Shown here: piece after piece, positions 1 to 64,000 of the stretch
How the letters are laid out: every line of letters starts with the position of its first letter
Position numbering within the stretch: position 1 is the stretch's first letter
From: an uncultured virus (IMG/VR IMGVR_UViG_3300027708_000067)
Taxonomy: Duplodnaviria > Heunggongvirae > Uroviricota > Caudoviricetes
IMG/VR virus record: IMGVR_UViG_3300027708_000067
DNA: 64,000 bases
Strand: one strand, 5' to 3'
Made by a program: the position numbers and the translations under genes
Notes under the pieces: generated by a model
Seen by the model: the letters and a program-made list of their open reading frames with translations, nothing else
Told to the model about the DNA's origin: nothing
Database searches by the model: none

Positions 1-43
1 TTACTTTATTTAAAAAAAAAAAAAAAAAATATAGAAAAGAGTT

Positions 44-77
44 AAGTAAGGGGTACTACTAGTACTACTAGTACAAA
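44..77. repeat. Origin-like arm: three GTAC units with 9-bp period next to an A-rich tract; exact inverted copy of 6051-6084
   Basis: AAGTAAGGGGTACTACTAGTACTACTAGTACAAA is the reverse complement of 6051-6084 (34/34). Confidence 0.85.
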
Positions 78-192
78 TTTATAGCTAAGTCATTGATTTA
101 TATAGGGAGCCACAATTTTCACAAAAAATATAAAAACTTAGGCTTTGTGGGGCCCCAAGACCATGGCCCTCCCGAGAGGCTCAAAAAGGGGT

Positions 193-480
193 TGTGGTAT
201 AAAAACAACACCCCCCATAAGCATGCTTTCATATTGTGAAATGCAATCTCATAATGCGCAATGCACCACAATGGTGCGCGAAGTAAGCGCTCACTTACAT
301 TGCACCACAATGGTGCGCTAAGTTAGTGGCTACTAACCAATGCACCAACATGGGGCATGATGTTAGTGCGCACTAACCAATGCACCAAGATGGTGCGCTA
401 GGTTAGTGATGACTTACGTTAGTGATGACTAACTTACGCAGGCGCGAGGGGGGAGAAAGAGGTGTGGTGTAAATACAACA
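193..480. promoter_or_regulatory. Non-coding array of palindromic operator-like sites (4 NtrC-box-like, 5 GTTAGT-N4-ACTAAC-like, 2 TGTGGT-N6-ACAACA, 1-2 TTTCA-N5-TGAAA)
   Basis: Sites read directly: TGCACCA-N3-TGG(T/G)GC(G/A) at 262, 301, 341, 381; GT(T/A)AG-N6-CT(A/T)AC at 283, 322, 362, 402, 418; period 39-40 bp. Confidence 0.75.
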
Positions 481-600
481 ATAAGCCGTATCAACGCGCC
501 CCCAAAATGACAATCCAATAGGACGCGATTAGAGGCCGTTTTTAGCCGTTTTCCTGGTACTTGGGGTATAGGTATAGGACGGGTCACGATCTCGATTTAT

Positions 601-657
601 TAGGGTAAACCCTTAAGGGTTTATCCCTATTGAGTTACCAGGTAAAAGGCCGATAAT
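601..657 (+). promoter_or_regulatory. Candidate sigma-70 early promoter preceded by a near-perfect palindrome
   Basis: TAGGGTAAACCCTTAAGGGTTTATCCCTA (601-629), then TTGAGT-N16-GATAAT (630-657), upstream of the first early gene. Confidence 0.45.
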
Positions 658-690
658 AACTATATGGCAGGCAATAACGCAGGCCATTAC

Positions 691-713
691 TTGAGAGGAA
701 TTATCATCATGAC
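691..713 (+). repeat. 23-bp translation-initiation cassette, copy 1
   Basis: TTGAGAGGAATTATCATCATGAC (SD + ATG), identical at 691, 1017, 1353. Confidence 0.95.
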
Positions 714-984
714 AAAAAAGTACATTGCACAATTTAAAACCGGCGACCTGGTAAGAGCGCATGGCGGCATTTTCCGGGTCGCAGCAGACGCTAGAGAGAG
801 CCAATCTCACCGGCCTACATATTGGCAGAGCGGCAGCGGCCATATTGAATTACCAGGCGCCTGCCCGGTCGCGTACGCGCCGGCCGTATGCATTGAAGGC
901 GAGATCCCCGGGTATTTTAAACCCGGCAGCACTTGGGATTTCCAGGGCAATTTTTTAGCCGGCCAATATACCATTATTGATTAA
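709..984 (+). CDS. Early hypothetical protein
   Basis: ORF; start moved to the ATG following GAGAGGA in the repeated cassette. Confidence 0.75.
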   Translation: MTKKYIAQFKTGDLVRAHGGIFRVAADARESQSHRPTYWQSGSGHIELPGACPVAYAPAVCIEGEIPGYFKPGSTWDFQGNFLAGQYTIID

Positions 985-1016
985 TACCAGGCGGCCGCCA
1001 GGCCGCCGCTTAACTA

Positions 1017-1039
1017 TTGAGAGGAATTATCATCATGAC
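1017..1039 (+). repeat. 23-bp translation-initiation cassette, copy 2
   Basis: Identical to 691-713. Confidence 0.95.
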
Positions 1040-1256
1040 ATATAAACTAAATATAAAGCGCGATTTAGAGATCACGCCAATAACAGACGGCGAGGAATAT
1101 TTTTTATGGCTGCCTTGGGGTTATCGATTTTCTGATGACCTGGTACATTGTCGCGGGTTTGATACTATGGCCGAAGTGAAAGCGGCAGCGCGGCGCGATG
1201 TAATCGAATGCGACTGCCAGGAATGCGCAGAACATGAGCGCGGCACTAAAGTTTAG
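1035..1256 (+). CDS. Early hypothetical protein with C-terminal CxCxxC
   Basis: ORF after cassette SD; HC...ECDCQEC could bind metal. Confidence 0.75.
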   Translation: MTYKLNIKRDLEITPITDGEEYFLWLPWGYRFSDDLVHCRGFDTMAEVKAAARRDVIECDCQECAEHERGTKV

Positions 1257-1266
1257 TAAACCAGGC

Positions 1267-1301
1267 GGCAGCATACTAAGGGTTTGCCCTAGTATGCTGC
1301 C
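1267..1301. other. Intergenic 12-bp perfect stem-loop without U-tract
   Basis: GGCAGCATACTA / TAGTATGCTGCC; loop AGGGTTTGCCC resembles the 601-629 palindrome. Confidence 0.7.
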
Positions 1302-1352
1302 TGGCTGTAATGTATTAAATTAAAACCCTGGCAGCAATTAAGCGGCCAATAC

Positions 1353-1375
1353 TTGAGAGGAATTATCATCATGAC
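1353..1375 (+). repeat. 23-bp translation-initiation cassette, copy 3
   Basis: Identical to 691-713. Confidence 0.95.
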
Positions 1376-2021
1376 TATTAAACTAAGTAAAACAAGCAAA
1401 TTAGACGGCATTATGTCCTGGTCTCTTCAGGCCTTGGATACTTGTCCAGGCAGCAAGGCCAAGGACGGCGGCCTAGTGGACGCGTGTCGCGGCTGCTATG
1501 CCACAACTGGGAATTATCGTTTTAAGAATGTCAAAGCGCCGCGCGAATTCAATCGCGAAGACTGGCAGCGTCCTGACTGGGTAGAAGACATGGTGTCCGC
1601 GCTTGACTCTTCGCGATATTTTCGCTGGTTTGATAGCGGCGACATGTACGCGCTCGAATTGGCCGAGAAAATTCGTAAAGTAATGCTATTGACACCATGG
1701 TGTAATCATTGGCTGCCTACGCGCATGCATAAATTCGCTAAATTTGCGCCAGTCATTGCTAGCATGGAAATATTGCCGAATGTTGTAGTGCGCCGCTCTT
1801 CGGATAGCGTCAACGGCGGCACAATTGCCGGCGCGACATCCTCCACAATCATAAGCGGCCAGGATCAATTACCGGCCGGCGCGACATTGTGCCGCGCTTA
1901 TGAGCATGGCGGCACTTGTAACGGCTGCCGCGCATGTTATGACAAGGCCGCGCCAGTTATCGCCTATATGGCGCATGGTAAAAGCATGGCCAAGGTAATT
2001 CGTATTATGGAGGCGGCATAA
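1371..2021 (+). CDS. Gp88-like (GP88 family) Cys-rich phage protein
   Basis: LSKTSKL..SWSL..TCPG..C..CYA..GNY, YFRWFDSGD, HWLPTR and C-terminal C..C..CY motifs. Confidence 0.75.
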   Translation: MTIKLSKTSKLDGIMSWSLQALDTCPGSKAKDGGLVDACRGCYATTGNYRFKNVKAPREFNREDWQRPDWVEDMVSALDSSRYFRWFDSGDMYALELAEKIRKVMLLTPWCNHWLPTRMHKFAKFAPVIASMEILPNVVVRRSSDSVNGGTIAGATSSTIISGQDQLPAGATLCRAYEHGGTCNGCRACYDKAAPVIAYMAHGKSMAKVIRIMEAA

Positions 2022-2158
2022 TGTTTATTGTCTTTTATCGTTATCGCGGCGAAGAGTATAACGCAACATTTAACACCATCCGGAAGGCGAAGCAATTCGC
2101 CAGGATTACCGGCGGCACAATTGAGAGCCGCTTAACTAGTCATATTTGGGGGGTTTAA
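2021..2158 (+). CDS. Small early hypothetical protein (45 aa)
   Basis: TAATG coupling to upstream gene, GGAGG SD. Confidence 0.55.
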   Translation: MFIVFYRYRGEEYNATFNTIRKAKQFARITGGTIESRLTSHIWGV

Positions 2159-2160
2159 CT

Positions 2161-2454
2161 ATGTCGACATTGCACAAGGTCGCGACCATAGAATTAAATA
2201 GCAAGCGGCCGCCGTCCCATGCGCTCATTATGCGCATGGCAGGGGTTTACCTGGCGGCAGGCCATAAAGCCATAGATCTACAATGGCGCGGCCAGGCTAT
2301 AGAATTAACTTATCATGAGGCGCGGCGCGCCTGGTATGGCCTTGGATCCATAAACCAAGAGAGCGGCGGCAGGATAGCGCGCGAGTTAAATGAGATCCGG
2401 CAATTTGTATTAGATCACTTTCAGATTGTAACTATAGGGGCTAAAAATGCTTAA
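2161..2454 (+). CDS. Early hypothetical protein
   Basis: ORF, GGGGG SD before ATG 2161. Confidence 0.65.
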   Translation: MSTLHKVATIELNSKRPPSHALIMRMAGVYLAAGHKAIDLQWRGQAIELTYHEARRAWYGLGSINQESGGRIARELNEIRQFVLDHFQIVTIGAKNA

Positions 2455-2548
2455 TATTCTAATCTCATATATTACTAATCTATTAGGGTTTATTCTAATG
2501 TATTTTTTGTTTACGGCCTTTATATTGGCATTGTTTGATTGTTTATAA
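2447..2548 (+). CDS. Small hydrophobic membrane peptide (33 aa)
   Basis: MLNILISYITNLLGFILMYFLFTAFILALFDCL; AGGGG SD. Confidence 0.45.
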   Translation: MLNILISYITNLLGFILMYFLFTAFILALFDCL

Positions 2549-2559
2549 AAGGGGGTATT

Positions 2560-2703
2560 ATGTACTATTGCAACGGATATAAATTCCAGGACTACAACGA
2601 GGCGCGCCGGTATGCTGATTTTCTTTTAAATCATGCCGGCGTATATCGCGCTATTTTTACCCGCGCTGAGATTGAGGCGCATAATTTGGAGGTTTTATCA
2701 TGA
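2560..2703 (+). CDS. Small early hypothetical protein (47 aa)
   Basis: AGGGGG SD; ATGA overlap with next ORF. Confidence 0.55.
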   Translation: MYYCNGYKFQDYNEARRYADFLLNHAGVYRAIFTRAEIEAHNLEVLS

Positions 2704-3047
2704 TTAGATCTATACAAGCCATAGCAGCACAAGCGCGCCGGGAGAATGATATTAACGGCCTGCCATGCGGCGATTATGTTTATAAGGACATATGCGAAGA
2801 TCAGGCAAAGTATAGGGCAATTGAAGCAATGCCGAGCGCCGAGCAGATAGCGCAGCGCCAGGCAGCCAAGGAAGCAGAAAAAGCCGCTCGCATGCTGGCA
2901 GCCAAGACATTGACACCAGCAGAATTAGATCTTGCGATTAAAGTAATTGAAGCAGCGCGCCAAGATTCATTATGGAATACTAATAATGACATCCACTGGG
3001 AGCTTATCCCGATTTTATCTAAACTAAGGAGAATGTTAAATGATTAA
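2700..3047 (+). CDS. Early hypothetical protein
   Basis: ORF, GGAGG SD. Confidence 0.7.
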   Translation: MIRSIQAIAAQARRENDINGLPCGDYVYKDICEDQAKYRAIEAMPSAEQIAQRQAAKEAEKAARMLAAKTLTPAELDLAIKVIEAARQDSLWNTNNDIHWELIPILSKLRRMLND

Positions 3048-3231
3048 TAATCCAATTATTACAATTGAGCGCACCGGCGGCGATGTAACGCCGTATAAAG
3101 TGCAATTTACTATCGAACAATTAGAGCTAATATATGACGCGCTAAACGATTACCCACAATGGAATGGCGACGAAGACGACAATCCGACTTCCGTCATTAT
3201 GAATAAACTTTACAATTTATTGGAGTATTAA
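3040..3231 (+). CDS. Early hypothetical protein
   Basis: ORF, AGGAG SD. Confidence 0.65.
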   Translation: MINNPIITIERTGGDVTPYKVQFTIEQLELIYDALNDYPQWNGDEDDNPTSVIMNKLYNLLEY

Positions 3232-3232
3232 A

Positions 3233-3460
3233 ATGACTGATTTAAAGCCATTAATTGACGCAACAATCAAGGCGCGTTATGTGCCGGAATACCAGGCGGG
3301 TATATCAGACGCAGAAGCTTTAGGCGCCATGATATCGACCTATTTTAGATGGGACGGTATTCAGATATTGAATGCTTTTCAGTTCGCGCTAGAAGACGCT
3401 AATTTTCATAGTATTAATGAGCAAATCAACACTATCAGGGAAAAGGAAGATTTATTATGA
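3233..3460 (+). CDS. Early hypothetical protein
   Basis: ORF, GGAG SD. Confidence 0.7.
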   Translation: MTDLKPLIDATIKARYVPEYQAGISDAEALGAMISTYFRWDGIQILNAFQFALEDANFHSINEQINTIREKEDLL

Positions 3461-3759
3461 TTACATTAAACGACATCAATACAATTGAATGCGACGAAGA
3501 GGCGAGCATAGAAGAGTATTATCTCGCCATTCAAAAAACCATTAATTTCGGCTTATGGAGTATGCAGGGCTCTTATGGTCGAGCTATGATGGACGCAATT
3601 AGCGCCGGTTTATGTATGCTAGGACGAGACCAGGCGCGCGATTATTACGGCAATACTATTCCGTCTCGCGATGATGTAAAACCAGGAACTAAAGGCAGCT
3701 ATCAATTTGTAGTAGATGAGCGCGGCCTGGAATGGGCCGATTTTATGCTGGAGGTATGA
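3457..3759 (+). CDS. Conserved-type phage hypothetical protein
   Basis: W.MQGSYGR.MMD.I..G motif; ATGA coupling. Confidence 0.7.
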   Translation: MITLNDINTIECDEEASIEEYYLAIQKTINFGLWSMQGSYGRAMMDAISAGLCMLGRDQARDYYGNTIPSRDDVKPGTKGSYQFVVDERGLEWADFMLEV

Positions 3760-3980
3760 TGAGCTATTCTAAAAGAGTCATTAGTAAAACTTCACCATGC
3801 GAAGAATGCCAGCATAAATATAAATGCGAAGAGAATCGCCTGGCCTGCAGTCAGTTCAGGTATTTTGTTAATACCGGCGCAATATCAGAGGCAATTAGTC
3901 GTATGCCAACACGAAAGATTTATGTAGACATTTTTTATACTGAACCTCAAATGCACAGAAAGGAAACAATATGCGAGTAG
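3756..3980 (+). CDS. Cys-rich hypothetical protein (PCxxCxxxxxC...C)
   Basis: GGAGG SD; ATGA coupling. Confidence 0.65.
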   Translation: MMSYSKRVISKTSPCEECQHKYKCEENRLACSQFRYFVNTGAISEAISRMPTRKIYVDIFYTEPQMHRKETICE

Positions 3981-4180
3981 GCACAATTTATTACAATGAA
4001 AATACAGATACAACAAAAATAAAATGGGCTGATCCATTTGTTGTATCGCGTAGAATTACTAAACTTGATATCTTAAAAGATGCTCAAGGCATTACCTGGA
4101 CAGCATATGATTATGTGCACGAGCACCATGCCGGCAAAGATAACGGCGATGGGTATATTCCTGAAATAATTGGAGGCTAA
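3971..4180 (+). CDS. Early hypothetical protein
   Basis: ORF, AAGGA SD. Confidence 0.6.
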   Translation: MRVGTIYYNENTDTTKIKWADPFVVSRRITKLDILKDAQGITWTAYDYVHEHHAGKDNGDGYIPEIIGG

Positions 4181-4338
4181 TGATGAAACCATGGAAAAAT
4201 CAAAAAGCAGAGCAACCTCTTGACGCATTCATTGAAGATGAATACAGCGATGATGAAATGCAATATATGGCCTATATGGACGACATGAAAGAAAATCGAA
4301 TTGATGATGACGACTATAGAGTGGAGAAGATGAAATGA
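4180..4338 (+). CDS. Small very acidic protein (52 aa)
   Basis: GGAGG SD, TAATG coupling; 16 Asp/Glu. Confidence 0.55.
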   Translation: MMKPWKNQKAEQPLDAFIEDEYSDDEMQYMAYMDDMKENRIDDDDYRVEKMK

Positions 4339-4450
4339 TTAAAGACCACGCAATTGAATTTAAAAATGTATATACCATGCTGCTATGGCTGCAGGAAAAC
4401 AATATAGAGCAATTACCAGTAACATTAGTACTACACCTAGGAGAAAAGAA

Positions 4451-4624
4451 ATGTATACATTAGACATAGAAGATTTATTGATTGTATTGCGCGCATTATA
4501 TTGGTATGACGACAAATTGAGTAATACGGAGCGGGATATAGGTCGGGACATCTATGAACGCGACAAAGTAATGAATTTGCGCACTCAATTAGGCAATTTA
4601 CTTAAAGCAGAGGCAAAAATTTAA
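4451..4624 (+). CDS. Early hypothetical protein
   Basis: AGGAG SD before ATG 4451. Confidence 0.6.
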   Translation: MYTLDIEDLLIVLRALYWYDDKLSNTERDIGRDIYERDKVMNLRTQLGNLLKAEAKI

Positions 4625-4745
4625 TGCAAATTAAATACGATGATTTTGGCCAGGTAGTATGGCAAGAACCGGCCAAGATAAAACGAAAGCCGCAAAAAAT
4701 ACAATTTATGGAAACATACAAACTACTTGGAAAGGCTTTATTTTA

Positions 4746-4892
4746 ATGAATTTAATAGGTGGATTTTTATTTTTACCCGTTTTGCTAGTAGTAAATGTAG
4801 TTAAATGCTTATGGTGGATTGTATCTAATGCTTGGTGGGCTGTGTTAATTTTATGTATATATGCATTATACAAACATTATGCACCAAAATAG
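4746..4892 (+). CDS. Small membrane protein
   Basis: Two hydrophobic stretches. Confidence 0.45.
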   Translation: MNLIGGFLFLPVLLVVNVVKCLWWIVSNAWWAVLILCIYALYKHYAPK

Positions 4893-4949
4893 GGCATAAA
4901 TTTCGCCATGTGGTATAATAGGGGTTCATGCACAAAAATGAACCCCTAT
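4880..4949 (+). promoter_or_regulatory. Promoter of the phage sigma gene: NtrC-like box, extended -10, 12-bp inverted repeat over the start
   Basis: TGCACCAAAATAGGGCA 4880-4896; TGGTATAAT 4911-4919; ATAGGGGTTCAT/ATGAACCCCTAT 4918-4949. Confidence 0.65.
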
Positions 4950-5514
4950 GAACGAAAACGACATTCTTAGTAACTACCTACAATCCTTGTATGGTATAGA
5001 ACCCTTATCTATTGACGAAGAGCATGATCTCGCTAAGCGCATACAAGCAGGCGATGACGATGCCCTAGACAAGTTAATAATCCACAACCTTAGATTTGTA
5101 GTGTATATAGTGCGGCAGATGACCGCCTGGAACCATGGTAAGGTGCCAGTCGAGGACATGATTGGTATGGGTAATGAAGCCCTATTGATGGCGGGCAGAC
5201 GATGGAAACCAAAGAACAGGGCTAAATTTGCGACCTATGCTAAATCCTTTATAGAAAAGGGAGTGCGTAGGGAGCTAGACAATACCGCCAATATCATTCG
5301 ACTACCCGTCAATATTATGGAGCTAGTTAAACGAATGAACTACAACCATAGGGCATTATCCCAAATACTAGGGCGCAACCCTAAACCACAAGAGCTGGCC
5401 AAGATCATGGGTATATCGGTATCTAAGCTAAGCCAAATACAGGGTTATGTATTAAGAGAACCCGTATCAATAGACAATTTAAATCAAGAAAAGTTGGAGG
5501 AGAACGATGATTAA
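4948..5514 (+). CDS. RNA polymerase sigma-70 family factor, regions 1.2-2-3 only (no region 4)
   Basis: YL..L...EPLS.DEE..LA..IQ.GD..A..KLI..NLRFVV; EDMI..GN..L; KFATYA; IRLP; LGR.P...ELA..MG; ends just after EPVSID. Confidence 0.9.
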   Translation: MNENDILSNYLQSLYGIEPLSIDEEHDLAKRIQAGDDDALDKLIIHNLRFVVYIVRQMTAWNHGKVPVEDMIGMGNEALLMAGRRWKPKNRAKFATYAKSFIEKGVRRELDNTANIIRLPVNIMELVKRMNYNHRALSQILGRNPKPQELAKIMGISVSKLSQIQGYVLREPVSIDNLNQEKLEENDD

Positions 5515-5812
5515 ATTAAATTACGAGCAGCAAAAGGCGTATGACCGGTTTATTAGAGCCAGGAACAGGGTGTATGGTCGAAAAGGTAAATGGGTGCGAG
5601 CAGCAGACTATACCTCCACAGTAGATATAGTTGGTTTAAACCATCCCCTTTTTGAATTGAATGAAGAATACCAAGAGTATAAAGACGCGTTTAAACAATG
5701 GCTGGCAGTTGAACCCACTTTCAGGCACGAAGAAAGGATGCGCGCTAGTCGTGGGGATTACGGCACGATGGATAGTTGGGATGATAAACCAAGCAAAATC
5801 AAGGAGTTATGA
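5507..5812 (+). CDS. Hypothetical protein
   Basis: ORF, GGAGGAG SD. Confidence 0.7.
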   Translation: MIKLNYEQQKAYDRFIRARNRVYGRKGKWVRAADYTSTVDIVGLNHPLFELNEEYQEYKDAFKQWLAVEPTFRHEERMRASRGDYGTMDSWDDKPSKIKEL

Positions 5813-6003
5813 TGAAAGTAGTATTAACTGACATATTCGATAAGGATGGAAACCTATTAAAAATTGATGTCCACGACTTAGAAGGGCAATTCGTCATCCA
5901 AATTGTATGGGATGAGAACGATGAGCAAACCAGTGAAAACCGCAAAGAATTTCGCAAGTGGGCAAATCGCCAGCTAAAACAGCGTGATTACGATCCTCAA
6001 TAA
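5809..6003 (+). CDS. Hypothetical protein
   Basis: ORF, AAGGAG SD, ATGA coupling. Confidence 0.7.
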   Translation: MMKVVLTDIFDKDGNLLKIDVHDLEGQFVIQIVWDENDEQTSENRKEFRKWANRQLKQRDYDPQ

Positions 6004-6050
6004 TCCTCTTAATAGGCTTAATTTTTTTGAAAATCAAAATTTTAGAAATT

Positions 6051-6170
6051 TTTGTACTAGTAGTACTAGTAGTACCCCTTACTTCACTTCTTTTTATATT
6101 TTTTAATTAATAAAAATAAAAATAAAGAAAGAAGTAGATAAGGGGGTACAAGTGGTACTACTGGTACAAA
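6051..6170. repeat. Putative replication origin: inverted arms of 3 x GTAC (9-bp period) around an AT-rich core
   Basis: GTAC at 6054/6063/6072 and 6146/6155/6164; very AT-rich spacer; directly upstream of the primase-helicase. Confidence 0.7.
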
Positions 6171-6225
6171 TGATAACTTTTGGTTATAAAACGTCAATTC
6201 TATATAACTAAAGTGTATAAAACAC

Positions 6226-6237
6226 TTTGCATTAGTA
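6226..6237 (+). promoter_or_regulatory. Phage promoter motif, -10-like element only (middle class)
   Basis: TTTGCATTAGTA about 30 bp before the primase ATG; no upstream GGGCG. Confidence 0.75.
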
Positions 6238-6266
6238 TGTGGTAAGATGTCGGAAAAGGAGAGAAT

Positions 6267-8585
6267 ATGAAACCGACCAGTTTGCCAGTCAATTTCAATG
6301 CAATACCGATGGAACTCAAAAGAATACCACGTTGGGTTCTTTGGCGCTATGTAGAGGTGGGTGAAGAGGGCAATAAGAGATGGTCTAAACTACCAACTCA
6401 GGCTAATGGTTTATCAGCTTCTTCAACCAATTCAGAGACTTGGGCGGACTTTCTCGCTGTCCAACATGCCTACGAAGACAATCCAGACCGTTTTGCCGGC
6501 GTGGGATTCGTCTTTTCCGATGAAGATAGCCTCATTGGTATCGATCTAGACGACTGTTTTGATTCCGCCACACAGAGTTTCACAAATGCTGCAATGCAGC
6601 AATTAGCAGAATCCATTCAAGGTTATATGGAAATCAGTCCTAGTGGCACAGGGGTGAAGATATTTACCCGCGCTCACTTAAATGCAGCCCACGTTGACCA
6701 TTCCATCGGGCTGGAGATTTACCCACAGGGGCGGTACTTTACCGTCACAGGGCAGCATCTCTCCGGTGCACTGCCCACTGAGGAGCAGGATATTTCCCTG
6801 ATTGTGCCACAAAGGGCGGCGCACATTTCAGGTGATGCGTTTGAGGATTACGCCCCACCCGTCCAAGATTATGACTTAGCCAGGGTGGAGACTGAGCTAC
6901 TGTCTAAGCTTGACCCGGACACAGGTTACTCAGACTGGATGGCAGTAGGGTTTGCGTTGCACCATCAGTTCAGAGGCGATCCGGAGGCATGCGATCTGTG
7001 GGATCGGTGGTCTTACAACGACGGTAACTCGACAGGCTACCAGTCTAGCGGTCAGAACTCATGCTATTCCAAGTGGGCGACGTTTAGGAAAGAGTCGGGG
7101 TGCACACTGCGCTCCCTTATCTTTAAGGTAAACCAAAAGGAAAAGCAGCAAGCCTTGGCTAAAGGCGAGATTATTTTAGACCAAGGCTCGATGAACCATG
7201 CTCGCACATTTTTAGACAGTCATTACGCTAGTGAAGAAGGTTACACGCTGGTGCATTACGCAGAAGACTTTTACATTCATGTCAGGACGCACTATGAAGT
7301 TATTGAAGAAGCCACAATACGATCTAAGCTATACACTTTTCTTGATAAATGCAAAAAGACGGGCAGAAAGGGTGCGCTCGAAATGTTTAACCCTTCTCCA
7401 GCATCCGTCTCTGCCGCACTTGACGCTGTCAAATCAATTACGCATTTGCAAAATCATGCAAACACAAAACCACCTATATGGTTGGATCTTTACGCAGCCA
7501 ACAAACCGGATGCGGCTGATCTTATTTCTTTAAAGAACGGTATTTTCCATCTTAAAGATTATGTGATGCTGCCGCACAGCTTAGGGTTCTTCACACAGAA
7601 CTCTTTGCCGTTTGTATATGACCAAGAGGCTAAGTGCCCACAGTGGTTAGCATTTATGCAATCGATTTGGGGTGATGATCAGCAGTCAATCGATACGCTG
7701 CAAGAGATGTTTGGTTACATTTTGTCGGGTGATACTCGCCAGCAAAAGTTCTTTAACATTATTGGACCCCGCCGTAGTGGCAAGGGAACGATTAACAAGA
7801 TACTAGTATCGCTGCTAGGTCAGCACAATACGGTCGCACCACAATTGGAGGAACTCTGTGATACTTTTGGCTTACAGCCTTGGCTGGGTAAACTATTGGC
7901 TTCTTTTACAGACGCACGAGCTCCTGAACGCAATCGGGGCGCTGTTGTGTCTCAGCTTCTTCGTATTGTGGGTGGGGATACCGTCACAGTCAACAGAAAG
8001 AATAAAGAGAGCTGGAATGGTTATCTGCCTACTCGTATCGTTATTTATTCTAATGAAGTTCTTCAATTAACTGAGAACTCTAATGCGTTAACAGGACGCA
8101 TGATTGTGTTAAAAATGACTAAATCATTCTTTGACCATGAAGATACAGAGCTATCATTTAAATTGGAGAAAGAGTTAGCTGGTATTTTTAACTGGGCAAT
8201 GGAAGGATTAAAGCGCAGACTGGCACGTGGCGGTCACTTTGTACAGCCGGAGACCGGTAGAAGTTTGTTGGAGTTGATGGCTGAACTGGGCAACCCAATT
8301 GGCTCATTCGTAGAAGATGCTTTGGAGTTTGATGCGCTGGGCACAGTATCTAAAGACGATGTGTTTACTTGTTACAAACGCTGGGCGCTGGCTAAGTCAT
8401 TACCGCCAGGTACAGAGTTAGCATTTAAACGTCGCTTCTTAGCTGCCACCCAAGAGCATCGAATAGATGTTGATGTTGATAGAACTAACGGCAATAGGAT
8501 ACATATTTATCGTGGCATTAAGTTAAATCCTAAAGCACAGAAGTACGTAGATAGTGTAGAATCATTTAATGAGGAGGTGTTTTAA
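6267..8585 (+). CDS. DNA primase-polymerase / PriCT-2 / D5-like SF3 helicase
   Basis: IGIDLDDC, EISPSGTGVKI, YFTVTG (AEP); YSDWMAVGFALH..WDRWS (PriCT-2); Walker A GPRRSGKGT. Confidence 0.93.
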   Translation: MKPTSLPVNFNAIPMELKRIPRWVLWRYVEVGEEGNKRWSKLPTQANGLSASSTNSETWADFLAVQHAYEDNPDRFAGVGFVFSDEDSLIGIDLDDCFDSATQSFTNAAMQQLAESIQGYMEISPSGTGVKIFTRAHLNAAHVDHSIGLEIYPQGRYFTVTGQHLSGALPTEEQDISLIVPQRAAHISGDAFEDYAPPVQDYDLARVETELLSKLDPDTGYSDWMAVGFALHHQFRGDPEACDLWDRWSYNDGNSTGYQSSGQNSCYSKWATFRKESGCTLRSLIFKVNQKEKQQALAKGEIILDQGSMNHARTFLDSHYASEEGYTLVHYAEDFYIHVRTHYEVIEEATIRSKLYTFLDKCKKTGRKGALEMFNPSPASVSAALDAVKSITHLQNHANTKPPIWLDLYAANKPDAADLISLKNGIFHLKDYVMLPHSLGFFTQNSLPFVYDQEAKCPQWLAFMQSIWGDDQQSIDTLQEMFGYILSGDTRQQKFFNIIGPRRSGKGTINKILVSLLGQHNTVAPQLEELCDTFGLQPWLGKLLASFTDARAPERNRGAVVSQLLRIVGGDTVTVNRKNKESWNGYLPTRIVIYSNEVLQLTENSNALTGRMIVLKMTKSFFDHEDTELSFKLEKELAGIFNWAMEGLKRRLARGGHFVQPETGRSLLELMAELGNPIGSFVEDALEFDALGTVSKDDVFTCYKRWALAKSLPPGTELAFKRRFLAATQEHRIDVDVDRTNGNRIHIYRGIKLNPKAQKYVDSVESFNEEVF

Positions 8586-8586
8586 T

Positions 8587-8742
8587 ATGAATGTAATCAC
8601 CGTAAAGCAGTATTTAGAAATTTTTAAGTTCTCAAACGTTGAGAATTTAAAACACATGAAGCGAGTGTTGTTTATGTCACATGGAACCGAAGATTTAAAA
8701 AACCGTTATGAAGCAATAAAAATTGCATTGGGGGAAGAATGA
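8587..8742 (+). CDS. Small hypothetical protein (51 aa)
   Basis: GGAGGTG SD, ATGA overlap with next ORF. Confidence 0.55.
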   Translation: MNVITVKQYLEIFKFSNVENLKHMKRVLFMSHGTEDLKNRYEAIKIALGEE

Positions 8743-8957
8743 ACGATAGAGACTATTTTGCAGCCACCATTATGAGCGGTATCTGCGCTGGTGACTGGAA
8801 GCTAAACATTGAAGAGGGCAGCACTTGGGACGAGATAGCAGCCAAGCGTTGCTACGAGATTGCCGATGCGATGATCAAACACCGTGACATTACCGAAGTC
8901 ACCGAGGCCGACTTTGTACGCAACGCCAAGCTAAGAGACATTGCAGGTGAAGAATGA
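8739..8957 (+). CDS. Conserved-type small phage protein
   Basis: DRDYFAA..M.G...A..CY.IADAM motif. Confidence 0.75.
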   Translation: MNDRDYFAATIMSGICAGDWKLNIEEGSTWDEIAAKRCYEIADAMIKHRDITEVTEADFVRNAKLRDIAGEE

Positions 8958-9136
8958 ACGCAAATGAACTAGCTAACTTATTAGAAGTAGATAGTTGGTA
9001 CAAGCTGGTAACTAGGGAAGAAATAGCCACCATGCTACGCCAGCAACAAGCTGAAATAGAGGCGTTGAAACGTCATCGTGATAGATTGGAAACGCTGGCG
9101 GAAAAGATGTTACAAGGAAGCGGAGAAATAGAATGA
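8954..9136 (+). CDS. Small phage protein
   Basis: MNANELA..L...ATMLRQQQAEIEALK motif. Confidence 0.7.
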   Translation: MNANELANLLEVDSWYKLVTREEIATMLRQQQAEIEALKRHRDRLETLAEKMLQGSGEIE

Positions 9137-9297
9137 CCACCTTCACCACACAAGACCGGCAAGATGCTCAACGCACCCCGTTGACCGACGAGCAAATACA
9201 CGATATTTGGAAAAGTTTATGGGAAGGCGGCAATATTGGACACATAGCTTACACATACGCCCGCGCCATCGAACGCGCCCACGGAATAGGAGAATAG
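9133..9297 (+). CDS. Small phage protein (54 aa)
   Basis: PLTDEQI...ARAIERAHGIG motif; ATGA coupling. Confidence 0.65.
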   Translation: MTTFTTQDRQDAQRTPLTDEQIHDIWKSLWEGGNIGHIAYTYARAIERAHGIGE

Positions 9298-9544
9298 GAT
9301 GATTTACTTTTTAACTTATTTTTTATTAGACCACTTTGACGCACCATCAATTTACTTTACTTTGTTTTGGTGCATCATTGTCGGTGAAGCGTTGTTTGCA
9401 ATTGCTGCCGGATTTTTACAGGCAATCAACAAATGAGCTTCACCATCTACCAACACGACGGGCTCAAAGTTATCCAGTGGTTCGCCACAGTTGACAGCCT
9501 GATTGCCAGCATGCTGGCCAACCCTAACGACGCATACCACCGCA

Positions 9545-9724
9545 ATGACTGAGATCGCTTTATCATTCTTCATCGGCTTTTTGGTTGGCTTGGTCATGCG
9601 CCCAAAAGATAAAGACATGTTAGACGATGTGCTAGAGCGCAACGAGAAATACCGCAAGTACGAAGAAGAGATTAAATATTACAAAGACTTGTGCAAATGG
9701 CACGTAGAAAGGAAACAAAAATGA
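9545..9724 (+). CDS. Small membrane-anchored protein
   Basis: N-terminal hydrophobic helix followed by a charged helix. Confidence 0.55.
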   Translation: MTEIALSFFIGFLVGLVMRPKDKDMLDDVLERNEKYRKYEEEIKYYKDLCKWHVERKQK

Positions 9725-10749
9725 AACGAGTATTAGTTACTGGAGGTGCTGGCTTTATTGCCCACCATGTTATTCAAACCATCCTAAACCAAACAGACTG
9801 GAACATTGTTTGTCTTGATCGTTTAGATTTTTCAGGCAACCTAAACCGCCTAGCAGATATGATGGCGGACTTCTCACCTGATACCAAGAAACGAGTAGAG
9901 ATTGTTTACCATGACCTACGTGCTGAACTCAATCCTATGATTATGGAAATGGTTGGCGATGTGCAATACATCCTCCATCTAGCCGCTGGCTCGCATGTTG
10001 ATCGCTCGATTGAATACCCGATGGAGTTTGTGCAAGACAACGTTATTGGCACAGTGCATCTTTTACAATTTGCTAGAACGTTGAAAAACCTTGAGCGCTT
10101 TGTTTACTTCTCAACCGATGAAGTATTTGGGCCAGCCCCCGTTGGTGTCAACTACAAAGAGCGTGACCGTTACAACTCTACTAATCCTTACTCAGCCTCC
10201 AAGGCGGCTGCTGAAGAGCTGTGTGTGGCGTTTGAGAATACTTACAAGCTACCAATTTATATCACGCACACAATGAATGTGTTTGGCGAACGTCAGCATC
10301 CTGAGAAGTACATACCAATGGTAATCAAAAAAGCACGTGATGGTGAAGTTGTGCACATCCATTCAGACAGCACCAAAACCATTCCAGGTTCACGCCACTA
10401 CATCCACGCTAAAGATGTGGCTGATGGCTTGATGTTTATCCTTAGCCTTGATCCTGCTAGAGTTAGTGAAAAAGATTACGGTGGCGCTAAATGTCCTAAG
10501 TTTAATTTGGTAGGACCAGAGGAGATTGATAACTTAGAGCTGGCTCGCTTAATTGCAAAAGCCCAAGACAAAGAACTGGTATACAAACTGATTGATTTTC
10601 ACTCATCTCGTCCAGGACATGACTTGCGTTATGCCTTATCAGGCGAATACCTTAAATCACTTGGATGGGAACCTAAGATCAATTTGACAGATCGCATTAA
10701 AGAAGTGGTGCAGTGGACATTACAAAACGACAGATGGTTAATCAAATGA
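9721..10749 (+). CDS. rfbB: dTDP-glucose 4,6-dehydratase-like NAD-dependent epimerase/dehydratase
   Basis: LVTGGAGFI, HLAAGSHVDRSI, STDEVFG, YSASK, RPGHDLRY. Confidence 0.9.
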   Translation: MKRVLVTGGAGFIAHHVIQTILNQTDWNIVCLDRLDFSGNLNRLADMMADFSPDTKKRVEIVYHDLRAELNPMIMEMVGDVQYILHLAAGSHVDRSIEYPMEFVQDNVIGTVHLLQFARTLKNLERFVYFSTDEVFGPAPVGVNYKERDRYNSTNPYSASKAAAEELCVAFENTYKLPIYITHTMNVFGERQHPEKYIPMVIKKARDGEVVHIHSDSTKTIPGSRHYIHAKDVADGLMFILSLDPARVSEKDYGGAKCPKFNLVGPEEIDNLELARLIAKAQDKELVYKLIDFHSSRPGHDLRYALSGEYLKSLGWEPKINLTDRIKEVVQWTLQNDRWLIK

Positions 10750-10907
10750 CAAAGAAAAAGACTGTAGAGTTTGAAGAAGGCTGGGCGGATGAATTATTGG
10801 CAGATGGTACAATCACACAAGAAGAAGTTGATGCTCTGGAAAGAATTATTACTGAGTTTGTGGAAGACGGCACCATCCTTGAAGATCACAAAGAGACAAA
10901 ACACTAA
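10746..10907 (+). CDS. Small acidic hypothetical protein
   Basis: ATGA and TAATG coupling on both sides. Confidence 0.6.
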   Translation: MTKKKTVEFEEGWADELLADGTITQEEVDALERIITEFVEDGTILEDHKETKH

Positions 10908-11500
10908 TGGAAAATAAACTACCGTATTACATTGCCGACACCGGACACTTTGGTATCAAGATCAAAGTGTGCTTTTCAGAATCGGCGTTTCATCAGGCTG
11001 TTAAAGATTCTAAAATAACAACCAAGCATCATGCTTTGGACATGGGTATTGCAGAGTCACACTACATCCAACAAGAGGGCACACCGTTTGCCATGTTGGG
11101 CATCGTGTTTAACTACGAAGAGATGGATAAGTTAGATTCATTAGAGCGTATGGGAATTATTTACCATGAAGTATCACATACCACCACTCATGTATTTGAG
11201 TATATCGGTGAAGATGATGCTAAGATTGGTGATGAGTCTCGTTCTTATTTAGGCGAACATATTTTTAAACAAGTGTTTAGCATCTACGCAACGGAGGAAG
11301 ACAAGCGTGAACGTGCTGGAAAAAGAGATAGAAAAACATCTGACGAAGAAAGTGAAGCAGTCATCGGGGCTTTGTTTCAAATGGCTCAGCAGCGTGACGG
11401 GAGTGCCGGATCGGATAGTATTCCTAAACCAAAAGGTACACCTCGTAGAACTAAAGACAGCAACGGGAAAGCTAAGCCCAAGACAGACGCTAGTGTTTGA
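10907..11500 (+). CDS. HExxH metallopeptidase-like protein; C-terminal tail overlaps VRR-NUC
   Basis: IIYHEVSH...E..SYL.E. Confidence 0.6.
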   Translation: MENKLPYYIADTGHFGIKIKVCFSESAFHQAVKDSKITTKHHALDMGIAESHYIQQEGTPFAMLGIVFNYEEMDKLDSLERMGIIYHEVSHTTTHVFEYIGEDDAKIGDESRSYLGEHIFKQVFSIYATEEDKRERAGKRDRKTSDEESEAVIGALFQMAQQRDGSAGSDSIPKPKGTPRRTKDSNGKAKPKTDASV

Positions 11501-11585
11501 CGAACTGGGCGAAGCTGGTTTTCCTGTACATATATTAAGATCAAAAGAAGACATTGAGGATTTTGTAAATGGCGCTATCAAATAA
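11307..11585 (+). CDS. VRR-NUC domain nuclease
   Basis: LEKEIE..L, GVPDRIV, VELKT..GKLSP.Q. Confidence 0.9.
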   Translation: MNVLEKEIEKHLTKKVKQSSGLCFKWLSSVTGVPDRIVFLNQKVHLVELKTATGKLSPRQTLVFDELGEAGFPVHILRSKEDIEDFVNGAIK

Positions 11586-12237
11586 AATTCTTGTTAGGCA
11601 GCAAAATTATAGGAAAACTAAAAAAGGACATTTAGTAAATTTTTTAGGACATGCAAAATCAAGAGCTAAAATTCAAAATCTTCCCTGTGATTTGACATTA
11701 GAATACCTGGAATCGATTGCTAATGATGAATGTCCAGTTTTTAACACGCCATTTGTTTGGGGACAAAGTAATGGCAAACACCCGTACAGGCCTTCTTTAG
11801 ATAGAGTTGTACCAGATTTAGGTTATGTAAAAGGCAACGTTGTTTTTATTTCTTTAAAAGCCAATACAATTAAACAAGACATTACCGAAAAAGAGTTGTA
11901 TGCAGTAGCAGATTGGCTGCATGATAAACGGAAAGAAGTTTTAGAAAATGTTAAACCGAAACCAGTTGCACCCTTACCAGATGAAGATAATTGGGAAGGC
12001 GAAATGCATCCCCAACATCGGACTATTTCTACCACCGGGACTGGGAAAGACAGCAACAACGCTGACCATCATAGCGGAGCAATTTACAGGCAAAACGTTA
12101 ATCATAGCCCCGAAACGAGTAGCGGAGACAGTATGGGATACGGAAATACAGAAGTGGGAACATCTGAAACACTTGAAAGTGTCCAAGATAATTGGGAACT
12201 CCACCCAACGTATGGCTGGATTGAACGCAAAGGCTGA
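11569..12237 (+). CDS. HNH-like (homing-endonuclease-type) protein; tail overlaps the helicase
   Basis: AKSRAK...L..EYL...CP, SLDRV.P..GYVKGNV..IS..AN..K. Confidence 0.65.
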   Translation: MALSNKILVRQQNYRKTKKGHLVNFLGHAKSRAKIQNLPCDLTLEYLESIANDECPVFNTPFVWGQSNGKHPYRPSLDRVVPDLGYVKGNVVFISLKANTIKQDITEKELYAVADWLHDKRKEVLENVKPKPVAPLPDEDNWEGEMHPQHRTISTTGTGKDSNNADHHSGAIYRQNVNHSPETSSGDSMGYGNTEVGTSETLESVQDNWELHPTYGWIERKG

Positions 12238-13282
12238 TGTTTATTTGGTTAACTTGGAAAATGTATCGTGGTTATTTGAAGTCCAACCCAAACCAATGTT
12301 TACCAACCTGGTTATAGATGAGTCTAGCCGTTTTAAGGATCCAAGCACCAAACGTTTTAAGGCCCTTAAAAAGCATTTAAAAGGCTTCCAGAGGCGTTTA
12401 ATTCTTACAGGCACACCCACCCCTCAAGGCATGGCCGATCTCTGGTCACAGGTCGGTATATTGGATTTAGGAGAGCGTTTAGAGACAAGCCTTACCCGGT
12501 TCAGGGATAAGTATATGTCTCCGGACCAAATGAACCGACACACAAAGGTTATTTACAGTTGGAAATTAAAAGAAAATGCAGATCAGATTATTAAAGATAA
12601 GATTGAAGATATTTGTTTTAGTCTTAAAGCTGAGGATTATTTACAGCTTCCACCGCTTACAACGCTTTATCACCAGGTTGAGATAGACAAAAATGCAAGG
12701 AGTCAGTATGAGCAACTTAGAAAAGACATGGTCGTTGACATCAAAAAAGAAAAAATCACAGCTCCAACAGCAGCAGCATTGGCGAACAAGCTGCTCCAGT
12801 TCACATCGGGAGCGGTCTATAACGAAGAAGGAGAGTCTCAAGAAATACACCGCGCTAAATTGGAACGGCTTGAGTCGATCATGGAAGAATCTTCAAGTCC
12901 CACGCTTGTCTTCTATCATTTCAAGCATTCACTCCAACGAATACGTCTTCAGTTCCCAGAGGCGGTGGTGCTGGACGATGACAACATTGAGGCGTGGCGT
13001 CGTGGCGAGATTCGTATGCTCCTTGCCCACCCGCAGAGTGGTGGTATCGGGCTTAATCTGCAGTGCAACGTTGGAGAGACAGCACAAACGGTCTGGTTCG
13101 ATTTACCATGGAGCTCAGAGAACTACATCCAGGCAAATGCTCGGATCTACCGCCAAGGGCAAGAAAAACCGGTTATTATACACCATCTAACAGTGACTAA
13201 TAGTATCGACGAGCACGTAGTAAAAGTATTAGAAGGCAAAATTAATTTACAAGAAGCACTTTTAGATTCATTGGTTCTATGA
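11948..13282 (+). CDS. SNF2-family (SF2) DNA helicase
   Basis: LHPYQ, PGLGKT, VIDESS, LTGTP, GIGLNLQ, QANARIYRQGQ. Confidence 0.93.
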   Translation: MLNRNQLHPYQMKIIGKAKCIPNIGLFLPPGLGKTATTLTIIAEQFTGKTLIIAPKRVAETVWDTEIQKWEHLKHLKVSKIIGNSTQRMAGLNAKADVYLVNLENVSWLFEVQPKPMFTNLVIDESSRFKDPSTKRFKALKKHLKGFQRRLILTGTPTPQGMADLWSQVGILDLGERLETSLTRFRDKYMSPDQMNRHTKVIYSWKLKENADQIIKDKIEDICFSLKAEDYLQLPPLTTLYHQVEIDKNARSQYEQLRKDMVVDIKKEKITAPTAAALANKLLQFTSGAVYNEEGESQEIHRAKLERLESIMEESSSPTLVFYHFKHSLQRIRLQFPEAVVLDDDNIEAWRRGEIRMLLAHPQSGGIGLNLQCNVGETAQTVWFDLPWSSENYIQANARIYRQGQEKPVIIHHLTVTNSIDEHVVKVLEGKINLQEALLDSLVL

Positions 13283-13584
13283 CAACACACAAAGTAAAAG
13301 CAGTAGCCCCGCGTCTTTCAGATGAAGACCTTGACCCAATTGAGCAAGACGAGCAAGAAAGTATTGCGTCTTCGCTAATCAACGAAGGCTGGCTGCCGTG
13401 GGATGCAGAAGACGTTAAAGATATTAAACGTTTGATAGCGGAAAAAATGCCAGCAAAACAGCGCTATGTTTTAGAAGCTTTTTTGCAAGGTTTGAGTTAT
13501 AATGATATAGGTGTGAGCGAAAAACATTGGCGCTACCATTTTAACAATGGGCTTGAATTTATTAAACAGGAACTTAAGGTATGA
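13279..13584 (+). CDS. Stand-alone sigma-70 region-4-like HTH protein
   Basis: MPAKQRYVL..FLQGLSYNDIGVS....RY....GL..IK..L resembles ECF region 4 (LP..QR.V..L...GLSY.EIA..LG.S) with a short deletion. Confidence 0.65.
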   Translation: MTTHKVKAVAPRLSDEDLDPIEQDEQESIASSLINEGWLPWDAEDVKDIKRLIAEKMPAKQRYVLEAFLQGLSYNDIGVSEKHWRYHFNNGLEFIKQELKV

Positions 13585-13763
13585 CAACATTTATTGTAGA
13601 GCATTTACATAACGGCCACCCAATGTTTGACAGCGTTACCGGTGTAGAAGATATTGATTTAACAATGTTTAAAGACATACAAACATTGTGGGTGTGCGAC
13701 ACGAAAGAAGAAATTGAAGCAGTAGAAAGCGAATTAAGGAAAAAACATGCACGACGTAGTTAA
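13581..13763 (+). CDS. Hypothetical protein
   Basis: ORF, coupled. Confidence 0.6.
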   Translation: MTTFIVEHLHNGHPMFDSVTGVEDIDLTMFKDIQTLWVCDTKEEIEAVESELRKKHARRS

Positions 13764-13986
13764 TAATCCTAAACATTATACGAGCCATCCCTCCGGCATT
13801 GATTGCATTCAGATTACTGAGCACATGGGCTTTAATCTTGGCAACGCTATTAAGTATGTGTGGCGTTCTGATTTAAAGAACGATGCCATTGAAGATTTAA
13901 ATAAAGCCATTTGGTACATCCAAAGAGAAATTGAACGCCGTAAAAAACAGGAACTTGATTCTTACTTAGAGGAGTGCGGAAAATGA
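13747..13986 (+). CDS. DUF3310-family protein
   Basis: DVVNNPKHY...IDCI......FNLGNAIKY.WR...K..IEDL.KA.WY. Confidence 0.88.
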   Translation: MHDVVNNPKHYTSHPSGIDCIQITEHMGFNLGNAIKYVWRSDLKNDAIEDLNKAIWYIQREIERRKKQELDSYLEECGK

Positions 13987-14216
13987 TGATTAAAATTGAT
14001 TATGAGTGCGCGGATAGAATTGTCAGCGCAACAATTATTCAAAGTTATATTTCTTTACAGGCCGATTTAAAAAAAGCAAAGAAGAACCCTGGCTCTTTTC
14101 ACGAAGACGACGTTGCGGTTTGGGAAAGATTAATACCTGCTTTGGAAGAGGTTGGTAGATGGTTTACTTATGATTTTGATGGTGAAGTTAAGAAAGCGAA
14201 AAAAGGTAAAAAATGA
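13983..14216 (+). CDS. Hypothetical protein
   Basis: GAGGAG SD, ATGA coupling. Confidence 0.65.
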   Translation: MMIKIDYECADRIVSATIIQSYISLQADLKKAKKNPGSFHEDDVAVWERLIPALEEVGRWFTYDFDGEVKKAKKGKK

Positions 14217-14506
14217 ATACAAGAATTGATTTAGAACAAGCCATTATGGTGGCATGGCAAACTGCTGATGATATTGAGTTGTTGTACAAGCATCATGGCG
14301 ACCACCCAAAACCAATGACAGAAGATGAAGTTGGTAACGCATTATGGGGCATCAAAATGCTTCATGATATGCGAATGGAGGCTTTGATGGATACGTATTC
14401 CCGTAAATTTGAACTGGATCAGTATTGCACAGACCCGGACAAACTAGCGGCAAGAGAAGCATTTTTTGGTATTTCAAAAACAACTAAAAAGAAAGAAAAG
14501 AAATGA
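14213..14506 (+). CDS. Conserved-type phage hypothetical protein
   Basis: RIDLEQ.IM..W...DDI...D...N.L.G motif. Confidence 0.7.
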   Translation: MNTRIDLEQAIMVAWQTADDIELLYKHHGDHPKPMTEDEVGNALWGIKMLHDMRMEALMDTYSRKFELDQYCTDPDKLAAREAFFGISKTTKKKEKK

Positions 14507-14715
14507 ACGTAGGAGATTTTGTAGTTACAGTTGAACTGACGGTAGAGCAAGTCGATGAGTTAATTAATATGCTCAACCAACCGCTTGGTGTACCAACAGT
14601 AGTGTGGGCAAAATACATTGACATTTTTCAACGTCAAGTACGTCCCCAAGTTGATCACGTAAAGACTAACATTGAAACAGTCAAATCCGCCACGGAGAAA
14701 ATGAATGAGCGATAA
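14503..14715 (+). CDS. Hypothetical protein
   Basis: ORF, coupled. Confidence 0.65.
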   Translation: MNVGDFVVTVELTVEQVDELINMLNQPLGVPTVVWAKYIDIFQRQVRPQVDHVKTNIETVKSATEKMNER

Positions 14716-14950
14716 TTTTTTAAAAAACCTATTGAAATACAAAGGCTTTAGCAACGACGTTAACAAGGCTATTGAAGAAAACGTACGGCGCGATACCCAG
14801 GAAAAGGAAATGTTAGACCGAGAAAAAGCCCTTGGCTTGACCCTTCAAATGGTCAATGAAATGCTACCATCCCTCAAAAAAGCCATCCAAGCTGAGGAAA
14901 GACGTGCCCAAAAGCCCACAAAAACAATTATCGTTCCGGACGATAAATAA
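14705..14950 (+). CDS. Hypothetical protein
   Basis: ORF, GGAG SD. Confidence 0.65.
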   Translation: MSDNFLKNLLKYKGFSNDVNKAIEENVRRDTQEKEMLDREKALGLTLQMVNEMLPSLKKAIQAEERRAQKPTKTIIVPDDK

Positions 14951-14981
14951 GGGCGGATTTCTCTTGTTTTTTGCATTAGTA
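14951..14981 (+). promoter_or_regulatory. Phage late-type promoter GGGCG-N14-TTTGCATTAGTA
   Basis: Exact bipartite motif, shared with four sites on the - strand. Confidence 0.85.
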
Positions 14982-15054
14982 GTAATAGGGAGTACAACTC
15001 GTCGTGAGACGCTTGGAAACCGACTTTACACACACTACACACAGGAGAATTAAT

Positions 15055-15315
15055 ATGGTATCCCCATTTGAACTACGCTTTTCTATTTTTAACACTGCCA
15101 AAGATCTGATGATCAAGCAACACGAAGCCAACTTGGCAGCGTGGGAAGTGGTAAACAAGACAACCAAAGAGGCTGCTGAATTAGCACCGGCCTTTCCAAC
15201 AACTGAAGAAATCATTGACAAAGCTATTGAAATCAATACCTTTATCAGCGGCACTTACACAAAAGAACTAACAAACGTGGCTAAGAAATTGGCTGGCGTT
15301 TCAGTAATATTCTAA
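15055..15315 (+). CDS. Conserved-type phage protein
   Basis: SPFELR......AKD.....FPT.EEII.KA..I..F; CA-rich leader and AGGAGA SD. Confidence 0.75.
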   Translation: MVSPFELRFSIFNTAKDLMIKQHEANLAAWEVVNKTTKEAAELAPAFPTTEEIIDKAIEINTFISGTYTKELTNVAKKLAGVSVIF

Positions 15316-15324
15316 GGAAACATT

Positions 15325-15477
15325 ATGGCAACTAAACCCGGTTTGTACGCAAACATTCACGCTAAACAGGAACGCATCAAAGCCGGCTCTGGTGAGAAGA
15401 TGCGCAAGCCGGGCGCCAAAGGTGCTCCTACAGCCAAATCATTTAAAGAGTCCGCCAAAACAGCAAAAACAAAATGA
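15325..15477 (+). CDS. Small basic protein (50 aa)
   Basis: MATKPGLYANIHAKQERIKAGSGEKMRKPG...; AAGGA SD; ATGA coupling. Confidence 0.75.
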   Translation: MATKPGLYANIHAKQERIKAGSGEKMRKPGAKGAPTAKSFKESAKTAKTK

Positions 15478-15869
15478 AAGATTTTAAAACCCTTCCTAAA
15501 ATGAAAACTGGTGGCAGGGTAAAGAAAATGTCTAATGGTGGCAGTTTGTCTTCCATAAGTGGATTTTCTAATTTAGTTGGAAGACCTACAGGTCAATTTT
15601 CAGAAGCAGGAAAACCTTTATTTAGAACTGCAAATGATGAACTTGTATCAGAAAAATCTGTCACACTTCCTTACAAAGGAAAATATGTAAATACACCCAG
15701 CATTATTAAAGGGGTGCAACGAAGTGATGATGAAATTATGAGCGGTTTAGAAAAAGGTAGAATTAAGCCTACAAGCACACATGATACAATTGAAGATGCG
15801 GTAGAAGCTGCAAAAGCAAGAAGTTCAGGATTAATAAAAAAGAAACGCGGCGGGAAAGTTAAAAAATAA
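15474..15869 (+). CDS. Basic protein with (M/K)xxGG motifs, possible internal virion protein
   Basis: MKTGG, MSNGG, KKRGG. Confidence 0.7.
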   Translation: MKDFKTLPKMKTGGRVKKMSNGGSLSSISGFSNLVGRPTGQFSEAGKPLFRTANDELVSEKSVTLPYKGKYVNTPSIIKGVQRSDDEIMSGLEKGRIKPTSTHDTIEDAVEAAKARSSGLIKKKRGGKVKK

Positions 15870-16132
15870 TGGCAACCAAAAAGAACCCATCCCTATCTAT
15901 TGGTCGTGGCGAGAAGCTACCAGCCTCTCAGGGCGCCGGCTTAACCGCCAAGGGTCGTGCTAAATATAATGCGGCCACTGGCTCGCATTTAAAAGCACCA
16001 CAACCCGAAGGCGGTGCTCGTAAAAACTCATTTTGCGCTCGTATGTCTGGTGTAAAAGGCCCCATGAAAGATGAAAATGGTAAACCAACACGCAAGGCAG
16101 CAGCACTAAAAAGGTGGAAGTGTGGCAGCTAA
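15869..16132 (+). CDS. Small basic protein (DUF6321-like)
   Basis: GLTAKGR..YN..TGS.LKAP...R..SFCARM.G.......AL.RW.C. Confidence 0.7.
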   Translation: MATKKNPSLSIGRGEKLPASQGAGLTAKGRAKYNAATGSHLKAPQPEGGARKNSFCARMSGVKGPMKDENGKPTRKAAALKRWKCGS

Positions 16133-16505
16133 ACAAAAGAAAACCTTTACCCCGGAAATGGCTGAAACCATTTTGAACCTGGGTAGGCAAGGTGCGTCCC
16201 AAAAATCCATGTATTCTGCCATCAACATCAGCAAGGCTACAGCGGCTAAGTGGAAGCAAGAAGACCCTTTCTTTGCCGAAACCATGGATATGGCTACAAC
16301 CTATGGCCAGTCCTATTGGGAAATGATGATGCTTGCCAACGTAGAAAACAAAGCATTTAACTCCCGTATTGCTGAAATAGCCCTCCGAGGCCAGTATCCC
16401 GATGACTACAAAGACAGCCGGGAAATTAAAGCAAACATCAAACAAGAAGTAACAGTAGATTTCAATAAAGAAGTAGCAGAACTGATTTCCGCCCTTAAAG
16501 CGTAA
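16122..16505 (+). CDS. Putative terminase small subunit (HTH)
   Basis: I..L...G.S.......I.IS..T...W......F.E.......Q.YWE pattern; downstream of a late-type promoter. Confidence 0.6.
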   Translation: MAAKQKKTFTPEMAETILNLGRQGASQKSMYSAINISKATAAKWKQEDPFFAETMDMATTYGQSYWEMMMLANVENKAFNSRIAEIALRGQYPDDYKDSREIKANIKQEVTVDFNKEVAELISALKA

Positions 16506-16519
16506 ATTTATATTTTACT

Positions 16520-16549
16520 AAAAAAGGGGCTTGACTTAGCCCCTTTTTT
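16520..16549. terminator. Rho-independent terminator (bidirectional shape), overlapping the next promoter
   Basis: AAAAAAGGGGCT-TGACTT-AGCCCCTTTTTT. Confidence 0.85.
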
Positions 16550-16558
16550 GCATTAGTA
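16547..16558 (+). promoter_or_regulatory. Phage promoter motif, -10-like element only (middle class)
   Basis: TTTGCATTAGTA about 33 bp before the exonuclease ATG; no GGGCG at the N14 position. Confidence 0.75.
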
Positions 16559-16591
16559 TGTATAGATCTAAAACGTTGAAAAAGGCTAAAA

Positions 16592-17725
16592 ATGACTGCA
16601 CACGCACTTCTAAGCGCTTCAGGCTCTAAACGGTGGCTTACCTGCACACCCAGCGCCAGACTAGAAGCAACACTCCCCGAGCAAAAAAGACAACCCGGAG
16701 CCTTTGATTTTTCACAAGAAGGCACGACAGCTCATTCATTGGCGGAGATTAAATTACGGCAGTATTTTGGTCAGATTGAAAGCGAAGACTATGAAAAAGA
16801 ATATACAGAGATTAAATCAACACCCTATTACAATGACGACTTCGAGGCTAACGTCGATAATTACGTTCTATATGTTCGCAGCCAAATCGGCGAAGGCAAT
16901 ACCCCGTTATTTGAACAGCGCGTGGACTTCTCTGATTGGGTACCTGACGGCTTTGGTACAGCCGATGTGGTTATACTTTCTAAGCACTCCATTCGTGTCA
17001 TCGACCTCAAGTTCGGAAGAGGCGTTCCGGTCAATGCGCAAGACAACACGCAACTACGACTTTACGCACTTGGAGCCTACGCCAAGTTCAAAGAAGAGTG
17101 GCCGGACATCAAAGAAGTCAGTTACACGATCCACCAGCCTCGCCTTGATAGCATCTCTACCGACGGCACAACGATCATCAAACTCGTCGACTGGGCAAAC
17201 TACTTCGTCAAACCCAAAGCCAAAAAAGCGTGGGCCGGCGCAGGCGAGTTCCTTCCAGGCGAACACTGCCAGTTCTGCAAAGCCAAAGCGCAGTGCAGGG
17301 CGCGGTCGGACTTCAACACAGAGCTAACTCGCTTAGAGTTTAGAGACCCACCGTTACTAGATGAAGATGAAATTAGTCTAGTACTTTCCAAAGCTCAAGA
17401 CTTACGCACTTGGGTTAACGATGTGGAAGAACACGCAGTAAATCGTGCAGTAGATTCCAACATTATTCCGCCAGGATTTAAGCTAACAACTTCGATAACA
17501 CACCGTAGGTATGTAGATCAAGCTTTAGCAGCAACAGTCTTGGAAGATAAAGGTTTGGACAAAGAAGTTATTTGGGAGAAACCTAAACTAAAAACCATAG
17601 CAGCAATTAAAAAATTAGTTCCTAAATCACCTATAGAAGCATGGTTGGGCGATCTTATAGCGCGCCCAGAAGGCCAGCCAAAATTAGTTCGCGTTAAGGA
17701 TGATTTAAAGGAGGATTTTAAATGA
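16592..17725 (+). CDS. Cas4-like PD-(D/E)XK exonuclease (DUF2800)
   Basis: HALLSAS...RW..C, EGT.AH, EQRV, FGTAD, IDLKFG.G, QL.LYALG, HC.FC.....C. Confidence 0.9.
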   Translation: MTAHALLSASGSKRWLTCTPSARLEATLPEQKRQPGAFDFSQEGTTAHSLAEIKLRQYFGQIESEDYEKEYTEIKSTPYYNDDFEANVDNYVLYVRSQIGEGNTPLFEQRVDFSDWVPDGFGTADVVILSKHSIRVIDLKFGRGVPVNAQDNTQLRLYALGAYAKFKEEWPDIKEVSYTIHQPRLDSISTDGTTIIKLVDWANYFVKPKAKKAWAGAGEFLPGEHCQFCKAKAQCRARSDFNTELTRLEFRDPPLLDEDEISLVLSKAQDLRTWVNDVEEHAVNRAVDSNIIPPGFKLTTSITHRRYVDQALAATVLEDKGLDKEVIWEKPKLKTIAAIKKLVPKSPIEAWLGDLIARPEGQPKLVRVKDDLKEDFK

Positions 17726-17865
17726 GCACATGGTTAATTGCAGCAATGGGCGTAGTATATTTTATAGTAGCTATTGATCAATTTTTTAAAGGGGGAACGG
17801 GTACAGGAATTATGTTCCTTGGCTATGCTCTCGGTAACGTAGGACTCGTACTTGTAGCTAAATGA
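17722..17865 (+). CDS. Small two-TM membrane protein (47 aa)
   Basis: GGAGG SD; ATGA coupling at both ends; hydrophobic. Confidence 0.65.
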   Translation: MSTWLIAAMGVVYFIVAIDQFFKGGTGTGIMFLGYALGNVGLVLVAK

Positions 17866-18119
17866 AGGTACAATACTGGGATTCAGATTTTGAAGTGCCC
17901 GATATATTAATTGACAAATTTGTAAAAGATTTTGATGGACTTCCTGGTAGTGGGCAACGTTCATCTGTGTTAGACTTAAGAGAATCAATTGAAGAAGTTT
18001 TAGATTTCATTTCAGAAGAACCAGAAATGTTACATGAAACAGTTTATTTAAATGATTTTATAAAAGCACTTGCAATACGACAAGCTTTGCAGTATCATGG
18101 AGTCTTGTATGATGCGTAG
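17862..18119 (+). CDS. Hypothetical protein
   Basis: ORF, coupled. Confidence 0.65.
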   Translation: MKVQYWDSDFEVPDILIDKFVKDFDGLPGSGQRSSVLDLRESIEEVLDFISEEPEMLHETVYLNDFIKALAIRQALQYHGVLYDA

Positions 18120-18121
18120 TA

Positions 18122-18183
18122 AGGGTTGCCGAGCTGGCCCCTATTGAAGTCCAGTTCAATAAAACGTTAAAAAGGTAAAAATC
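18122..18183 (+). ncRNA. Putative cis-regulatory H-type pseudoknot in the SSB mRNA leader
   Basis: AGGG/CCCT and GAGCTGG/CCAGTTC interleaved, followed by an A-rich unstructured RBS region. Confidence 0.45.
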
Positions 18184-18714
18184 ATGGCAGCAAGTTCAAC
18201 AAAAGTTAAATTCGTAACAAATAAAGTTCGCTTTTCATTTGTCCACGTATTTGAGCCAGCTTTAAATCTTAGTGGCAAATTGAAATACTCAGTATCTATT
18301 TTGATTCCTAAGACAGATAAAGCCGGTATCGCAGCATTCAATAAAGCTTTAGAAGATTGCAAGAAAGCTAACATGGGCTATTTCGGTGGCGCTATTCCTA
18401 AGAATCTAAAGGGTGGCTTACGTGATGGCGACGTAGAAAAAGATGATCCAGTATATGCTGGCAACTATTTCTTCAATGCTAGTTCTGATTTGAAGCCAGG
18501 TATTTTTGACGAGAACTCACAAGAGATCATTGATCCTAGCGAGTTCTACAGCGGTTGCTATGGTCGTGCTTCTGTCACAATGTATCCATACGACGTAAGC
18601 GGTTCTAAAGGCATCGGCTATGGTTTAAGTGCAGTAAAGAAAACCGAAGAAGGTGAGAAACTTGGCGGCGCAACAGCTTCCGCAGCAGACTTTGCAGCAG
18701 ATTTCGCAGTATAA
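18184..18714 (+). CDS. Single-stranded DNA-binding protein (DUF2815, gp2.5-like)
   Basis: VRFSF.HVFEP, KYSVSILIPK, LRDGD, YSGCY.R, GE.LGG, acidic/aromatic C-terminal tail. Confidence 0.9.
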   Translation: MAASSTKVKFVTNKVRFSFVHVFEPALNLSGKLKYSVSILIPKTDKAGIAAFNKALEDCKKANMGYFGGAIPKNLKGGLRDGDVEKDDPVYAGNYFFNASSDLKPGIFDENSQEIIDPSEFYSGCYGRASVTMYPYDVSGSKGIGYGLSAVKKTEEGEKLGGATASAADFAADFAV

Positions 18715-18739
18715 GTAGTTTAGTAGTGCAGTAGTACAA

Positions 18740-18773
18740 GGGAGTGTCCATAGAAACTATGGCCTCCCTTTTT
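18740..18773 (+). terminator. Rho-independent terminator
   Basis: GGGAG..CCATAG-AAA-CTATGG.CTCCC-TTTTT. Confidence 0.7.
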
Positions 18774-18802
18774 CATCAACCCAATAATATAGAGAATAAT
18801 AA

Positions 18803-20677
18803 ATGGATCAGTACCAAGAATACATTGCCGCCAGTAGATATGCCCGATTTGTAGATGAGAAACAACGCAGAGAGACCTGGGCAGAAACAGTAAGCCGTTA
18901 TGTTGAATATGTTTTTAGTCGTACCCCTGCAATACAAAGCAACACCGAATTAAAAAATGAAATTTTTGATGCTATCCATAACCTAGATTTGATGCCGTCT
19001 ATGCGCGCCATGATGACGGCAGGAAAGAGTGCTGATCGTGATAACACCTGTGTCTATAATTGCTCGTATCTTCCGATTGATGACCCCAAGAGCTTTGATG
19101 AAGCGATGTTCATCTTGTTATGTGGAACTGGTGTTGGGTTCTCCGTTGAGTCAAAATACATTAACCATCTGCCGGAAGTGCCAGAAAACTTATTCGAGTC
19201 GGACCACACCATCTCCGTCCACGATTCAAAAGAAGGCTGGGCAAAGTCCCTCCGACTATTACTCGCGCACCTATGGGCCGGCGAGATTCCAAAGTGGGAC
19301 GTCAGCAACATCCGCCCCGCCGGAGCACGACTCAAAACTTTTGGTGGAAGAGCTTCCGGGCCAGAACCATTAATTGATTTGTTTAACTTTACCGTAGCAA
19401 TGTTCAAACACGCAAAGGGTCGTAGATTGCATTCATTAGAATGCCACGATCTGATGTGTAAAATTGGTGAAGTGGTGGTAGTGGGTGGCGTTCGTCGCTC
19501 AGCTATGATATCATTATCAGATCTAGACGATGAAAGGATTCGACATGCAAAAGCTGGACCATGGTGGGAAACAGCCCCACACAGAGCCCTTGCCAATAAC
19601 TCAGCAGTCTATAGCACAACTCCTACAGTCGGAAAGTTTATGGAAGAGTGGCTTAGTCTTTATAATTCTCATTCCGGTGAGCGCGGTATTTTTAATCGTG
19701 AAGCTGCTCAAAACACAGTGGCTAAATATGGTCATCGTGATCCTAATTTTGAGTTTGGTACCAATCCTTGCTCCGAAATTATTTTGCGCCCCTATCAGTT
19801 TTGTAACCTTTCCGAAGTGGTGGTAAGACACAATGACACCAAAGAAACCTTACTGCGTAAAGTGCGGCTTGCCTCCATCCTCGGCACCATCCAAAGTACA
19901 TTCACCAAATTTCCTTATCTGCGTAAAGTGTGGCAACGTAATACCGAGGAAGAACGATTACTCGGAGTCTCTCTTACCGGAATATACGATAACCCATTAC
20001 TTACCACACAAGGAGAAAAGTTAAATGACTTACTTACCGAGCTTCGAGAGGAGTCTAGAAGAGCCAACGAGGAGTTTGCAGAGCTGCTTGGAATACCTAA
20101 GAGTGCTGCAATTACTTGCGTTAAGCCCAGTGGAACCGTCTCACAACTCGTTGATAGTGCTTCTGGAATCCACCCTAGACACTCTAAGTTCTACATACGA
20201 AGAGTTAGAGGAGATAAGAAAGACCCTCTCACCCAATTCTTAATTTCACAAGGAATCCCAAATGAAGCATGTGTTTACAAACCTGATCAAACGGTTGTGT
20301 TCAGTTTTCCAATCAAAGCCCCAGACGGCATCACCAGGTCAGACGTTACACCAATATCTCACCTTTCTTTATGGCTCACATACCAACGACACTGGTGTGA
20401 ACACAAGCCGTCGGTCACCATCTCCGTCGAAGAAAAAGACTGGCCAAGTGTCGGTGCGTGGACGTGGGAAAACTTCAGCGAAATCAGCGGCGTCAGCTAC
20501 CTCCCGTACGACGGCGGCACATACCGCCAAGCCCCGTACGAAGAGTGCAACCAAGAAGTCTACGAACAGCTCAAAGCCAGCCTCCCCAAAATCAACTGGG
20601 AAGACTTTAAAGAAAACACCGACAACGTCGAGGGCGCGCAGCAACTAGCCTGTTCAGCAGGAACGTGCGAGATTTAA
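18803..20677 (+). CDS. nrdJ: Class II (adenosylcobalamin-dependent) ribonucleotide reductase, monomeric RTPR type
   Basis: RRETW.ETV.R, YNC, GGVRRSA, TNPCSEI, CNLSE, TCVKPSGTVS, C-terminal ACSAGTCEI. Confidence 0.93.
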   Translation: MDQYQEYIAASRYARFVDEKQRRETWAETVSRYVEYVFSRTPAIQSNTELKNEIFDAIHNLDLMPSMRAMMTAGKSADRDNTCVYNCSYLPIDDPKSFDEAMFILLCGTGVGFSVESKYINHLPEVPENLFESDHTISVHDSKEGWAKSLRLLLAHLWAGEIPKWDVSNIRPAGARLKTFGGRASGPEPLIDLFNFTVAMFKHAKGRRLHSLECHDLMCKIGEVVVVGGVRRSAMISLSDLDDERIRHAKAGPWWETAPHRALANNSAVYSTTPTVGKFMEEWLSLYNSHSGERGIFNREAAQNTVAKYGHRDPNFEFGTNPCSEIILRPYQFCNLSEVVVRHNDTKETLLRKVRLASILGTIQSTFTKFPYLRKVWQRNTEEERLLGVSLTGIYDNPLLTTQGEKLNDLLTELREESRRANEEFAELLGIPKSAAITCVKPSGTVSQLVDSASGIHPRHSKFYIRRVRGDKKDPLTQFLISQGIPNEACVYKPDQTVVFSFPIKAPDGITRSDVTPISHLSLWLTYQRHWCEHKPSVTISVEEKDWPSVGAWTWENFSEISGVSYLPYDGGTYRQAPYEECNQEVYEQLKASLPKINWEDFKENTDNVEGAQQLACSAGTCEI

Positions 20678-20700
20678 ATTATTTTTATGGTGGTGGGTTT

Positions 20701-20737
20701 GGGGGACTTGTATAGTCCCCCTTTTTTATGCTACAAT
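20701..20737 (+). terminator. Terminator followed by an extended -10 promoter for polA
   Basis: GGGGGACT-TGTAT-AGTCCCCC-TTTTTT; TGCTACAAT 20729-20737. Confidence 0.8.
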
Positions 20738-20775
20738 AGACTCATATAGATTCGTCTGGACGCCATTGGAGCATT

Positions 20776-22701
20776 ATGATTTATTCTATCGACTTTGAAA
20801 CCCGTAGCTTTGCTGATCTGCCAGAAGTAGGCTTAGATAAATACGCAAACTGCCTCTCCACCGAAGTGCTATGTATTGCGTTTGGCACCCAACCTGACAA
20901 TGTATTAGTAACCTCCCCAAAACCCACAGCCAATTTAGATCTAAATAATCTATTAGCCCATGTGCGTGGTGGTGGCAAGATCCAAGCGTGGAACGCCATG
21001 TTTGAGTACGCCATCTGGAACTGTGTCTGTGTGCCTAAGTACGGCTGGCCACCACTAAAGCTAGAGCAGTGTATTGACACCATGGCGATAGCGGCAGCCA
21101 ATAACGTACCGCAAGCCTTGGGCGATGCTGCCATATTCATGGACGCAAACCAGCAAAAAGACACACGAGGCCGGTACCTAATCCAAAAGCTCTGTAAGCC
21201 AAATCGCAAAGGTGTGTTTGAAGACAACTTTGAGCTCATGGCGGAACTGTTTGCCTATTGCGCCCAGGACGTACGCACAGAAATGGCCATAGGAGCCGTT
21301 TTAAGGCCCCTATCAGCCTTTGAACAGGAAGTTTGGGAGCTTACTCAGCGCATCAATTTAAGAGGCGTACCAGTCGATTATAACGAGCTCCACAGCGCCG
21401 TTTTGGCTGTGGTAAGGGCCCAGGATGCCATAGACAACGAATGCCTTGCCTTGACCGGTTGTAAGCCGTCTGAGAGGGCTAAATTACTGGAGTGGATTAA
21501 TAAGAAAATCCCCCATGCACCCATGGCGGATTTAACAGCAGAAACCGTGTCAAAAATGCTGCAGTGCAGCATTCACGCGCGCGTAAAAAAAGTGTTGGAG
21601 CTAAGACAAGAAGGCAGCCAAACTAGCGTGGCTAAGTACGCTAAGATGATGGAGATTCAAAGAGATGGGAAAATTAGGAATACATTGGTATATCATGGCG
21701 CTAGTACTGGCCGTTGGGCGAGTCGTGGTGGGCTCAATTTACAGAATATTGCCCGACCAACCCTTAGCGATGAAGAGATTGAATTGGCGATACCAATGGT
21801 CTTTACAGAAGGAGTGGGCACGATGCAACAACTCTCCTCTTTGGTGCGATCCGCCATACGAGCTCCAAGTGGCAAAACCTTCGTTGACGTGGATTTTAGC
21901 TCAATTGAAAACCGAGTTGGGGTTTGGCTCGCAGGACAAGCCGACAAGGTGGAGCTCTTTCGGAAAGGCTTGGATGAATACAAAGTCTTCGCTTCAGAAA
22001 GCCTCTATCGAGTCCCTTATGATGAAGTCACGAAGGATCAACGCCAGGTCAGCAAATCAGCTGTCCTCGGTGCGATGTTTGGTCAGGGTTCTAAAGGGCT
22101 GGTTAAATACGCTGAAGGGATGGGTGTCACGTTAAGTGAGGGAGAAGCCAAAGCTGCAGTAGAAAATTACCGCAATTCGTATGCAAAGGTGAAGTGGCTG
22201 TGGGGAGCTTGTGAGACTGCAGCGATTGATGCAGTTCAGAATCCTGGCACTGCGTTTTTTGCAGGCAAGAAGATTCGATTAAAAGTAGCTAGGGGAGCAT
22301 TGTGGATGCAACTTCCATCAAGCCGTTTGATCTGTTGGCAAAGGCCAGAGCTTGAGCTGCTCACCACACCATGGGGTCAAGAGAAACTTGGCATTACTAT
22401 CCACTCCCAGAACACGTTCACTCGGCAGTGGAGTAGGAACCAGTTGATCGGTAGTAGTATCTTCCAATCTGCCGTTCAAGGCACGGCTCGCGATTTCTTG
22501 GCGTTTGCTATGATAGAGCTCGAGCGAGCTGGCTATGAGGTTATTAACTCCATCCATGACGAGGTGTTACTCCTTGTGGAAGAACAAAGCGCGGAGTCCG
22601 CATTGGATGCTGTGATTAAGATCATGACCACACCACCAACGTGGGCTCCCGACTTTCCTCTTGCAGCAGAAGGCTGGGTGGGTAAGCGTTACAGGAAGTG
22701 A
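20776..22701 (+). CDS. polA: DNA polymerase family A with 3'-5' exonuclease
   Basis: IDFET exo I; TGRWAS; motif A DFSSIE.R; motif B RQVSKSAVLGAMFG; motif C HDEV. Confidence 0.95.
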   Translation: MIYSIDFETRSFADLPEVGLDKYANCLSTEVLCIAFGTQPDNVLVTSPKPTANLDLNNLLAHVRGGGKIQAWNAMFEYAIWNCVCVPKYGWPPLKLEQCIDTMAIAAANNVPQALGDAAIFMDANQQKDTRGRYLIQKLCKPNRKGVFEDNFELMAELFAYCAQDVRTEMAIGAVLRPLSAFEQEVWELTQRINLRGVPVDYNELHSAVLAVVRAQDAIDNECLALTGCKPSERAKLLEWINKKIPHAPMADLTAETVSKMLQCSIHARVKKVLELRQEGSQTSVAKYAKMMEIQRDGKIRNTLVYHGASTGRWASRGGLNLQNIARPTLSDEEIELAIPMVFTEGVGTMQQLSSLVRSAIRAPSGKTFVDVDFSSIENRVGVWLAGQADKVELFRKGLDEYKVFASESLYRVPYDEVTKDQRQVSKSAVLGAMFGQGSKGLVKYAEGMGVTLSEGEAKAAVENYRNSYAKVKWLWGACETAAIDAVQNPGTAFFAGKKIRLKVARGALWMQLPSSRLICWQRPELELLTTPWGQEKLGITIHSQNTFTRQWSRNQLIGSSIFQSAVQGTARDFLAFAMIELERAGYEVINSIHDEVLLLVEEQSAESALDAVIKIMTTPPTWAPDFPLAAEGWVGKRYRK

Positions 22702-24963
22702 TTACTTAGGAACAGGAAGTCCGCCACCGTATTGTGGATACTCTTCTTGTTCTTTATTTGCACTCTGTCGAACTTGAGCAGCAGTTAAGCCAGCTAAAGG
22801 AGCATTAGCTTTTAATGCTTCACCAGCTTGTTTAAACGGAATTGTAACTGTTCCGCTTGGTTTTTTACCAAAAATTGTTTCTAAACTCTTATCAACTATT
22901 TCTGGAACTTTAAAATTTGGATTACGAGAAGCAATTGCTTTTTCTTTAAGAAAATTTTGAACCGCTGGGTTGTATAAAAGTCTTGTTCCAGCAATTGTTG
23001 CAGCGCTTGGAATTGCAGCTATAGCAGGATCTATACCCATATAAGCCAAACCACCAGGACCGCCCAATAGTGGAGCTAATCCGTATGTATAACCTAAACG
23101 TCTAGCGGCGTAATCTTCCGGATTTTTTGCGCCTACAATTTTTTCAAAAGCTTTTTCTTGTTTTCCAACATTAGCTTCAGCTTGTTTTTGCAACGCAGCT
23201 TTTTGAGAAGCTAGACTTTGACCCATACCGGTAAACTTATCTTCAAGGGTTTCTTTTTCTTTACCACTAAGCCCTTTAAATGCTCGTGTTTCAGCTTCAT
23301 GTTTTGCTTCAATTGCTGCTTTATCAGCTAAATACTTTTTATTGGCTTCTACAGCCATTCGTTGTATTTCGTTTTCTCCGCCAGCCAAACGTTTAGTAGA
23401 TAATTCAGACTTTGCCGCGTTTATTAATTCGCTAGGTTCAATTTGACCTTCTGCTTTAATGCTTTTAACATAAGAAGCAGCTTTTTCCGGAATTTTACTT
23501 CTTGAAAATGCAGTGTTAGCAGCTTTAAATAGTTCGCTACCAACTTGATTTTCAATTAAATCCATCCATTTATCTTTTAATTCATAAAGTGCTTTACCGT
23601 AACGATGATCTTTTTTCATCAAAGTGTTATAAGCGTCTTCACTTAAATTACTAAGATTACGTTGCCAATTATCTGGGGTCAACCATTTACCTTTAGAAGT
23701 ATCTGCAATTAAACGTTCAATATCATTTGAAAATTGTTCTGCGTATTCTTTTCCAAGTAATTTTTCATCGTAAGTATTTTTAAGCGAACGTAAATCTTCT
23801 TGAATTGGTTTGCTTAATCTTAAAGTTGACATCCCACCCAAAGATTCTTTATAAGCATCTTTAATAAAACCGGTCATCGCATTTGTTGCTGCATGTCCTT
23901 TTAACGCCGGGTCAATTGTTTTACCTAAAGGTTCTAAAGCATAATTTATAACAGGAGCTTGAATATCTACTCCAGTGCCTTTATGAGCTTCTAATTCTGC
24001 TTTATGGCGAGCAGCCATTTCAAGATCTGCTTTTTCTGTTGCTTTATTTAAAGCCCGTTGCTCAAGAGTTTGTGCTTGTTTTTGTGAAACGTCTAAAACG
24101 TTTTGCGCTGTTTTAGCTTGCTCTTTCATTGGTGCTGTTTTACCAGCAACAAGTTCTTCAAATGATTTTATTTTAGATTGAACCTCTGGCTTGACTCCAC
24201 CAAAAGGAATAACAGTTGCTAAATTTTCTGCAGTTTGAGCTTTGCCACCAAGTAATTGTCCAAAAGAAAGATTCTTTAATATTTCTGCGTCTGTGTACCC
24301 TAAATTTTTAAGTTCTTTATAATTTTTTAACACTGGAGCAGCTACGTGTCCTAAACCAGTTGCAACTGCTTGACCACCAAAACCAAGTAAACCACCCAAT
24401 CCTGCTTGTTCTAAAACGTCATATGTAGAACCTGAAGATCCCGCAGCACCTAAACCCATACCACCTAAAATGGCTTGAGATGCAGGGCTTTCCGCAATAC
24501 CTTTAGTTACAGCGGCGCCACCCGGAATTGTTTCAACAATCGGAGCTAATTTAGATGCACCTTTTAAAGCAGCGCCACCTAGCAACATTTCCCCACCAAT
24601 ATTACTTAAACCCGGACGCATACCAGTGTAACCAGCAGATTCAGTAAGATTTTTAGCCCCTGCTTCAGCAGCGCTAACAGCTTGCGCCGGTTCTTCTATA
24701 CCAGCCATACGCATTAGATTGGCGGGTATACGAGCTACGCCAGTAGCAAAACGTATGGGAGCGGCCATTCTTGCAGCAGCAGCTGGAGGAATTTCTTTTC
24801 CGTATTCTGTTATGGCTTCAGGACTAAATGCTTGTTTAGCACCCTGTTTCATTGCTTCAAAAACAGATGGCTTGTCCCAAGTAACACCGGGGGGTTCTTT
24901 CTCTACAGTATCTTTAACTGGAGTTTCATCCCAAGTAATGCCTTTAAATTGATTATCTGCCAT
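22702..24963 (-). CDS. Putative internal virion (ejection) protein with hydrophobic Gly/Ala segments
   Basis: Ala/Gly-rich helical protein at the end of the structural operon. Confidence 0.65.
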   Translation of the reverse strand: MADNQFKGITWDETPVKDTVEKEPPGVTWDKPSVFEAMKQGAKQAFSPEAITEYGKEIPPAAAARMAAPIRFATGVARIPANLMRMAGIEEPAQAVSAAEAGAKNLTESAGYTGMRPGLSNIGGEMLLGGAALKGASKLAPIVETIPGGAAVTKGIAESPASQAILGGMGLGAAGSSGSTYDVLEQAGLGGLLGFGGQAVATGLGHVAAPVLKNYKELKNLGYTDAEILKNLSFGQLLGGKAQTAENLATVIPFGGVKPEVQSKIKSFEELVAGKTAPMKEQAKTAQNVLDVSQKQAQTLEQRALNKATEKADLEMAARHKAELEAHKGTGVDIQAPVINYALEPLGKTIDPALKGHAATNAMTGFIKDAYKESLGGMSTLRLSKPIQEDLRSLKNTYDEKLLGKEYAEQFSNDIERLIADTSKGKWLTPDNWQRNLSNLSEDAYNTLMKKDHRYGKALYELKDKWMDLIENQVGSELFKAANTAFSRSKIPEKAASYVKSIKAEGQIEPSELINAAKSELSTKRLAGGENEIQRMAVEANKKYLADKAAIEAKHEAETRAFKGLSGKEKETLEDKFTGMGQSLASQKAALQKQAEANVGKQEKAFEKIVGAKNPEDYAARRLGYTYGLAPLLGGPGGLAYMGIDPAIAAIPSAATIAGTRLLYNPAVQNFLKEKAIASRNPNFKVPEIVDKSLETIFGKKPSGTVTIPFKQAGEALKANAPLAGLTAAQVRQSANKEQEEYPQYGGGLPVPK

Positions 24964-26882
24964 TATTCGTAAACCAAAGTTCCGTCATTGTAAAGAATAG
25001 CTTTTTTACCATAATTAGGATTATTTTTATCTGTTACCATGCCAGTTTTTTGGATAGTTTTTTTCGCGGATGGTTTAGCACCAGACACTTCAACTTTTCC
25101 AAGTTTTCCGTTTTTAAATGAATCTACGTTTTCTTGCATGATTTTATCTTTTACACCACTATTTTGCCATTCAACAAGGGCTTCGTCTTCCCTGCCTTTA
25201 TTTCGTGATAAATAGTTTTTGAGGTCTTGATCAACTAAAGCACCTGCTCGCCGTACTTGATAAAAATTCTTTATGTAATCTTTATGATTATCAATACCAG
25301 CAAAGTTTCTTAACCAATCGCTAGACTCTTGTGCTGTAAATTGAGAACCCATTGCTTGCCGTGCTTCTGAAGCAGACATAAATTTTCTTGCGGTTTCAAT
25401 GCCCATGTTATCAACAAATTTTTGCAATTCTTTAGGATTTAATTTAACCCCAGCAATTTGAGCATACTCCATAAAACTTTGACCTAATTTTGTACCTGGA
25501 CCAAAGTTATTACTTTCAATATTTGCAAGAACTTGGTCAGACATTTTTTCAATATCTTTAGCTACTTTAGCTCGTTCTGTAATATCTTTATAATCAACAT
25601 CCATAAATGTTTCATACGATTTTTGTAATGCTTTTTGTTTTAATTGAACATCTTCTTGACTTACAGGAGCACTAGGAGCAGCAGCTGCAGTTTTAACACC
25701 GGACTTAAAGTTTGGATCAACATACGGTAAAAACTTAGCAGCATTTTGCTGACCAGATTCACCAATAATTTTAGCGCGGCTAAGTGCTGCATTAGCTTGC
25801 GGTGTATTTGGAATAGTACCATCTGGGTTTAATTTAATGTCAGCGTTTTTTAATTCGGAATTAAGTAAGTCAAGGTGCATTTTAAATTCAGGTTTTGCAC
25901 CATCAGCAGGGTTACCAGTTATCCAACGACCCATAATATTAGCTGGTGTTGGACTAATACCTTGCATTGGTCCTGTACCTGAAAGGTATTTACCTGCTAA
26001 ATCTTGAGTATCTGCCACACCAGCTTGTGGGGTGTCATACGGTTTGTAAGTGTTACCTTGTTTAATCCCCGTTGGATTATTTACATTTGCTGCAACGTTA
26101 ACTCCGGTTGTGGTAGTTGTTGTGCTGGGCGTTGTGCCTTGAATTGGCATAGCACCCGGAGCAGTAAATTGAATAGTTTTACCATCTTTAATATAACTTT
26201 GTGTGCCATAAGCATCTTTAAGCAATTGCCGTTTAACAAGATCTTTTTGATCTGCCGGTAAAGTTTCAGCAAATGCAAGACTTTTTTGCAATTCAGATTT
26301 TTTAAATTCGTTTTCTTTAACTAGTTTACCAAATTCACCTATTTGCCCTGAACTTAAAAGCGTCATACCCCAATCTTGCAAATTTGATGGAAGGGATTCA
26401 AGCATTTCAATATAAGGAGGTTTTTTACCACCAGCAGTTGGCTGACCACCAGCGGCAGGTTGTGCTCCTGTTGTAGAAATACCAAGAGAATTTGCAAGCG
26501 CAGTGGCTTGATTCTGACTGGACTTAAGCGCTTCCATAGACTGCATTATGTTATAACGCTGAGCTTCTTTTTGTTGGCGTTGTTCTTCCAATTGACGGAA
26601 CATAGGTTCTTTGTCATGCTTAGTCCAAGCATACATTTTTTGTAAATCATTTTGAAAATTTTCAAAAGGCTTTTCTTCTAAAAGCTTTTGCATATTTGCC
26701 AAAATGCTTTTACTAGAATTTTCGTCCATTAAAACACCAGTGGGCGAAGTCATAGTTGCAATCTGACCTTTACCGCCAGGAGTAAATTTAATGTTAGAAA
26801 CAATAGGCAAACCACCAGTGGGAGTTGCAGCCTCTGACGTTGACGAACTACTAGTTTCTTGATCTGGATATAATGAACCCAT
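24963..26882 (-). CDS. Putative ejection protein with a degenerate lysozyme-like domain
   Basis: NNPTGI...Y.TP..G......L..KY....T...I..RW segment. Confidence 0.6.
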   Translation of the reverse strand: MGSLYPDQETSSSSTSEAATPTGGLPIVSNIKFTPGGKGQIATMTSPTGVLMDENSSKSILANMQKLLEEKPFENFQNDLQKMYAWTKHDKEPMFRQLEEQRQQKEAQRYNIMQSMEALKSSQNQATALANSLGISTTGAQPAAGGQPTAGGKKPPYIEMLESLPSNLQDWGMTLLSSGQIGEFGKLVKENEFKKSELQKSLAFAETLPADQKDLVKRQLLKDAYGTQSYIKDGKTIQFTAPGAMPIQGTTPSTTTTTTGVNVAANVNNPTGIKQGNTYKPYDTPQAGVADTQDLAGKYLSGTGPMQGISPTPANIMGRWITGNPADGAKPEFKMHLDLLNSELKNADIKLNPDGTIPNTPQANAALSRAKIIGESGQQNAAKFLPYVDPNFKSGVKTAAAAPSAPVSQEDVQLKQKALQKSYETFMDVDYKDITERAKVAKDIEKMSDQVLANIESNNFGPGTKLGQSFMEYAQIAGVKLNPKELQKFVDNMGIETARKFMSASEARQAMGSQFTAQESSDWLRNFAGIDNHKDYIKNFYQVRRAGALVDQDLKNYLSRNKGREDEALVEWQNSGVKDKIMQENVDSFKNGKLGKVEVSGAKPSAKKTIQKTGMVTDKNNPNYGKKAILYNDGTLVYE

Positions 26883-26891
26883 GTTTATTCC

Positions 26892-27845
26892 TTAACCGTT
26901 CGGTAATGTGTAACCGTAGTCATCAACTATTTGACCAGGTAAAGCGCCGCCAGATGTTGTAGCATTACCCGTTGGACTTAAAATGCCCATGTTAACATTA
27001 GACATGGTTTGATTAGCTGCTGCTTGATTGGCTGCTGAATTTCCCAACCCAAAAGCATTTGCAATATTATTGCCTAAACCATCAAAAGAAGCGCCAGTAA
27101 TTCCAAGGCTACTTAATAAATTTCTAGCTGCAGAAGGGGCATTACTTAACGCACCTATCATAGACAAAGGAGACATTTGGTTTTGTTGAGAAACAGTTCC
27201 TGGAACGTTTACAGAATTAACTAAATTAGCATAATTACCTAACGGCGTAAACGGCGCGTTCATTTGAGCTGAACCTGTATTTAAAGCGGATGTTATTCCT
27301 TGAGAACCTAAGCTGCCTAATCCAGTGCCAGCAGCAACGCCTGCGTTTTGGTTTTGTAAAGCAGCAGTCATTTGTTGCGCAAACAGTTGAGATTGCGCAT
27401 CAGCCTTTGCTTTGTTTACAGCAGTTACGTTACGCAAGCTACCAAATTGACCTGAGCCAATTCCGAATGCGTTGGCCCCTGCAGTATAATTAGGCAACAA
27501 CTGATTTAACTGTTGGTTTTCAGCAGCAAATAAACCACCTAATGGCGTTGCTGTATTAGGAGTAACTTGGCCTGTTGAACTTGTAATCCAAGGATTAGCA
27601 GCACCAGTTGCAATAGTATTTAAAGCTGTTTGACCTTGCGTAAAAGGATTGTTATTTCCCTGCAATGTATTAACTGCATTTTGCCCAACAGTATTTTGAA
27701 AAGATGGTGCAGCATTAAGTGCTGTACCAGCTCTGTTAACAATATTTTGTTGTGCTTGATCATACCAACTTGGCAGAGTAGTTTGTACTTGCTGGGTATC
27801 CGTAAGTAAATTATTTAACCCTGAAGATCCTGTTGTTCCAGCCAT
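26892..27845 (-). CDS. Putative DNA pilot/ejection protein
   Basis: Q/N/G/A-rich, TTLPSWY, G.FGS.R motif. Confidence 0.65.
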   Translation of the reverse strand: MAGTTGSSGLNNLLTDTQQVQTTLPSWYDQAQQNIVNRAGTALNAAPSFQNTVGQNAVNTLQGNNNPFTQGQTALNTIATGAANPWITSSTGQVTPNTATPLGGLFAAENQQLNQLLPNYTAGANAFGIGSGQFGSLRNVTAVNKAKADAQSQLFAQQMTAALQNQNAGVAAGTGLGSLGSQGITSALNTGSAQMNAPFTPLGNYANLVNSVNVPGTVSQQNQMSPLSMIGALSNAPSAARNLLSSLGITGASFDGLGNNIANAFGLGNSAANQAAANQTMSNVNMGILSPTGNATTSGGALPGQIVDDYGYTLPNG

Positions 27846-29599
27846 TATGCGCTCGCTTTTTTCTTTGCATCTAATAAATATGCCAAAGGACCCTTACTAT
27901 CTGGAGGCAATTCCTTTGGGTCATGTTTTTGGGCATGTTCTCTAATTGTTACTAAAAAATTATCTAATACTTTAGCACCAGCATCATTACTACCGTTTCC
28001 AAGTTTTGATACTACATCTGCGGGTACAACAAATTCACCGTCTGCTAACATAGCAGCTACGCTATCACTTGTACCATTACCATCGCCTTTTACATAAGTA
28101 TTTTCCATAGAGGCTAATCCCCCAGGTGAAAAGAATGTTGGCTCATGCCCTTCAGGAACAGAACCACCTGGCGCAAAACGAGGTACAAGATTTAAACCAG
28201 AGTGCGGCTGATGCATTGTAAAATGTCTACCGCGCATACGAACTTCTTGCATAGGTAAATCACCACCACCGGCTTTATGAATTATACCACCGTTCTTAGC
28301 TTGTTGAATCTCTTGTAATGTTTGAGGATTGAAATATGGTTGCTGATTAGCAACTTGGGCAGGTTCACCATAAGGAGTCATACCTGGAATAGCAACTTGC
28401 TGTCCGTGAACAAAAGTTCCTTTTGGCGATCCGTAATTATTAATTGCCGAACCGTAACCGCCAGATGTTGTACCAGTTAATGCACTCGCTGGTCTTGTGT
28501 TGCCACTTAAACCACCTAATAAAGAAGAAGCTGCTCCCGACCCGCCTGTTAATCTAGAAGCTAAATTACCTAGTGGGATACCATACTTTAAAAGATCCGC
28601 GCCAGTTAATCCAGAAAGTCCTGCTTCAGCAAGTATTGCATCTAATCCAGTTGCTCCGTATACATTTCCAGACAGTCCCGCACCAGTGGGGACACTACCA
28701 GCTGGGTAGGCAGCACCAGCTGCGGCATCCTCTGCAGCTTGTGTAGCGGCTAATTGTTCTAAAAAAGAAGATCCAGCACCAGCGCCAACTGCAGCACCTT
28801 CTGCTCCAGCACCAATAATGTTGCCAGCGGCATCAACCATACCAACTTCAGAACCAAGTAAACCAGGTAAAAACTCAGCCGCTGCAGCACCGCCAGCCAT
28901 CGCTAACGGAAGCATCCAGCCGTTTTCAACTAAAAAGTCACCAAGACCACCACCGCTAGGCTGACGATATACAGGTATAGGATTACCGCTTTTATCTAAT
29001 ACATATTTATTAGTAGTAGGATCAACAATGTATTCACCCTGATCTACTTGCTCGGGAGTTAATTGAGTACCTTGAAAATTGTAAGATTTAGCGCCAGCCA
29101 TAGTAGGACCAGCATAATTTTGGTTACGATAACCTTGTCGAATACCGCTAGGGTCAACAGTTAAGTTGGCATAATTAGGCGTGTAATTGCTAATGTCACC
29201 CGTTGTCGGATCATAAGTTACCTTAGAACCATCAGGCATTGTGTATTGATTTGCTCGTGCATCATAAGTTGCACCAGTAAAATCGTACTTAGATGGATTC
29301 CAAGTTTGTCCAATTGCGTTGCCTTCAGAATCAGTTTGTGTGTTGAAATAACCTACATGGCTAGGATCAGTAGATACATTAGAATAACTAACTTGACCAG
29401 TTTCAGGATCAACAATGGCATCACCATGTGTTGGAGCACTACCCCCACCACCACCGCCTCTGTTTTGGTATTCTTGACTACCTGTTATACCAGCGATAAC
29501 CGCTTCCGGAGACTGATTTGACCACGTGGCAATACCACTTGGATCGGGAGCTCGACCTAAGTACTGTTGGTACAGTTGCGCTAGTTGATTTTCATCCAT
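27845..29599 (-). CDS. Putative internal virion protein; N-terminal DUF4214-like segment, C-terminal SDS..AMLADGEFV domain
   Basis: LYQQYLGRAPDPSGIATW; GDGNGTSDSVAAMLADGEFVVPADVV; several xxxGG motifs. Confidence 0.7.
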   Translation of the reverse strand: MDENQLAQLYQQYLGRAPDPSGIATWSNQSPEAVIAGITGSQEYQNRGGGGGGSAPTHGDAIVDPETGQVSYSNVSTDPSHVGYFNTQTDSEGNAIGQTWNPSKYDFTGATYDARANQYTMPDGSKVTYDPTTGDISNYTPNYANLTVDPSGIRQGYRNQNYAGPTMAGAKSYNFQGTQLTPEQVDQGEYIVDPTTNKYVLDKSGNPIPVYRQPSGGGLGDFLVENGWMLPLAMAGGAAAAEFLPGLLGSEVGMVDAAGNIIGAGAEGAAVGAGAGSSFLEQLAATQAAEDAAAGAAYPAGSVPTGAGLSGNVYGATGLDAILAEAGLSGLTGADLLKYGIPLGNLASRLTGGSGAASSLLGGLSGNTRPASALTGTTSGGYGSAINNYGSPKGTFVHGQQVAIPGMTPYGEPAQVANQQPYFNPQTLQEIQQAKNGGIIHKAGGGDLPMQEVRMRGRHFTMHQPHSGLNLVPRFAPGGSVPEGHEPTFFSPGGLASMENTYVKGDGNGTSDSVAAMLADGEFVVPADVVSKLGNGSNDAGAKVLDNFLVTIREHAQKHDPKELPPDSKGPLAYLLDAKKKASA

Positions 29600-29622
29600 T
29601 AAATTATCTCGTTATCTACATA

Positions 29623-29653
29623 TACTAATGCAAAAATTAGCATTTTTTCGCCC
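29623..29653 (-). promoter_or_regulatory. Phage late-type promoter GGGCG-N14-TTTGCATTAGTA
   Basis: Exact motif upstream of the ejection-protein genes. Confidence 0.85.
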
Positions 29654-29657
29654 TAAA

Positions 29658-29924
29658 TCAACGACTTGGGCCATTAATTATTGTGGTAAATTCCATAGCC
29701 CAATCCTGCCAGGTTTCATAAACATCTGGGTTTGGAACCGGATAGCGGTTAAAAGATTGTGATTGCACAATGTTCATAGCCGCATCTCGCCAAGTTTCTT
29801 CAGGTGAAATTACAATATTCTTTTGACCGTAATAAATAACTAGTTCTTCGTTCCAATTTTCCCAAGTCATATAGTCAGGCAATACAGGAAAGAACGGTTG
29901 GAAATTAGGGTCGCTCGTCGCCAT
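29658..29924 (-). CDS. Small tail-associated hypothetical protein
   Basis: W..W repeats, P.P..Y..WQDWA. Confidence 0.7.
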   Translation of the reverse strand: MATSDPNFQPFFPVLPDYMTWENWNEELVIYYGQKNIVISPEETWRDAAMNIVQSQSFNRYPVPNPDVYETWQDWAMEFTTIINGPSR

Positions 29925-32052
29925 ATTCTGCAGTAATCAAATTACGACCCATTTGGTAGTTACCATTGACTTCATTAGATTCAAACTTTAAACGCACCAA
30001 ACGATGCTCAACCCGTAAGTCTATTTTGCCAGTGTCTTTGGTAAAATAGTATGGCCCAGAAGATTCTTCATACGGACCAGAAGCAAATTTACGACCCAAA
30101 ATAGTCATAGCCATAGTGCCGTCTTGTAAAAAGTTTGGTTCAACTCGGCGTAAGTGCATCCTACGATTAATTCCTTGCAGTGCATTTTGGCTAGGGTTTC
30201 CAGTTAACCAACTAATATCGCTGGTAGTAATACTAGAGTATACAGCAATTTCACCTAACAAGTTAATTTCATTAACACCGTACTCGTGTTGCCAAATATT
30301 AAATCCGCCAGTAATATAAAACACTGATGTTCCAACGGGAGGAGCTGTTGGAAAATTGGTAGAACAAGTAATTAATGTTACTCCGTCAGGAGCAGTGTTA
30401 TCATTAAAAATAAATTCGCTAGTTGTTACCAAATAAGTATTGTTAAGACTATTAACTGTATCAAAACATAACGAATCACCAGGACTAAACAATTGTGTTT
30501 GATTACCTGACAAATACAATTGGTTCTGGTTTGGTGCCGCTTCTCCAGATGGTGTTTCTATTACAAAATGCGGTGTACTAAACACTGGATCATAGTTCCA
30601 GTCACACCAAATTGGCGTTGGGAACAACTCTGTAGTATAACCACAAGAGCGTTGTGATCCTTTTGCTTGACCAGCGTCATACCACAACTGGTCTTTTACG
30701 TTATAGATAATAGCATCAGTACATTCTGTAGCGGTGCCACGTGGGTAAAAGAACCAAATCTCATTGTAACGTGGCACTTTAGTTGCCCAGACTTTTTGAC
30801 GCTGTGAATAGTTTAAATTGTCAAAAAGGTAGTTTACGTTTTTATCATTAGGCAATACTTTTACAGTGCCACCATACAAATAGAATCTGTCAACACCCAT
30901 CCAGAAATAAATACCATCCATTTCTACAACAGCGTTAGACGACATAATTGAAATCTGACTGGAAATAATATCATACGTCCAGTAAATACTGGTTGCTTGA
31001 GGATTAAAAGATACCCGAATTAAACTATCAGTAGCCCAAAACAAACCTGATGGTGAGTTAGTACCACCACGCATTGTCATACCTTTAACAATCTTAGATG
31101 GCGCTACGTTAGTTTGATTGGCAAATGTTCCATTCCAATCATAAAAATTGCGTTCAAGATAAGTAGCACTAACGTTGTTGTTAGCAATAAAACCATTTGA
31201 TCCATACACAAAAATAAATGGATACAATACACAAACACCACCGTCAACACTAATTGGTTTATAGGTAGGGTTTTGACCTTCACTATCGGACAAGCCAGTA
31301 AATGACCATTGATAGTTACTATCTGGTGTAATAGCACCCACCAAAACTTGAGATGTTACGCCGCTATCAATGTTTACTAAGTTTTTACCGGGGTGGGCAA
31401 AGATAGATAAGTTGCCACCTTGTGGGCTAAACTGTGCATCGAACTGCCATAGGTTTCTAAACGGACCGTTTTCTGGATCAGGTTCAAACACAGGATCATC
31501 ATTTAGATAAACCTTTGTGGGTGACCCAGCAATCGTGCCACCAGTAACATCTACTGTGGTATTGGGCGAGCTATATGTTGCAGTGCTTACTGTGTAATTT
31601 GTTGCAGTATCTGTTTGCTCGAATATAACTTGTGTGCCAGCGGGGAACGTAGTAGTTAAATTACCAGCAACTGTAAATGATGTTGTAGTGTTAGATACTA
31701 AACCAACAAACGCTGTGCCAGGTAATATTTGTGCCGTAAACGGACCACTACCAGTGCCATAACTTGTACTGGTGGTATATACATCTAACTCTTTATAGTT
31801 ACCAGAGAATAAATAGTTAACACCATTATAGGGCTGGGAAATTAATCCTCTAGCAATACCTACTAAGCCATTAAACAGTGTACGATAGCCACCAATTTTC
31901 TTTGGTTCGCCACGTTGAAAACGACACCATACACCATCGGTGTATTGATCGTTTTGGAATACAGTACCATCTCGCCTAATTCCAGCCGGAATTGCTAGGC
32001 TGTAAATTGAAGTATATTGCGAGGTATCTTGTTGCTGATTATCAGCTGGCAT
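29905..32052 (-). CDS. Tail nozzle / stabilisation protein (P22 gp10-like)
   Basis: Beta-propeller-like; W.RF..G.PKKIGG, WMG...FY.Y.G.V..LP, EIWFFYP. Confidence 0.7.
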   Translation of the reverse strand: MPADNQQQDTSQYTSIYSLAIPAGIRRDGTVFQNDQYTDGVWCRFQRGEPKKIGGYRTLFNGLVGIARGLISQPYNGVNYLFSGNYKELDVYTTSTSYGTGSGPFTAQILPGTAFVGLVSNTTTSFTVAGNLTTTFPAGTQVIFEQTDTATNYTVSTATYSSPNTTVDVTGGTIAGSPTKVYLNDDPVFEPDPENGPFRNLWQFDAQFSPQGGNLSIFAHPGKNLVNIDSGVTSQVLVGAITPDSNYQWSFTGLSDSEGQNPTYKPISVDGGVCVLYPFIFVYGSNGFIANNNVSATYLERNFYDWNGTFANQTNVAPSKIVKGMTMRGGTNSPSGLFWATDSLIRVSFNPQATSIYWTYDIISSQISIMSSNAVVEMDGIYFWMGVDRFYLYGGTVKVLPNDKNVNYLFDNLNYSQRQKVWATKVPRYNEIWFFYPRGTATECTDAIIYNVKDQLWYDAGQAKGSQRSCGYTTELFPTPIWCDWNYDPVFSTPHFVIETPSGEAAPNQNQLYLSGNQTQLFSPGDSLCFDTVNSLNNTYLVTTSEFIFNDNTAPDGVTLITCSTNFPTAPPVGTSVFYITGGFNIWQHEYGVNEINLLGEIAVYSSITTSDISWLTGNPSQNALQGINRRMHLRRVEPNFLQDGTMAMTILGRKFASGPYEESSGPYYFTKDTGKIDLRVEHRLVRLKFESNEVNGNYQMGRNLITAEYGDERP

Positions 32053-33471
32053 TTAGAATGATCCACCTGTTATTAACCCAGCGGTTAATGTTCCAGTAAT
32101 GTTTGCTGAATCAGCAGTTAAATTATTAGTAATAGTAGCTGAATCAGCACTTAGGTTATTAGTAATAGTGGCAGAGTCAGCAGTTATTGCACCAGTAATT
32201 GAGGCAGAGTTAGCAGTAAGTATTTGGGCATCTAATGTTGCAGCAACGGTAACCAATGGTGTAGATAAATTAGAATTATCTATATTAATAATGTTGGTTG
32301 AATTTGCCGATAAACCCAGTATTCCAGTACTGACCAAGTACACACCGCTATGAGTATCGTTGTTAAACGAATACGCTGGTAGTGCTGCAGTGCCGTCAGA
32401 TGCATAGAACGCACCTGTAGTAGCAGATGTTAATGGGTATAAATATTCGCCATCACTTAAAACGGTAACAATTTGTCCAGCAGATAACACTAACGGTATC
32501 TGGGTACTGTTTTCGTTTTGGAAAGTAATGTTATACCCAGACTGATCAGTGTTGTTAGCCAACACATAAATTTGGGTAATGGCAGGCAGTGTTACAGCTA
32601 AAGTTTGTGTTCTAGTACCAGACTGGGCAATGTAGGTTTGAATGATTGGGGCAAAGTTTACTAAACTAAATGTATTGCCAGGGATAGAATCCACATCATA
32701 CGTTGCCGCAGTAAATGTTAAAGCGTTTGGGTTAGCTAAGCCAACGGTAATAAAACCTGTTTGAGCAGCATTTAAAAATATAAAGCCCGAGTCGCCAGGG
32801 TTTGTATTAATGGAAGTTTGACCATTAATAGTATTAGGCGATGTTGGGTTAATGGCTAGTGTGCCAGTACCATTGTTTCTAAAACCAATGTACCAACCAG
32901 TTGATAATGATTGGATAGAAGGTAATGTAAAACTGCCAGCACCAGCGTTCCAAACAAAGGTTGCAGCACGGCTGCCATCAGTAATATTAGGTGATACAGT
33001 TACGTTAACTGGGTTTTGTGTAGTAGCTAGTTGACCGTTGACAGTGGTTAGACCGGCACCAGCCAAAGTAGCAGCATCAGCAAACGAAGTGCCAGCACCA
33101 AACGTTACGTTTTGCCAAACACCAGCAGCAGAAGTATTGTCAGTAAGATAGAAGTACTTACTAATACCAACAGGTACAGTAACGCTAGATCCGCCAATAA
33201 AGTTTGTAATAATAAATTCATGCGAACCCAAGTTGCGGAAAAGAATGTCTGCGCCCAGTGTTCCTTGATCAGCTTGCGGTAAAGCAATGGTAAGACCATC
33301 ACTAGCAGCAACGCAATCAATAATACGGGCAGCAGGAGGCTGGCTACCGTTGACAGTAGAAGGCCAGTAGAGAACTTGATCTGTACTAAAAGGGAGTGCA
33401 AGATAAGATACATCCGTTGGGGTAACAACGGTGCCTGTGAAAGGTGATGTATAGACGGGGGTCGTTGGCAT
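32053..33471 (-). CDS. Tail fibre/needle-like structural protein
   Basis: Thr-rich beta repeats, DGTAALPAYSF..D..SG.Y, C-terminal GGSF. Confidence 0.65.
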   Translation of the reverse strand: MPTTPVYTSPFTGTVVTPTDVSYLALPFSTDQVLYWPSTVNGSQPPAARIIDCVAASDGLTIALPQADQGTLGADILFRNLGSHEFIITNFIGGSSVTVPVGISKYFYLTDNTSAAGVWQNVTFGAGTSFADAATLAGAGLTTVNGQLATTQNPVNVTVSPNITDGSRAATFVWNAGAGSFTLPSIQSLSTGWYIGFRNNGTGTLAINPTSPNTINGQTSINTNPGDSGFIFLNAAQTGFITVGLANPNALTFTAATYDVDSIPGNTFSLVNFAPIIQTYIAQSGTRTQTLAVTLPAITQIYVLANNTDQSGYNITFQNENSTQIPLVLSAGQIVTVLSDGEYLYPLTSATTGAFYASDGTAALPAYSFNNDTHSGVYLVSTGILGLSANSTNIINIDNSNLSTPLVTVAATLDAQILTANSASITGAITADSATITNNLSADSATITNNLTADSANITGTLTAGLITGGSF

Positions 33472-33474
33472 ATT

Positions 33475-34089
33475 TTATGGTTCCTGAACCGTAGTATTGC
33501 GATCTATACGACGAGAGTTATCTTCTTTTTTGAGCGCTGCGATTGCGTCGGTATAGTATTGTTTCCAAACAGGCAGCTTGTCTAAGGCTTTTAAATAGCC
33601 TTGAGCTTGTAACAAAGCTCCATATAACATGGCTTGTGGCGCTATTGCCGTCCATAGATTTTGTTGATTGACTTGATCCAAAGGCTGAATCTCAGCGTAA
33701 TAAATAATTTCTACCGGATAGTTTTGATCTGCAGCTGGTGCAAAATTCCAGTTGCTATAATCATATTCAGCATAATAAATTGGTTTACCATTATCCGATT
33801 CAGATAAATACTGAGCCACATAGTCTTGACTGCGAAGTAATACCGGTGAGCCATTTACTTTCATGGATACCGTTTTACGCCAACGTGCTGGTTTGTTAAG
33901 TACTGTTTGGTTTTCTGCTAAGCTGGTTTCTACAACAATCAACTGCATGTAAGTCTTGAGTTCAGCAGCAATAGAAGATTCAGCCAACGCAATTAAGTTG
34001 GGAATCTGCGCAATGAAGTCTGCGTCATTACGCTCCATATATTGCTGGACGTTCAGTACCAGCGAATCATAGGTCATTATTACGCTCAT
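33475..34089 (-). CDS. Head-tail adaptor / tail tubular protein A-like
   Basis: MTY..L...VQ.Y.ER.D..F...IP..I.LAE; P.AD..Y; LYGAL. Confidence 0.7.
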   Translation of the reverse strand: MSVIMTYDSLVLNVQQYMERNDADFIAQIPNLIALAESSIAAELKTYMQLIVVETSLAENQTVLNKPARWRKTVSMKVNGSPVLLRSQDYVAQYLSESDNGKPIYYAEYDYSNWNFAPAADQNYPVEIIYYAEIQPLDQVNQQNLWTAIAPQAMLYGALLQAQGYLKALDKLPVWKQYYTDAIAALKKEDNSRRIDRNTTVQEP

Positions 34090-35165
34090 CGTGTGTAGTA
34101 ACTTATATTAGGTTGGAAGTAGATTGGTGACTTATCACGATCTTCGTCTTCAAATTGGGTACGAGCATCCAAGGCCAGTTTTTCCAAATAGGCCACTCGG
34201 TTTAAATCAATCTGGGGCAACTGCATTGCTAATTTGTGTGATAGGGCAGCTTGGAAGTAAGGAATGGCACGATCTGGCATGTACAGCTCGTTGGTTAACG
34301 AACCAACATCTTGGGGTTGCAATTCCAAAATCAGTGAGAATACTTGGAAGTTGTTGTTAGGCACAGGCCATAAATACATCTCTGGCACAATCTGGCGATC
34401 AAACCAGTATTGTAGTGTGCGTTGACTTGGGAATTGCTTGTTTGGCAACGAGAAATAATCAGTACGATTAAGACGTGCCATAGGAATGACTTGCTGGCTT
34501 TGAGCAAACTGGATAGAACGCAGTGAAAAAACGTTTGCTGTGTCGCGGTTTTTTAGTCTGTAGTAGTAAAACTGTTGTGTTACGTTGATACCAAAGTAAG
34601 CCCAGTTACGGTCGGACAGTGTGGTCTCAGGTAATGATTCCCATACAGTCCAGTTAATACCATCGTTACTTACTTCAAGGTCCAGATTATAGGTAGCAGT
34701 ACCAGAAGGAGCATAGGCGTTAAAGCCAACATAGAATATACGAGTCTGTGGGCTGTAGGCTGCACCAAAATAGTTTTCAGATAAAGTTGATGTGGCATGG
34801 AGGTTTAAATCACTGTTGTAGTTTTGATCAAACAGCACAGGAGAATCTGGATTGTCTATTGGCAGCGCACTAGAAATAGTTGGGTTAACAATGTATACCC
34901 AGTTTGCTTCTAAGACATCCACACAGTTTTTTGGCATGTAAAGAATTTGCTGGTTGGTCTGTGGACCAAGCACTTCAATCTTTTGTAGCCAGATATTAAT
35001 GCCACGGTTAGCGCTGTTTTGAAGGATGTAGAATAGCGCTTGACGGCCTGCGTTGATATACTCAGGCGTCATCTCTTCCGCTGTTTTACCAGCATCACGA
35101 TAGGCGTACGAGATCAGCTGGTCAACAGTGATCTTAGTCTTGTTGTACGTATCTGAATACGCCAT
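34086..35165 (-). CDS. Head-tail connector-like protein with inserted beta-sandwich (discoidin-like) domain
   Basis: ANRGINIW, R..Y..LPNK, LWPVP; insert LEVSNDGINWT...YYRL. Confidence 0.65.
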   Translation of the reverse strand: MAYSDTYNKTKITVDQLISYAYRDAGKTAEEMTPEYINAGRQALFYILQNSANRGINIWLQKIEVLGPQTNQQILYMPKNCVDVLEANWVYIVNPTISSALPIDNPDSPVLFDQNYNSDLNLHATSTLSENYFGAAYSPQTRIFYVGFNAYAPSGTATYNLDLEVSNDGINWTVWESLPETTLSDRNWAYFGINVTQQFYYYRLKNRDTANVFSLRSIQFAQSQQVIPMARLNRTDYFSLPNKQFPSQRTLQYWFDRQIVPEMYLWPVPNNNFQVFSLILELQPQDVGSLTNELYMPDRAIPYFQAALSHKLAMQLPQIDLNRVAYLEKLALDARTQFEDEDRDKSPIYFQPNISYYTR

Positions 35166-35332
35166 TAACGACCCCTGCCAGCGGCTCTCTTAGCTACAGT
35201 TTTAGGTAGATTAGGTTGTGCTTTGCCGGCTTTAATAAACTCTTTGCCAACCTTTTTAGGGATGCCAAGAGTAGACTTACCAGCTGCCGCAGCATACATC
35301 GCTTTTTGCTGTTGTTCGGATTTGATTGGCAT
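35165..35332 (-). CDS. Small basic protein (55 aa)
   Basis: [32 protein letters not shown]...; TAATG coupling at both ends. Confidence 0.75.
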
Positions 35333-36057
35333 TATGAGCAAGTCCCACCAGTCATCATCTTTTTAGCTTTACCGCCAGTGCGCATGTAACCCATTTTGTT
35401 ACGCACGTTAGTTGGCAACTTAGCTAGACCAGGGTTATCTTCAGAATCAACTGCTTTTAAAGAACCGCCTTCGCTATAACAAGCTTTGCCGCCTTTTTTG
35501 TAAGCATTTCCAAGGGCGTCCATGCGACCTTCTCCCATGCCCTTTTTGGCTGCATCACCATGTGAACCAAAAGCTTCATAGTCAGCAGCGGCTTCTTTTT
35601 TCTTTGCCGCAGCTCTATTTTGATCATAGAATTTTTGTTGAGATACTGTAGCACCTGGCTGTGTTGTTGAGCCGCCAGTTGCGTATTTACTTACAGATTT
35701 GCCACCGCATAACATTGCAGGCTTTTGGCGTTTAGTATTAGCAATGTCGGTAATGTCTTTATCCGTCTTTTTAGCTGCATAAGCATTTTCTACTTTGCCG
35801 CCGGTTTTGTATTTGCGTACAGTGCCGCAATCTTTTTTAGCACGGCCGCCCTTACGCAGTTTAGACAGGTCAGTCTTTTCGCCAGGATGCTCTTGTTTGT
35901 CATGCATGGCAAACGCTTTTTTGACAATCTTCTTGTCCTGGGCCAAATCCTCACTCATTTCGCTTTTTTCAGAATGGCGTGACTTATAAACAGCACCGCC
36001 TTTTTTATAGCAAGGTAAGTTTTTTACCATCTTTAAGTTTGTTTTAAAGCCTTCCAT
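35332..36057 (-). CDS. Basic protein with nine (Y/M/L)xxGG motifs, possible internal head protein
   Basis: YKKGG, LRKGG, YKTGG, MLCGG, YATGG, YKKGG, YSEGG, MRTGG, MMTGG. Confidence 0.75.
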
Positions 36058-36084
36058 GATATTCCTTTAAGGTTGTCCTGTATA

Positions 36085-36115
36085 TACTAATGCAAAAAAA
36101 GGGCGATTTACGCCC
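36085..36115 (-). promoter_or_regulatory. Phage late-type promoter overlapping a terminator hairpin
   Basis: GGGCG-TAAAT-CGCCC-TTTT-TTTGCATTAGTA on the - strand. Confidence 0.85.
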
Positions 36116-36626
36116 CTAAAAATAGTGCTCTTTCCCGTTTTCTGCGGTTAATCAGCACTTCCGGTTTGTTCCACATTAGGATGGCATCAGCCGCCCCTTT
36201 GAGGTCATTCTCGTTCACCTTACGCAATACGGTAGACTTACGGAAATTAGTTTCGCCAATATTAAAGCACAGGCTGTACAAGGCATCGTATTGGTTCTGG
36301 GTAAGGGGTACCTTCACGTGGTTGTCAACAGCGTCTTGGCACCACTTTAAATCGCTTTGTAGGAGCTCTTCTACCTGCTCGTCTGTTAGGGTGGCAGTCA
36401 GGAGGTGCTTTTCATCTGGTTTAATCAAATGACCCACCCCAATCGTCCATAATCCCTTAGAGTCCCTATACGCCTTATTGCGCAGACCTTCTTCTTTGGT
36501 AATAAACGATAGTGTGGATTTTGCTATTGCCATAACGTTTTCTTCAATTTGGGTGTACTTGTCGGTAAAGTGGATTGCTGCCGCAATGCCCAACAACCAC
36601 ATTGATACTGCTATAAATCTTTTCAT
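36108..36626 (-). CDS. Endolysin, GH24 lysozyme, with N-terminal hydrophobic (SAR-like) segment
   Basis: E-x8-D-x5-T triad (EGLRNKAYRDSKGLWTIG), QYDAL.S..FNIG, RR..E..LF. Confidence 0.92.
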   Translation of the reverse strand: MKRFIAVSMWLLGIAAAIHFTDKYTQIEENVMAIAKSTLSFITKEEGLRNKAYRDSKGLWTIGVGHLIKPDEKHLLTATLTDEQVEELLQSDLKWCQDAVDNHVKVPLTQNQYDALYSLCFNIGETNFRKSTVLRKVNENDLKGAADAILMWNKPEVLINRRKRERALFLGA

Positions 36627-36668
36627 TTTCGCTCCTTACTCTACGCTATGATAGCGCAAATTGGGGTG

Positions 36669-37055
36669 TTACTTGTTCATTATCTTTTCTAGTGTCCTGC
36701 CACCAAAGTAGAAGGACATAATCAGCATACCCCACTGGCCGAGTAGCTGAACGTATTCTGAATTGACTTCAATCTTGGCAGCCGATAAGCTGGCAAAGAT
36801 AAAATAGCCAGTCAGAATGGCAATCAGCGTCATAGGGCGGATGTTTTTAGCCAGCCAAGAGTCGCTTGTTGTATCAGCTTGTAGCCGTTTGGTAAGCTCT
36901 TGGGCTTCCGTAATGTCAGCTTGGATGTCTGCCAGCTTGCCTTCTTGAGCCAGTTTGGCAAGCTCTAACTGGGCTTGTGCCTTTTGGGCAGGGTCGGGGA
37001 TCACCTTGTCGATGATCTTCAGACCAGCGCTAACGATGTCGTCAATACCAAACAT
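36669..37055 (-). CDS. Holin (3TM, GTA-holin-like)
   Basis: IIDKVIPDP, SDSWL.KNIRP, FYFGGRTLEK. Confidence 0.8.
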   Translation of the reverse strand: MFGIDDIVSAGLKIIDKVIPDPAQKAQAQLELAKLAQEGKLADIQADITEAQELTKRLQADTTSDSWLAKNIRPMTLIAILTGYFIFASLSAAKIEVNSEYVQLLGQWGMLIMSFYFGGRTLEKIMNK

Positions 37056-37225
37056 TAGTGTATCTTCGTTACAATGGCAATCAGGGTAACCATAATAAAA
37101 CCTGCAGAGCCAATCAGAATTTGCTCTAGACGTTTTAGTCTGGCGCAGATGGCCTCATAGCGTACTTCACAGATTTGTTCGTGGGCAGATAGGGCTGCCT
37201 CGTTCTTATCAATCAGTTCAGACAT
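37055..37225 (-). CDS. Small coiled-coil + TM lysis-associated protein (56 aa)
   Basis: HE..C..RY..I..RLKRLE followed by a TM helix; TAATG coupling. Confidence 0.7.
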   Translation of the reverse strand: MSELIDKNEAALSAHEQICEVRYEAICARLKRLEQILIGSAGFIMVTLIAIVTKIH

Positions 37226-37593
37226 TAGATTGCGATTTCCGTCCAGTTAAGAGTTGCCTCATCCCACTGATACTGCTTACCGTCTTGTGGGTAAGGAGTA
37301 GGTGCAGTCCATGTCCAATCAGGCGCAGAGATAGTCCAGCTTGGGAATGGCTGTGGTGCGTAGAATACGTCGTTCTGTGCATCGTACGTGTAGCCAATAC
37401 CAGCGTAGTTACCACGCAGGGCGGTGCCGCCGTTAGGCTGACCATCTTGGCCATAGTGTTTGCCACCACGGGTGTTGTATGAGGTCTGGATCCACTGACC
37501 CGGCGAGGAGTCTACGAAGTGGTTGAAAAAATCGGCCTCGGCAACAATCACTTGTTCTACCTTACCGTTGTTAACTTTTGCATAATGGGACAT
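37225..37593 (-). CDS. Tail-fibre-associated small protein (possible assembly chaperone)
   Basis: HYAKV..G.V.QVIVAE, WIQTSYN, R.NYAGIG..YD...D.F..PQP..SW. Confidence 0.7.
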   Translation of the reverse strand: MSHYAKVNNGKVEQVIVAEADFFNHFVDSSPGQWIQTSYNTRGGKHYGQDGQPNGGTALRGNYAGIGYTYDAQNDVFYAPQPFPSWTISAPDWTWTAPTPYPQDGKQYQWDEATLNWTEIAI

Positions 37594-37623
37594 AGTTTGT
37601 GTTTCCTGTTTGTTAAATTGGGG

Positions 37624-37632
37624 ATTATAGCA
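37624..37632 (-). promoter_or_regulatory. Extended -10 (host sigma-70 type)
   Basis: TGCTATAAT about 30 bp before ATG 37593. Confidence 0.55.
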
Positions 37633-38664
37633 TTAACGTGCGTTGGCGTATTTGAATGGGTTTTCGGCAAATGCGGCGTAGATGTAGGTTGCTGAAACGT
37701 TCCAATCTCCGATCGCACTTCTTAGTTTAAAACCATTGGATAGAATGTCGCAAACATTATAGCCGGTTGATTCAGCTGCACTGGTATTTGGGTTTAATCT
37801 ATCAACACAAGTGTTGTAAGTGTCTCTTGATGTGTCAATAATTGTCCAATCAGAAAGACCTCCAGATGATAATTTAAATAAAATAAACTTAGGTCTAAAC
37901 CCAGTGTAGATAAACGGTCCATCAGCAGAGTTGTTGCCTGTGTAGCTACCAAACTGCGAGAAGCCAGCGACAGGTGCCCAGCAGTATGCAACCATGTTTT
38001 GAGTTGCTGTCCAAGCAGTACCCATACTAAACACACTAGAAGTTGGAGATGTGTTGTTCCAAATTGTTGAGCTTGATGCAGATGCAGCCGTTGAATTAAG
38101 TTCTAAATAATTTCCAGCACCAATAGATGAATGATAAACAGCCCAGCTCGTATATCCGCTTGATTGCCTTGTTTTTACAACATAAAAACTAGGAGCAATA
38201 CCCAGACCATGACCTATTGTTTGACTTGTTGTAGCTGTTTTTGTAAATGTGACTATGCTAAATCCAGCGGTTTGATTAACGCTTACTGTAGATGTTAAAG
38301 AACCAGCTGTATTAGTAGTGTTTGTGCCTTGTCCCGCTTGCCATTGCCACGCAACTAATGTGACTCCATTTGTAAAATTACCAGTTCCAATGCTAAAACC
38401 GTCGGAATTAAATGAGGTTAAGTATGTCGGTTTATTTACCTCCGCGGCAGTAGTGTTTGATACCAAATAATTTGCTACACCTCTAACTGAATCATTCAAA
38501 ATGTTGTCGTCAGCAACACTTCGTGATTTGACCCACAATAAATCAGGTTTAAATCCAGTTGTGCCGTTATCATTGTTGGTAATAGTTTGAGTTGTTCCCG
38601 TGCTGGTAAACAGCGTTGCATCCATTACCGTCCGACCGTTCGGAATTGCGTATGTTGTTGCCAT
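37633..38664 (-). CDS. Virion structural protein (beta-rich fibre tip domain)
   Basis: GFKPDLLWVKSR, GFSIVT..HGLG..P, GSY.GN...DGPFIYTGFRP, YIYAAFAENPF. Confidence 0.7.
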   Translation of the reverse strand: MATTYAIPNGRTVMDATLFTSTGTTQTITNNDNGTTGFKPDLLWVKSRSVADDNILNDSVRGVANYLVSNTTAAEVNKPTYLTSFNSDGFSIGTGNFTNGVTLVAWQWQAGQGTNTTNTAGSLTSTVSVNQTAGFSIVTFTKTATTSQTIGHGLGIAPSFYVVKTRQSSGYTSWAVYHSSIGAGNYLELNSTAASASSSTIWNNTSPTSSVFSMGTAWTATQNMVAYCWAPVAGFSQFGSYTGNNSADGPFIYTGFRPKFILFKLSSGGLSDWTIIDTSRDTYNTCVDRLNPNTSAAESTGYNVCDILSNGFKLRSAIGDWNVSATYIYAAFAENPFKYANAR

Positions 38665-38674
38665 GATGTATTCC

Positions 38675-41203
38675 TTACATGTTGTAGGTGTTAAGGGCTA
38701 GGAAGCCGGATGGTGCGGTATAGGCAAATGGTTGCTGACCGAAGTTTGCATTCCATATTGTTGAAGTGCCACTACAATATGCTTGAGCGACAATATCACC
38801 TAATACTAACGGAGCAGATGAGAAGTTTGCTGTTCCTTGACTTGCGTTGTTTTTATAGAATGTAACAGTTTGACCATCACAGCTTACAGCCATACCAAGC
38901 ACATCACCCGTTGTGTATGATGCGCCAGTTACTACAGTAGAACCACCAGCGGTAATATTTCCATTGTTAACATACTCAATAGTCTTGCTTCTTGATGAAT
39001 TCATTAAACCAATGGTCATTGAACCGCCAGAAGTTACTGTAAATTCACTGTAAAACTTACCTGTCAATGGGTAGTACATTGTTGTTGCTGAAACACCACC
39101 GCTACTTGTTGCTGATGTTGTCAAGTTGCCGTTACTAAACGTCGGAACACCATAGTATGTTGTTGCTAATGGATTCCAAGTAGGATAGTTCGCTGCCGTT
39201 GTGCTGGTCAGCGTTGGGCTGTCGGTCATGGCATCATACGTACTACCAGCGGTTAGGCTGATATTATTACATGTCCAGTTGTTCGAGTTGCCTGATGTGT
39301 CATAGCCCAGTGTGGTTGTAGACGTGGTGTTGCTAAACGGCAAGTAGAAGCCGTTTGTGCCATACGTTCCACCGTAGCTAATTGGCTGCCAGACACCGTA
39401 CAAGTTAAAGCTACCGAAGCTGTTAGGCGTTAGAGCTTGGCCGTCGATGAACTGAACGTTGGCCATTTCGCCGTCGAAGTAATTATTTGATGCGCCGTAC
39501 TGCTCTCTACCTAGCCAAATTGGATTTGTAGAAGCAAATTTCCAAGCACCAGTAACAGATGTGCTACTAGAAAACGCGGTTACTTGAACACCGTTTATAT
39601 ATAACTTTGGAACAGAAGATGCTGTAGAAGAAGCAACAATATGATACCAAGCAGCTGGATCACGGAATACAGCAGTTGTATTGATTCCTTGTTCACCACT
39701 AGTAGTTGTGTTATTTATAACACGAATTATATCATTAGAAAAGTCAATAACGCTGTAATTTGCTGTATCAATATAAGATGTAAACAAAGGATATGTACCA
39801 CTACCTAAAGACCCACGCTTAACCCATGCACTCCATGTCCAGGTTGATGTGTTTCCTGCCGTTGAGTTTGTACGATTCAAATAAGCACTAGCTGAACCAC
39901 GCAGTCTTACTGAGTTGCCAACATAGGTCAGTGGCGTTAAGTATCCGCTCGAGTTGAACGTGTGGATGATGTTGCCACCGCTGCTCGTAACCGAACCGCC
40001 CGCCATCTGCTGGACAGTGTCAGCGTAGGATACGATCACGGTACCAGATCCGCCTGCGCCTGATGGGTAACCACCACCGCCACCACCGCCACCAGTGTTT
40101 GCACTTCCTGCTGTTGCTAATGATGAAGTATTTATACCACCATTACCACCACCGCCTGCACCGCCTAAGCCAGCTGTGCCACCAGGGTTTACACCACCAC
40201 CGCCACCGCCAGCGTAGGTTACGCTAGAGCCAGATATTGATGATACTGTGCCAGCACCGCCATTACCAGCAGTTGTCCCACTAAAATTTCCACCAACAGC
40301 ACTAGAGCCACCTCCGCCACCACAAGCGTATAAGTTTGCTCCACCACCACCTGTAGGGCCATCACCACCTTTGTTTCCCTGACCGCTTGTGCCACTTGCA
40401 CCTGTTGATTGCCCTGTGCCATAACCACCGCCACCGCCTGAACCGCCAGAATATGGCCCAGTAGGGCCACCACCAGCACCTCCACCGCCGCCAACTGCGG
40501 CAGTACCATAGGCACTGAACGATGAGTTTGTTCCGTTGTTACCACCAGTGCTTGATGATGTTGAAGCACCACCAGCACCGACAGTTACAGTGTAGGTGGA
40601 TGTCTTATCAACAGATAAGCCAGAGCCAGATAGTAAACCACCTGCTCCACCACCGCCTTGAACAGAACCTCCCGATCCACCACCAGCAACAATCAGGTAG
40701 TTCACCGAGAAGGCGGAAGGCGGTGTGATTGCCTTATAACTCGAGTAGGACACCCAGCCCTGTGTAGCACCACTATAAACAAACGTAATGCCTTCGTTGT
40801 TCTGGTCAAGCTTAACGCTAGTTGTTGCGCCGTTCAGGTTGTTACCGTTGGGATTAACCACCACGTTGTTGGTAGCGAACGTGCCAGCGTAGTCTAACAA
40901 TCCAATCAGCTGACCAGAGGTTGGGCTCGCGGGCAGCGTTACTGTGATGGCTGCCGAGGTTGTGTCAATAGGGTACGCGTTACCAGCCGTAGCGGTGAAG
41001 TTGGCAGACTGGACAGATTGCCAAGTAATGCCACCAGACGAGCTAGTCAGGGGCACCACAGTGCCGCTAGAGTTTTTGTAGTACAAGATGCCGTCGGTGA
41101 TGTTGATCGCCAACTCGCCGTTTGTCAAGTTGCTAGAACTCGGTGTTGCCGCCGCAGTCGTGCTGTAGTACAACGAAATAGGTGTGTAGCCTGATTGTGC
41201 CAT
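38675..41203 (-). CDS. Gly-rich fibre protein with LamG/ConA-like and SPRY-like domains
   Basis: Shared MAQSGYTPIS N-terminus; polyGly domain; WTWSAWVKR, AWYHIV, LYINGVQ, YGTNGFYLPF. Confidence 0.75.
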   Translation of the reverse strand: MAQSGYTPISLYYSTTAAATPSSSNLTNGELAINITDGILYYKNSSGTVVPLTSSSGGITWQSVQSANFTATAGNAYPIDTTSAAITVTLPASPTSGQLIGLLDYAGTFATNNVVVNPNGNNLNGATTSVKLDQNNEGITFVYSGATQGWVSYSSYKAITPPSAFSVNYLIVAGGGSGGSVQGGGGAGGLLSGSGLSVDKTSTYTVTVGAGGASTSSSTGGNNGTNSSFSAYGTAAVGGGGGAGGGPTGPYSGGSGGGGGYGTGQSTGASGTSGQGNKGGDGPTGGGGANLYACGGGGGSSAVGGNFSGTTAGNGGAGTVSSISGSSVTYAGGGGGGVNPGGTAGLGGAGGGGNGGINTSSLATAGSANTGGGGGGGGYPSGAGGSGTVIVSYADTVQQMAGGSVTSSGGNIIHTFNSSGYLTPLTYVGNSVRLRGSASAYLNRTNSTAGNTSTWTWSAWVKRGSLGSGTYPLFTSYIDTANYSVIDFSNDIIRVINNTTTSGEQGINTTAVFRDPAAWYHIVASSTASSVPKLYINGVQVTAFSSSTSVTGAWKFASTNPIWLGREQYGASNNYFDGEMANVQFIDGQALTPNSFGSFNLYGVWQPISYGGTYGTNGFYLPFSNTTSTTTLGYDTSGNSNNWTCNNISLTAGSTYDAMTDSPTLTSTTAANYPTWNPLATTYYGVPTFSNGNLTTSATSSGGVSATTMYYPLTGKFYSEFTVTSGGSMTIGLMNSSRSKTIEYVNNGNITAGGSTVVTGASYTTGDVLGMAVSCDGQTVTFYKNNASQGTANFSSAPLVLGDIVAQAYCSGTSTIWNANFGQQPFAYTAPSGFLALNTYNM

Positions 41204-41221
41204 TGAAATATATTCCGTTAG

Positions 41222-42493
41222 TTAAGCAGTATAAGTGCCTGATGCTGTGAATTTGATAATTGTATTGCTGCCTGATGTTGTGATAGTTGGGCTGCCGGTT
41301 GTAGTATTAGAATAATTAGCAGTTGGTACGGATAGAATGACTACGCCTGAACCGCCTGAACCAGGTGAGGCACCTGTACCTCCGCCGCCACCGCCAGAAC
41401 CTGTATTAGCAGAAGCACTACCACCGCTACCACCAGGACCGCCACCATTACCGCCACCCGCTTGACCGCTACCACCAGAACCATCTCCACCACCACCGCC
41501 ACCGCCAGCGTAAGTTACTGACGAGCCGGTAATTGATGAAGCGCCGCCAGCGCCGCCAGCACCACCATTATTTCCACTACCACCTGAGCCTACAGCACCT
41601 TTACCTCCGCCACCACCACCAGATGGGTAAGATGATGGGCCATTATAACCACCAACACCACCATTGTTGCCTTGGCCGGATGTTCCACTACCACCAGCCA
41701 CTGGACCGTTTCCTCCACCACCACCTGATCCTCCAGCGGAGCCAGGGGTTTGCGCATTTCCATAACCTGCACCGCCTTGACCACCACCAACTGTAGTTAT
41801 TGAAGTTAATCCTGAACCAGTTAAAGATGATGCAGAACCAGCAGAATTTCCACCGCCGCCAGCACCTACTGTGGTTGTGTAAGTAACACCTGGAGTAAAT
41901 GTTGCTGTGCCGGTAAGCATACCGCCAGCTCCACCACCACCACCAATTTCTCCACCACCGCCAGCTCCACCAGCTACAACTAAATAGCTTGCTGAGTAAG
42001 TTGTTGCAGCTGGGATACTAGCGTTAAAGCCGTCATAAATTAACCAGCCTTGAGTAGAATCCACATAGAAAATAGCCACTGCTTCACGGTTAGTAGTCAG
42101 TTTAACACTGGATGTTGATCCTAAAAACTTATTGCTGTTAGGATTAATAATTAAGTTGTTTGTAGCAAACGTGCCAGCATAGTCAACGAGCGCAATGAAT
42201 TGGCCTGCAGTTGGAGATGCAGGCAGCGTTACTGTGATGGCTGCGGAAGTCGTGTTGACATAGTAGCCATTACCAGCAGACGCTGTGAAGTTGGCAGACT
42301 GAACTGCCTGCCAAGAAAGCGAGCCACCCGAGCTAGACAGTGGGGTAACTACGTTGCTAGGGTTCTTGTAAAACAAAATACCATCAGCTGTGTTGATTGC
42401 CAACTCGCCAGCAACCATGTTGCCAGCTGTTGGTGATGTACCAGTGCTAGAACTGTAATACAACGAAATGGGTGTGTAACCGCTTTGTGCCAT
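41222..42493 (-). CDS. Gly-rich fibre protein, paralogue 2
   Basis: Same N-terminal modules; YLVVAGG...GGGGAGG...YAGGGGG...GGSGVVI. Confidence 0.75.
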   Translation of the reverse strand: MAQSGYTPISLYYSSSTGTSPTAGNMVAGELAINTADGILFYKNPSNVVTPLSSSGGSLSWQAVQSANFTASAGNGYYVNTTSAAITVTLPASPTAGQFIALVDYAGTFATNNLIINPNSNKFLGSTSSVKLTTNREAVAIFYVDSTQGWLIYDGFNASIPAATTYSASYLVVAGGAGGGGEIGGGGGAGGMLTGTATFTPGVTYTTTVGAGGGGNSAGSASSLTGSGLTSITTVGGGQGGAGYGNAQTPGSAGGSGGGGGNGPVAGGSGTSGQGNNGGVGGYNGPSSYPSGGGGGGKGAVGSGGSGNNGGAGGAGGASSITGSSVTYAGGGGGGGDGSGGSGQAGGGNGGGPGGSGGSASANTGSGGGGGGTGASPGSGGSGVVILSVPTANYSNTTTGSPTITTSGSNTIIKFTASGTYTA

Positions 42494-42511
42494 ATAAGTA
42501 TATTCCGTTAA

Positions 42512-43807
42512 TTAAGCAGTATAGGAGCCAGATGCTGTGAATTTGATGATCGTGTTCGATCCGCTTGTGGTCACGGTAGGTGATCCAGTTGTAGTGCCTG
42601 AGTAGTTGGCTGTTGGTACAGATATAATGACTACGCCTGATCCGCCAGCGCCAGTGGTAGAATTATCTGCACCACCGCCACCACCACCTGTGTTAGTAGT
42701 TCCATTTGAACCAGAAGAAGCACCTGCTGCACCACCTGCGCCACCACCACCAGAACCTCCACTACCACCAGGACCGCCTCCACCAGTTCTATTTGGATCA
42801 TAGCCACCAGCACCACCACCGCCACCAGCATATGTTACAGATGATCCAGTGATGGAGGATGCAGTTCCTGCGCCACCATTACCACCTGCACCACTTGTCC
42901 CATCAGAACCAACAGCACTAGCACCACCTCCGCCGCCACCACCAAAAGTAGGACCTGCATTACTAGAACCCGTGCCACCATTATTTCCTTGACCAACTGT
43001 GCCAGTGCCACCAGGATCAATGTTACCAGAACCGCCGCCACCTGATCCACCACTACCACCAGAACTAAATCCACCATATCCGCCACCTAATGCGGTTGTT
43101 TGACCAGTTAAAGATGAATTGTTACCGGGGTTTCCTGTAGTTCCTGCGTTTACAGAAGCTCCGCCTCCACCGACAGTTACAGTATAAACCGACCCTGGGG
43201 TTAAAGATGCTGTTCCGGTTAACAAACCGCCAGCGCCACCGCCACCGCCACCACGATTAACCCTAGATCCACCACTAGCACCACCAGCAACAATTAAGTA
43301 ACTTGCTGTGTAGGTTGCGGGTGCTGGGTTGCTGCCCAAGAAACCAGCGTAAGGCAACCAGCCTTTGGTAGAGTCAACATAGACAAACAACAAAGATTCT
43401 CTATTAGTCGTTACAATCACGTTACCAGTAGCACCCAATATCTTGCTACCATTTGGATTAATTGTTAAATTATATGTAGCAAAAGTACCAGCATAATCCA
43501 CAAACCCAACAGCCTGACCAGCGGTTGGGGAAGCTGGTAGAGTAGCCGTAACGCCAGCAGATGTGGTGTTAACTGGATAGCCCTTACCAGCACTTGCTGC
43601 GAAGTTAGAAGCTTGTACAGACTGCCAAGAGACAGCAGCAGAACCAAAAGACAGAGGCACCACTGTGCCGCCTGTGTTTTTGTAGTAGATCACCCCGTCG
43701 GCGGTATTGATCGCAATTTCGCCGTTTACTAAGTTACCAGCAGTAGGTTGAGCCGCTGCAGTGGTACTGTAGTAAAACGAAATCGGTGTGTATCCGGATT
43801 GTGCCAT
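42512..43807 (-). CDS. Gly-rich fibre protein, paralogue 1
   Basis: Colinear with 41222-42493, near-identical C-terminus. Confidence 0.75.
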   Translation of the reverse strand: MAQSGYTPISFYYSTTAAAQPTAGNLVNGEIAINTADGVIYYKNTGGTVVPLSFGSAAVSWQSVQASNFAASAGKGYPVNTTSAGVTATLPASPTAGQAVGFVDYAGTFATYNLTINPNGSKILGATGNVIVTTNRESLLFVYVDSTKGWLPYAGFLGSNPAPATYTASYLIVAGGASGGSRVNRGGGGGGAGGLLTGTASLTPGSVYTVTVGGGGASVNAGTTGNPGNNSSLTGQTTALGGGYGGFSSGGSGGSGGGGSGNIDPGGTGTVGQGNNGGTGSSNAGPTFGGGGGGGASAVGSDGTSGAGGNGGAGTASSITGSSVTYAGGGGGAGGYDPNRTGGGGPGGSGGSGGGGAGGAAGASSGSNGTTNTGGGGGGADNSTTGAGGSGVVIISVPTANYSGTTTGSPTVTTSGSNTIIKFTASGSYTA

Positions 43808-43810
43808 GTT

Positions 43811-44251
43811 TTATTTCCGTAAATGTTCTAATACTATTTGTGGTTCAACAAACCGATCGTTGCTGTGGGGTGTTGCTTCCCACCAGATAAATTGGTTTGG
43901 CACCAAGTGTGATCGGTCTTTTAATAAATTAATGTTCTCATGGTGTCCAAAGATCAACGGATCAGATGGCCCCCACAATACTATGCCTTGTTTGCCTTCG
44001 TCCCATGCAAGATGCTGAAAGAAACTATCAACACCAATCCAAGTACGGCATTCTTGCAACATCTCACGCAACCTTGGCAAACTCATGTTCTTCACAAAGT
44101 TATCTACCAGTTGTTCTTCACCTTCAACGCCAACTTGGATAATTGGCTCGTCAATCATTTCAACAAGCTGTTTCCAATACGTTAGCGGATAGTTCTTCGG
44201 GTTTAACGCGCCCGTTCTTAACTTTTGCGCAAATGGGGCTATGATAATCAT
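43811..44251 (-). CDS. GT9 (heptosyltransferase-like) C-terminal domain protein
   Basis: KNYP..YW..LV, IIQVG, WIGVDSFFQHLA, VLWG. Confidence 0.75.
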   Translation of the reverse strand: MIIIAPFAQKLRTGALNPKNYPLTYWKQLVEMIDEPIIQVGVEGEEQLVDNFVKNMSLPRLREMLQECRTWIGVDSFFQHLAWDEGKQGIVLWGPSDPLIFGHHENINLLKDRSHLVPNQFIWWEATPHSNDRFVEPQIVLEHLRK

Positions 44252-45228
44252 AAGTACATCCCCCGAAACGCATCTTCCAAACTATCAGTCCACTTGCGAT
44301 GCGCCATCCATTTATAGATGCTCCAGTTGTCAATGTCACCAAACAACTGTTTTGCTTCACCAATCGACTTGCCAGGAATAATATCTGGGTAGCAAGTAAA
44401 CACCATCGGGTCTTTTAACTGCGGCAATATGTGGCTAAACACAATGTGATCGCCCATACCGCAATTTAAAACCACTATCGTCTTATCACGACAAGCCAAG
44501 TAGTTTCTAAAAATCTGCTCATCGTGCGTATACAACTCGGCGTTAGTCTCGCTACGAATACCACCTTGCGGGTTCTTCATGTGCCACGTTGTTGCGTTTG
44601 GCACTGCTAAAACCTTATAACCTTTTTGATGCAAGCCGTATGTAAACAGCGTTTCTTCCCGATGTGCTACCCGTGAAAGACCAGTATTAAAGTTGTGCAC
44701 ACCAGCACGGTATAAAAAAGTGCAGTGTAAATGTTCAACTTCCCTAACCATTGGAATAGGGCTCCATTGGATATTGGGCTCACTATCAATGTGATCAATT
44801 TTACCAGTTGAGTTAACATTTTCAAATATATTTGGCGGTGTTAAAACCGCCCCTCCAATTGCTCCAACGTTACTAAGTGCATGTAAGTATAAACTTCTTA
44901 ACACATTAGGCTCGGGGATAGCATCATCATCACAACGCCACACCCACTCGTAACCCTCGTTTACTGCAATGTCATTGGCTTGTTGGTGAATGTGATGTTG
45001 GCCTTTTTTGCCAGCATACCGCCATTCCCACTTAATTGCCTTTAAATCTAACATCTGAAAAAAGTACGAATAAATCATCTCTTTTCGCATGTCTTGCGGT
45101 TCGTCATTATCATCAAATATAATCAGCCGATCCACTGGCTTGGTCTGATTAATAATAGCGTTTAATACCAAGGGCAAGGTTGTATGGTAGCGCCCTCTTG
45201 TTGCTACCGAGCATAGAACCTTACTCAT
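44248..45228 (-). CDS. GT2 glycosyltransferase with a C-terminal GT9 N-domain-like segment
   Basis: I.NQT...D.LIIFDD, WVWRCDDD (DxD), HREET; C-terminal VVLNCGMGDH. Confidence 0.8.
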   Translation of the reverse strand: MSKVLCSVATRGRYHTTLPLVLNAIINQTKPVDRLIIFDDNDEPQDMRKEMIYSYFFQMLDLKAIKWEWRYAGKKGQHHIHQQANDIAVNEGYEWVWRCDDDAIPEPNVLRSLYLHALSNVGAIGGAVLTPPNIFENVNSTGKIDHIDSEPNIQWSPIPMVREVEHLHCTFLYRAGVHNFNTGLSRVAHREETLFTYGLHQKGYKVLAVPNATTWHMKNPQGGIRSETNAELYTHDEQIFRNYLACRDKTIVVLNCGMGDHIVFSHILPQLKDPMVFTCYPDIIPGKSIGEAKQLFGDIDNWSIYKWMAHRKWTDSLEDAFRGMYL

Positions 45229-46450
45229 TGTCCCACCTGCAGATCATCAAGTTGCTAATGTTGTCGTTGCTTACTGGCACCATGTCGTGTGAAATGTTGC
45301 CGTTGTGGCTGATGTAAGTAAACTGAAAGCCAGGGAAATGACTCTCGTTTAATCCATGCAACCTATGGTGTTCACCCCAAAAGCCTTTTGGCTCGTTGTG
45401 TGGCACCGTAATCAACAAACGCCTGCAGTGCTTCTTGAGCTTTTCAACAACTTCTAAACCATTGTCAAGGTGCTCAATCACTTCAAACGCCAAAATAGTG
45501 TCGTAATGCTCCAACTCGTAGCTGTTAATATCTGCCCAATCAAACTGACAGTTATCACCCCACTTCTGATCACGCGCCACATCAACAATAATCGGGTCAT
45601 AATCCAAACCTAAATACTGAATGCGTGGTGCAAAAAACTGTGTACCATAACCGGTAGAACAACCAATTTCTAACAGCTTGTTGCCAAAAATATTACGTGC
45701 TGCCCACTCATAGCGCTGTGTTTCTCTTGGAAAAACCTCGTCACCCTTTAGAAAAACGGCTCGCTCGTAGTTGTTTGACAGGCGCCAGTAATACCAATCT
45801 CTGTTGTACTTCTTAGCCAAACGCAACTCGTTTAGCAAAAACTTTTCTTTCCACTTTTGAATTAGGCTTTCATCGTGCATGGTGCCTTCTGCTTCATGCC
45901 AAATCGGAAAGTCACCTTTGTAACCCACATCTACCAATTCAAAACCAGCATCTTGTGCCAACATGCAAAACTCAATATCATCGCATCCGCCAGTGCCGTA
46001 TTCTGTGTTTAGTAATCCAATTTTTTGAAATACTTTAACATCAATCATCACACAGAAAAACACAATAAACTTGCGTTTTGTAATGTCTGAATACTGTGTC
46101 AATACACCAGCAATATCAGCTACATCTAAACGCTCTAGCCATTTATTTTTTGGCTGTTCTAACAGCACCGTATCGTTGTTTAACAATACAATCTTTTCAC
46201 CCTTGCACACCCGAATGCCATTGTTAACGGCTTTTGGGAAGCCTAGCGCCTCGTTGCTCCAAACTACCACCAAATTAGGTATAGCAGTTTGTAAGTAATC
46301 CAAATAGGCTTTGGTGTTGTCAACACATCCGTTTGCCGATACAACCAACTCTACGTTGGTCATATCGGTGTACTTGATAATCGACTCAATACAAGGTTTT
46401 AAATACTTCTCACAATTGTTATATGTTGGTATAACGATGCTATATTTCAT
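45221..46450 (-). CDS. GT2 glycosyltransferase fused to a SAM-dependent methyltransferase
   Basis: SIVIPTYN, LLNNDT, GCDDIEF; RYEWA, LEIGCSTGYG, FEVIEHL; AAAGGA SD before ATG 46450. Confidence 0.88.
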   Translation of the reverse strand: MKYSIVIPTYNNCEKYLKPCIESIIKYTDMTNVELVVSANGCVDNTKAYLDYLQTAIPNLVVVWSNEALGFPKAVNNGIRVCKGEKIVLLNNDTVLLEQPKNKWLERLDVADIAGVLTQYSDITKRKFIVFFCVMIDVKVFQKIGLLNTEYGTGGCDDIEFCMLAQDAGFELVDVGYKGDFPIWHEAEGTMHDESLIQKWKEKFLLNELRLAKKYNRDWYYWRLSNNYERAVFLKGDEVFPRETQRYEWAARNIFGNKLLEIGCSTGYGTQFFAPRIQYLGLDYDPIIVDVARDQKWGDNCQFDWADINSYELEHYDTILAFEVIEHLDNGLEVVEKLKKHCRRLLITVPHNEPKGFWGEHHRLHGLNESHFPGFQFTYISHNGNISHDMVPVSNDNISNLMICRWDNE

Positions 46451-46482
46451 GTTTTCCTTTAGAGGTTTATACAAACCTCCTA

Positions 46483-46491
46483 ATTATAGCA
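46483..46491 (-). promoter_or_regulatory. Extended -10 (host sigma-70 type) for the glycosyltransferase cassette
   Basis: TGCTATAAT, followed by small hairpin GAGGTTT/AAACCTC. Confidence 0.6.
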
Positions 46492-46498
46492 CAACTAC

Positions 46499-49400
46499 TT
46501 AGAACGTACCGCCTTTGATACCGCTCGTAATTGCACCGTTGGTTGCGTTAAATACTAATCCAGAGTTGGTGTATACCGACTGACTACCTGTCAATCCTGT
46601 CACCAACGTTGGGTAGGTTGTTGCTGCTGTGGTGTTGCTTACCGATACTGTGGTTGGAGCGACACCGCTGTAACCAGAGATACCTGACGCGCCTGAGAAA
46701 CCAGATACACCAGAACCGCTGTAACCGGAGAAGCCAGACAATCCAGAACCACTGTAACCAGAGAAGCCGCTGTAACCAGAGATACCTGAGCCAGAGTAAC
46801 CACTGTAGCCAGAGAAACCTGAGATACCGCTGCCTGAGTAGCCAGAGAAGCCTGATAAACCAGAGCCGCTGTAACCAGATGTACCACTGTAGCCAGAGAT
46901 ACCTGAGAAGCCAGAGAAGCCGGATGTACCGTTAGTACCGTTGGTTCCAGAGTAACCGCTGGTGCCACTGTAGCCAGAGATTCCAGATGCGCCTGAGAAA
47001 CCGCTGATACCAAATCCGCTGTAACCAGAAATACCTGAGAAGCCGCTGTAACCGCTAATACCAGAACCGCTGTATCCGCTGTAACCTGAGAAGCCTGAGA
47101 TACCAGAGCCACTGTAACCAGAGAAGCCACTGATACCAGAACCACTGTAGCCTGAGAAGCCGCTGATACCAGACGCTCCACTGTATCCAGAGATACCTGA
47201 GAAGCCACTGTAACCAGAGATACCTGAGAAGCCACTGTAGCCTGAGATACCAGACGCGCCAGAAATTCCAGAGAAGCCACTGTAGCCGGAGATACCAGAT
47301 GCGCCAGAGAAACCAGATATACCTGAGAAGCCACTGTAACCTGATACACCAGAGTAACCAGAGATACCAGATGCACCTGAGAAGCCACTGTAACCGCTGA
47401 TACCAGAGCCACTGTAACCAGAGAAACCTGACAAACCAGATCCACTATAGCCAGAGAAGCCACTGTAGCCACTTACACCAGAACCGCTGTAACCAGAAGT
47501 ACCAGAGAAGCCGCTTATACCAGAACCACTGTAGCCAGAGAAACCTGAGACACCAGATCCGCTGTAACCACTGTAGCCTGAGAAGCCTGAGTCACCATCT
47601 TGACCGGAGATACCTGACGCGCCAGAGAAACCGCTGTAACCAGAGATACCAGAGAAGCCAGAGATACCAGATGCACCAGAGAAGCCAGAGCGACCAGAGA
47701 AACCAGAGATACCTGAGAAGCCAGAGTCACCGCTGTAACCAGAGATACCTGAATCACCAGAGAAACCTGAGAAACCTGAGTCGCCTGAGAAACCGCTGTA
47801 TCCAGAGATACCAGACATACCTGAGTAGCCAGAGAAGCCTGATAAACCAGAGCCAGAGTAACCAGAGATACCGCTGTAACCAGAGATACCAGATCCACTG
47901 TAACCGCTGTAACCAGAGAAGCCAGAGATACCAGAACCTGAGTAGCCAGAGAAGCCAGAAATACCTGAGCCAGAGTAACCGGAGAAGCCAGAGTCACCTG
48001 AGAAACCTGAGATACCAGAGTCACCTGAGAATCCAGAGTCACCTGAGAAACCGCTGTAGCCAGAGATACCGGATGCTCCAGAGAAGCCAGAACGACCACT
48101 GTAACCAGAGAAGCCTGAGATACCTGAGAAACCAGAATCACCAGAGAAACCACTGTAACCAGAAATACCGCTGTCACCAGAGAAACCTGAGTCACCAGAG
48201 AAACCGCTGTAACCTGAGATACCAGATTGTCCAGAATAACCAGAGAAACCAGAAATACCAGAACCGCTGTAACCAGATTGACCGCTGTAACCACTGATAC
48301 CAGATCCACTATAGCCACTGTAGCCAGAGAAACCACTTACACCAGAACCAGAGTAGCCTGAGAAACCTGAGATACCAGAGCCGCTGTAACCAGAGAATCC
48401 TGATTCACCAGAGAAACCGCTGATACCAGAGTCGCCAGAGAAACCTGAGAAGCCACTGTAACCAGAAATTCCAGATGCGCCTGAGAAGCCAGATCGACCG
48501 CTGTAGCCAGAGATACCAGATGCACCAGAGAAGCCTGACTCACCAGAGAAGCCACTGTAGCCAGAAATACCAGAGTCACCAGAGAAGCCTGAGAAGCCAG
48601 AGTCACCGCTGTAACCAGAAGTACCTACTTCACCAGAGTAACCTGAGAAGCCAGAGATACCAGAACCACTGTAACCAGATTCACCGCTGTAACCAGAGAT
48701 ACCAGAACCGCTATAACCTGAATATCCAGAGAAACCGCTTACGCCTGATCCAGAATAGCCAGAGAAGCCTGATAGACCAGAGCCAGAGTAACCAGAGAAT
48801 CCAGATGTACCTGAGAAGCCAGAGATACCAGACGCGCCGGAGAAGCCTGAGATACCGCTATAACCAGATTTACCAGAGAAGCCTGATGTGCCTGAGAAAC
48901 CACTGTAACCAGAAATTCCAGAGTCGCCAGAGAAACCTGAGATACCGCTGTAACCAGATGTACCAGTTGCGCCTTGTAAATTAATATCCCATGGATATAC
49001 ACCCGAACCAGCGTAATTGTTTACGTTGAATGAGAACAAACCTGTTGTTGGGTTGTATGCTGTAACAGTTACGTTGGCATAGTTAAAGGCGTCGTGAGCA
49101 ATAACCGCTGTTTGACCAACAGTCCAGCTTAATCCTGTGCCAACAATAATGGCACCAGAAATATCACCTAGAGCAAAGTCGCCGTCTGTACTGGTAGTTG
49201 CATACTTGTCGCTAGCACCAGAAGTACCACTGTAACCAGAGAATCCTGAGATACCAGAGAAGCCTGATGCACCAGAGTAACCAGAGAAGCCGGAGATACC
49301 TGAACCAGAGTAACCAGATTCACCACTGTAACCAGAGATACCAGATCCGCTGTAACCACTGTAACCAGAGAAGCCAGATGTACCGATACCACTGTAACCA

Positions 49401-52400
49401 GAGAAACCAGACAAGCCAGATCCGCTGTAGCCAGAGAAGCCAGACTCACCAGAGAAGCCACTGTAACCAGATTCACCAGAGAAGCCACTATAACCAGATT
49501 CACCAGAGAAGCCAGACGCACCAGATTCACCGCTGTAACCAGAAAAACCAGATTGACCATCTGGGCCTACGATTTGACCAGCGTTAAACCAGTTTGTGCC
49601 ATTCCATACATACAAATCGCCGTCGGCTGTAACAATGTACGCATCATTAACTTGGTTGCCAATTAATGGTAAGTCGCCTACTGTTGCAACAGTGCCTTTG
49701 AGGTTGATTGAAGTACCTTGAGCGCCGCTGTAACCAGAGTAGCCTGAGTAACCTGAAGCACCATCAATACCGCTGTAACCAGAAGCGCCATCAATACCGC
49801 TGTAACCAGAGATACCTGAGAAGCCAGAATCACCGCTGTAACCGCTGATACCGGATCCACTGTAACCACTATAGCCTGAGAATCCAGAGATGCCTGAGCC
49901 ACTGTAGCCAGAGAAACCGCTTACGCCAGAGCCACTATAGCCAGACTCACCACTGTAACCGCTGATACCGGATCCACTGTAACCGCTGTAGCCTGAGAAG
50001 CCAGAAATACCAGAAGCACCGGATGCACCAGAGTAGCCAGAGAAGCCAGATAGACCGTCAATACCACTGTAGCCAGAGAAGCCAGAATCGCCTGACCAAC
50101 CAGAGATACCAGAGTCACCAGAATAACCTGAGATACCAGAGTCACCGCTGTAACCAGAGATGCCTGAAAAGCCAGAGATACCAGACGCGCCTGAGAAGCC
50201 AGAGAAACCGCTGATACCAGAGAAGCCAGATGTACCTGAGAAACCGCTGTAGCCAGAGATACCAGATCCACTGTAACCAGAGTAACCTGAGAAGCCAGAA
50301 ATGCCAGAGCCAGAGTAACCAGAGAAACCACTGATACCAGAACCTGAGTAACCAGACTCACCGCTGTAACCACTTATGCCGCTGCCACTGTAACCACTGT
50401 AACCTGAGAAGCCAGAAATACCGCTGTCGCCAGAGAAACCAGAAATGCCTGAGAATCCGCTGTAACCAGAGATACCAGAATGGCCAGAAAAACCAGAAAT
50501 GCCTGAGAAACCGCTGTAACCAGAGATACCAGAGTCGCCTGAGAAACCGCTGATACCAGAATCACCGCTATAGCCTGAGATACCAGAGTCGCCAGAGAAA
50601 CCTGAGAAGCCTGAAATGCCAGAAGCTCCAGATTCACCTGAGAAACCGCTGTAGCCAGAGATACCTGATCCACTGTAACCAGAGTAACCTGAGAAGCCGC
50701 TAATACCAGATCCGCTGTAGCCAGAGAAACCGCTAATACCAGATCCGCTGTAGCCAGAGAAACCGCTGTAGCCGCTTACGCCAGATCCGCTGTAACCACT
50801 GTATCCAGAGAAACCAGAAATACCGGAGTCACCAGAGAAACCAGAATCGCCTGAGAAGCCACTGTAACCAGAGATACCAGAATGGCCAGAGAAACCTGAA
50901 ATACCTGAGAAACCGCTGTAGCCAGAGATACCAGAGTCGCCAGAGAAACCGCTGATACCAGAATCACCGCTGTAACCAGAAATACCTGAATCACCAGAGA
51001 AACCAGAGAAGCCAGAAATGCCAGAGTGGCCAGAGAAGCCAGATGTACCTGAGAAACCGCTGTAACCAGAGATACCAGATCCGCTGTAGCCAGAATAGCC
51101 AGAGAAGCCTGAAATGCCAGAACCAGAGTAACCAGAGAAACCTGAGATACCACTACCACTGTAGCCAGATTCACCACTGTAGCCACTAATACCAGAGCCA
51201 CTGTAACCAGAATAACCAGAGAAGCCAGAAAGTCCAGAGTCACCAGAGAAACCTGAGATACCAGAATCACCGCTGTAACCAGAAATACCAGAGTCGCCAG
51301 AGAAACCGGAAATACCAGAATCACCACTGTAACCACTAATACCAGAGTCGCCAGAGAAACCTGAAATACCGCTGTCACCAGAGAAGCCTGAAATACCTGA
51401 GAAACCTGATTCACCTGAGAAACCAGAAAAACCGCTTATGCCAGAGTCGCCCGAGAATCCACTGTAACCTGAGATACCTGAGCCACTATAACCAGAATAG
51501 CCAGAGAAACCAGAAATACCAGATCCGCTGTAACCAGAGAAGCCAGATACACCGCTTCCAGAATAGCCTGAGAAGCCACTATAACCGCTGTCACCGCTTC
51601 CGCTGTAACCAGAGTAGCCAGAGAAGCCAGAAAGTCCAGAGTCGCCTGAGAAGCCGCTAATGCCGCTAAAACCGCTGTAGCCAGAAATACCAGAGTCACC
51701 AGAAAAGCCAGAATCGCCTGAGAAGCCACTGTAACCAGAGATACCACTGTCGCCAGAAAAACCTGAAATACCGCTGTCACCAGAGTAGCCAGAAATACCA
51801 GACGCGCCTGAGAAACCAGATTCACCAGAGTAACCAGAAATACCTGAATCACCTGAGATACCAGAATCACCAGAGAAGCCGCTGTATCCAGAAATACCAG
51901 ATCCGCTGTAGCCAGAATAGCCAGAGAAACCTGAAGTTCCTATTTCACCGCTGTAACCAGAGAAGCCTGATAAGCCAGATCCGCTATAACCAGAGTATCC
52001 AGACTCACCACTGTAACCAGAATCACCAGAAAAACCTGAGATACCAGAATCACCACTGTAACCAGAGATACCGCTGTCGCCAGAGAAACCAGAGAAGCCT
52101 GAGATACCAGAATCTCCAGAAATACCGCTGTCACCGCTGTAACCACTGTAACCAGAGTCACCAGAACCGCTGTAACCAGAATAGCCAGAGAAGCCAGATG
52201 TACCTATGCCGCTGTAACCAGAGAATCCTGATAGACCACTACCAGAATAGCCAGAGAAGCCGCTATAACCAGAAATACCGCTACCACTGTAACCAGAGTA
52301 GCCAGAGAAACCAGAAGTTCCTACTTCACCGCTGTAACCAGAAAAACCTGATTCGCCAGAGAAACCTGAAATACCAGAATCACCACTGTAACCAGAAATA

Positions 52401-55400
52401 CCAGAGTCACCACTGTAACCACTAATACCACTGTCACCAGAGTAACCAGAATTGCCACTATAACCAGAGTCACCACTGTAACCACTAATACCACTGTCAC
52501 CAGAGAAACCTGAAATACCAGAGTCACCGCTGTAACCAGAAATACCAGAGTCGCCAGAGAAACCGGAAATACCAGAATCTCCACTGTAGCCACTTATACC
52601 ACTATCACCAGAGAAACCGCTGTAACCAGAGAAACCTGATGTACCAGAGCCACCGCCAGAACCTGGCTGACCGCTGTAGCCAGAGAAACCTGACAAACCG
52701 TTTTGTCCGCTATAACCAGACAAGCCATCTTGTCCGCTGTAACCAGAAGCGCCGTCTTGTCCAGAATAACCAGACTCACCACTTAAACCATCTTGACCGC
52801 TGTAACCAGAGAAACCTGATTCACCGTTTTGGCCAGAGAAACCTGAAATACCAGACGCACCGTTTTGTCCAGAGAAGCCTGAGATACCAGATGCACCATC
52901 TTGACCGCTGTAACCAGAAATACCGGAAGCACCATCTTGACCACTGTAACCGGATTGACCATCTTGACCAGAGTAACCAGAGAAACCTGATTCACCATTT
53001 TGTCCGGAGTAACCAGATTCGCCGGATGCACCGTCAATACCGCTGTAACCAGAGAAACCACTTAAACCATCTTGACCTGAATAACCTGATTCACCAGAAA
53101 GACCATCTTGTCCGCTGTAACCAGAGATACCAGATGCACCATCTTGGCCAGAGAAACCTGAAATACCAGATGCACCATCTTGACCACTGTAACCAGAGAT
53201 ACCAGATGCACCATCTTGACCAGAGAAACCTGAAATACCAGATGCACCATCTTGACCACTGTAACCAGACTGACCATCTTGACCAGAATATCCAGACTCA
53301 CCAGATAAACCGTCTTGTCCACTGTAACCAGATAAACCAGATGCACCATCTTGGCCTGAGAAACCACTTAAGCCATCTTGACCACTGTAACCAGAGAAAC
53401 CTGATTCACCGTTTTGGCCAGAGAAACCTGAGATACCAGACGCGCCATCTTGACCGCTGTAACCAGACTCACCAGACAAACCATTTTGTCCAGAATAGCC
53501 AGAGAAACCAGAAATACCAGAGTGACCAGAAACACCAGATCCGCTGTAACCAGAAATACCTGAGAAACCAGAGATACCACTGTCACCACTGTAGCCAGAA
53601 ATACCAGAGTCGCCAGAAAAACCACTGTAACCAGAAATACCGCTGTCACCAGAGAAACCTGAGAAGCCGCTGTAACCGCTATCACCAGTTGGGCCAACAA
53701 TTGGACCTACGTTGGTCCATGCTGCGCCAGTCCATACATACAAGTCACCATTAGATTGAACAATGTATGCGTCATTTAAATTGCCTGTTGGTGGTAAGTC
53801 CCCTGGAGTTGCAACAGTACCAATAATATTAACTGATGTACCTTGCGCACCACTGATACCAGAGAAACCACTGTAACCAGAAATACCAGAGTCACCTGAG
53901 AAACCGCTGATACCAGAATCACCACTGTAGCCAGAGAAGCCTGAGATACCAGAGTCGCCAGAGAAACCTGAGATACCAGAGTCACCACTGTAACCAGAGA
54001 TACCGCTATCACCAGAAAAACCTGAGAAGCCAGACAAGCCATCTTGGCCACTGTAACCAGATTCACCGGACAAACCATTTTGTCCAGAAAAACCAGAAAT
54101 ACCAGACGCACCATCTTGACCGCTGTAACCAGATTGACCAGACAAGCCATCTTGTCCGCTGTAACCACTTAAACCATCTTGACCAGAAAAACCAGAGAAG
54201 CCAGACAATCCATCTTGTCCACTATAACCAGATTCACCAGATAAACCATTTTGTCCAGAGAAACCAGACTGACCATCTTGACCTGAGAAACCAGAAATAC
54301 CAGATGCGCCATCTTGTCCTGAGAAACCAGAAATACCAGATGCACCATTTTGTCCAGAAAAACCAGAGATACCAGATGCGCCGTTTTGACCGCTGTAACC
54401 AGAGATACCAGATGCGCCGTTTTGACCGCTGTAACCAGATTCGCCAGACAAGCCATCTTGTCCAGAATAACCAGATAATCCAGAAACGCCATCAATACCG
54501 CTGTAACCAGAAAAACCACTTAAACCATCTTGGCCTGAATAACCAGATTCGCCAGACAAACCATTTTGTCCTGAATAACCTGATTGACCATCTTGACCTG
54601 AGAAACCAGAAATACCAGATGCGCCATCTTGTCCAGAAAAACCAGAAATACCAGATACGCCATCTTGTCCAGAGAAACCTGAGATACCAGATGCGCCATC
54701 TTGACCACTGTAACCAGATTGACCGCTTAAACCATCTTGACCGCTGTAACCTGATTCACCAGAAACACCATTTTGTCCAGAATAACCTGATGTGCCATCT
54801 TGACCACTGTAACCAGACAAGCCGTCTTGACCAGAGTAACCAGAGAAACCTGATTCGCCAGTTTGACCGCTATATCCAGAGTAACCAGAAGCAGAAGCTG
54901 CGCCAGGTGCGCCACTATAACCAGAAAAACCTGAGAAACCAGAATCACCAGATACGCCATCTTGACCTGAATAACCAGAGTCACCTGAAACGCCATCTTG
55001 ACCAGAGTAACCAGAAAAACCTGATTGACCGTCTTGACCTGAGTAACCAGAGTCACCAGACAAGCCATCTTGACCGCTGTAACCAGATTCACCACTATAT
55101 CCAGAGTAACCAGATGCAGAAGCTTGACCATCTTGTCCAGAATAACCAGAAAAACCTGAGAAACCAGATGCGCCGTCTTGACCACTGTAACCAGAGTCAC
55201 CAGATGCACCATCTTGACCGCTGTAACCAGAAAAACCTGAGTAACCAGAAACGCCAGACGTGCCACTACCACCGCCAGTGGGTGGTTGTAAAGATAAATT
55301 GCCAGCACCATCGGTGGTCATTACATAACCAGATGTGCCGTCACTTGTTGGGTACGCTAACCCAGTAATTGTAATTTGTGTGCCAGCTGTTAATACGGCA

Positions 55401-55525
55401 TTAACAATATTGTTTGGTGTTGCTTTAGTTGTAACTGTACCGCCGTCTGACACTAAAGGCAATACGTCATTATCCGGTGCAACAGTTGTTACCGGAGGCA
55501 ATTGTGTTATTTTTATATCTGCCAT
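46499..55525 (-). CDS. Giant Gly-X-Ser repeat (collagen-like) fibre protein, 3008 aa
   Basis: Uninterrupted 9-kb ORF; GYS/GFS/GIS/GDS/GQD triplets; three embedded globular spacers; N-term MADIKITQLP, C-term GGTF. Confidence 0.9.
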   Translation of the reverse strand: MADIKITQLPPVTTVAPDNDVLPLVSDGGTVTTKATPNNIVNAVLTAGTQITITGLAYPTSDGTSGYVMTTDGAGNLSLQPPTGGGSGTSGVSGYSGFSGYSGQDGASGDSGYSGQDGASGFSGFSGYSGQDGQASASGYSGYSGESGYSGQDGLSGDSGYSGQDGQSGFSGYSGQDGVSGDSGYSGQDGVSGDSGFSGFSGYSGAPGAASASGYSGYSGQTGESGFSGYSGQDGLSGYSGQDGTSGYSGQNGVSGESGYSGQDGLSGQSGYSGQDGASGISGFSGQDGVSGISGFSGQDGASGISGFSGQDGQSGYSGQNGLSGESGYSGQDGLSGFSGYSGIDGVSGLSGYSGQDGLSGESGYSGQNGASGISGYSGQNGASGISGFSGQNGASGISGFSGQDGASGISGFSGQDGQSGFSGQNGLSGESGYSGQDGLSGFSGFSGQDGLSGYSGQDGLSGQSGYSGQDGASGISGFSGQNGLSGESGYSGQDGLSGFSGFSGDSGISGYSGDSGISGFSGDSGISGFSGYSGDSGISGFSGDSGISGYSGFSGISGAQGTSVNIIGTVATPGDLPPTGNLNDAYIVQSNGDLYVWTGAAWTNVGPIVGPTGDSGYSGFSGFSGDSGISGYSGFSGDSGISGYSGDSGISGFSGISGYSGSGVSGHSGISGFSGYSGQNGLSGESGYSGQDGASGISGFSGQNGESGFSGYSGQDGLSGFSGQDGASGLSGYSGQDGLSGESGYSGQDGQSGYSGQDGASGISGFSGQDGASGISGYSGQDGASGISGFSGQDGASGISGYSGQDGLSGESGYSGQDGLSGFSGYSGIDGASGESGYSGQNGESGFSGYSGQDGQSGYSGQDGASGISGYSGQDGASGISGFSGQNGASGISGFSGQNGESGFSGYSGQDGLSGESGYSGQDGASGYSGQDGLSGYSGQNGLSGFSGYSGQPGSGGGSGTSGFSGYSGFSGDSGISGYSGDSGISGFSGDSGISGYSGDSGISGFSGDSGISGYSGDSGYSGNSGYSGDSGISGYSGDSGISGYSGDSGISGFSGESGFSGYSGEVGTSGFSGYSGYSGSGISGYSGFSGYSGSGLSGFSGYSGIGTSGFSGYSGYSGSGDSGYSGYSGDSGISGDSGISGFSGFSGDSGISGYSGDSGISGFSGDSGYSGESGYSGYSGSGLSGFSGYSGEIGTSGFSGYSGYSGSGISGYSGFSGDSGISGDSGISGYSGESGFSGASGISGYSGDSGISGFSGDSGISGYSGFSGDSGFSGDSGISGYSGFSGISGFSGDSGLSGFSGYSGYSGSGDSGYSGFSGYSGSGVSGFSGYSGSGISGFSGYSGYSGSGISGYSGFSGDSGISGFSGFSGESGFSGISGFSGDSGISGFSGDSGISGYSGDSGISGFSGDSGISGYSGDSGISGFSGDSGLSGFSGYSGYSGSGISGYSGESGYSGSGISGFSGYSGSGISGFSGYSGYSGSGISGYSGFSGTSGFSGHSGISGFSGFSGDSGISGYSGDSGISGFSGDSGISGYSGFSGISGFSGHSGISGYSGFSGDSGFSGDSGISGFSGYSGYSGSGVSGYSGFSGYSGSGISGFSGYSGSGISGFSGYSGYSGSGISGYSGFSGESGASGISGFSGFSGDSGISGYSGDSGISGFSGDSGISGYSGFSGISGFSGHSGISGYSGFSGISGFSGDSGISGFSGYSGYSGSGISGYSGESGYSGSGISGFSGYSGSGISGFSGYSGYSGSGISGYSGFSGTSGFSGISGFSGFSGASGISGFSGISGYSGDSGISGYSGDSGISGWSGDSGFSGYSGIDGLSGFSGYSGASGASGISGFSGYSGYSGSGISGYSGESGYSGSGVSGFSGYSGSGISGFSGYSGYSGSGISGYSGDSGFSGISGYSGIDGASGYSGIDGASGYSGYSGYSGAQGTSINLKGTVATVGDLPLIGNQVNDAYIVTADGDLYVWNGTNWFNAGQIVGPDGQSGFSGYSGESGASGFSGESGYSGFSGESGYSGFSGESGFSGYSGSGLSGFSGYSGIGTSGFSGYSGYSGSGISGYSGESGYSGSGISGFSGYSGASGFSGISGFSGYSGTSGASDKYATTSTDGDFALGDISGAIIVGTGLSWTVGQTAVIAHDAFNYANVTVTAYNPTTGLFSFNVNNYAGSGVYPWDINLQGATGTSGYSGISGFSGDSGISGYSGFSGTSGFSGKSGYSGISGFSGASGISGFSGTSGFSGYSGSGLSGFSGYSGSGVSGFSGYSGYSGSGISGYSGESGYSGSGISGFSGYSGEVGTSGYSGDSGFSGFSGDSGISGYSGFSGESGFSGASGISGYSGRSGFSGASGISGYSGFSGFSGDSGISGFSGESGFSGYSGSGISGFSGYSGSGVSGFSGYSGYSGSGISGYSGQSGYSGSGISGFSGYSGQSGISGYSGFSGDSGFSGDSGISGYSGFSGDSGFSGISGFSGYSGRSGFSGASGISGYSGFSGDSGFSGDSGISGFSGDSGFSGYSGSGISGFSGYSGSGISGFSGYSGYSGSGISGYSGISGYSGSGLSGFSGYSGMSGISGYSGFSGDSGFSGFSGDSGISGYSGDSGFSGISGFSGRSGFSGASGISGFSGISGYSGFSGASGISGQDGDSGFSGYSGYSGSGVSGFSGYSGSGISGFSGTSGYSGSGVSGYSGFSGYSGSGLSGFSGYSGSGISGYSGFSGASGISGYSGVSGYSGFSGISGFSGASGISGYSGFSGISGASGISGYSGFSGISGYSGFSGISGYSGASGISGFSGYSGSGISGFSGYSGSGISGFSGYSGYSGSGISGYSGFSGISGYSGFGISGFSGASGISGYSGTSGYSGTNGTNGTSGFSGFSGISGYSGTSGYSGSGLSGFSGYSGSGISGFSGYSGYSGSGISGYSGFSGYSGSGLSGFSGYSGSGVSGFSGASGISGYSGVAPTTVSVSNTTAATTYPTLVTGLTGSQSVYTNSGLVFNATNGAITSGIKGGTF

Positions 55526-55526
55526 A

Positions 55527-55727
55527 TTAATTTGTCACCAATAAGTCGTTATTTTGGGTGGCGATAATGTCGCCAAATTGTGTAATGATGTATAAGCCTG
55601 TTTCATACGGGGGCGCATAACTAGTAAAAATTGTGCCACCACCAATACCGTAAAGTGCAATTACTTGAATAGCTTGTCCGCTACTCGTATTTACTCGATC
55701 AACTACTCCTGCAGATCCAATAGCCAT
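55527..55727 (-). CDS. Small structural adaptor-like protein
   Basis: C-terminal IITQFGDIIATQNNDLL; tightly packed between fibre genes. Confidence 0.65.
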   Translation of the reverse strand: MAIGSAGVVDRVNTSSGQAIQVIALYGIGGGTIFTSYAPPYETGLYIITQFGDIIATQNNDLLVTN

Positions 55728-55729
55728 GG

Positions 55730-56803
55730 TTAGAAACCACCACCAAAAATACCAGATATTGCGGTAATAGTTGTTCCTGTAATTGCTGCAGGTGTTGTGT
55801 TGCCAATTACTGGTGGGCTTGATAAATCAAGTGTACCACCTAATGTTAAATTACCAGTTGAAGTTACAGTGCCAGACAAAGTTATTCCATTAACTGTTCC
55901 TGCGCCACTAACTGATGTTACTGAACCAATACCGCTGTATCCTGAATATCCGCTTGTTCCGCTTCCGCTGTAACCAGATATACCAGAATCACCACTGTAA
56001 CCACTTGTACCAGAAAAGCCACTATAGCCAGATATACCAGAGTCACCACTGTAACCGCTTACGCCGCTTCCACTATAACCAGAGATACCACTATCGCCAC
56101 TGTAACCAGAAATACCAGAAAAGCCACTGTAGCCAGATTCACCTGAGAAGCCACTATAGCCACTAAAGCTTGAGTAGCCACTGTATCCAGAAAAACCGCT
56201 ATAACCAGATGTGCCAGAGTAGCCGCTTACGCCACTTCCGCTGTAACCAGAGATACCAGATCCACTATAGCCCGATATACCAGAAAAACCGCTGTAACCA
56301 GAAGTGCCAGAAAAGCCACTGTAGCCACTAAAGCTTGAGTAACCACTGTAACCAGAAAAACCACTGCGACCAGAATAACCTGAGTAGCCAGAAAAACCTG
56401 AAATACCACTTCCGCTGTAACCAGAGATACCGCTTCCGCTGTATCCTGAATATCCCGAAGCGCCATCACTGCCAACATATCCAGAAGCACCTGAATAACC
56501 AGAGTAACCAGAGATGGTGTACTGAATCCAAGGTGAAGATGGTAACTGTCCTGTTGCAACAGCAATCAATTGATTAGTTATATTGTAAACAATACGACCT
56601 TCAGCTTTACCAACTGTGTTTAACGCAGAAGTTGGATCTGCAATGTCGCTTGATGTTACATTTTGCAACACAGCCAAGTTTGCTAAGTTAGCAATGTCTT
56701 GTATCTGAGTTTGTTTTGTGATACCACGTTGGACGACAACAGCCAGCTCATTACCTGTTAGAGCTGTTGCTACTGGTAGTTGCGATATACTTTGATCGGC
56801 CAT
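55730..56803 (-). CDS. Short Gly-X-Ser repeat fibre protein
   Basis: MADQSISQLP N-term, about 200 aa of SGY/SGF/SGI, GSVTSV..., C-term GGGF. Confidence 0.85.
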   Translation of the reverse strand: MADQSISQLPVATALTGNELAVVVQRGITKQTQIQDIANLANLAVLQNVTSSDIADPTSALNTVGKAEGRIVYNITNQLIAVATGQLPSSPWIQYTISGYSGYSGASGYVGSDGASGYSGYSGSGISGYSGSGISGFSGYSGYSGRSGFSGYSGYSSFSGYSGFSGTSGYSGFSGISGYSGSGISGYSGSGVSGYSGTSGYSGFSGYSGYSSFSGYSGFSGESGYSGFSGISGYSGDSGISGYSGSGVSGYSGDSGISGYSGFSGTSGYSGDSGISGYSGSGTSGYSGYSGIGSVTSVSGAGTVNGITLSGTVTSTGNLTLGGTLDLSSPPVIGNTTPAAITGTTITAISGIFGGGF

Positions 56804-56806
56804 GGT

Positions 56807-57205
56807 TTACGTAATAATATCGCCAGGTTCGCCAGCGGTTGTAGCTTTTTCTTTTGTTTGAGTAATAAATACTGAGTTGCGACCAGGGTTGTTTGGTTGA
56901 CGTACAAGCTGCCCGGGAGGGCTGTCAATCGGACCAGTTGGTGCGTCGCCAGTAACAATCTGCTGACCACCAATTGGGCCTGTAGCAACACTGACGTCTG
57001 GGCGCGGGAAGCGCAACGCAATATTTTCTGTTTGTATGGCGGGTAAACGCCATGGGTCAAAATTATCTTTATCTTCTGCACATACTCGCATCCCTGGAAA
57101 GTTGGGATCGGGCATTAAATCTACATAAGCAAACTTGCGCGAACATCTGTCACATATTGCTACGGACAGTACGCTGTTACCTCGAGTATCAAGGTAGACA
57201 GGCAT
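56807..57205 (-). CDS. Zn-finger-like structural-module protein
   Basis: AICDRC..K...L..D......RVC...D..DP.......LRFPRPD. Confidence 0.75.
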   Translation of the reverse strand: MPVYLDTRGNSVLSVAICDRCSRKFAYVDLMPDPNFPGMRVCAEDKDNFDPWRLPAIQTENIALRFPRPDVSVATGPIGGQQIVTGDAPTGPIDSPPGQLVRQPNNPGRNSVFITQTKEKATTAGEPGDIIT

Positions 57206-57207
57206 GA

Positions 57208-57531
57208 TTAACCTTTAACGCCAGATTGCAGTAATGTTAATGTTGCTGTACCAGTTCCGGCAGTAACATTTAATCGAATGGTAGCAACAGCAAATGCAAA
57301 GTTGCCAGATTGATTAGAGTTTTTTGAAGTTAAATCAGGATGGTTGTACCAAGTTGCGTTGCTGGGGGTGTAGTCTTGAGTAAACGGATTATCAAACGAA
57401 TACTGTACAGAATATGTTACCGAGCCAGACACAACAATTCCAAGACCCACGTTAAATGGGTTTTGGTATTGGTCCATTGGAACTGGAGCGGTTGCCCCAA
57501 CTCCAGTTTGTGATACGGTTATTGCTCTCAT
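57208..57531 (-). CDS. Small beta-sandwich virion protein
   Basis: Y.VQYSFD, IRLNVT.GTGT. Confidence 0.7.
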   Translation of the reverse strand: MRAITVSQTGVGATAPVPMDQYQNPFNVGLGIVVSGSVTYSVQYSFDNPFTQDYTPSNATWYNHPDLTSKNSNQSGNFAFAVATIRLNVTAGTGTATLTLLQSGVKG

Positions 57532-57576
57532 GTTGCTCTCCGAAAGGTCAAACGGCGGGACTTGCCCGCCATTAAA

Positions 57577-58008
57577 TTAGTTATTGGTATAACCAGAACC
57601 GTATGGAGTAATTGTACCGTCAGCGTTACGTGCAGTGTAAACAACAGAGAACACACCAGCAGAATCATCAGAACCAGCAGCAGCGCGCAATGTTGATGTT
57701 GCAGTGCCAGTGTTAGCTGATAATGTTACGTTAGTTAATACGTTGATGGTTGGGGCGTTAGTTGCTACTGTACCAACAGATACACCATCCAAAGTCACAG
57801 CACGTGATGTGCCAGTGTTGGTTGGGTAAAATTGTACGTAGCTGATGCAAGAACCTGCAGGTAAGTATACAACTGCATCGGTTGCAGTAGTAACAGTAAC
57901 TTGTTGGCTTAGTACGGCTGCGCCAGTATTATCTGGGCTTGTTGTACCATCGTTGCTAGTTGTTTGGCGTGTGTTAACACGTAAAGGGGCTGTAAATGTG
58001 CTTGACAT
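57577..58008 (-). CDS. Virion structural protein (capsid decoration/fibre-like)
   Basis: MSSTFTAPLR start, LPAGS.I; Thr-rich; follows the MCP. Confidence 0.7.
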   Translation of the reverse strand: MSSTFTAPLRVNTRQTTSNDGTTSPDNTGAAVLSQQVTVTTATDAVVYLPAGSCISYVQFYPTNTGTSRAVTLDGVSVGTVATNAPTINVLTNVTLSANTGTATSTLRAAAGSDDSAGVFSVVYTARNADGTITPYGSGYTNN

Positions 58009-58029
58009 TGTTGTATTCCATTTCTCAGT

Positions 58030-58092
58030 GGGTATCCCAAACTGTCCCTGAGTTGTGATGCCGGGAAGGGTCGGCAATCAGGATGGGATTAA
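58030..58092 (-). ncRNA. Putative structured 5' leader RNA
   Basis: Nested pairings ATCCCA/TGGGAT, CCTGA/TCAGG, TGCCG/CGGCA between promoter and RBS. Confidence 0.4.
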
Positions 58093-58104
58093 TCTTCCTA
58101 TACC

Positions 58105-58135
58105 TACTAATGCAAACTTTTCAAAAAATCCGCCC
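58105..58135 (-). promoter_or_regulatory. Phage late-type promoter GGGCG-N14-TTTGCATTAGTA
   Basis: Exact motif immediately after the MCP terminator. Confidence 0.85.
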
Positions 58136-58144
58136 TAAAAAAGC

Positions 58145-58173
58145 AAAAAAGCCACCTTGTGGGTGGCTTTTTT
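58145..58173. terminator. Rho-independent terminator after the major capsid gene
   Basis: AAAAAAGCCACC-TTGTG-GGTGGCTTTTTT. Confidence 0.9.
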
Positions 58174-58188
58174 GTATTGCGAGGGTTT

Positions 58189-59106
58189 TTAAACGCCTTG
58201 AGTACCGTAAACGTTACGTGCGTCGTGCCAACCAGTAGCATAACGCTCGGTTGCTTTGTAACGCATAGAATCAGTCTCGAAGTCACCTTCCATGGATTTC
58301 TCCATTGGACGACGCATAACGAGCATGAGACCGTTTTCAGCATCAGTCTGAACCCACCAAGCTTTGCTAGAGGTCAAACGTGTTACCACGTGTGTACCTT
58401 TAGGCAACATGCCTGTTGATTTGATTGGGTTCAAATCGTTGTCGGCTGTACCAGAACGGAGAACAGACTTCAGAATAACTTCTGCCTGGAACTCAAGTGC
58501 TGGAGGAACAATTAATTGTTCTGCCTTTAAACGAATACGCTTACCGTTGTTGTCAATTGCGCCACGGATTTGAATCAAAATCTGTTCAACAGACGTTTGG
58601 CTCAAAGCAGCAGGAGTTGTCAACTTATTGCTATAGGTTTGACCGTTAGCAATTGGGTGAGCTGTATTGATCAAAGTTACGCCGTCACCGCCTACGTAGC
58701 CTGCTGTGAACGCAAAGTTCAAGAGGTTAGCGCAAAGGGTTTCTTTGGTTTCAATCATTGACTGAGCAAGATGCTTAGCAAATGTTGAGCCGATACGGAT
58801 GTGATCGCCGTCTTCCATCAAAACTTTGGTCAAAGCGTAAGCCAAGCCATAGATTTGGTAGATGAAACGGGTGATGTACAATGTACCGCCTTGGTCGTAG
58901 CTAACTGGAGTGCCGTCAGGCATTGAGGGAGCTGCGTTCATACCAAACAGCATTACTTCTTCATGGTAGTTACGTGGGATACCTTGGATCTGCTCTACAA
59001 AGCCTTTCCATTCGTCTGCACGTTGCTCATATACACCATCAAAGACTTCGTTGATAATCGGTTCGACTACCGCACGAAAGTCTGTACTACGCATTGGGGT
59101 TGCCAT
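58189..59106 (-). CDS. Major capsid protein
   Basis: GGDGV.L....HP, R.GTADND.N, GDFETD.MRYKA.ERY..GW.D.R; strongly biased codons; terminator downstream. Confidence 0.9.
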   Translation of the reverse strand: MATPMRSTDFRAVVEPIINEVFDGVYEQRADEWKGFVEQIQGIPRNYHEEVMLFGMNAAPSMPDGTPVSYDQGGTLYITRFIYQIYGLAYALTKVLMEDGDHIRIGSTFAKHLAQSMIETKETLCANLLNFAFTAGYVGGDGVTLINTAHPIANGQTYSNKLTTPAALSQTSVEQILIQIRGAIDNNGKRIRLKAEQLIVPPALEFQAEVILKSVLRSGTADNDLNPIKSTGMLPKGTHVVTRLTSSKAWWVQTDAENGLMLVMRRPMEKSMEGDFETDSMRYKATERYATGWHDARNVYGTQGV

Positions 59107-59133
59107 AGCTTATTACCTTTCTTTCGTTGTTAA

Positions 59134-59796
59134 TTAAACCGATACCTTAGGAGCAACAAAACTGTTGTTCGCAATGGTAACCTGAACAATCGTGTAAGTA
59201 TCGCCCCAAGCGTTTAACTCGCCTGCTGGCCATGCTACTTCACGTCCTAAACCTACTACACGAACTTGTCCTTGCGCACCAGAAGCAACAGGACTTGCTG
59301 CTAAAGCGGTTGTGGAGAAACCAGCGCCACCGATACCGATAGTGTAACCATCGGCTGTTGTGAAACCAGCTGCTGCGGAGAAGTTGTACTGTGAACCTAC
59401 TGCTGAAGCAGGAACAGAGCCGTTAGCTTGAGCTTCGTATACGAGAACTGGGTCTTGGAAGATCCAGAAAACGATAGAAGAAGCAGCGTCAAGGCTTGCC
59501 TTAGAAATTGACTTACCTAATGTACGGTTACCTTCGGCGGCTGTGTATTCCACACCGTCAAATACGCCGTAAACAGGGCGGGTTGTATCAGTTGTTGCAA
59601 TTGTTAATTGGCCTGCAGCAGTGATCGATACGGGTTGATACTGGTAGAAAGTCTGACCAGTGCTCAAAGAGTAAGGAGCGCTATAATCCGGTGCGCCAAC
59701 GACAAAGCTGTTTGTTCCAACAAATGGAACAGAGCGGTCGAGGCCACTTGGATGATAGATCGGCTTCATGCCAAAGGGTTTAAATGTTGTGGACAT
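59134..59796 (-). CDS. Capsid cement/decoration protein
   Basis: PFG.KP, GVF.GVEY, DP..VYE.QA; immediately upstream of the MCP. Confidence 0.7.
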   Translation of the reverse strand: MSTTFKPFGMKPIYHPSGLDRSVPFVGTNSFVVGAPDYSAPYSLSTGQTFYQYQPVSITAAGQLTIATTDTTRPVYGVFDGVEYTAAEGNRTLGKSISKASLDAASSIVFWIFQDPVLVYEAQANGSVPASAVGSQYNFSAAAGFTTADGYTIGIGGAGFSTTALAASPVASGAQGQVRVVGLGREVAWPAGELNAWGDTYTIVQVTIANNSFVAPKVSV

Positions 59797-59828
59797 TTAT
59801 GTTTTTCCTTTGTTATTTTTGAAGTATG

Positions 59829-60383
59829 TTATTCAAAACGAACATTACTATTCGCCTTTGCGGCTTCCTTTTCCATTTCCAAAACTCCACCTTCAAGAAT
59901 TGAGCGTCCGCCTTTACCTTCTTGTGCGGTTGAACGCACTTGATCGGTAATGTTACGTTGAAATGCAAGTGGATCTTCCAAATGCATCATACGCATCACT
60001 TCTTGATAGATTTCTTCTGGTAATTTAAAGAGAACCATTTCATTACAGCTAACACAGCCTTCAAACTTGCCGGAGCTCATTTTACCTAGTCCTTCAAAGC
60101 CCTTACCTAACTCCGAGGCTTTAACTGGTTCATAACCCAACGCTACACGTTTGTCGATACTGTCGTAATTATTTGTAGTGGATAGCCAACACAAATGCAT
60201 ACCCGGAATGGCACCTTCCGGAAGGTCAGGCAGTGCGCTATTTGCCCATTTATCTCTGAACGCTTCTGCACGTTCGCGCTTACTTTTGTTTGAAGGATCT
60301 TCTGCTGCAATCCTTTCTTTTGTTTCTTGTACTCGATCCGCTAAGCGGTCATCTAAGTCACGTTTAATTCTTGTATTTGCCAT
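59829..60383 (-). CDS. Conserved head-module protein
   Basis: PG.H..WL, GYEPV...E, MVL.KLP. Confidence 0.7.
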   Translation of the reverse strand: MANTRIKRDLDDRLADRVQETKERIAAEDPSNKSKRERAEAFRDKWANSALPDLPEGAIPGMHLCWLSTTNNYDSIDKRVALGYEPVKASELGKGFEGLGKMSSGKFEGCVSCNEMVLFKLPEEIYQEVMRMMHLEDPLAFQRNITDQVRSTAQEGKGGRSILEGGVLEMEKEAAKANSNVRFE

Positions 60384-60388
60384 GATAA

Positions 60389-61381
60389 TTAACCTTTATT
60401 TTGACGATCATACGCGGCGTATGCGCGGATCATTTTGTTTCGTTTTTCAATGTCATCCCAAGCACCAGCGTCTTTTATTGCGCTAACACGTTCACGACTT
60501 AGCGTGATCATGCCAGGTTTTGCTGATGTTGTGTTTGCTACTCGGCTTGAGGCTGTTGGGCCTGCATTACGAGCTTTCTTTTCTCCACCTTTACTTGTAT
60601 ATCGGTGTGGCAAACGTGATGACAAACGACTATCTAACTCTTCCCAGTATTCAGGATCAGAAGGATCCCAACCATCTGCGGCAAGTTCTTGGTCAATTAC
60701 TTTGGCAATTCTACTATCTGTATCTCGAGCTTGTGGATCATACCAAGAGTTCTGTTTAAGCCATTTTGTGGCATTTTGTTGAACTTCTAGGTTTAATTCA
60801 TCAGGTACATTTTGTTTAGGCGTTTTAGCCTGCTCAACCTGTTGTTTTTTGTAATGCTGAGCTTGTTGCAAACGTTGTTTAGCGTCTGTCAATTGCTCTA
60901 AATATTCAATTTGTCCAGCAGCATCATTTGATTGAGCTGCTTGCAACATCTTCATTTTTGCATATTCAACTCGAGTGGCTTCGTCTTCGATAGCTTTGTC
61001 AAGTTGGGCAAATTGGTAAGATGCCGCTGTATTTTCAAGTTTAGCCAAACGTTCTGCCATTTCGGCGTTTCGTCGTTCTAGTGCTTGAATTTTGTTTTTA
61101 GCAGAAATTTCGCGTTGTCTTTTTAAATCCTTTTTAAGCCTACGTTCTTCACGACGGGCTTCACGGATTGCTTCACGTTCTTCTGCTGTTTCGCCTTCTT
61201 CTGCAGCTTCATCGTCTTCAATTTCTTCTTGACTACGATTATCTTCCTGTTTTTCTTCTTCAGGAGGCGCTTCTACTTGTACTTCTTGTTCATCCCCAAA
61301 ATCTTCTGGAGCTTCTAGCTTGGCTAAAACCGAGCCATCTTCTTGTTCCTTAATCGGAACGTCTTTTTCGTTATCTGCCAT
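60389..61381 (-). CDS. Scaffolding protein
   Basis: Acidic N-terminus, coiled coil, W...N.W, EYW.ELD.RL. Confidence 0.75.
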   Translation of the reverse strand: MADNEKDVPIKEQEDGSVLAKLEAPEDFGDEQEVQVEAPPEEEKQEDNRSQEEIEDDEAAEEGETAEEREAIREARREERRLKKDLKRQREISAKNKIQALERRNAEMAERLAKLENTAASYQFAQLDKAIEDEATRVEYAKMKMLQAAQSNDAAGQIEYLEQLTDAKQRLQQAQHYKKQQVEQAKTPKQNVPDELNLEVQQNATKWLKQNSWYDPQARDTDSRIAKVIDQELAADGWDPSDPEYWEELDSRLSSRLPHRYTSKGGEKKARNAGPTASSRVANTTSAKPGMITLSRERVSAIKDAGAWDDIEKRNKMIRAYAAYDRQNKG

Positions 61382-61396
61382 AATTTTCTTTCAAAA

Positions 61397-61840
61397 TTAA
61401 TCTACAAAGGCTTTCATTTTTTGCGCATCTTCAAAAGTCTTGACGCGGCAAATGATTTCACGTGCCTGTAATGTAATGAAAATAATTGGAGCACCTTCAT
61501 CGCCAGCGTCAAGAACAAAACGATCTCCGCCGTACTTAATGGTTCTCACAATATCGCCAACTTTACACCAAGGGCCTTCTGGCCATGGCTCCAAAGTATC
61601 TGGAGACTTATACGCTAAAGGTCCAATTTGGACTACTTTTGCAACTGTCTCATTAAACTTTAGTGTTTGCTGGGTTTCATCTGGTAAATACAGGCCACTA
61701 TTTGTCATAGTTTTAACGCGTCTTAATTGCACAAGTACGCGGTCACCTGCAACTTCAACCCCTGGATCTATCACAGGAAAAACTTCTGCTTCCGTGCGTG
61801 GATCTGGTGGGTCATTCTTTTTTATATCATATGCTGCCAT
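61397..61840 (-). CDS. groES: Co-chaperonin GroES-like protein
   Basis: GDRVLV, T.SGLYLP, VV.IGP.AY, WCKVGD.V...KYGG. Confidence 0.85.
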   Translation of the reverse strand: MAAYDIKKNDPPDPRTEAEVFPVIDPGVEVAGDRVLVQLRRVKTMTNSGLYLPDETQQTLKFNETVAKVVQIGPLAYKSPDTLEPWPEGPWCKVGDIVRTIKYGGDRFVLDAGDEGAPIIFITLQAREIICRVKTFEDAQKMKAFVD

Positions 61841-61860
61841 ACGGCTGCGCTCCTTAACCT

Positions 61861-62052
61861 CTACAGGTCTTCTTCATCTTCCGTCAAAATTTCGTTGACA
61901 ATGTCCAAGGTTGTTTCCAACCCTTCAATTTTGCCGATTAAATATTTATAATCTTCAAATGTGTGAACATTTGTCCCAGCGGTGACGGCTTCCGCTAGTT
62001 TTGCTTTTTCATCTTTCGTGCGAGAGATAATTTCTGAAATAAAGTCCTTCAT
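61861..62052 (-). CDS. Small conserved head-module protein (probably leaderless mRNA)
   Basis: F..YK...G.I.GL motif; ATG 5 nt after the promoter motif. Confidence 0.75.
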   Translation of the reverse strand: MKDFISEIISRTKDEKAKLAEAVTAGTNVHTFEDYKYLIGKIEGLETTLDIVNEILTEDEEDL

Positions 62053-62057
62053 AAACT

Positions 62058-62088
62058 TACTAATGCAAATTTATCAGAAAATCCGCCC
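62058..62088 (-). promoter_or_regulatory. Phage late-type promoter GGGCG-N14-TTTGCATTAGTA
   Basis: Exact motif upstream of the groES-scaffold-MCP operon. Confidence 0.85.
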
Positions 62089-62094
62089 CAAATA

Positions 62095-62328
62095 TTAATA
62101 AAAATTGCCGCTTGACAAATCTTTAAGGTTTTTATCTGGACCAATTTTGTCAGAATTTGCCATTTTGGCTTGGCTTGCACCAATTTTCCAGTTGTTGTTG
62201 CGACTAGAGCCTGATGGGCCTTTGTCAAGTGTGGTTTCGCCAGGGCCGCCAGCGTAACCAGGGGTGCCTGTCATTTTATAGGCTTTTTTGTAGCCTACTT
62301 CGCCGCCGGGTTGTTTTGTGTTTGCCAT
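62095..62328 (-). CDS. Small Gly/Lys-rich hypothetical protein
   Basis: ORF abutting the portal stop. Confidence 0.6.
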   Translation of the reverse strand: MANTKQPGGEVGYKKAYKMTGTPGYAGGPGETTLDKGPSGSSRNNNWKIGASQAKMANSDKIGPDKNLKDLSSGNFY

Positions 62329-64000
62329 TTATTGTCCTTGTTGTGGAGGTTGTGCTTCTTGTTGTGCTGCTTGTTGTTCCATTTGCTGCTGATGTTGTTG
62401 ATCGTTTTGCATTATTTGCTGTGCATGTTGTTCAGCAGCTTGCTGTTGCTCTTGTTGCGACATTCTAGCTTGATGTTCTGCCTCAATTTGGTTTTGAACT
62501 TCAACTGCTTGTTGCTCAAATGCCTGTTTTTGCACTTCTAAACCATGTTGTCGAATATCATTTTCAGCCGCAATTGTGGCTTCCATGGCAGACAAGTTTT
62601 GTTCGTGCTCAAGTTGGGCTTGTTGTTGGTCCATCTGGGCGCCAGCATTAATTATGGCAACACGCTCTCTTGCCGCGTTGTTAATATTTGCCAATGCAAT
62701 ATCTTTAGCGTTTTGTTGGCTGTCAATATTAGACTGAGTTTGGTATTTAGCAACCAATTCTTGAACTTGTTGTTGGAGTTCCGCAATTTTAATTTGGTAT
62801 TCTTGCTGTGATTTTTGTGTATCCAGCTGCATTTTGGCCTGAGCTTCTTGTGCTTTACGTTGAGTCTCAGCCATTTGCGTTTTAAGAATAACTTGCGCAG
62901 TTGGATCTGATAGCGCGCTAGATTCTTGTTGCTGTTGTTGCGCTTGAGAAACTTTTTGTGCTAATCCTTGGATTTGTTGTACAAATGGCCCTAAACTGCT
63001 TTGAGAATCTTGGTTTACCATTTGTGAAGCAAGTGCCAAAGCTTGTTGGGCATCTAAATCAAGCGGTTTTTCTTGATGTAATTCAAGAGTATCTTGTCCA
63101 TTAGATGCTTGAGCCACATAAGAGCGCATAGATTGCAAATAATGTAAAGTTAAATGCTGTTTAATATGTTCTAGTGCATGCGGCGCAAATGTTGGACCAA
63201 TAACTGGGTTACCGCCGTATGCTGGATTTTGAGCGTATTCCAAATGAATCTTAATGTGTGCAATGTGATCTTGGTCTGGATAAGCAGCGGCTGGACGACC
63301 CATAGTCATAGAAACGTTTTCTAAAGCTGGATTAGATTCATTAGCACCTAATGGGTTTGGTAACACTTCATTTACGCCGGGGACTTTAAGTTGTTCTAAA
63401 ATACGCTGATAAACAGCGCGAAGGTTGAACATTCCTGGAGGCGCAGATGTTGCCATTTGCAACAACGCTTGGTTTTGAGCAAGGCGTTGAGTTTCAGAAA
63501 AAATGTTAGGATCTGAAACTGGGCGTACATCATTGTTTGCTGCAAAGTCACGGACTTTAATTTCTTCGCCGGACTGATTGTCCATTTCATCCAAGTACCA
63601 ATGATTGATACGGGAAACGATTGCCAAAGATTTGGCTTGACTGCGATGCAAACGGGCATGAATGCTGGAAAATACTTTAGCGCCTTGTTCAATAAGCGCT
63701 TGAGTTGTGCCAACGGGCATTTGGTTGTTAGCGTCACCAATTTTTTCTTCTGCAGTAGTAACAACACCTTTTGCTGCGTCTGTTAACCAACCTAATAGCT
63801 GGAATAAAACGTTAGACGGCGCATTAAACGGCATCGGCATCGCAATTTTGCGAACGTCGTCAACACCAGGGGCGCCTTCAATTTCAATTACTTGCGTGGG
63901 CTCAATTCGATCAGACTGTCCACCAATGCGTCCACCTTTAAGCTTAAGCATTGTCTGGCTGTTGTTGATATGAGCAGCATCAAGAAGAGCACGCAAGCTA
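62329..64000 (-). CDS. Portal protein (5' part outside the window)
   Basis: R.LLDA...N, PVGTT.AL.EQG.KVFS.IH.RLH, PVSDPNIFS..QR, A.P.QDH.AH; Gln-rich C-terminal barrel. Confidence 0.85.
   Translation of the reverse strand, partial: SLRALLDAAHINNSQTMLKLKGGRIGGQSDRIEPTQVIEIEGAPGVDDVRKIAMPMPFNAPSNVLFQLLGWLTDAAKGVVTTAEEKIGDANNQMPVGTTQALIEQGAKVFSSIHARLHRSQAKSLAIVSRINHWYLDEMDNQSGEEIKVRDFAANNDVRPVSDPNIFSETQRLAQNQALLQMATSAPPGMFNLRAVYQRILEQLKVPGVNEVLPNPLGANESNPALENVSMTMGRPAAAYPDQDHIAHIKIHLEYAQNPAYGGNPVIGPTFAPHALEHIKQHLTLHYLQSMRSYVAQASNGQDTLELHQEKPLDLDAQQALALASQMVNQDSQSSLGPFVQQIQGLAQKVSQAQQQQQESSALSDPTAQVILKTQMAETQRKAQEAQAKMQLDTQKSQQEYQIKIAELQQQVQELVAKYQTQSNIDSQQNAKDIALANINNAARERVAIINAGAQMDQQQAQLEHEQNLSAMEATIAAENDIRQHGLEVQKQAFEQQAVEVQNQIEAEHQARMSQQEQQQAAEQHAQQIMQNDQQHQQQMEQQAAQQEAQPPQQGQ

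Follow-up and report, generated by a model that had tools for sequence, protein, structure and literature searches.

Transcriptional control in phages is usually described as self-contained, being based on phage promoters, phage regulators, and the host sigma-70. Tandem dyad-symmetric sites in divergent intergenic regions with an A/T-rich neighbour are known from lambda OR/OL, ori-lambda, and P4 ori/crr. Among the bacterial regulators, NtrC represses the sigma-70 promoters glnAp1 and glnLp in enteric bacteria, where its box overlaps the core promoter. Host nutrient regulators on phage DNA have been documented mainly for cyanophages, in the form of NtcA and PhoB sites. In marine cyanophages, NtcA sites and Pho boxes located before phage genes were read as exploiting the host nitrogen-stress response (PMC3037559). 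As for the NtrC site itself, the published consensus is given as TGCACCAnnnTGGTGCA (PMC8743547), and Table 1 of another study lists the site as TGCACC(A/T)4TGGTGCA (PMC4987338). A preliminary description of the DNA analyzed here had equated its TGCACCA-N3-TGGTGCA sites with the NtrC consensus, and this equation is documented in the former source (PMC8743547).

The window, that is, the whole stretch of 64,000 nucleotides that was analyzed, corresponds to bases 8–64007 of a 68,107-bp IMG/VR record from an uncultured freshwater phage. The sites had been described as lying at the genome end. Both ends of the record stop in a poly(A) tract with a flanking inverted repeat, Logan contigs from three runs start at window positions 44–53, directly behind the poly(A) tract, and the contigs of relatives (e.g., L010 and L026) are continuous across the equivalent place. 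Thus, the contig end is a homopolymer assembly break inside an intergenic region, and the location at a genome end had to be withdrawn. The array lies within a divergent control region of approximately 750 bp, bounded by the first late gene (minus strand) and the first early gene (plus strand). The rightward early/replication block (664–22701) encodes a GP88-family protein, a sigma-70-type factor, a P4-like primase-helicase, an SNF2 helicase, an exonuclease, a gp2.5-like SSB, RNR, and DNA polymerase. The primase-helicase (6267–8585; 772 aa) carries PriCT-2, D5_N, and DUF5906 domains, and its phage homologues are annotated as P4-family primases. The leftward block comprises structural, lysis, and packaging genes; its last members, which reach the far end of the record, are portal, TerL, a 330-aa ORF, and a 121-aa ORF. 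Read from the array side, the late operon is ordered 121-aa ORF, 330-aa ORF, and TerL, with the array approximately 0.7 kb upstream; the 330-aa ORF shows weak similarity to terminase N-terminal regions. Both gene orientation and cumulative GC skew switch at the array, which is adjoined by the poly(A) tract and inverted repeats. A tRNA scan for clues to the host found no tRNA genes.

The array spans bases 259–433 and consists of four units of 39–40 bp, each comprising a 17-bp box A (TGCACCA-N3-TGGTGCR) and then a 16-bp palindrome, box B, of the GTTAGT-N4-ACTAAC type. The box A copies are located at 262–278 (A1, TGCACCACAATGGTGCG), 301–317 (A2, again TGCACCACAATGGTGCG), 341–357 (A3, TGCACCAACATGGGGCA), and 381–397 (A4, TGCACCAAGATGGTGCG), with both coordinates and sequence agreeing with the preliminary description, and each of the four matches the NtrC consensus at 13 of 14 specified positions. 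The claimed period of 39–40 bp was likewise recovered by TRF, which reported a period of 40 bp with 3.8 copies at 259–408. When up to one mismatch was allowed, TGCACCA-N3-TGGTGCA was found at exactly four sites in the 64-kb window, namely, the array boxes, compared with 0.01 expected by chance, and none of 100 shuffles reached four. The box A centres are 39, 40, and 40 bp apart, and, with at least two neighbouring sites present, the arrangement would allow NtrC to oligomerise. The helical phase of the box A array is approximate, with 0.71–0.81 turn left over.

In the case of box B, the claim that a 16-bp palindrome follows each site was confirmed for B2 (322–337, GTTAGTGGCTACTAAC), B3 (362–377, GTTAGTGCGCACTAAC), and the tandem pair at 402–433 formed by B4 (402–417, one mismatch) and B5 (418–433), but it did not stand for B1 (283–298, GTAAGCGCTCACTTAC), which is degenerate, having three mismatches to GTTAGT-N4-ACTAAC while keeping a dyad of its own, GTAAG...CTTAC. 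At up to one mismatch, four box B sites (322, 362, 402, and 418) were detected against 0.16 expected, and 0 of 100 shuffles reached four. Moreover, the arms of box B vary symmetrically, with GTTAGT/ACTAAC in one version and GTAAGT/ACTTAC in the other. Strains were compared using Logan DNA contigs; among the 24 runs listed, none was an RNA data set. In strain X7, base 278 is A (G-to-A), by which the dyad of box A1 becomes perfect; one additional 40-bp unit is present (joint 408 to 373), and 20 nt are deleted at 412, in the doubled box B.

The structural potential of this region was also considered. Single boxes folded as DNA hairpins are weak (−2 to −6 kcal/mol), which gives no support to a cruciform role. 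Hairpin promoters of the N4 type, with box A as a 6-bp stem and a 3-nt loop, were dropped because no virion RNA polymerase or other phage RNA polymerase was seen and the giant 3008-aa ORF is a collagen-like tail fibre. The minus strand of 120–460 folds with z = −5.2; this value is uninformative and was not used as evidence, since any run of palindromes is expected to fold. A search of bases 1–1400 against Rfam at E ≤ 1 returned no family.

The array is flanked by further elements. A D-D element composed of two 15-bp dyads, TTTCATATTGTGAAA and TCTCATAATGCGCAA, occupies 227–261 and abuts box A1. It overlaps the sigma-70-like hexamers TTCATA-16-CATAAT (228–255), at whose predicted +1 box A1 starts. 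The family loci contained 79 distinct D-D segments, both strand readings of the palindromic element being counted, and in many lineages the first box A is preceded by the dyads at distances of 35 and 15 nt. On the early-gene side, the array is closed by a conserved plus-strand element, GCAGGCGCGAGGGG (438–451), with the family consensus GCGGGTGCGAGGGG. Motif mapping revealed a recurrent order, in which a GC-rich hairpin element is followed by D-D, the first box A, the units of box A and companion, GCGGGTGCGAGGGG, dyads, and the early genes; in this genome, the hairpin element, which is conserved, occupies 135–215. The companion sits 2–4 bp behind box A, and the dyads past GCGGGTGCGAGGGG are phage-specific. 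Depending on the lineage, the companion is a sigma-54 core, a dyad of the GTTGCGGTGCAAC type (C), or box B, whose centre measures 4 or 8 nt; certain lineages have the C companion only. As the companion differs by lineage, box B is one among several interchangeable partners. It is a real dyad-symmetric, lineage-variable partner site, and it may serve as the companion site for a factor that is probably phage-encoded. Judging from their distribution, box A and the sigma-54 core are host-type sites, and B, C, and D are phage-specific. A phage protein tracking box B or C was sought by clustering the early ORFs, and no family followed either box cleanly.

A fifth, weaker box A, TGCACCAAAATAGGGCA, was found at 4880–4896, 17 nt upstream of the extended −10 element TGGTATAAT. 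The promoter predicted there has TATAAT at 4914–4919, followed by a hairpin, the ATG, and the phage sigma-factor gene (4948–5514). On this predicted promoter, the fifth box spans about −46 to −30, over the −35 position. Of 18 sigma loci, seven carry the box at the same −68 position relative to the ATG; these seven comprise two copies of the phage itself and five diverged relatives (four distinct sequences) whose sigma proteins are 69–71% identical. The other 11 of the 18 loci had no intact promoter box, two carrying decayed versions and nine none.

Conservation was evaluated among related phages. A TerL-based IMG/VR search yielded 424 relatives, from which 80 loci were kept. Control regions were defined as the 2 kb at 1300–3300 nt upstream of TerL, a choice independent of the motif; 41 of 83 loci reach this interval, giving 37 distinct regions. 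At up to one mismatch, box A was present in at least one copy in 34 of the 37 distinct regions and in at least two copies in 29, and it was missing from three (L016, L054, and L070). In a blind count of perfect palindromes with 7-bp arms (7-N0-8-7), TGCACCA-N3-TGGTGCA ranked first with 46 copies in 25 of the 37 regions, and the palindromes ranked below it were only this site read in another register, together with A/T runs. Across 122 distinct site contexts, selected at up to two mismatches, GCACCA and TGGTGC were nearly invariant, the outermost positions were T/C and A/G, the centre was A/T-rich and variable, and the flanks were variable. The number of copies ranged from one to six per region across strains and lineages. 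Box spacing was not conserved in the family (peaks at 25, 40–42, 49–50, 59, 77, and 92 bp), and the spacings keep no single helical phase.

The early genes flanking the array form a mosaic, in which even the largest family occurs in only 11 of 28 loci, and the 121- and 330-aa proteins are 44–73% identical among relatives while the box is invariant. This pattern suggests that strong purifying selection has preserved box A within a region that is mosaic. When up to one mismatch was allowed, no box was found anywhere in G002, a complete relative of 65.9 kb that is closed by terminal repeats. The primase-helicase of G002 shows 70% identity, and its last 270 residues are 78–79% identical to those of box-carrying phages, which equals the similarity of the latter to one another. 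Since G002 and the regions of L016, L054, and L070 are without the box, the function of the box is dispensable, and box A is an accessory module outside the replication/packaging core. No usable relative emerged when cultured phages were searched for near or distant DNA similarity; the best TerL match was an uncultured spring phage (53%), and the closest cultured ones were Caulobacter phages (42%).

It had been stated earlier that no sigma-54 promoter is nearby. This remains correct for the genome itself, in which no intergenic sigma-54 candidate was found near the array and the sole near-perfect match lies inside a structural gene. Weak candidates picked by hand before early ORFs failed a stricter scan, and a scan of the window with three mismatches was set aside as too noisy (395 matches vs. 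343 expected). However, the statement does not extend to the relatives, as 9 of the 37 regions carry the sigma-54 consensus TGGCACG-N4-TTGCW at up to one mismatch, in one to four copies amid the boxes (CTGGCACGATTCTTGCAT is an example of such a core). In 517 kb of family loci, 31 of 34 sigma-54 matches were located within the 15% of bases around the arrays. The matches mostly face the late/packaging operon, e.g., on the TerL strand at 1431, 1483, and 1560 in L064, and those in L085 face the early genes. In these relatives, the sigma-54 boxes abut the NtrC boxes with gaps of 1–10 nt.

Boxes were also sought throughout IMG/VR by scanning 2.9 million viral contigs for two perfect boxes 5–35 nt apart. 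Consequently, 51 contigs were obtained, of which 45 had the late proteins of the family and six had no match to them; three of these six non-family loci (L165, L149, and L163) carry different terminase families. In L136/L145, two to three boxes lie approximately 230–250 bp upstream of the predicted start for TGGCACGGTGTCTGCA, a promoter that has the ribosome site and ATG of a small-ORF operon 30 nt downstream. Similarly, two boxes in L165 lie approximately 160–200 bp upstream of TGGCACGACCTTTGCT, facing a TerS-TerL operon. Both arrangements look like ordinary enhancer-promoter layouts. L149 has ten boxes within a divergent gap.

A scan of species-representative genomes detected three related contigs, all in one MAG labelled 'uncultured beta proteobacterium'. 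The MAG encodes glnA-ntrB-ntrC and RpoN, with NtrC scoring 602 bits (above the family cut-off) and GlnA 667 bits. At up to one mismatch, box A was found at ten sites in the MAG, six on phage-like contigs and four elsewhere. One of these four is approximately 85 nt upstream of the glnA ATG, another is approximately 135 nt upstream of a TorF-porin/P-II operon, and the remaining two are intragenic. The GC content was 0.42 for the non-phage loci of the MAG and 0.44 for the phage. Its GlnA is approximately 91% identical to proteins named Polynucleobacter and 90% to Cupriavidus; the genus was left unsettled by GlnA because the protein is too conserved. The Polynucleobacter-like betaproteobacterial MAG is a candidate host, the link being made via binning and GC only. 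An exact search of the 3.1-Mb MAG returned no box B and a single D element, and a search that tolerated one mismatch placed box C at four sites on phage-like contigs and at three single sites on other contigs. As box B is without an exact match in the MAG and is replaced by other elements in other lineages, the earlier mention of host regulators in the plural is unsupported for box B.

Taken together, the consensus match, the conservation, the sigma-54 association, and the glnA and P-II boxes in a plausible host point to box A as a putative docking site for host NtrC (NRI), with the array and the sigma-gene box tying phage transcription to nitrogen. We regard this reading as having about an even chance of being correct; the binding of NtrC, the direction of its effect, and the identity of the host are what we infer from sequence. 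Phosphorylated NtrC on the array and the sigma-gene box would allow the nitrogen status of the host to modulate phage transcription. With no sigma-54 promoter close to the array, this genome cannot use the canonical NtrC mechanism. Because none is within reach, NtrC~P is proposed here to occupy sigma-70-type promoter regions, with box A1 at the predicted +1 and the fifth box over the −35 position, and in the relatives with interleaved sigma-54 promoters, NtrC would act as an activator. Among the three functions suggested in the preliminary description, nutrient-sensing control of early genes fits best, because a box lies on the sigma-gene promoter and the relatives pair their boxes with sigma-54 promoters. 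Natural sites of the NtrC regulon are more degenerate than the consensus, whereas nearly all box A copies are consensus-grade, which counts against regulation by NtrC.

The consensus-grade, tandem sites would also suit a decoy, in which the boxes bind host NtrC and regulate no phage promoter while the replicated copies titrate NtrC. Hundreds of genome copies with four to five sites each would titrate a few NtrC dimers and blunt the host nitrogen-stress response, and the tiled promoter boxes of the relatives would titrate Esigma-54 too. The genome itself being without a sigma-54 promoter, the variation from one to six copies per region, the extra unit in strain X7, and the gaps of 1–10 nt between sigma-54 and NtrC boxes in relatives, which are unlike known activation geometry, all agree with a decoy. 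However, a decoy gives no role to a single box at a fixed −35 place of the sigma gene in four distinct diverged sequences, and the boxes of L136/L145 and L165, 160–250 bp upstream of a gene-facing sigma-54 promoter, form an ordinary activation layout; on balance, we consider a decoy improbable. The lack of a common helical phase and the tight sigma-54 abutment may fit a decoy or another protein equally. Such a protein could be a phage-encoded dimeric regulator for which the array serves as operators, its NtrC-like specificity having arisen by chance or having been copied. As an early activator or repressor, it would in addition switch the sigma-factor gene, binding there at a class-II position. 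Phage-encoded activators classically sit where the fifth box does, at about −46 to −30 of a promoter that has an extended −10 but no −35 element, near-consensus copies are usual for phage operators, and the neighbouring B, C, and D elements are phage-specific, so phage factors act in the array region. Moreover, among the many small ORFs without a known family there may be an unrecognised DNA-binding protein. Nevertheless, neither HTH_8 (the Fis-type HTH) in six frames of the phage at E ≤ 1 nor any HTH in a Pfam scan of 59 phage ORFs was detected, and early families reach at most 11 of 28 loci, compared with the box in 34 of 37 regions. The box pairs also occur in phages whose terminases belong to different families, twice together with sigma-54 promoters, so each of these phages would need to encode a common protein, and the agreement with a host consensus of 14 positions would be fortuitous. 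Thus, a phage-encoded regulator is judged to be unlikely, although it deserves to be kept in mind.

Two further explanations are related to the position of the array rather than to a regulator. If the array were a replication origin, the boxes would be iterons for the P4-alpha-like primase-helicase, beside an A/T-rich unwinding tract. P4 alpha binds its iterons via the C-terminus, and the phage does encode a P4-like enzyme of 772 aa, with the array at the switch of gene orientation and GC skew near the poly(A) tract and inverted repeats. However, G002, the one informative genome, has a primase-helicase that is 70% identical overall and 78–79% identical at the C-terminus, yet it is without the box; boxes on a sigma-gene promoter or paired with sigma-54 are not origin features either, and an origin is therefore considered very unlikely. 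The other explanation, a pac or terminus array at a DNA end to which the small terminase or host proteins would bind, corresponds to the packaging/entry scaffold at the genome end in the preliminary description. It would account for the position approximately 0.7 kb upstream of a late operon that includes TerL and near a contig end, but that end is the homopolymer assembly break across which relatives are continuous, the box stays invariant while the 121- and 330-aa proteins are 44–73% identical, and the complete relative G002 is without it. The scaffold is thereby deprived of its basis, and a pac function is regarded as highly improbable.

Beyond the proposed docking of host NtrC at this array, it may be speculated that several unrelated lineages of freshwater phages have wired their central control regions to the enhancer-dependent nitrogen system of the host, an extension that we hold only tentatively and consider somewhat doubtful. 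NtrC boxes and sigma-54 promoters, joined by Fur boxes in certain relatives, would be the wiring modules, reshuffled among the lineages in the manner of cassettes. Because a sigma-54 promoter stays inactive until an activator is present and infection itself consumes nitrogen, the host could supply, in NtrC~P, a timer or nutrient gate that acts on the packaging and late operon or, in the phage examined here, on the sigma factor that it encodes. A search of the literature outside subscription journals retrieved no description of NtrC boxes, or of sigma-54/NtrC modules, in the control regions of phages. If this proposal is true, the idea of host nutrient regulators on phage DNA extends to abundant heterotrophic freshwater bacteria and to enhancer-binding proteins with sigma-54, and the core early/late switch, rather than auxiliary genes, is affected. 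Furthermore, it would tie the timing or yield of phage infection to nitrogen limitation in lakes in a concrete and testable manner.

On comparing the array with lambda and P4, the likeness lies in tandem dyads in a divergent intergenic region beside A/T-rich DNA. Unlike in those systems, a cognate phage protein was not found and the site is a host consensus, and the box is dispensable in G002, which has the same replication protein. The NtrC sites of enteric glnAp2, glnHp2, and glnK are likewise 17-bp dyads with an A/T-rich centre in tandem copies, and the relatives and two other phages add sigma-54 −24/−12 promoters to this likeness. However, the carrier here is a lytic-type phage, not a nitrogen-assimilation operon, and its four boxes are set at 39–40 bp, without sigma-54, and alternate with a non-host palindrome. 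In addition, the enteric sites lie approximately 100–140 bp upstream of the promoter, whereas those of the relatives are a few bases from the sigma-54 core. The arrangement resembles glnAp1 and glnLp in that box A1 is at a predicted +1 and the fifth box is over −35, the promoters here being predicted only. Compared with the marine cyanophages, the regulator differs, NtcA being a CRP-type protein with GTA-N8-TAC sites and NtrC an AAA+ enhancer-binding protein. The hosts differ as well, being cyanobacteria in that case and a probable betaproteobacterium here. Finally, the cyanophage sites are scattered and single, whereas those described here form a tandem array in the central control region, joined in some lineages by sigma-54 promoters.

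Fur-box-like dyads were observed in many related phages, where they were placed between the NtrC-box array and the late operon. A perfect dyad, TGATAATGATTATCA, was located at L064:1915-1929, and further dyads were found at L069:4216 and L069:4703 and in L007, L032, L056, L065, and L076 (L-numbers denote IMG/VR loci, mostly TerL-based relatives). When the family loci were searched with the 19-mer Fur consensus at ≤5 mismatches, 50 of the 67 matches fell within the 15% of bases surrounding the arrays. At the same threshold, no Fur-box-like dyad was found near the array of this phage, for which the single match was located at window position 13762. As judged from these sequences, iron may be a second host nutrient-regulator input into the same phage control region as the NtrC boxes.

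The control region also carried elements of the phage itself. A phage-specific double dyad, consisting of two copies of TTYCRCAWTGYGRAA 20 nt apart, was located at window 227-261, and in many lineages this element adjoins the first NtrC box. In the sigma-gene promoter of relatives, the spacer is taken up by one copy of the dyad, AAATTTCACAATGTGGTATAAT, the corresponding place in this phage being window 4897-4913. The dyad may be an operator for the phage's own regulator or else may represent a promoter class. In the 188-aa product of the sigma-factor gene, a sigma-70-type factor (window 4948-5812 together with the next ORF), regions 1.2, 2, and 3 were detected, while region 4 was not. The following ORF (5507-5812) encodes 101 aa without a known family, and together the two could represent a sigma factor that has been split or truncated.

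The non-coding stretch at window 135-215 comprised a conserved element, AACTTRRGNTTTGKGGGGCC, and then GC-rich hairpins, and a hairpin followed by TTTTT was found on its minus strand. The element was present in nearly all relatives and had no match in Rfam; it may be a terminator of leftward transcripts or, alternatively, an RNA. Downstream, a 21-nt translation-start context, TTGAGAGGAATTATCATCATG, was identical in early ORFs 1-3 (window 691-711, 1017-1037, and 1353-1373) and was also found in L081.

With respect to the record ends, an inverted repeat of 20-25 bp (GTACTACTAGTACTACTAGTAC versus GTACCAGTAGTACTAGTAGTAC) flanked a poly(A) tract 18 to ~30 bases long at window 1-80 and in the final 110 bases of the record (L003:8000-8108). 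This architecture was common to the relatives, with differing repeat sequences, and it interrupts assemblies. On comparing window 1-11 with positions 8-18 of the 68,107-bp record (G000:C1), 5 of the 11 bases were mismatched, with identity from there on, and these are probably two versions of a ragged record end.

In the structural block, a 3008-aa ORF (window 46499-55525, minus strand) consisted of collagen-like tail-fibre repeats and was followed by glycosyltransferase and methyltransferase genes at 43811-46474. Inside a structural gene, TGGCACTTCGTTTGCT (window 33079-33094, minus strand) matched TGGCAC-N5-TTGCW perfectly and the longer core TGGCACG-N4-TTGCW with one mismatch. By our own estimate, a genome is expected to contain ~0.06 such matches, and TGGCACTTCGTTTGCT could be a chance match or an internal promoter.

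Perfect NtrC boxes were also found, as arrays or pairs, in the divergent gaps of other phage types, namely, at L149:3955-4182 and at L146:122-170, the latter being the same phage as L163:4001-4049. No sigma-54 core was found near the boxes of these three loci, and none of the three matched the late proteins of this phage's family. The GC content of these phages was 35-39%, with different terminase families in L149 and L163.
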